The notes under the pieces: generated by a model
Databases searched by the model: none
What the model saw: only the letters and a program-made list of their open reading frames with translations
Told to the model about the DNA's origin: nothing
Virus record (IMG/VR): IMGVR_UViG_2663763171_000006
Reading direction: 5' to 3' (one strand)
DNA: 5,421 bases
Source of the DNA: a virus
Lineage: Duplodnaviria > Heunggongvirae > Uroviricota > Caudoviricetes
In this document: positions 1 to 5,421 of the stretch, piece after piece
Layout of the letters: each line of letters opens with the position of its first letter
Position numbering within the stretch: the stretch's first letter is position 1
Position numbers and translations under genes: made by a program

Positions 1-10
1 GGGGCGGGAT

Positions 11-226
11 ATGTATCAGATGGAAAAAATATCAACAGGCATTGCCTACGGCACCTCCGCCGGCAGTGCCGGCTACTGGTTTTTGCAGTGGTTGGATCAG
101 GTCAGTCCATCACAGTGGGCTGCGATTGGTGTGCTGGGAAGTCTGCTTCTGGGGCTTCTGACTTATCTGACAAATCTGTATTTCAAAATAAGAGAAGACA
201 AGCGTAAGGCTGCGAGAGGTGAATAA
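11..226 (+). CDS. S: Phage pinholin (class II holin, phage 21 S21-like) with holin/antiholin dual start
   Basis: 71-aa ORF with two predicted TM segments ([22 protein letters not shown] and [23 protein letters not shown]) and a charged C-terminal tail ([13 protein letters not shown]). Near-identical, from memory, to the phage 21 S21 pinholin. Two in-frame Met codons at 11 and 20 (MYQMEK...) give the classical 71/68 antiholin/holin pair. The stop overlaps the next start (TAATG at 224-228). Confidence 0.85.
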
Positions 227-723
227 TGTCGCCATCATTACGCAAGGCTGTTGCAGCTGCTATTGGTGGTGGGGCTGTTGCTATAGCATCTGTGTTAATC
301 ACTGGCCCAGGTGGTAACGATGGTCTGGAAGGTGTCAGCTACATACCATACAAAGATATCATTGGTGTATGGACTGTATGTCACGGACACACCGGAAAAG
401 ACATCATGCTCGGTAAAACGTATACCGAAGCAGAATGCAAAGCCCTCCTGAATAAAGACCTTGCCACTGTCGCCAGACAAATTAACCCGTACATCAAAGT
501 CGATATACCGGAAACAACGCGCGGCGCTCTTTACTCGTTCGTTTACAACGTGGGCGCTGGCAATTTCAGAACATCGACGCTTCTTCGCAAAATAAACCAG
601 GGCGATATCAAAGGCGCATGTGACCAGCTACGTCGCTGGACATATGCTGGCGGTAAGCAATGGAAAGGGCTGATGACCCGTCGTGAGATTGAGCGTGAAG
701 TCTGTTTGTGGGGGCAGCAATGA
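226..723 (+). CDS. R: SAR endolysin (T4-lysozyme-like muramidase, GH24; phage 21 R21-like)
   Basis: 165-aa ORF. N-terminal Gly/Ala-rich weakly hydrophobic signal-anchor-release segment ([23 protein letters not shown]) is followed by the lysozyme catalytic triad positions E35, D44, T50 ([18 protein letters not shown]). SD-like AGAGGTGA sits upstream, and the start overlaps the holin stop. Position immediately after the pinholin matches the pinholin/SAR-endolysin pairing. Confidence 0.85.
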
Positions 724-1184
724 GCAGAGTCACCGCGATTATCTCCGCTCTGGTTATCTGCATCATCGTCTGCCTGTCATGGGCTGTTAATCATTACCGT
801 GATAACGCCATTACCTACAAAGAGCAGCGCGACAAAAACGCAAGAGAACTGAAGCTGGCGAACGCAACCATTACTGACATGCAGCAGAGACAGCGTGATG
901 TTAATGCACTCGATGCTAAATACACGAAGGAGTTAGCTGATGCGAAAGCTGAAAATGAAACTCTGCGCGCTGATGTTGCCGCTGGTCGTCGTCGGTTGCA
1001 CATCAAAGCAGTCTGTCAGTCAGTGCGTGAAGCCACCACCGCCTCCGGCGTGGATAATGCAACCAGCCCCCGACTGGCAGACACCGCTGAACGGGATTAT
1101 TTCACCCTCAGAGAGCGGCTGATGACGATGCAGATGCAACTGGAAGGGGCACAGGAGTATATCCGCACTCAGTGCATTAAGTAG
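720..1184 (+). CDS. Rz: Rz i-spanin (inner-membrane spanin subunit), lambda Rz-like
   Basis: N-terminal TM helix ([20 protein letters not shown]) followed by a coiled-coil-like periplasmic domain; translation closely matches lambda Rz as I recall it. I place the start at the ATG at 720 (MSRVTAII...), which overlaps the endolysin TGA (ATGA at 720-723), rather than at the GTG at 708 used by the ORF track. Confidence 0.85.
940..1122 (+). CDS. Rz1: Rz1 o-spanin (outer-membrane lipoprotein) embedded in the +1 frame of Rz
   Basis: 60-aa ORF wholly inside Rz in another frame. It has a signal peptide with lipobox (LPLVVVGC, Cys20), a proline-rich mature region ([13 protein letters not shown]) and an AAGGAG SD 7 nt upstream of the ATG. 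It closely matches lambda Rz1 from memory. The true start may be Met1 (940) or Met6 (955). Confidence 0.8.
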
Positions 1185-1226
1185 CCTTTTTATCGTGGTA
1201 AACATTTCGCAGGGTATGAGGTATTT

Positions 1227-1577
1227 ATGCCATCACTAATCCCACGTGCCTGCCGTAAGCGTGGATGTGCAGGTACAACCACAGACAGTTCGGGTTACTG
1301 CGATAAACATCGCGGTGAAGGCTGGGTGCAGCACCAGCGCGGACTGAGCCGCCACCAGCGTGGCTATGGCTCAAAATGGACGGTGATTCGTGCCCGTATT
1401 CTGAAGCGCGATAAAGGTCTGTGTCAGTTGTGTCTGCGTGTCGGTGTGGTGAGCGAGGCGAAAACCGTCGACCACATCATCCCGAAAGCGCATGGCGGAA
1501 CAGACGCAGACAGCAACCTGCAGAGTCTGTGCTGGCCCTGCCATAAAGCGAAAACAGCGCGCGAACGAATCCGGTGA
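1227..1577 (+). CDS. HNH endonuclease (terminase-associated, HK97 gp74-like role)
   Basis: 116-aa ORF with Cys pairs (CRKRGC, CQLC, CWPCH) and an HNH core (TVDHIIPKAHGGTDADSNLQSLCWPCH). GAGGT SD lies 4 nt upstream of the ATG. It sits immediately upstream of the terminase small subunit, as in HK97-type packaging modules. Confidence 0.8.
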   Translation: MPSLIPRACRKRGCAGTTTDSSGYCDKHRGEGWVQHQRGLSRHQRGYGSKWTVIRARILKRDKGLCQLCLRVGVVSEAKTVDHIIPKAHGGTDADSNLQSLCWPCHKAKTARERIR

Positions 1578-1599
1578 TAATTATTCTCACTTGTAGGGA

Positions 1600-1659
1600 G
1601 GGGCGGGGCAAATCCCTGTGACCTGACGTCTTCCGGACTGCCCGCCCCATCGTTTTTTT
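1600..1659 (+). terminator. GC-rich imperfect inverted repeat plus T7 run: intrinsic-terminator-like element, alternatively part of the cos region
   Basis: GGGGCGGGGCA (1600-1610) pairs with TGCCCGCCCC (1639-1648) as a roughly 10-bp G/C stem with one bulged G, enclosing a 28-nt loop, followed by TTTTTTT at 1653-1659. It lies in the 121-bp gap between the HNH and small terminase genes. The loop is long for a canonical terminator, so the function is uncertain. Confidence 0.4.
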
Positions 1660-1698
1660 ATACCCGCGAAAAATGAAATTTAACCAGGAGTGCCGCAT

Positions 1699-2193
1699 AT
1701 GGCTGGAACGGCGGGGCGTTCCGGGCGTCGCCCCAAGCCAACGGCGCGCAAGGCGCTGGCCGGAAACCCCGGCAAGCGAGCCCTGAACAAAGATGAACCT
1801 GTTTTTACGCCCATCAAAGGTGTTGAGCCACCAGAGTGGTTCGCTGAAGAAGATCTCCCTCTCGCCACGATCATGTGGCAACTGACAACCAAAGAACTCT
1901 GCGGTCAGGGCCTGCTGTGCGTGACTGACCTGGCGGTACTTGAGCGGTGGTGCGTGGCCTATGAGTTCTGGCGACGTGCCGTGAAAAATATTGCCATACA
2001 GGGCAACACCATCACCGGTGCAATGGGCGGCAGGGTCAAAAATCCGGAGCTGACCGCCAAAAAAGAACAGGAGTCCGAGATGAGCAGCACGGGGGCAATG
2101 CTCGGACTCGACCCCAGCAGCCGCCAGCGTCTGATTGGCCTGGCGGGGCAGAAGAAAGCCACTAACCCGTTTCTGAAAATTATCGAATCATGA
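1699..2193 (+). CDS. Terminase small subunit (P27 family-like)
   Basis: About 165 aa with a basic N-terminus ([22 protein letters not shown]) and conserved position between HNH and large terminase. AGGAG SD at 1686-1690 sits 8 nt upstream of the ATG at 1699; the GTG at 1690 used by the ORF track lies inside the SD and is unlikely to be the start. The stop overlaps the large terminase start (ATGA at 2190-2193). Confidence 0.7.
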
Positions 2194-3923
2194 GCCGGAA
2201 ATCTTACCCCAACGTAAATGCTGCAAATCAGTATGCCCGGGATGTCGTGCGCGGAAAGATTGTTGCCTGCCAGTTTGTGATTCAGGCCTGCCAGCGCCAT
2301 CTTGATGACCTGATGGCGGAAAAAAGTAAGTCGTTTCGTTACCGCTTCGACAAGGACCTGGCTGAACGGGCCGCGAAATTTATTCAGCTGTTGCCGCACA
2401 CCAAGGGGGAGTGGGCATTCAAACGGATGCCCATCACGCTGGAGCCGTGGCAGCTATTTGTGATCTGCTGTGCGTTTGGCTGGGTCAATAAAGGCACCCG
2501 GTTGCGCCGCTTCCGGGAGGTGTACACCGAAATCCCCCGTAAGAACGGCAAATCAGCAATCTCTGCCGGTGTTGCCCTGTATTGTTTTGCCTGTGATAAC
2601 GAGTTTGGCGCGGAAGTGTATTCCGGTGCCACGACAGAGAAACAGGCGTGGGAAGTCTTTCGCCCGGCGCGACTGATGTGTAAACGCACACCCATGCTGA
2701 CGGAAGCGTTCGGGATTGAGGTTAACGCCTCAAACATGAACCGTCCGGAGGATGGCGCGCGGTTTGAACCGCTGATCGGCAACCCAGGTGATGGTTCATC
2801 ACCCCACTGTGCCGTGGTTGATGAATATCACGAGCATGCCACCGATGCGCTTTATACCACAATGCTTACCGGGATGGGGGCGCGACGTCAGCCACTGATG
2901 TGGGCCATCACCACCGCCGGGTACAACATTGAGGGGCCGTGCTACGACAAGCGGCGGGAAGTCATCGAGATGCTCAACGGCTCGGTGCCTAACGATGAAC
3001 TGTTCGGGATCATCTATACCGTTGATGAAGGTGACGACTGGACCGGCCCGCAGGTGCTGGAAAAAGCCAATCCAAATATTGGCGTGTCGGTTTATCGCGA
3101 ATTTTTGTTAAGTCAGCAGCAGCGTGCGAAAAATAACGCCCGTCTGGCAAACGTCTTTAAAACAAAACACCTCAATATCTGGGTGTCGGCGCGTTCGGCG
3201 TATTTCAACTTGGTGAGCTGGCAGAGCTGCGAGGATAAATCACTGACCCTTGAGCAGTTCGAGGGGCAGCCGTGCATTCTGGCCTTTGACCTGGCGCGTA
3301 AGCTGGATATGAACAGCATGGCGCGACTTTATACCCGCGAGATTGACGGTAAAACGCATTACTACAGTGTGGCCCCGCGTTTCTGGGTACCGTATGACAC
3401 GGTGTACAGCGTCGAGAAAAATGAAGATCGACGGACAGCCGAACGCTTTCAGAAATGGGTGGAAATGGGCGTTCTGACCGTTACCGATGGTGCGGAGGTG
3501 GATTATCGCTACATCCTCGAGGAGGCCAAAGCGGCGAACAAAATCAGCCCGGTCAGTGAGTCACCCATCGACCCCTTCGGGGCGACCGGGTTGTCACATG
3601 ACCTTGCTGATGAAGACCTGAATCCCGTCACTATCGTCCAGAACTTCACCAATATGTCCGATCCGATGAAAGAGCTGGAAGCAGCGATTGAATCGGGACG
3701 TTTTCATCATGACGGCAATCCCATCATGACCTGGTGTATCGGCAACGTGGTCGGCAAAAACATGCCGGGTAACGATGATGTGGTGAAACCCGTCAAAGAG
3801 CAGGCGGAAAACAAAATCGATGGTGCAGTTGCGCTGATTATGGCGGTTGGCAGAGCCATGCTGTACGAGAAAGAAGACACGCTGTCTGACCACATTGAGT
3901 CCTACGGGATCCGCTCGCTTTAA
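2190..3923 (+). CDS. Terminase large subunit (Terminase_1 / HK97-type TerL: ATPase plus nuclease)
   Basis: 577-aa ORF with a Walker A-like motif ([12 protein letters not shown]), acidic Walker B-like segments (e.g. CAVVDEYHE) and a C-terminal nuclease-like region containing acidic residues. Size and synteny (TerS, TerL, portal) are typical. Confidence 0.85.
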
Positions 3924-3934
3924 CTGAGGTAATT

Positions 3935-4117
3935 ATGATCATGCTGATTCTCGCGCCTCTGGTGGGCGTGCTGGGTGCGCTTTTGCTGGCGTATGGTGCC
4001 TGGCTGATTTATCCCCCGGCGGGTTTTGTTGTTGCCGGGGCGCTGTGCCTGTTCTGGTCGTGGCTGGTGGCGCGATATCTCGACCGTACACGGCAGTCTG
4101 TCGGCGGAGGTAAATAG
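3935..4117 (+). CDS. Hypothetical small membrane protein (60 aa, two predicted TM helices)
   Basis: GAGGT SD lies 5 nt upstream of the ATG. Two hydrophobic helices ([22 protein letters not shown] and [19 protein letters not shown]) are separated by a PPAG turn, with a basic C-terminal tail. Host-like codon usage (CTG, GCG, GTG rich). The 3' end carries the SD (GGAGG 4106-4110) and overlapping start (TAGTG) of the portal reading frame. Confidence 0.5.
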
Positions 4118-5273
4118 TGTTCTTTTCGGGATTATTTCAACGAAAAAGCGATGTGCCGGTGACCACGCCAGCAGAACTGCTGATGCTATCGGGCTGTCAT
4201 ACGACACCTATACCGGAAAGCGGATCAGTAGCCAGCGGGCCATGCGCCTGACGGCGGTCTATTCTTGCGTCAGGGTGCTGGCAGAGTCTGTTGGTATGCT
4301 GCCCTGCAGTCTCTACAAAATCAGCGGTACCCTGAAAACACGGGCGGTGGATGAACGACTGCATAAGTTGGTTTCGGCAAAACCTAATGGCTACATGACA
4401 CCGCAGGAATTCTGGGAGCTGGTTATTGTCTGCCTGTGTCTACGGGGGAATTTTTACGCCTACAAGGTAAAGGCACTGGGAGAAGTGGTGGAGCTTCTTC
4501 CGATAGATCCGGGCTGTGTGGAACCGAAGCTGAACAGCCAGTGGCAGCCGGTTTATCAGGTGACGTTTCCGGATGGTTCCGTGGATGTGTTGACCCAGAA
4601 TGAAATCTGGCATGTGCGCACCCTGACGCTGGATGGACTTGTCGGGCTGAATCCCATTGCGTATGCGCGTGAGGCCATTTCACTGGCAGCGGCAACCGAG
4701 GAGCACGGTGCCAGGTTGTTTAGTAATGGTGCGGTGACATCCGGTGTGTTGCGTACGGAACAAAAGCTCACGCCGGATGCTTACGAGCGTCTGAAGAAAG
4801 ATTTTGAGGAGTGTCACACGGGGCTTGGCAATGCTCACCGCCCGATGATTCTGGAAATGGGGCTGGACTGGAAGTCGATGGCGCTGAACGCCGAGGACAG
4901 TCAGTTCCTGGAAACCCGCAAGTTTCAGCTGGAAGAAATCTGTCGTCTGTTCCGGGTGCCGTTGCACATGGTGCAGAACACCGATCGCGCCACCTTCAAC
5001 AATATCGAAGAGCTGGGGCTGGGATTTATCAACTATTCACTGGTGCCGTATCTGACCCGCATCGAACAGCGGATCAACACCGGACTGGTACGAAAAAGTA
5101 AGCAGGGCGTTTATTACGCCAAATTTAACGCCGGGGCGTTACTGCGCGGGGATATGAAGTCCCGTTTTGAAGCCTACGCCACCGGGATCAACTGGGGAAT
5201 TTACTCTTCCAATGACTGCCGCGACCTGGAAGATATGAATCCGCGTCCCGGTGGTGTAATGCCGATCAGTTAA
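4117..5273 (+). pseudogene. HK97-family phage portal protein, apparently disrupted (N-terminus in a different frame; 3' end abutting or interrupted by an IS element)
   Basis: A strong start (GGAGG, 6-nt spacer, GTG at 4117) opens a frame encoding a portal-like N-terminus (FFSGLFQRKSDVPVTTPAELLMLSG) that stops at 4249-4251. The conserved portal core (TGKRISSQRAMRLTAVYSCVRVLAESVGMLP ... LLRGDMKSRFEAYATG ... LEDMNPRPGG) is in the -1 frame (the ORF track's 4026..5273 frame). That frame has no ATG or GTG between 4035 and 4242 and a Cys/Arg/Trp-rich out-of-frame-looking N-terminus. The reading frame ends inside the inferred IS terminus. Confidence 0.6.
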
Positions 5274-5305
5274 GGATCAGTTGACCGATCCAGTGGCTGT
5301 GTAAG

Positions 5306-5340
5306 AATCCGGAAACGCTCACTTGTTTCCGGATTTTTTT
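5306..5340 (+). terminator. Perfect 11-bp hairpin plus T-run immediately upstream of the transposase start (intrinsic terminator / translation-occluding structure)
   Basis: AATCCGGAAAC (5306-5316) pairs perfectly with GTTTCCGGATT (5325-5335) around the 8-nt loop GCTCACTT, followed by a 7-T run at 5334-5340 (the first two Ts are in the stem). The ATG at 5341 follows at once. Confidence 0.5.
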
Positions 5341-5421
5341 ATGCACATTGGACAGGCTCTTGATCTGGTATCCCGTTACGATTCTCTGCGTAACCCACTG
5401 ACTTCTCTGGGGGATTACCTC
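5341..5421 (+). CDS. IS4-family (DDE) transposase, N-terminal 27 codons (partial, 3' truncated by window end)
   Basis: ATG at 5341 follows the hairpin/T-run directly with no SD. The translation MHIGQALDLVSRYDSLRNPLTSLGDYL is recalled as the start of the IS4 transposase (InsG). Only 81 nt are visible. Confidence 0.5.
   Translation, partial: MHIGQALDLVSRYDSLRNPLTSLGDYL

Follow-up and report, generated by a model that had tools for sequence, protein, structure and literature searches.

What is the structured, G/C-rich element between the HNH endonuclease gene and the small terminase gene of this prophage? We analysed a stretch of 5,421 nucleotides (the window), which its open reading frames and Pfam matches show to be the late region of a lambdoid prophage, with the gene order lysis cassette, HNH, gap, TerS, TerL and portal (Table 1). 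The HNH stop codon TGA occupies 1575–1577 and the terS ATG begins at 1699, so that 1578–1698 is the exact intergenic gap; AGGAG lies at 1687–1691. A sequence-only reading of this gap had described an inverted repeat around a GACGTC palindrome, followed by a run of seven T. It had offered two explanations, which might both hold: a component of a cos site, with the twofold symmetry marking a symmetric nicking site, or an intrinsic terminator.

Direct reading found the arms, GACGTC and T7 all in place within the gap. The left arm GGGGCGGGGCA spans 1600–1610 and the right arm TGCCCGCCCC spans 1639–1648. Their perfectly complementary core is 8 bp long (GGGGCGGG at 1600–1607 and CCCGCCCC at 1641–1648) and extends to 10 pairs with G1608 bulged. 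The 28 nt between the arms (1611–1638) contain GACGTC at 1625–1630, and the T7 run lies at 1653–1659. Taken alone, the inverted repeat exceeds chance only weakly. Dinucleotide shuffling of the gap produced perfect inverted repeats of at least 8 bp in 347 of 5000 cases (7%), and 13 of the 265 segments of 121 nt in this sequence contain one. Relative to shuffles, the RNA fold of the gap gave z = -1.21 and that of the 62 nt up to the T-run z = -1.56, and an Rfam scan of 1400–1900 at E ≤ 1 returned no match. The region owes its significance to the comparison with relatives and not to the repeat.

Table 1. Features of the window. Coordinates are window positions; empty cells, no entry.
Feature	Coordinates	Strand	Remark
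Phage-21-type pinholin	11–226		
Lysozyme	226–723		
Rz	720–1184		
Rz1-like ORF embedded in Rz	940–1122		
HNH endonuclease gene, gp74-like packaging accessory nuclease	1227–1577	+	Pfam HNH, E = 1.6e-16
Conserved upstream cos block AGGGAGGGGCGGGGCAAATC (G-rich run and CAAATC)	1595–1614	+	Includes left arm 1600–1610
24-nt spacer of fixed length and variable sequence	1615–1638	+	Ends in conserved GAC 1636–1638
Cohesive-end sequence TGCCCGCCCC (cosN equivalent; right arm of the repeat)	1639–1648	+	Identity to SfI end
Conserved block TTTTTTT-ATA-CCCGCG-AAAAATGAAATTTAACC	1653–1685	+	Includes T7 1653–1659; most conserved part of the gap
Small terminase, P27 family (Terminase_4)	1699–2193	+	
Large terminase (ATPase and nuclease), HK97-like	2190–3923	+	Pfam TerL_ATPase, TerL_nuclease
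60-aa hydrophobic membrane ORF between terL and portal	3935–4117		
HK97-family portal gene	4117–5273		Interrupted

Cohesive ends of related phages

The genome ends and cos annotations of phage records were placed in the gap by megablast. For phage SfI, run-off sequencing of both ends of virion DNA had revealed a 10-nt gap, 5′-TGCCCGCCCC-3′, relative to the prophage (PMC3636060). Window positions 1639–1648 are identical to this 10-nt cohesive end. The last bases of the SfI record are likewise TGCCCGCCCC and its first base is the equivalent of 1649; this record was linearised by its authors, and its experimental part is the run-off data rather than the record ends. In the phiP27 record, a 10-nt misc_feature named “cos-site” (CGCCCGCCCC) aligns to window 1639–1648. 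The record of Edwardsiella phage EPP-1, the assembly of which was corrected with PhageTerm (PMC11043334), ends with ...TGCCCGCCTC and starts with CCCCAATTTTTATGACCGCG..., which places its break at the equivalent of 1648|1649. The HK97 record ends with ...GGGGGGGGATCAAATC followed by 34 nt. In all three independent linear records (HK97, SfI and EPP-1) the last base is located exactly 34 nt past a conserved AAATC, a position equivalent to C1648 in the window.

The sequence-only reading had proposed a comparison with the termini of HK97 and related cos phages, and the record ends of HK97, SfI and EPP-1 indeed coincide at 1648|1649. As the SfI, phiP27, EPP-1 and HK97 ends and annotation agree, the gap holds a cos site, and the proposal of a cos-site component is borne out at 1639–1648, the mapped SfI end and the aligned phiP27 cos-site. 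We conclude, with a probability of about 0.92, that 1595–1685 is a cos site and that the prophage, lambdoid and defective, belongs to the SfV/SfI/phiP27 group, which packages its DNA with an HK97-type, HNH-assisted terminase. The element itself is already known as the SfI/SfV/phiP27 cos. This amounts to an annotation-level confirmation, in which the cos of a known phage group is found in a defective prophage, and it matters little for the window.

The window is identical to SfV over 1616–1701. In the records of SfV and SfIV, the first base corresponds to window position 1632, which is 17 nt left of the end mapped in SfI, and the SfV cos was termed “postulated” by the SfI authors (PMC3636060). 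The one-base SfV difference mentioned in the same paper (PMC3636060) is not visible in the records.

From these placements we infer nicks at 1648|1649 on the top strand and at 1638|1639 on the bottom strand and an overhang of 10 nt with 3′ polarity, the polarity being assigned because HK97 has it and because the SfI run-off reads from both ends miss 10 nt. In the proposed mechanism, TerS, TerL and the HNH protein would make the two staggered nicks on concatemeric DNA, one after C1648 in the top strand and the other opposite 1638|1639 in the bottom strand. The products would be 10-nt 3′-protruding ends of sequence 5′-TGCCCGCCCC-3′, as transferred from SfI by identity, and packaging would proceed rightwards into terS. 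The site consists of three conserved parts at fixed spacing: the 1595–1614 block, GAC with the overhang at 1639–1648, and the 1653–1685 block.

This arrangement resembles known systems to different degrees. As in the Shigella phages SfI, SfV, SfII and SfIV and the Stx2e phage phiP27, the cos lies between HNH and a P27-family terS, and with SfI it shares the 10-nt cohesive end TGCCCGCCCC; unlike in these phages, the element that carries it is a defective prophage, and the portal is a different one, 27% identical to that of SfV. HK97 forms 10-nt 3′ overhangs (PMC9410871, PMC11331095), and its cos is cleaved efficiently only with the help of the HNH protein gp74 (PMC9410871, PMC11331095, PMC13595911). 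The window has the same overhang length, with a 3′ polarity that is shown for HK97 and inferred here, and likewise carries HNH upstream, terS downstream and a homologous TerL. Its HNH protein is 34% identical to HK97 gp74 over 70 aa and its TerL matches HK97 TerL (6Z6D) with E = 5.4e-26 (phmmer). In both, a C-rich overhang (CGCCGCCAAA in HK97) is preceded by GAC, and ACCCG and an A/T tract lie just inside the left end.

The two sites also differ. ACCCG occupies +14..+18 in the window but +18..+22 in HK97, the T-run precedes it in the window and follows it in HK97, and about 320 nt separate HNH from cos in HK97, which lacks an inverted repeat at cos, unlike the window. No sequence similarity was detectable between the window TerS and HK97 gp1.

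The ends of phage lambda are 12-nt 5′ overhangs; its cos has gpNu1 R-sites together with an IHF site, and its cleavage does not require an HNH protein. With the lambda cos (cosQ-cosN-cosB) the window shares only the logic: an element upstream, then the staggered nicks, then a small-terminase side inside the first-packaged end. The overhang of 10 nt (probably 3′) and a TerS of the Terminase_4 rather than the gpNu1 family set it apart from the lambda type.

Layout of the site across relatives

A first set of relatives comprised 80 IMG/VR loci with an HNH identity of 80% or more. All of them have this gene and the block GGGGAGGGGCGGGTCAAATCYCTG in common, and beyond the block they fell into three types. 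Type A, which includes the window and SfV, has the overhang TGCCCGCCCC, with TerS 98–100% and TerL 99–100% identical to those of the window. Type B (phiP27) has the overhang CGCCCGCC(CC/TC), with TerS at 50% and TerL at 78% identity, and type C has CGCCGCCTGA or CGCCCGCCAA, with TerS at 27% and TerL at 42%. Across the 80 loci, the overhang and the right-hand block switch with the TerS/TerL type while the HNH gene and the G block stay constant, so that the same HNH gene (80–100% identity) adjoins three distinct terminase types. The sequence to the right of the G block co-varies with the terminase; HNH and the G block form a separate module, with a mosaic joint inside cos. The HNH gene and the upstream block travel as one module, which joins at least three terminase/cosB modules at the nick site. 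In loci L006–L085, the joint falls within the equivalent of window 1595–1648.

A second set, with one genome per species, was scanned with a TerS alignment. It yielded loci from Shigella, Edwardsiella, Kluyvera, Enterobacter, Serratia, Citrobacter, Photorhabdus and Xenorhabdus, and further ones from Morganella, Providencia, Yersinia, an Aeromonadaceae MAG, Cupriavidus and distant MAGs. These share a common architecture: a G-rich block and (C)AAATC, a 24-nt variable spacer ending in (G/T)AC, a 10-nt overhang YGCCNCC..., 15 nt with a T5–7 run, and the core CCGCGAAAAATGAAATTTAA. The layout is fixed in 44 dereplicated relatives as G-rich+CAAATC, 24-nt spacer, 10-nt overhang and T-run-ATACCCGCG-A-run. 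The distance from AAATC to CCGCG was 49 nt in 42 of 57 loci, and many of the other values (47–51) look like anchoring slips, for example where the regular expression matched AAATCT one base late. The spacer sequence is wholly different between cos types and genera and only its length is kept; the tripartite layout and the 49-nt spacing persist across Enterobacterales and beyond despite these unrelated spacers.

Information content, computed over the 44 dereplicated sites, followed the same parts. Its mean was 0.12 bits in the early gap, 1.19 bits in the G block with AAATC, 0.64 bits in the spacer, 1.50 bits in xAC, 1.05 bits in the overhang, 0.59 bits at +1..+4, 1.44 bits in the T-run and 1.56 bits in the core (+16..+37). 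The resulting sequence rule for HNH/P27-type cos phages, which reads AAATC, 24 nt, 10-nt overhang, 15 nt, CCGCGAAA, could serve to define the genome ends when prophages and metagenomes are assembled.

By eye, the pattern G-run+AAA(T/A)C...GACCGC...(T-run)...CCGCGAA is also seen upstream of P27-family terS in distant MAGs and genomes (L146, L147, L149, L153, L154, L157, L163 and L164), among them Pseudomonas, Chitinimonas, Undibacterium and Polaromonas as well as two MAGs that are non-proteobacterial. These recurrences, as sequence patterns, suggest an ancient cos architecture. Many relatives show a local GAC-N10-GTC symmetry at the nicks, where the window has GAC-N10-ATC.

The block on the terminase side (1653–1685) is nearly invariant where TerS is 72–100% identical, its core ACCCGCGAAA is still present where TerS identity falls to about 50%, and the block changes with the terminase type. 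In Xenorhabdus and Photorhabdus it keeps its distance to the nick and not to the terS ATG; the extra 50–70 nt between core and ATG in these genera tie the core to the nick rather than to the start of translation. The minimal TerS site of HK97 covers +15..+29 (CTAACCCGATTTTTT), where TerS Arg128 reads the G:C pair at +21 and an A-tract is essential through DNA shape (PMC11331095). Counted in the same way from the left end, the window has T7 at +5..+11, ACCCGCG at +14..+20 and A5 at +21..+25, with ATTTTT and AAAAAT as inverted arms flanking the GC core. Since the window shares the ingredients of the HK97 site inside its left end, we assign 1653–1685 as a probable small-terminase binding site, similar to cosB. 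In the proposed mechanism this block, by the parallel with HK97, most likely binds the small terminase. The T7 run belongs to this block. Inspected by eye for an IHF-like site, the surroundings of the T-run give a poor match in the window.

The upstream block (1595–1614) has GGGGGGGGATCAAATC as its counterpart in HK97, and in HK97, SfI and EPP-1 it ends 34 nt before the top-strand end. Compared with SfV, the window carries two substitutions here, G1608 and C1615 in place of T and T. The block is located exactly 24 and 34 bp from the two nicks and has been conserved between HK97 and the P27-family phages of many genera; it also appears in some distant MAGs. It could tentatively be seen as a third functional cos subsite, acting either as a termination signal like cosQ or as the place where HNH or TerL docks, although we consider this somewhat less probable than not. 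If it is one, the strand cuts would be positioned from both sides by different proteins. In the HK97 packaging literature examined, we came across no account of this conserved G-rich+CAAATC block. Some novelty lies only in the family-wide architecture with fixed spacing, and notably in this block.

Reading the inverted repeat and the T-run

The twofold symmetry of the repeat could mean that it is a recognition element and that a symmetric enzyme nicks about its centre, around GACGTC. The repeat and the palindrome do exist, and in the window, SfV, phiP27, Klebsiella phi6.3 and EPP-1 the complementarity of the arms was above random (≤1% in a within-lineage permutation with RNA parameters). However, both nicks are placed at the edges of the right arm, some 14–24 nt from the repeat centre near 1624; since they flank one arm only, a symmetric nuclease does not have the repeat as its symmetric target. 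GACGTC is found only in the E. coli/Shigella type A, and unrelated sequence takes its place in types B and C, Klebsiella phi6.3, EPP-1 and HK97. Nor do the arms of one site fit each other better than those of different sites. Over 29 diverse sites, cognate arm pairs reached -18.06 kcal/mol against -17.81 kcal/mol for non-cognate pairs with RNA parameters, 1467 of 5000 re-pairings being as good, and -10.60 against -10.71 kcal/mol for re-paired arms with DNA parameters. HK97, the experimentally validated system, has no repeat (-12.8 kcal/mol). The suggestion that the symmetry marks a nicking site is thus not upheld, and we regard it as extremely improbable.

A selected hairpin was also considered as a candidate and rejected, as the stricter test of cognate against non-cognate pairs removed the signal of the within-lineage permutation. 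The inverted repeat is best explained as a by-product of a G-rich block and a C-rich overhang that lie on the same strand and appear to be conserved separately. A G/C-rich inverted repeat at cos therefore does not mark the cut.

The hexamer GGGGCG is clustered around cos: four of the nine copies in the window fall within 135 bp (1600–1734), with alternating orientation at 1600(+), 1643(-), 1713(+) and 1729(-). The two copies inside terS encode an Arg/Gly-rich N-terminal arm. Since the first of these is not conserved in EPP-1, the cluster is probably an effect of coding or composition.

The second explanation, a terminator, concerns the same stem together with the T-run. The hairpin 1597–1651 and U7 (1653–1659) could form an additional Rho-independent terminator at the end of the lysis/HNH transcript, which would stop RNA polymerase that is unmodified by the Q antiterminator. 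Like such a terminator, the gap contains a G+C-rich stem and then U7. The predicted stability of the stem is -24.3 to -26.8 kcal/mol, with the hairpin 1596–1652 folding at -26.8 kcal/mol. U7 begins 4 nt past the perfect stem, and only 1 nt past a stem extended through an A.A mismatch (G1597-C1651 and G1598-U1650), which leaves G1652 alone before U7. A stem ending at most 3 nt from the T-run was predicted in about 60% of diverse relatives, and some Xenorhabdus prophages have compact canonical forms, such as GCCCCAAGG-N8-CCTTGGGGC-T7, with z = -2.8 to -4.1.

On the other hand, the hairpin of the window differs from a Rho-independent terminator in its length of 55 nt, its large interior and a pairing without compensatory change. 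A terminator scanner called nine sites, the gap hairpin not being among them; it makes no call here because the “loop” measures 28–33 nt, and the gap repeat falls outside the loop range of 3–8 nt that defines a compact hairpin. The gap folds no more stably than its shuffles (the z scores given above), most of the z scores were unremarkable, and the Rfam scan gave no match for the hairpin region. No co-evolution of the two arms was seen over 29 lineages, and the RNAalifold covariation term was only -0.09 in 13 sequences of the Xenorhabdus clade. The T-run is equally conserved where no stem abuts it (L098, L102, L107, L128–130, L135–138 and Klebsiella phi6.3). HK97 and type C have a T-run without an abutting stem as well, at a different offset from the nick, and experiments on HK97 have shown its T-run to be essential to the TerS site (PMC11331095). 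Moreover, a terminator here would fall inside the late operon, between the lysis and head genes. We therefore consider an additional terminator function unlikely; a stem followed by a T-run need not be a terminator.

Some observations were made on the Xenorhabdus hairpins themselves. In L114–L127 and L131, compact hairpins closely surround the predicted cohesive end and directly adjoin the T-run. They resemble canonical terminators, as in L123 with GCCCCAAGG-GACTGCCA-CCTTGGGGC-TTTTTTT, but covariation in the clade is weak. Changes in the Xenorhabdus hairpins that appeared to be compensatory were not upheld by RNAalifold.

State and surroundings of the prophage

The portal gene is damaged in two places. 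Compared with an intact E. coli homologue it has a 1-nt deletion near 4178, which splits its N-terminus (in the frame of 4117) from its body (in the frame of 4026). Near its 3′ end, at about 5251–5257, it is cut by IS4: homology to intact portal genes stops at 5254–5256, and window 5250–5421 (172 bases) is 100% identical to IS4. The matching IS4 ends carry the annotation “IS4-like element IS4 family transposase” in E. coli genomes. The frameshift and the insertion make the prophage defective. As it cannot make its own virions, its cos site may never be used in this host.

The deletion and the insertion would also favour the view that the gap is a decayed relic, that is, a cos-derived sequence now unused because the prophage is defective. 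Against decay, 1616–1701 is identical to the viable SfV cos, the two left-block differences G1608 and C1615 are also present in other relatives, and the HNH, TerS and TerL reading frames are intact. We consider the relic view possible but slightly less probable than its opposite, and it concerns the use of the element in this host, not its identity as a cos site. With cos, HNH, TerS and TerL looking intact, a related or co-resident helper phage of the SfV type could probably still cut the site.

Across the window, the best complete E. coli genome is about 92% identical, and no genome contig scanned contained an exact match to the portal/IS4 junction; the element probably comes from Shigella or E. 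coli. The IMG/VR locus L007 is identical to the window over 170 nt past the HNH stop, and its HNH, TerS and first 295 TerL residues are 100% identical to those of the window. The closest complete E. coli relative, VG888-46E9 (L087), has at its positions 1494–2020 an iss (bor-like) moron and a partial Rz1 pseudogene in the interval between Rz and HNH; the corresponding window interval, 1184–1227, is without this insert of about 800 bp. The ORF at 3935–4117 has no Pfam match, and its equivalent in L087 is annotated as “protein YmfR”.

Two further loci show departures of their own. In EPP-1, TerS (L088, 48–653) contains an internal tandem duplication of about 37 residues and is 201 aa long instead of 164. 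In Shigella flexneri SFBU0723 (CP182557.1; L092 and L093), two copies of terS/cos share one orientation and are separated by about 49 kb across the record origin.

Follow-up and report, generated by a model that had tools for sequence, protein, structure and literature searches.

A portal gene with a one-base deletion and an IS4 insertion in an HK97-like prophage of Shigella sonnei

The portal gene in the window (the whole stretch of DNA analysed, 5421 bases) is very probably a true pseudogene, bearing two lesions that are independent of each other and situated in a decaying HK97-like prophage of the Shigella sonnei chromosome; this reading is given a probability of about 93%. Over its whole length the window matches CP000038.1, the chromosome of S. 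sonnei Ss046 (PMC5447701), with 100% identity. The loss of one G at 4179 shifts the frame after codon 21, and ribosomes starting at the GTG at 4117 would make a 44-residue peptide and halt at 4249-4251. IS4, inserted at 5257 in the 12-bp target GTCCCGGTGGTG, takes away the last 33 codons. A later IS-mediated rearrangement would then have parted the 5' portion of the gene from its former downstream DNA in the S. sonnei chromosomes examined. Nothing found contradicts this reading at the DNA level. As far as its sequence tells, the locus is a pseudogene of the HK97 portal family and not a functional member. The cut-offs of both PF04860 and TIGR01537 are passed. TerS, TerL and ymfR lie directly 5' of the gene, as in a head module, but in S. 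sonnei IS4 and chromosomal genes lie 3' of it; protease and capsid genes follow on the 3' side only behind the IS4 of one further contig (L032, see below). A single uninterrupted full-length frame of about 413 aa is no longer present, owing to the 1-nt deletion and to IS4.

The authentic start of the gene is the GTG at 4117-4119. A Shine-Dalgarno sequence, GGAGG at 4106-4110 (+), lies 6 nt 5' of this codon and is found unchanged in phiP27, E. coli A36 and ST64B. The GTG overlaps, as TAGTG, the stop codon (TAG, 4115-4117) of a gene for a 60-aa ymfR-like membrane protein at 3935-4117 (+), and this same overlapping start is also annotated in phiP27, in E. coli A36 and in e14 of E. coli K-12. Homologues of the ymfR-like gene are labelled 'protein YmfR' or 'membrane protein' and are located directly 5' of the portal gene in E. 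coli, phiP27 and ST64B. Translated in the original frame, the start and first 21 codons, 4117-4179 (+), match L38 of phiP27 and Sb4 of ST64B. The ORF opened by the GTG (4117-4251) encodes 44 aa, of which the 21 portal-matching residues are followed by LMLSGCHTTPIPESGSVASGPCA and a stop. This out-of-frame tail, 4180-4251 (+), ends with the TGA at 4249-4251, and a Pfam search of the 44-aa ORF yielded no match. From ADAIGLSYDTYTGK onward the match to intact portals moves to the other frame. The portal core, codons 22-380 of about 413, is read at 4179-5256 (+) in the -1 frame relative to the GTG start, within an ORF at 4026-5273. The Phage_portal model PF04860 matches this ORF with an E value of 3.3e-107 and 358.8 bits (cut-off 39.1), from position 2 to 321 of the 321 model positions. 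The match begins at residue 77 of the ORF, just past an ATG at 4242. Before the domain, the only starts in the core frame are the TTG codons at 4026, 4029 and 4032, all inside the upstream gene, and the ATG at 4242, which has no Shine-Dalgarno sequence before it (the upstream sequence is GGATCAGTAGCCAGCGGGCC).

Most of this arrangement had been read from the DNA in an earlier note. The GTG at 4117, with GGAGG 6 nt upstream and the TAGTG overlap, had been named as the best start; its coordinates were verified, and it does open the true portal frame. The HK97-type portal N-terminus read from it is confirmed by the 21 residues matching intact portals such as phiP27 L38, and the stop was located where it had been placed, at 4249-4251. 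The core had been assigned to the -1 frame, where the PF04860 and TIGR01537 matches were indeed obtained, and this frame had been described, correctly, as being without a plausible start other than the internal TTG codons and the unsupported ATG. The note would have given way had intact portals started at the equivalents of the TTG at 4026 or the ATG at 4242; the intact relatives start at the overlapping GTG instead.

The deletion is located at 4179-4180 (+), where one G of an ancestral GG has been lost, changing CTG GCT to CTGCT. A four-way DNA alignment of 4080-4300 (window, phiP27, E. coli A36 and ST64B) contains exactly one gap, at 4179/4180, with invariant flanks; at the gap the window reads GAACTG-CTGATGCT and the relatives read GAGCTGGCGGATGCT. 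Against phiP27, 1139 aligned nt contain a single gap, and the result is the same for every S. sonnei locus. Relatives of the region were found in 1394 E. coli chromosome or plasmid records and in 20 phage records. Sixty E. coli homologues were sampled at even rank steps among 1385 matching records, and the extra base (a record span 1 longer than the query) is present in 58 of the 60, all annotated as portal protein; the other two rows are partial matches 3' of the deletion site, so that their span is not interpretable. Intact alleles with GAACTGGCTGATGCT were found in an IMG/VR contig (L026; 94.8%) and in a metagenome sequence (L033; 81%), both distant from the window, and because these two read so, the ancestral codons are given as CTG GCT GAT (L A D). 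A near-identical intact allele was sought in order to date the deletion; none close to S. sonnei was found, only L026 and L033. With the missing G restored, the site would read GAACTGGCTGATG, with GAACTGGCTG as its intact-allele form. Re-insertion of one G yields a 380-aa product with a gap-free, end-to-end alignment to phiP27 L38. The peptide across the repaired junction of this portal of ~380 residues would be ...TTPAELADAIGLSY..., and the repaired protein matches the TIGR01537 portal_HK97 equivalog at 263.7 bits (cut-off 112.05), covering model positions 3-343 of 343.

A 1-nt deletion making the portal a pseudogene had been the first choice of the earlier note, and it is upheld by the single gap against phiP27 and by the extra base in the 58 interpretable homologues. 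The alignment with intact portals from relatives, which the note had proposed as a check, placed the indel at 4179. The position given for the frame switch, at about 4186-4200 and possibly at the GGG at 4191-4193, has to be corrected: the only indel is at 4179/4180, about 10 nt further upstream. An indel at the GGG is ruled out, the GGG being unchanged in the intact relatives.

The missing base is a fixed mutation in every S. sonnei assembly examined and not a read or assembly error, since the deletion is base-for-base alike in all 26 other assemblies and contigs with this allele, the Ss046 chromosome included. All 20 S. sonnei loci that were fetched match 4117-4260 exactly; they comprise complete chromosomes, long-read assemblies and short-read drafts, and the deleted allele is also present in 6 further IMG/VR contigs. 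A sequencing or assembly indel, with the real gene intact at 4179, was the other explanation offered earlier. One-base indels are a common artefact, and some long-read assemblies of the same locus carry private ones, for example at 2059, 2289, 2787 and 4013. Against such an error stand the identity of the deletion in the 26 other records (the Ss046 reference, other complete chromosomes and short-read drafts among them), the nature of the site, which is a GG dinucleotide and no homopolymer, and the behaviour of the artefactual indels, which are private to single assemblies and lie elsewhere. When 25 records were compared base by base with the window, private 1-base indels were seen at 1669, 4013, 2059, 2289, 2787, 2320, 2405 and 5413; in these records none was seen at 4179 and none restored the frame. 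Private indels at other positions are the pattern expected of assembly errors. The earlier alternative is refuted by the sharing of the deletion, and its probability is negligible. Neither the allele that has the extra base nor the one that lacks it was matched in a scan of species-representative genomes (0 matches), which shows only that S. sonnei is absent as a representative there.

A programmed -1 ribosomal frameshift, or some other recoding between 4117 and 4249, would join the two frames into a near full-length portal. The ORFs overlap by ~130 nt, in the geometry that a -1 shift needs, and an A5 run is present at 4143-4147. However, no X XXY YYZ heptamer occurs in the zero frame of 4117-4251, where only partial triplets are found. 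The A5 run is also present in the intact relatives. It is placed 32 nt before the deletion, and 11 conserved residues would therefore be scrambled by a shift at that point. The portal is encoded in one frame in phiP27, ST64B and E. coli A36, where it is a single ORF of 413-414 codons, and in all 58 interpretable E. coli homologues; a recoding signal is therefore not conserved. Were the frame corrected, the product would still be without its C-terminus, because of IS4, and without capsid partners at the locus. Recoding is thus given almost no weight, in line with the earlier judgement that programmed frameshifting was much less likely because a slippery heptamer had not been seen.

One point noted against the pseudogene is the ORF beginning at the ATG at 4242, which is open, retains the whole Pfam portal domain (PF04860) and is called by gene callers as a 343-aa gene in many assemblies. 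The exact product is found in 1695 blocks of the collection, and the adjoining genes (TerS, TerL, HNH and lysis) are both intact and invariant. A shortened portal-domain protein of 343 aa, ending in VMPIS, could on this account be made from the internal ATG and retained for some function, but this is considered improbable. The ATG lacks a Shine-Dalgarno sequence and simply corresponds to Met43, which is conserved inside intact portals. The product would be short of 42 N-terminal and 33 C-terminal residues, and protease, capsid and tail genes do not follow. Invariance within S. sonnei is expected from recent common ancestry and is uninformative on selection.

The second inactivating lesion, which the earlier note missed, is the IS4 element at 5257. 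Portal homology ends at 5256. The left end of IS4 occupies 5257-5421 (+); it reads TAATGCCGATCAGTTAAGG... from 5257, its terminal repeat starts with TAATGCCGATCAG, and the ATG of its transposase is at 5341. The sequence 5257-5421 matches elements annotated as 'IS4-like element IS4 family transposase' that sit in unrelated places in E. coli, the shared part starting with TAATGCC, and in E. coli the IS4-end sequence abuts the unrelated genes mlc and torT. In one S. sonnei locus (L007) the complete 442-aa transposase of this IS4 copy matches NF033592 at 303.8 bits (cut-off 115). The last 33 portal codons are replaced by an IS4-encoded VMPIS and a stop. The left junction at 5257 is exact in all of the S. 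sonnei loci long enough to include it (17/17). Some IS4 matches apparently begin 16 nt before 5257; these were rejected as chance similarity of target sites, the true end being TAATGCC at 5257.

The 12 bp at 5245-5256 (+), GTCCCGGTGGTG, are probably the left copy of a target-site duplication. The right copy was obtained from L032 (IMGVR_UViG_2663762996_000003, 1-13286), which shares the G deletion and the IS4 site with the window. There the right IS4 end reads ...CTGGCATTA and is followed by GTCCCGGTGGTG and ATGTC..., continuing into the portal 3' end; the two sides of this right-hand junction are CTGACTGGCATTA (IS4) and GTCCCGGTGGTGATGTC (portal). As GTCCCGGTGGTG also stands directly before IS4 in the window, the event indicated is a simple insertion that duplicated 12 bp of the target. 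Target-site duplications of IS4 are 11-13 bp long. The duplication is absent from the right IS4 flank in the S. sonnei chromosomes, where unrelated DNA is present, which points to a later rearrangement.

Behind its IS4, L032 contains the portal 3' end and protease, capsid and tail genes, which are ST64B-like (97%). Position 2819 of the scaffold is an N, and the 376 nt before it (2443-2818) bypass IS4 and differ from the true right flank at 3 positions; the probable cause is a misjoin of the scaffold or a second copy of the prophage. L032 was also considered as a deletion allele without IS4, and this was ruled out, since 2443-2818 precedes the N, has 3 mismatches to the right flank and is misjoin-like. 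Because of the N and the probable misjoin, L032 was used only for the right-hand junction. Among viral contigs the right-junction pattern was found in L032 only. The exact capsid protein of L032 is widespread in Enterobacteriaceae, according to a protein search and a cluster look-up.

A complete IS4 directly next to raiA-pheL-pheA-tyrA-aroF was found in three S. sonnei loci (L007, L008 and L021). In the remaining S. sonnei loci IS4 is truncated by an IS2-like element (ORFs of 121 aa and 301 aa), which is followed by bamE-recN. The junction spans compared were 5257-5421 of the window, 9068-10493 of L007 and 9068-11500 of L010. The differences from strain to strain after IS4 look like IS-mediated inversion or deletion at the locus. 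Downstream of IS4, homology comparison of 7 S. sonnei loci with 6-kb flanks detected neither the portal 3' end nor protease or capsid genes, and these are likewise absent after IS4 in all 17 S. sonnei loci that reach past it. Since the right side of IS4 is not portal DNA in S. sonnei, the IS-mediated rearrangements would have come after the insertion. With the portal 3' end, protease and capsid genes missing downstream, neither a functional portal nor a virion is to be expected from this locus; to judge from the sequence, the prophage should be unable to form particles from it.

The genes upstream of the portal are in better condition, and the decay of the prophage is accordingly partial, as TerS, TerL, HNH and the lysis genes are still intact. 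The gene for the large terminase subunit at 2190-3923 (+) is intact and encodes 577 aa. Pfam TerL_ATPase and TerL_nuclease domains were assigned on an identical product, and the exact 577-aa protein was found by exact look-up in many S. sonnei assemblies. This context is the DNA-packaging module of an HK97-like prophage of the phiP27/ST64B/e14 type. An HNH endonuclease (1227-1577) and a P27-family small terminase (TerS, 1690-2193) precede the large terminase, and both are intact. A typical lambdoid lysis cassette consists of a holin (11-226), a lysozyme (226-723) and an Rz-like spanin (708-1184), with an Rz1-like lipoprotein ORF (940-1122) embedded in the spanin gene in the +1 frame; all of these appear intact. 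It is conceivable, though very improbable, that the intact lysis cassette, HNH, TerS and TerL genes, together with a protein re-initiated at the ATG at 4242, are kept for a host- or satellite-related function, or that the head-tail module found behind the IS4 of L032 survives at another place in the S. sonnei chromosome through an IS4-mediated inversion. In the latter case the prophage would be split and could be reconstituted by recombination. The doubly inactivated pseudogene is preferred.

HNH, TerS and TerL are invariant across S. sonnei assemblies, although the adjoining portal gene is dead. Apparent splits of TerS or TerL in three records (L019, L023 and L025) coincide with private 1-base indels at 2059, 2289, 2320, 2405 and 2787 and are probably long-read assembly errors.

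Within the HK97 portals, the gene is placed by its sequence in the phiP27/ST64B/SfII/e14 head-module group. In phiP27 (an Stx2e phage; NC_003356.1), with its portal L38 (NP_543090.1), and in E. coli A36 (WP_240745495.1), the gene order is TerL, 60-aa membrane protein, portal, protease and capsid. The window shares with both the GGAGG and the GTG overlapping the upstream stop, and the DNA identity is about 96% across 3900-4700. In phiP27 and A36 one ORF of 413 aa encodes the portal, with the protease and capsid genes behind it; in the window one G is missing at 4179 and IS4 interrupts the gene after codon 380. The portals of Salmonella phage ST64B (Sb4) and of the Shigella flexneri phages SfI, SfII and SfIV belong to the same type of HK97 head module, at about 85% DNA identity; their N-terminal peptide (29 residues) is identical to that of the window, and these portals are intact. 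In E. coli K-12 the defective prophage e14 contains a ymfR homologue and, behind it, a portal pseudogene (beeE) with the same overlapping start codon, a further case of this gene decaying in a resident prophage. Its lesion is different: a 408-nt 5' fragment of the portal gene is fused by a deletion to a baseplate gene fragment, and the G absent from the window is kept.

According to Hawkey et al. 2020 (PMC7373316), the five IS that have expanded in all Shigella species include IS4, and for 719 S. sonnei CDS (14%) at least one genome has an inactivating IS, nonsense mutation or frameshift. In comparison with this IS-driven degradation in Shigella the portal locus shows no difference in kind; the gene here has both an indel and IS4. 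The S. sonnei locus is one more case of the well-described decay of prophages through IS and indels. The process is of an already known kind, with nothing novel or surprising in it, and the significance of the case is little beyond annotation hygiene.

Pseudogenes of this kind are handled badly by gene callers, and artificial proteins thereby enter the protein databases. In the gene table of Ss046 a 414-aa 'portal' is listed from the TTG at 4029, overlapping ymfR (window 4029-5273). In many other assemblies the product is the one of 343 aa from the ATG at 4242 (window 4242-5273). Both artificial 'portals' end in VMPIS, encoded by the terminal repeat of IS4.

Inside IS4, just 5' of the transposase ATG at 5341, a perfect hairpin CCGGAAAC-GCTCACTT-GTTTCCGG is followed by a T7 run (5309-5340). 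The hairpin looks like an inward-facing intrinsic terminator, which could block read-through from the portal gene into the transposase. In the lysozyme gene (226-723), all 20 mismatches between one record (L027) and the window are confined to 246-444, and the remainder of the 5 kb is identical. Two other records (L008 and L029) also start to differ from the window in the region between 246 and 444. The pattern suggests that the endolysin gene carries a mosaic segment, or recombinational patch, in prophages that are otherwise identical.

Follow-up and report, generated by a model that had tools for sequence, protein, structure and literature searches.

The window considered here, the whole 5,421-nt stretch of tailed-phage DNA, carries on its plus strand a small open reading frame at 3935-4117 (60 codons from the ATG at 3935, plus a TAG stop at 4115-4117) that belongs to the ymfR family, PHROG 502. 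Its upstream neighbor on the same strand, 2190-3923, encodes the large terminase TerL (Pfam TerL_ATPase, 8e-26; TerL_nuclease, 4e-33), whose TAA stop at 3921-3923 is separated from the ymfR ATG by 11 nt. Within this gap the sequence shows a plus-strand Shine-Dalgarno (SD) site, GAGGT at 3926-3930, with 4 nt between it and the ATG; in alignment the site does not vary among phiP27, ST64B and e14. At the other end, the ymfR TAG overlaps by 1 nt the GTG at 4117 that begins the portal frame; phiP27 annotates the equivalent base as its portal start and K-12 e14 has ATG there. The portal SD, GGAGG at 4106-4110 (plus strand, read from the sequence), is in-frame within ymfR, where it specifies the C-terminal Gly-Gly. 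As the last ymfR codons supply both this SD and the stop/start overlap, ribosomes finishing YmfR are positioned to reinitiate on portal, and the translational coupling within a late operon that an earlier note on this DNA had claimed is borne out by the GGAGG and the 1-nt overlap. GC3 is 0.67 for ymfR, 0.65 for TerL and 0.58 for portal, with the higher total GC of ymfR, 0.61, due to its content of Gly, Ala, Leu, Pro and Trp. A scan of 3500-4500 gave neither a sigma-70-like promoter nor an intrinsic terminator on the plus strand. An attenuator or terminator in the 5′ part of the ORF (the 'putative terminator' of SfII) was considered and rejected, its fold being no more stable than that of shuffled sequence (z=-0.22).

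The portal gene is itself damaged in this window. Its true 5′ end, 4117-4251 on the plus strand (phiP27 start equivalent, alignment A1 and the list of open reading frames), has lost one G near 4179 in comparison with phiP27, ST64B and e14, so that the frame opened by GTG 4117 closes after only 44 codons, at TGA 4249-4251. The remaining portal coding sequence, 4180-5256 on the same strand, is in a frame other than that of GTG 4117 (Pfam Phage_portal, 3e-107, on the ORF 4026-5273). In blastn comparison with phiP27 and ST64B, portal homology stops at 5254-5256, and from 5257 to 5421 (plus strand) there follows the left end of IS4 (insG), inserted in the portal 3′ end; it is 100% identical to E. 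coli IS4, and this end has matches in 2591 genomes. The function of YmfR in this window is moot because portal has been inactivated twice, the two lesions being the frameshift near 4179 and the IS4 sequence that begins at 5257. The adjoining portal is likewise a pseudogene in e14. The 1-bp deletion had been overlooked by the earlier note.

The existence of ymfR is already known, the gene having been in databases since the K-12, phiP27 and ST64B genomes. The window protein is identical to K-12 e14 YmfR (RefSeq WP_000605606.1) at 58 of 60 residues (97%), the two differences being in the tail, RQ versus QS, and the two loci agree in protein length, TerL-ymfR-portal position and 1-nt overlap, with nothing substantial distinguishing them. 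The phrog_502 profile, labeled 'membrane protein' in PHROGs, is matched over residues 1-55 (E=2.8e-28), and also by all 46 of the diverse members of alignment A3. The same gene is L37 of phiP27 ('putative integral membrane protein'), Sb3 of ST64B and SfII_03, and in E. coli genomes its RefSeq name is 'protein YmfR'. The supposition that small proteins in such positions usually go unannotated thus does not hold for one that is YmfR, L37, Sb3 and PHROG 502 at once, and the position, which had been thought unusual, proves to be standard: TerL-ymfR-portal is the customary order among the relatives examined. Of 5426 complete E. coli genomes, 1604 have sequence matching segment 3700-4400 of the window, which comprises the TerL 3′ end, ymfR and the portal 5′ end, though in some of them the match is partial and without ymfR. 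The family as a whole amounts to 413 clusters at 50% identity (E<=1e-3), nearly all of 50-70 aa, and the motif YxPAG[FY]I alone retrieves 213 relatives from IMG/VR. The window protein has the family's distinguishing features, namely a length of ~60 aa, two hydrophobic helices, a [Y/F]-x-P-A-G turn and the residues G11, G14, G21, W23 and G35.

Pfam and NCBIfam scans of YmfR gave only sub-threshold generic two-TM DUFs (TctB, DUF2244, DUF1206), a sequence-profile search of PDB gave nothing (E=0.97), and neither the window protein nor any of three relatives matched a PADLOC-DB family at E<=1. Foldseek comparison of the AlphaFold2 (AF2) hairpin with BFVD retrieved only uncharacterised small viral proteins (E>=0.047), and is uninformative because a two-helix hairpin holds too little fold information. 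The literature found on ymfR, Sb3 and small membrane proteins between terminase and portal consists of gene lists and one transcriptome table, with no functional studies. Pfam DUF1056, small proteins of Lactococcus and Streptococcus phages that were considered as a possible Gram-positive counterpart, is matched by no YmfR relative, and the one paper found on it does no more than list it.

YmfR is a helical hairpin of ~60 aa, with all of its parts encoded on the plus strand. The first transmembrane helix, codons 2-25 (3938-4009), carries the conserved residues G11, G14, G21 and W23 (alignments A2 and A3), its glycines having a glycine-zipper-like spacing. It leads into a short, periplasm-facing turn, Y-P-P-A-G, codons 26-30 (4010-4024), which is the family's most conserved motif (alignments A2, A3 and A6). 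The second helix, codons 31-47 (4025-4075), has G35, C38, W41 and S42 conserved among enterobacterial members (A2), and the basic cytoplasmic tail, codons 48-60 (4076-4114), is variable in A2 and A3. Kyte-Doolittle maxima in 19-residue windows are 2.67, at residues 1-19, and 1.81, at residues 28-46, for the two helices respectively, and AF2 with a 46-sequence alignment places helices at 2-25 and 27-55 (mean pLDDT 76). From the positive-inside rule, both termini are probably cytoplasmic. The coordinates, the GAGGT, hydropathy and AF2 bear out the description of a small membrane protein that has two helices and an SD of its own. A holin-like dual start at the M-I-M N-terminus was rejected, as relatives begin MIL or MFL.

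Selection on this protein can be followed at several evolutionary depths. Of 108 homologous loci, 107 have the ORF intact (the exception being L014), and all 30 distinct nucleotide versions are intact. Median dN/dS is 0.28 for the whole ORF, 0.19 for the transmembrane core and ~1.0 for the tail. The membrane-embedded core is thus under purifying selection and the cytoplasmic tail is neutral except for a terminal GG[E/D/K], which is kept because the portal SD is encoded there. The 413 clusters retain G11, G14, G21, W23 and G35, and with them the PAG turn. Mean identity at the same loci is 60% for the hairpin core, 43% for portal and 36% for TerL. Among close relatives, ymfR forms an island of 90-100% identity flanked by TerL and portal alleles that diverge, an instance being one near-identical ymfR allele that adjoins portal alleles ~75% and TerL alleles ~70% identical at the nucleotide level; among distant relatives its nucleotide identity is 53-78%, with frame, length and amino-acid motifs kept. 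A 95-aa minus-strand ORF at 3920-4207 was rejected, the substitutions fitting the plus-strand frame. Loss or breakage of the frame in relatives had been set by the earlier note as the test of whether this is a gene, and the outcome clearly favors a real one, with 80 of 80 portal-selected loci intact.

Linkage to portal was traced in several sets of loci. All 80 loci picked by portal similarity alone have an intact ymfR ending 1 nt into portal, and 7 of 7 distant members are directly upstream of a PF04860 portal. In 80 motif-selected distant environmental loci, portal is downstream (76/76) and TerL upstream (77/77); the ymfR stop and portal start overlap by 1 or 4 nt in 74 of 76, and TerL is >300 nt away from ymfR in 14 of 76. 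In 14 divergent loci, the final ymfR codons at the junction all include a G-rich, SD-like run. YmfR divergence correlates with that of portal (Spearman 0.38, partial 0.35) and, to a lesser extent, with that of TerL (0.23, partial 0.16). SfV has the same TerL type with a different portal, and no ymfR. The gene is thus a fixed part of a large class of HK97-type head modules in Proteobacteria (P27-type TerS, TerL and PF04860 portal), and is tied more tightly to portal than to TerL. HK97 itself has no ymfR and has TerL coupled directly to portal by the same 1-nt overlap, so that the layout earlier claimed for HK97-type modules, TerL running straight into portal, is accurate for HK97 itself. Tandem-duplicated four-helix members occur naturally, and one of these again ends on a portal start. 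A divergent tandem member, P0182, is in a head module with no recognisable portal adjoining; its AF2 model, made without an alignment, is of low confidence (pLDDT 69.5, pTM 0.31) and is no reliable guide to how hairpins would pack against each other. Gene adjacency is, of course, linkage and not mechanism.

Other phages have small genes in the same place. Pseudomonas phage D3 orf3 (54 aa, phrog_4810) encodes a two-helix hairpin in the same slot, overlaps both TerL and portal, and has in its first helix a GxxGx6G spacing similar to that of YmfR. However, its hhalign probability with YmfR is 2%, it is in another PHROG and it is without the YPPAG turn. It must be an analogue or else a very distant homologue. 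A different case is the lambda head-tail joining protein gpW, whose small gene is between those for large terminase (A) and portal (B). The resemblance to YmfR is of position only, gpW being a soluble protein and YmfR a membrane hairpin. In several GenBank records, ON470584 and PQ793804 among them, the YmfR homologue is called 'head-tail joining protein W'; a Pfam scan of the window had no gpW family match even at E<=1. The name was apparently given for position and appears to be mistaken.

That function cannot be read from the sequence was stated in the earlier note, and with this we agree. The reading tentatively favored here, at somewhat short of even confidence, is that YmfR is an accessory head-assembly factor at the inner membrane, tied to the synthesis or assembly of portal. 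YmfR would insert co-translationally in the inner membrane and self-associate through its glycine-rich helices, a property for which the natural tandem-duplicated four-helix members also speak. Portal translation would restart on the same membrane-tethered ribosome and mRNA, and portal subunits, being made and concentrated at the membrane, may there begin ring formation and prohead initiation. The role would be analogous to membrane-bound, gp40-dependent portal assembly in T4, and would not be universally required, since HK97 and SfV lack ymfR. In T4, assembly of the gp20 portal initiator takes place at the inner membrane and depends on the membrane-associated gp40 (PMC9958956), the helper proposed here as the functional analogue of YmfR. 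No sequence relationship between gp40 and YmfR was found, the T4 portal is from a different portal family, and T4 genes 40 and 20 are not known to share a stop/start overlap like that of ymfR and portal. A further parallel is provided by PRD1 P20 and P22, small integral membrane proteins of the unique packaging vertex, which they physically organise and where they hold the packaging ATPase in place (PMC5850374). These have no homology to YmfR and serve a virus with an internal capsid membrane, which tailed phages do not have; they are virion components, and nothing suggests the same for YmfR. In keeping with late or induced expression, ymfR is up with other e14 genes (log2 fold change 4.52) in cells treated with LP-600, a siderophore-ampicillin conjugate that is reported to trigger the SOS response as well (PMC10012262).

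Several considerations run counter to an assembly role. The neutral tail is the only part of YmfR able to reach soluble portal, which argues against a specific YmfR-portal interface. The near-identical ymfR allele beside portal alleles only ~75% identical, and the P0182 locus, also count here. HK97 and SfV build heads without ymfR, and the strong intramembrane conservation would be just as compatible with a conserved host membrane protein as the binding partner. We know of no reported need for a membrane in the formation of HK97-type proheads.

Alternatively, YmfR could be moron-type cargo, an inner-membrane effector that serves the lysogen by superinfection exclusion or by modulating a host membrane protein; the conserved intramembrane residues could reflect binding to such a host protein. 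The PHROGs category of phrog_502 is 'moron, auxiliary metabolic gene and host takeover', and a small two-TM protein with a basic C-terminus resembles known exclusion proteins. T4 Imm and HK97 gp15, which block DNA entry, are like YmfR in size and two-TM architecture; they differ in being prophage- or early-expressed from positions unrelated to portal. In e14 and this window, both defective and with a dead portal, ymfR has stayed intact, which might also be taken to favor a benefit to the lysogen, but a gene of 183 nt is expected to survive by chance where a prophage has only recently become pseudogenised. Morons occur sporadically and at varying positions, whereas ymfR is in every one of the portal-selected relatives and its position is invariant, the stop overlapping the portal start in 74 of 76 distant loci; this universal presence and fixed position point to a module component rather than cargo. 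The gene is carried by myovirus-type phages (phiP27, ST64B and SfII) as well as by a siphovirus-type phage (PY54), and so does not go with one injection route. With no promoter or terminator of its own, a composition like that of its neighbors and no PADLOC match, the moron effector, toxin or superinfection exclusion factor entertained by the earlier note goes unsupported, and a role as cargo is unlikely.

The features of the junction itself could be the reason for the gene. The ORF would then be a short leader cistron that sets ribosome flow to the portal start, keeping portal dosage low relative to TerL and capsid, with the peptide having little or no function. The 1- or 4-nt overlap and the location of the portal SD within the last codons are what would be expected; the SD, and no role of the protein, accounts for the conserved GG[E/D/K] at the C-terminus, with the remaining tail neutral, and the coupling of TerL to portal in HK97 uses the same 1-nt overlap. 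However, a spacer would not preserve a specific two-helix hairpin, and the core has an omega of 0.19. The residues and turn that persist throughout the 413 clusters, and a core better conserved than portal and TerL at the same loci, are equally hard to accommodate, and the presence of the unrelated-looking D3 hairpin in the same slot suggests that the hairpin itself is selected. A leader with a dispensable peptide is accordingly improbable.

Pore formation is also to be considered for a protein of this shape. Oligomerising via glycine-rich helices in the manner of a holin or viroporin, YmfR might alter membrane potential or lysis timing, or be toxic. Like class II holins such as S of phage 21, it has two TM segments, a short turn, glycine-rich helices and a charged C-terminal tail, to which a probable N-in/C-in topology can be added. 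The spacing of its glycines is glycine-zipper-like, the tandem-duplicated members imply self-association here too, and 3 of 46 members have weak, sub-threshold holin Pfam matches (best E=0.09). The window protein has no significant holin family match, and a complete lysis cassette (P21-type holin S, lysozyme, Rz and Rz1) is already present in the window 2.7 kb upstream, with the Pfam family Phage_holin_2_1 (class II holin) at 11-226. In the environmental loci surveyed YmfR adjoins portal and never lysis genes, and a holin-like activity is very unlikely. As for the ORF being no gene at all, but portal 5′ untranslated region or a recombination linker with a fortuitous frame, the conserved island between divergent TerL and portal alleles does resemble such a linker, but persistence of frame, length and motifs while nucleotides diverge to 53-78%, dN/dS well below 1, the same synteny in the distant protein family and the lack of significant RNA structure have effectively refuted it.

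To return to the accessory assembly factor at the membrane, a more far-reaching form of it can be formulated, though it is doubtful. YmfR hairpins, perhaps together with analogues such as D3 orf3, would be an overlooked third component of a very large class of HK97-type TerL-portal modules. Through their co-translational insertion in the inner membrane and the 1-4-nt overlap, portal synthesis would be forced onto a membrane-tethered ribosome, so that subunits are concentrated in two dimensions and the dodecamer and prohead may be nucleated at the membrane.

What is new here is that YmfR is recast from cargo to a deeply conserved, portal-coupled membrane hairpin, one that is found in hundreds of 50%-identity clusters and is more conserved than the portal and terminase that adjoin it. 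Two annotations call for correction, the name 'head-tail joining protein W' given to homologues and the placing of the family among morons in PHROGs. If the more far-reaching reading is true, membrane-initiated head assembly, so far regarded as a T4 peculiarity, would be widespread among temperate phages of Proteobacteria. In any case, ymfR is a cheap and well-defined target for asking if HK97-type assembly or packaging has a membrane-linked step.

The window, 5421 nt long, covers the late region of a prophage of Escherichia/Shigella type. Its stretch 11-1184 is a complete phage-21-type lysis cassette, with a P21-type holin S (11-226; Pfam Phage_holin_2_1), a lysozyme (226-723), Rz (708-1184) and, inside Rz in another frame, Rz1 (940-1122); the lysozyme looks like a signal-anchor-release endolysin by its hydrophobic, Gly/Ala-rich N-terminus. 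An HNH endonuclease (1227-1577) is directly upstream of a P27-type small terminase (1690-2193), an order shared with phiP27, where a cos site is annotated between both genes, and the cos site of the window is probably in 1578-1689. The large terminase, TerL (2190-3923; stop TAA 3921-3923), is followed after an 11-nt gap by the 60-codon ymfR ORF on the plus strand (3935-4117; ATG 3935, stop TAG 4115-4117), and downstream of this is a PF04860 portal. GAGGT precedes the ymfR ATG at 3926-3930, GGAGG lies near the ymfR 3′ end at 4106-4110, and the last base of the TAG is the first base of the portal GTG start (the phiP27 annotation starts the portal at the equivalent base; in K-12 e14 there is an ATG there). 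Kyte-Doolittle hydropathy peaks at 2.67 (residues 1-19) and 1.81 (residues 28-46), both above the usual membrane threshold, with YPPAG between the two segments and a basic tail after the second, and AlphaFold2 on a 46-sequence alignment gives helices at 2-25 and 27-55 (mean pLDDT 76). By sequence, hydropathy and AlphaFold2, the ORF, the gap, the Shine-Dalgarno (SD) sites, the portal overlap and the two hydrophobic segments are exactly as the earlier note described them. The product is thus predicted to be a membrane hairpin, and ymfR appears to be translated within the late operon, with portal translation putatively coupled to its termination.

The databases already have this gene as YmfR or PHROG 502, and nothing about it is categorically new. 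Its protein hits PHROG 502 (‘membrane protein’) with E=2.8e-28; Pfam and NCBIfam scans gave no matching family. Megablast with window 3700-4400, covering the TerL 3′ end, ymfR and the portal 5′ end, retrieves phiP27, ST64B, SfI, SfII, SfIV and others, with the ORF annotated as ‘putative integral membrane protein’ or ‘membrane protein’. The same query matches 1604 of 5426 complete E. coli genomes, some matches being partial and without ymfR, and where the match covers the gene the RefSeq name is ‘ymfR: protein YmfR’. In K-12 MG1655 it belongs to the e14 prophage, where the terminase and portal genes on either side of it are both truncated, and only 2 of 60 residues differ between its product and that of the window. 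The expectation that such small hairpins are usually unannotated therefore fails here. A literature search on ymfR gave no functional study, only e14 gene lists and one transcriptome table; expression goes up with the rest of e14 (log2 fold change 4.52) under the siderophore-ampicillin conjugate LP-600, which is reported to induce the SOS response too (PMC10012262).

Attention is drawn to several database records. Intact YmfR-family ORFs are unannotated in the reference genome of PY54 (L109, NC_005069; 2295-2492, 65 aa, overlapping the TerL end by 7 nt and ending on the portal start) and in SfIV (KC814930, NC_022749; near 2382-2483). In ON470584, ON470603, ON470580 and PQ793804 the homologue is labeled ‘head-tail joining protein W’, which looks like positional transfer from the lambda A-W-B gene order; identity with lambda gpW is rejected, the protein being a predicted membrane hairpin with no gpW family match in the Pfam scan. 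E. coli-type terminase-ymfR-portal sequence, at 96-97% identity, is also present in records whose labeled hosts are distant or not enterobacterial, namely JAEWTL010000102 (L005, ‘MAG: Bacillota bacterium’), OR844959 (‘Enterococcus phage Efm 3-10’, 1764 bp) and Edwardsiella hoshinae NBRC 105699 (L007), of which the first two, at least, look like contamination or mis-binning.

From the pattern of its variation, ymfR is judged to encode a real protein and to be under selection. A word-index search yielded 166 clusters at 90% identity, almost all exactly 60 aa and with named members mostly from Enterobacterales. In a 25-cluster alignment M1, L6, P8, G11, G14, L17, L18, G21, W23, I25, Y26, P27, P28, A29, G30, G35, C38, L39, W41 and S42 are invariant or nearly so, while the tail is variable and ends in GG[E/D/K]. 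The 107 fetched loci contain 30 distinct ymfR nucleotide versions, all 30 intact, and dN/dS (Nei-Gojobori; 219 pairs with 0.1<dS<2) never exceeds 0.54 and is 0.28 at the median, with median omega 0.19 in the transmembrane (TM) core (codons 1-47) and about 1.0 in the tail (codons 48-60). A mere untranslated leader, i.e. only the portal 5′ untranslated region, is rejected since amino-acid motifs are kept where nucleotides have diverged. The only broken copy seen, a second ymfR in Shigella flexneri SFBU0723 (L014, about 3085), has lost 1 bp in the CCCCC run of its YPP codons, a loss that may reflect true decay or a sequencing error in the homopolymer. At 14 of 14 divergent junctions the last ymfR codons form a G-rich SD-like run (GGAGG, GGGGGTGA, AGGGTGA or similar) followed by TAATG, TGATG or TAGTG, the terminal glycines being kept because they encode the portal ribosome-binding site.

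The family is deeper than its enterobacterial members. When 1.84 billion representatives were scanned by HMMER with the family profile, 413 clusters passed E<=1e-3 and 27 passed E<=1e-10, with members nearly all 50-70 aa and sharing the motif SYGAWL[IV]YxPAG[FY]I[VT]xG, and a second word-index search with a wider profile adds the named hosts Plesiomonas, Pseudaeromonas, Salinicola and Marinobacter. All seven distant members checked on contigs (family E-values 1.7e-14 to 5.3e-6) are directly upstream of a PF04860 portal, with TerL upstream wherever the contig is long enough and a downstream prohead protease of either S49 or S78 type. In one distant subgroup an extra 64-aa ORF, without a Pfam match, overlaps both the portal and the S49-type protease that flank it (L097 and L098, 5436-5630; L099, 2804-2998) and is another conserved small head-module gene.

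Linkage to the portal was approached from both sides, with two unbiased samples. The first consists of 80 IMG/VR loci picked only by the similarity of their portal to that of phiP27 (88-99%); in every one of the 80 the 60-aa ORF is intact and its end overlaps the portal by 1 nt. Conversely, 80 diverse environmental viral loci picked by the hairpin motif alone, with 60 distinct hairpin proteins, show a portal HMM match downstream in 76/76 and a TerL match upstream in 77/77 of those with room. In 44 loci the hairpin stop and the portal start share 1 nt and in 30 they share 4 nt, the two exceptions having gaps of 15 nt and 719 nt, while the TerL-hairpin gap is <=20 nt in 60/76 and >300 nt in 14/76; with the one nearly constant and the other variable, ymfR is tied more tightly to the portal than to TerL. 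In agreement with this, SfV has the same TerL type, a different portal and no ymfR; hairpin divergence correlates with that of the portal at Spearman 0.38 (partial 0.35) and with that of TerL at 0.23 (partial 0.16); and mean identity over the same 50 loci is highest in the hairpin core (60%; portal 43%, TerL 36%). Pure translational coupling of the portal would account for the kept C-terminal glycines through its ribosome-binding site, but is an unlikely sole role given the low omega of the TM core and a hairpin core better conserved than either neighbor.

The premise that HK97-type modules run from TerL straight into the portal (terminase and portal genes are also described as ‘more typically adjacent’ in PMC7302621) stands for HK97 itself, whose TerL and portal genes overlap directly, and not for the wider class, as many relatives have the ORF. 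In Pseudomonas phage D3 (L192) the slot is taken by orf3 (2107-2271), a 54-aa two-helix hydrophobic hairpin that overlaps both TerL and portal. It is in PHROG 4810 rather than 502 and has no detectable homology to YmfR; it may have arisen by convergence or be a very distant relative, and the slot has thus been filled by hairpins more than once. Four proteins from the profile scan (P0156, P0177, P0182, P0205) are tandem-duplicated, four-helix versions; P0177 again ends on a portal start, and the exception, P0182, is in a head module just before an S78 protease, flanked by proteins without a PHROG match.

By its sequence, the portal beside the ymfR of the window is dead. Relative to phiP27, ST64B and e14 one G is missing near 4179 (GAACT-GCTGAT in place of GAGCTGGCGGAT), so that only 44 codons can be read from GTG 4117 (stop at 4251), and the Pfam portal match is in another frame than the true start. 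Homology to intact portals stops at 5254-5256, and 5257-5421 is the left end of an IS4 element in the portal 3′ end, 100% identical to insG copies and including the insG transposase start (MHIGQALDLV...). Four IMG/VR contigs from different genome projects (L017-L020) are base-for-base identical to the window, deletion included, making the lesion a real lineage mutation and not a read error; all end inside IS4, presumably because assembly breaks at the repeat. The stretch 2190-5254 is mosaic: TerL is 95-100% identical to one prophage group (L021, L044) and about 70% to phiP27, and the portal shows the reverse, with 94-98% identity to phiP27 and about 75% to that group, while the island around ymfR (3810-4215) is 90-100% identical to both alike. 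On these comparisons, the ymfR island behaves like a conserved linker common to them all, at which recombination swaps terminase and portal alleles.

As to function, the earlier note was right in one half of its interpretation. Hydropathy, AlphaFold2 and the stop/start overlap support a portal-coupled membrane hairpin; there is no such support for reading the gene as an unannotated moron, a toxin or an exclusion factor. A scan of window 3500-4500 found no plus-strand promoter or terminator, there is no unusual RNA structure at the site of the ‘putative terminator’ annotated in SfII, GC3 is similar to that of neighboring genes, and presence and position are invariant, on which grounds moron behavior is rejected; with no match to known defence or exclusion components either, a cargo or exclusion role is improbable, as much so as pure translational coupling. 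Least probable is a holin-like or toxin role, for which there is the resemblance to class II holin architecture and against which are the lysis cassette already complete in the window, the lack of any holin family match and a gene never found traveling with lysis genes. Some role outside these readings takes the remaining probability.

The tentatively favored reading is of YmfR as a portal-linked membrane accessory, though less than an even bet, and we infer that it most likely serves the portal. The positive-inside rule applied to the basic tail, and a basic N-terminal extension in distant members, point to an N-in/C-in topology, and glycine-rich helices (G11xxG14x6G21 in helix 1, G30x4G35 in helix 2), together with the natural tandem members, suggest self-association. 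One possibility is that through YmfR both the synthesis of the portal and the assembly of its ring take place at the inner membrane. Localization would work via the coupled ribosome, which would leave the cytoplasmic tail free to vary and would let one ymfR allele serve portal alleles only about 75% identical; the apparently neutral evolution of the tail argues against direct YmfR-portal contact. There is precedent in T4, where the gp20 portal initiator assembles on the membrane, aided by gp40 (PMC9958956); the small membrane proteins P20 and P22 at the PRD1 packaging vertex (PMC5850374) are a looser analogy. A weak point of the accessory role is that HK97 and SfV do without YmfR; another is that binding to a conserved host membrane protein would explain equally well why intramembrane residues are so very strongly conserved. 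As a gene so strictly coupled to the portal, ymfR is a reasonable target for a knockout.

Follow-up and report, generated by a model that had tools for sequence, protein, structure and literature searches.

This locus raises the question of which mobile element ends the portal gene of a phage-like sequence, and how the rest of that gene came to be parted from it. The window, by which we mean the whole stretch of 5,421 nucleotides analysed here (IMG/VR virus record IMGVR_UViG_2663763171_000006, Caudoviricetes), is 100% identical over its entire length to six Shigella sonnei chromosomes, including that of Ss046 (CP000038). The first-pass annotation, made from the window alone, had proposed that an IS4-like element was inserted at the 3' end of the portal gene of a defective prophage, whose head module is decaying while its lysis and terminase genes still look intact. 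The S. sonnei loci with which the window was compared were retrieved using the terminase protein as the query.

The prophage remnant and its broken portal gene

The features of the window are collected in Table 1. The open reading frames for the holin, lysozyme, Rz/Rz1, HNH endonuclease, TerS, and TerL are all full length compared to the Pfam models and the phage relatives, and the packaging genes share 93–95% DNA identity with those of the Shigella phages SfII, SfIV, and SfI and of related E. coli prophages. An Rz1-type lipoprotein frame (940-1122, lipobox VVGC) lies in another frame inside Rz, which is the usual spanin arrangement and seems intact. The 60-residue frame between TerL and the portal gene gave no match in Pfam; it is kept in SfII, under the label integral membrane protein, and in E. 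coli prophages, under the name ymfR.

Table 1. Positions of genes, lesions, and IS4 parts in the window.
Feature	Position	Strand	Evidence
Holin, P21-type	11-226	+	Full-length profile match
Lysozyme	226-723	+	Full-length profile match
Rz	708-1184	+	Full-length profile match
HNH endonuclease	1227-1577	+	Full-length profile match
Small terminase (TerS)	1690-2193	+	Full-length profile match
Large terminase (TerL)	2190-3923	+	Full-length profile match
YmfR-like membrane protein, 60 aa, hydrophobic	3935-4117	+	Between TerL and portal
Portal remnant, HK97-family, codons 1-380 of 413, GTG start	4117-5256	+	PF04860, TIGR01537
1-base (G) deletion, frameshift at portal codon 21	4178-4179	+	CTGGCG in 4/4 intact relatives, CT-GCT in the window
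12-bp target-site duplication, left copy GTCCCGGTGGTG	5245-5256	+	Same 12-mer directly after the IS4 right end, L021 4197-4208
Junction-encoded tail V-M-P-I-S and TAA stop, replacing the native 33 C-terminal residues	5256-5273	+	Translation of ORF 4026-5273
IS4 nucleotides 1-165 of 1426 (window ends inside the element)	5257-5421	+	165/165 identity to K-12 IS4
IS4 left terminal inverted repeat TAATGCCGATCAGTTAAG	5257-5274	+	16/18 match to right end TAATGCCAGTCAGTTAAG
Hairpin with T-run (seven T's) in IS4, directly upstream of the transposase start	5303-5338	+	RNA fold
InsG (IS4 transposase), first 27 codons	5341-5421	+	27/27 identical to K-12 InsG from ATG 5341

The portal frame matches PF04860 (E = 3e-107, positions 2-321 of 321) and TIGR01537 (E = 3e-78, positions 3-343 of 343), and its DNA is approximately 93–95% identical to the portal genes of E. 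coli A36, SfIV, SfII, and vB_EcoM-720R4. In all four of these intact relatives, the gene starts with GTG and has 1242 nt encoding 413 residues. The upstream frameshift suspected in the first-pass annotation was confirmed by comparison with these relatives, as a G is missing from codon 21 of the window. Independent complete S. sonnei genomes carry the identical sequence, which rules out a read error; gene callers split or shorten the portal gene on S. sonnei genomes.

The last 33 of the 413 portal codons, which encode the native tail DVYLTPMNMTTKPSDGSKAGKQKDNANADETTS in the relatives, are missing from the window. Homology stops at positions 5254-5256 in every alignment, both with intact E. coli prophage portals and with those of SfII, SfIV, SfI, and vB_EcoM-720R4. 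The portal frame reads ...DMNPRPGG and then continues with the five junction-encoded residues to a stop codon within the 18-bp IS4 terminal repeat; the native C-terminus is thus replaced by residues from the IS end, exactly as had been read from the window alone. In the relatives, the prohead protease gene overlaps the 3' end of the portal gene and the capsid gene comes next. The portal gene of the window is a pseudogene of the HK97 family, inactivated twice, by the IS4 insertion and by the frameshift, and not a functional member of that family.

In the chromosome, the remnant spans 9,967 bp between an IS2 and the IS4, and carries genes for a DnaB-like helicase, RusA, antiterminator Q, and ORF6N, four tRNAs, the lysis cassette, HNH, the terminase, and the broken portal. 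The tRNA cluster (Met-CAT, Arg-TCT, Thr-TGT, and Gly-TCC; L010 6831-7141) is located a short distance upstream of the window, with the Q region on one side and the lysis cassette on the other. The IS2 at the left border (L010 1770-3100) links a fragment of the host autotransporter (adhesin) gene ypjA to the DnaB-like phage gene. It has no 5-bp duplication (GTTGC on one side and GCGTT on the other), and therefore the early region has also been lost or moved by an IS-mediated event. Short-read assemblies often yield a contig near the remnant length (9,960 bp in L012), and 4,305 assembly blocks contain the terminase protein of the remnant, from which we conclude that the configuration is fixed and widespread in S. 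sonnei. This lysis/terminase fragment of about 10 kb is an IS-bounded remnant unable to build heads, in line with the defective prophage originally proposed.

The element is IS4

The sequence switches exactly at 5256/5257, and everything from there to the end of the window is identical to IS4 at the insG locus of E. coli K-12 MG1655. This segment matches 2,634 E. coli records (E = 3e-80), with the matches annotated as insG or IS4 family transposase. The coordinates given for an IS4-like element in the first-pass annotation were thus exact, and the frame starting at 5341 is indeed the N-terminus of the IS4 transposase. The S. sonnei loci L006-L008 carry an uninterrupted copy at the same place, which is 1426 bp long and, aligned over all 1426 positions in L006 and L007, 99.6% identical to K-12 IS4. 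Its ends, of which the left repeat alone lies in the window, fit the IS4-subgroup signature -AATR--------WTW, and its length falls in the range of 1400-1650 bp given for the subgroup (PMC2266710).

The transposase was tested for the DDE and YREK features on the full copy in L006, the window carrying codons 1-27 only. It is encoded by a single open reading frame of 442 residues, is of the DDE type, and matches PF13006 (E = 3e-33) and PF01609 (E = 8e-32), named Nterm_IS4 and DDE_Tnp_1 in Pfam, as well as NCBIfam NF033592 (304 bits; cut-off, 115). At residues 307-321 it carries the Y(2)R(3)E(6)K motif, YSHRWEIELGYREIK. The element is IS4 itself, beyond merely IS4-like. IS4 is the founding member of the IS4 family (PMC2266710) and is among the five ISs expanded in all Shigella species (PMC7373316).

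RNA folding revealed a hairpin in front of the transposase gene (-22.3 kcal/mol, z = -6.6 against shuffles), which was also found as an inverted repeat; a consensus terminator scan made no call at 5303-5338, and folding was needed to bring the hairpin to light. It resembles an intrinsic terminator and would insulate the transposase from read-through of the phage late operon. The NCBI annotation starts insG at TTG 5323, inside the hairpin and six codons upstream of the classical ATG. Upstream of the hairpin, the left end of IS4 contains a single sigma-70-like match (5281-5308; TTGACC, 16 nt, AAGAAT), which is a match to the consensus only.

Flanks of the resident IS4 and the reciprocal junction

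The first-pass annotation had expected the right inverted repeat, a target-site duplication, the remainder of the portal gene, and the protease and capsid genes to follow beyond the window. The right inverted repeat is present. The duplication and the phage genes are not found in the nine S. sonnei chromosome loci, where host DNA, with no portal remainder or phage genes, stands behind the right end of IS4. Two arrangements occur: GCTCATTGAGCA... and bamE-recN-nadK-grpE come after the right end in arrangement (a), and CAGCCCTTGAGC... and raiA-pheL-pheA-tyrA-aroF in arrangement (b). Neither right flank repeats the left flank GTCCCGGTGGTG, so that no target duplication surrounds the resident IS4 in any of the nine loci. 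In the Ss046-type genomes (L010 14190-15520; L003-L005, L009, and L011), an IS2 of 1331 bp splits IS4 after nucleotide 1122. This nested IS2 is flanked by a perfect 5-bp duplication, GTGTC, and the transposase is reduced to about 374-380 aa. In the arrangement (b) genomes L006-L008, IS4 is uninterrupted by IS2.

Both right junctions are known from other genomes. An identical IS4/bamE junction is found in three E. coli genomes, where IS4 has simply inserted between yfjF and bamE in the same orientation, with an 11-bp duplication, GCTCATTGAGC. The IS4/raiA junction occurs in 337 of 5,426 E. coli genomes, and such an occupancy of the raiA site suggests a strong target preference of IS4. The resident IS4 has hybrid flanks while each of its right junctions is canonical, and we therefore attribute the present configuration to recombination between IS4 copies. 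The missing flanking duplication is explained by the same recombination, and the assignment to IS4 is unaffected by it.

The two host sites lie within terminator-like hairpin stems, AAAAAAGGTGCTCATTGAGCACCTTTTTT (yfjF/bamE) and AAAACGGCAGCCCTTGAGCTGCCGTT (bamD/raiA) (L013, L014 2985-3030; L018-L020 ~2700-4160), whereas the portal target site has no terminator hairpin. The target preference of IS4 is presumably AAA-N20-TTT; judged by eye on these three sites, both terminator sites fit this pattern and the portal site does not obviously do so. The portal/IS4 junction was found in none of the complete E. coli genomes in the collection, the best matches covering the portal part only (89% of the query). 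Exact-pattern scans of species-representative genome contigs, among which S. sonnei is apparently not represented, found neither the portal/IS4 junction nor its reciprocal, and a metagenome pattern scan for the yfjF-terminator/IS4 junction found none.

The other half of the portal gene was located by scanning viral contigs for the IS4 right end followed, after 0-14 bases, by portal codons 381 onward. The scan yielded one contig, L021, which reads ...CTGACTGGCATTA / GTCCCGGTGGTG / ATGTCTATC... at this point (in a longer form, ...AACTGACTGGCATTA / GTCCCGGTGGTG / ATGTCTATCTC...). In translation, the sequence gives PGG, the 33 missing portal residues (codons 381-413), and a stop, and farther downstream follow the genes for the prohead protease, major capsid protein, head-tail connector, head completion protein, tail tube, and a 1081-aa tape measure. 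The portal remainder and the protease and capsid genes expected behind the element thus stand, together with the duplication, at this reciprocal junction. An ungapped alignment of the L021 phage DNA with the window gives 99.88% identity, and the codon-21 frameshift is therefore common to both. The right junction with its 12-mer shows an ordinary transposition of IS4 into the portal gene; the 12 bp duplicated fall within the 10-13 bp taken as the criterion for the IS4 subgroup.

Only this right junction of L021 is trustworthy. To the left of IS4 nucleotide 69, the contig contains one N, an inverted hairpin loop, and a 386-bp duplication, and looks misassembled; its left half was set aside as evidence for an empty site or a simple insertion on these grounds. 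At L021 2443-2860, an apparently intact portal 3' end and 386 bp of the protease gene precede the N and IS4 from nucleotide 69 with the loop inverted, and the same 386 bp appear again after IS4 with 99.2% identity. The repeat is most likely a scaffolding artefact, and it may alternatively come from a second prophage copy in that genome.

Given the element identity, exact junction, truncation, frameshift, absence of a local duplication, canonical foreign flanks, and reciprocal junction with the 12-mer, all of which are observed, we assign a probability of about 85% to an IS4 insertion into the portal gene with a 12-bp duplication, followed by IS4-IS4 recombination, in the form of inversions, that parted its two halves. 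An ancestor of S. sonnei would have harboured a lambdoid prophage, with a packaging module like that of SfII/SfIV and a head of the HK97 type, and IS4 would have transposed between codons 380 and 381 of its portal gene, duplicating GTCCCGGTGGTG. Through this insertion, the portal gene lost 33 codons and was parted from the overlapping prohead protease gene and the capsid gene, with the IS4 terminal repeat providing five codons and a stop; the 1-base deletion also inactivated the portal.

Homologous recombination of the portal IS4 with the IS4 copies in the yfjF/bamE and bamD/raiA terminators would later have inverted chromosomal segments, with the orientations of the copies taken from the junctions. 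Arrangement (b) would result if the bamD/raiA and portal copies recombined in a first inversion, and arrangement (a) if the portal copy then did so with the yfjF/bamE copy in a second, the net effect of the two being the apparent 45-kb and 20-kb inversions. In present-day genomes with this window, a single IS4 would thus connect the left portal/IS4 junction with bamE or raiA, and the right junction (IS4, duplication, portal 3' end, and head and tail genes) would be located elsewhere. According to this model, genomes with arrangements (a) and (b) would retain the IS4 right end followed by GTCCCGGTGGTGATGTCTATC, and the junction string CTGACTGGCATTAGTCCCGGTGGTGATGTCTATC would occur once per genome. 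The order of these events is what we infer, as is inversion over deletion.

A survey of S. sonnei reference genomes in 2026 described IS4-flanked inversions, confirmed by long reads; every lineage 2 genome has one of about 45 kb, and that of lineage 3 covers about 20 kb (PMC12795559, Table 4). The inverted content comprises raiA...bamE, IS4, and yfjF-ratA-smpB-ssrA with about 18 phage genes (PMC12795559). In L006, an arrangement (b) genome, the genes to the right of IS4 follow the start of that list one by one. Judging from the same table, the reciprocal junction in genomes carrying this window probably lies elsewhere in the chromosome.

The best surviving alternative, which we consider unlikely, is a deletion, either between direct IS4 copies or adjacent to IS4, in which the portal 3' end was lost along with the head and tail genes and yfjF-ratA-smpB-ssrA. 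A single IS4 links the portal to bamE in arrangement (a), the yfjF-ratA-smpB-ssrA block is away from its usual place beside bamE, the IS4 orientation at both junctions is that expected for a deletion between direct copies, and IS copies without duplications often mark deletions (PMC11708052). However, the survey table for lineages 2 and 3 still includes yfjF, ratA, smpB, ssrA, and about 18 phage genes, inverted between IS4 copies (PMC12795559), two successive inversions among three IS4 copies yield both observed arrangements, and ssrA and smpB are not genes whose loss would be expected. For individual genomes, deletion between direct IS4 copies is a minor alternative.

A simple, undisturbed IS4 insertion, the default for an IS, would place the right repeat, the duplication, the rest of the portal gene, and the head genes approximately 1.4 kb past the end of the window. 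Such a right junction does exist in the near-identical prophage of L021, but in nine of nine S. sonnei loci the IS4 right end meets bamE-recN-nadK or raiA-pheA-tyrA with neither a duplication nor phage genes. As a general account this reading is very improbable, and it is refuted for genomes with this window; it may still fit lineage-1 genomes.

The position of the ssrA block differs between genomes. In the Ss046-type genomes, yfjF, ratA, smpB, and ssrA (tmRNA) do not stand beside bamE, unlike in E. coli (L010 15830-16220 and L013 1037-3000, respectively), and no tmRNA gene was found within 10 kb of the window. According to PMC12795559, the block is retained elsewhere, in an IS4-flanked invertible segment. 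That the three IS4 copies form a recombination hub which repeatedly reshuffles the ssrA/smpB and raiA-to-bamE blocks, with some backgrounds deleting tmRNA and SmpB or altering their expression, seems to us a slim prospect, slightly below that of a simple insertion; such a deletion or altered expression, if true and lineage-specific, could have physiological consequences. An assembly artefact (a chimeric join at the repeat) or a coincidental IS-like end can be dismissed almost entirely: misjoins are often due to IS elements and the window ends inside a repeat, but the extent of the match argues against chance, at least nine complete chromosomes, independent of one another, share the junction with four IMG/VR contigs, the assembly blocks with the terminase protein include many contigs of the IS-to-IS length of about 10 kb, and the inversions were confirmed by long reads (PMC12795559).

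Comparison with known systems

The IS4 insertion is real but ordinary, and IS4, its expansion in Shigella, and the inversions have already been published. The present analysis adds local detail only: the insertion after codon 380, the 12-bp duplication, the hybrid flanks, and the nested IS2. It matters little beyond the correct annotation of the S. sonnei portal pseudogene. The portal IS4 copy is one breakpoint of the published lineage-defining inversions, and the locus offers a worked example of a duplication-less IS copy traced back to an ordinary insertion through its reciprocal junction.

Compared to K-12 IS4, the S. sonnei element is identical over nucleotides 1-165 and agrees with it in the full copy described above, including the 16/18 terminal repeats; the 442-aa DDE/YREK transposase differs from K-12 InsG at three residues. 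In contrast to the K-12 element, the S. sonnei copy lies in a prophage portal gene, has hybrid flanks, and is split by IS2 in the Ss046-type genomes. The order of the genes beside this IS4 copy, raiA, pheA, tyrA, aroF, yfiR, IS, IS21... or bamE, recN, nadK, and grpE, agrees with the ends of the 45-kb and 20-kb IS4-flanked inversions of PMC12795559. That survey does not state that one flanking IS4 lies in a portal gene, nor does it state a target duplication; both come from the present analysis.

SfII, SfIV, SfI, and vB_EcoM-720R4 have TerS, TerL, the YmfR-like protein, and the portal in the same order as the window, with 93–95% DNA identity. In these phages, an intact 413-aa portal is followed by the protease and capsid genes, whereas the portal of the window is frameshifted and truncated. 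Unlike SfII and SfIV, the window has a P21-type lysis cassette upstream of these genes. Behind the reciprocal junction, the tail genes are of a lambda/HK97-like kind; E. coli A36, by contrast, carries a tail-sheath gene.
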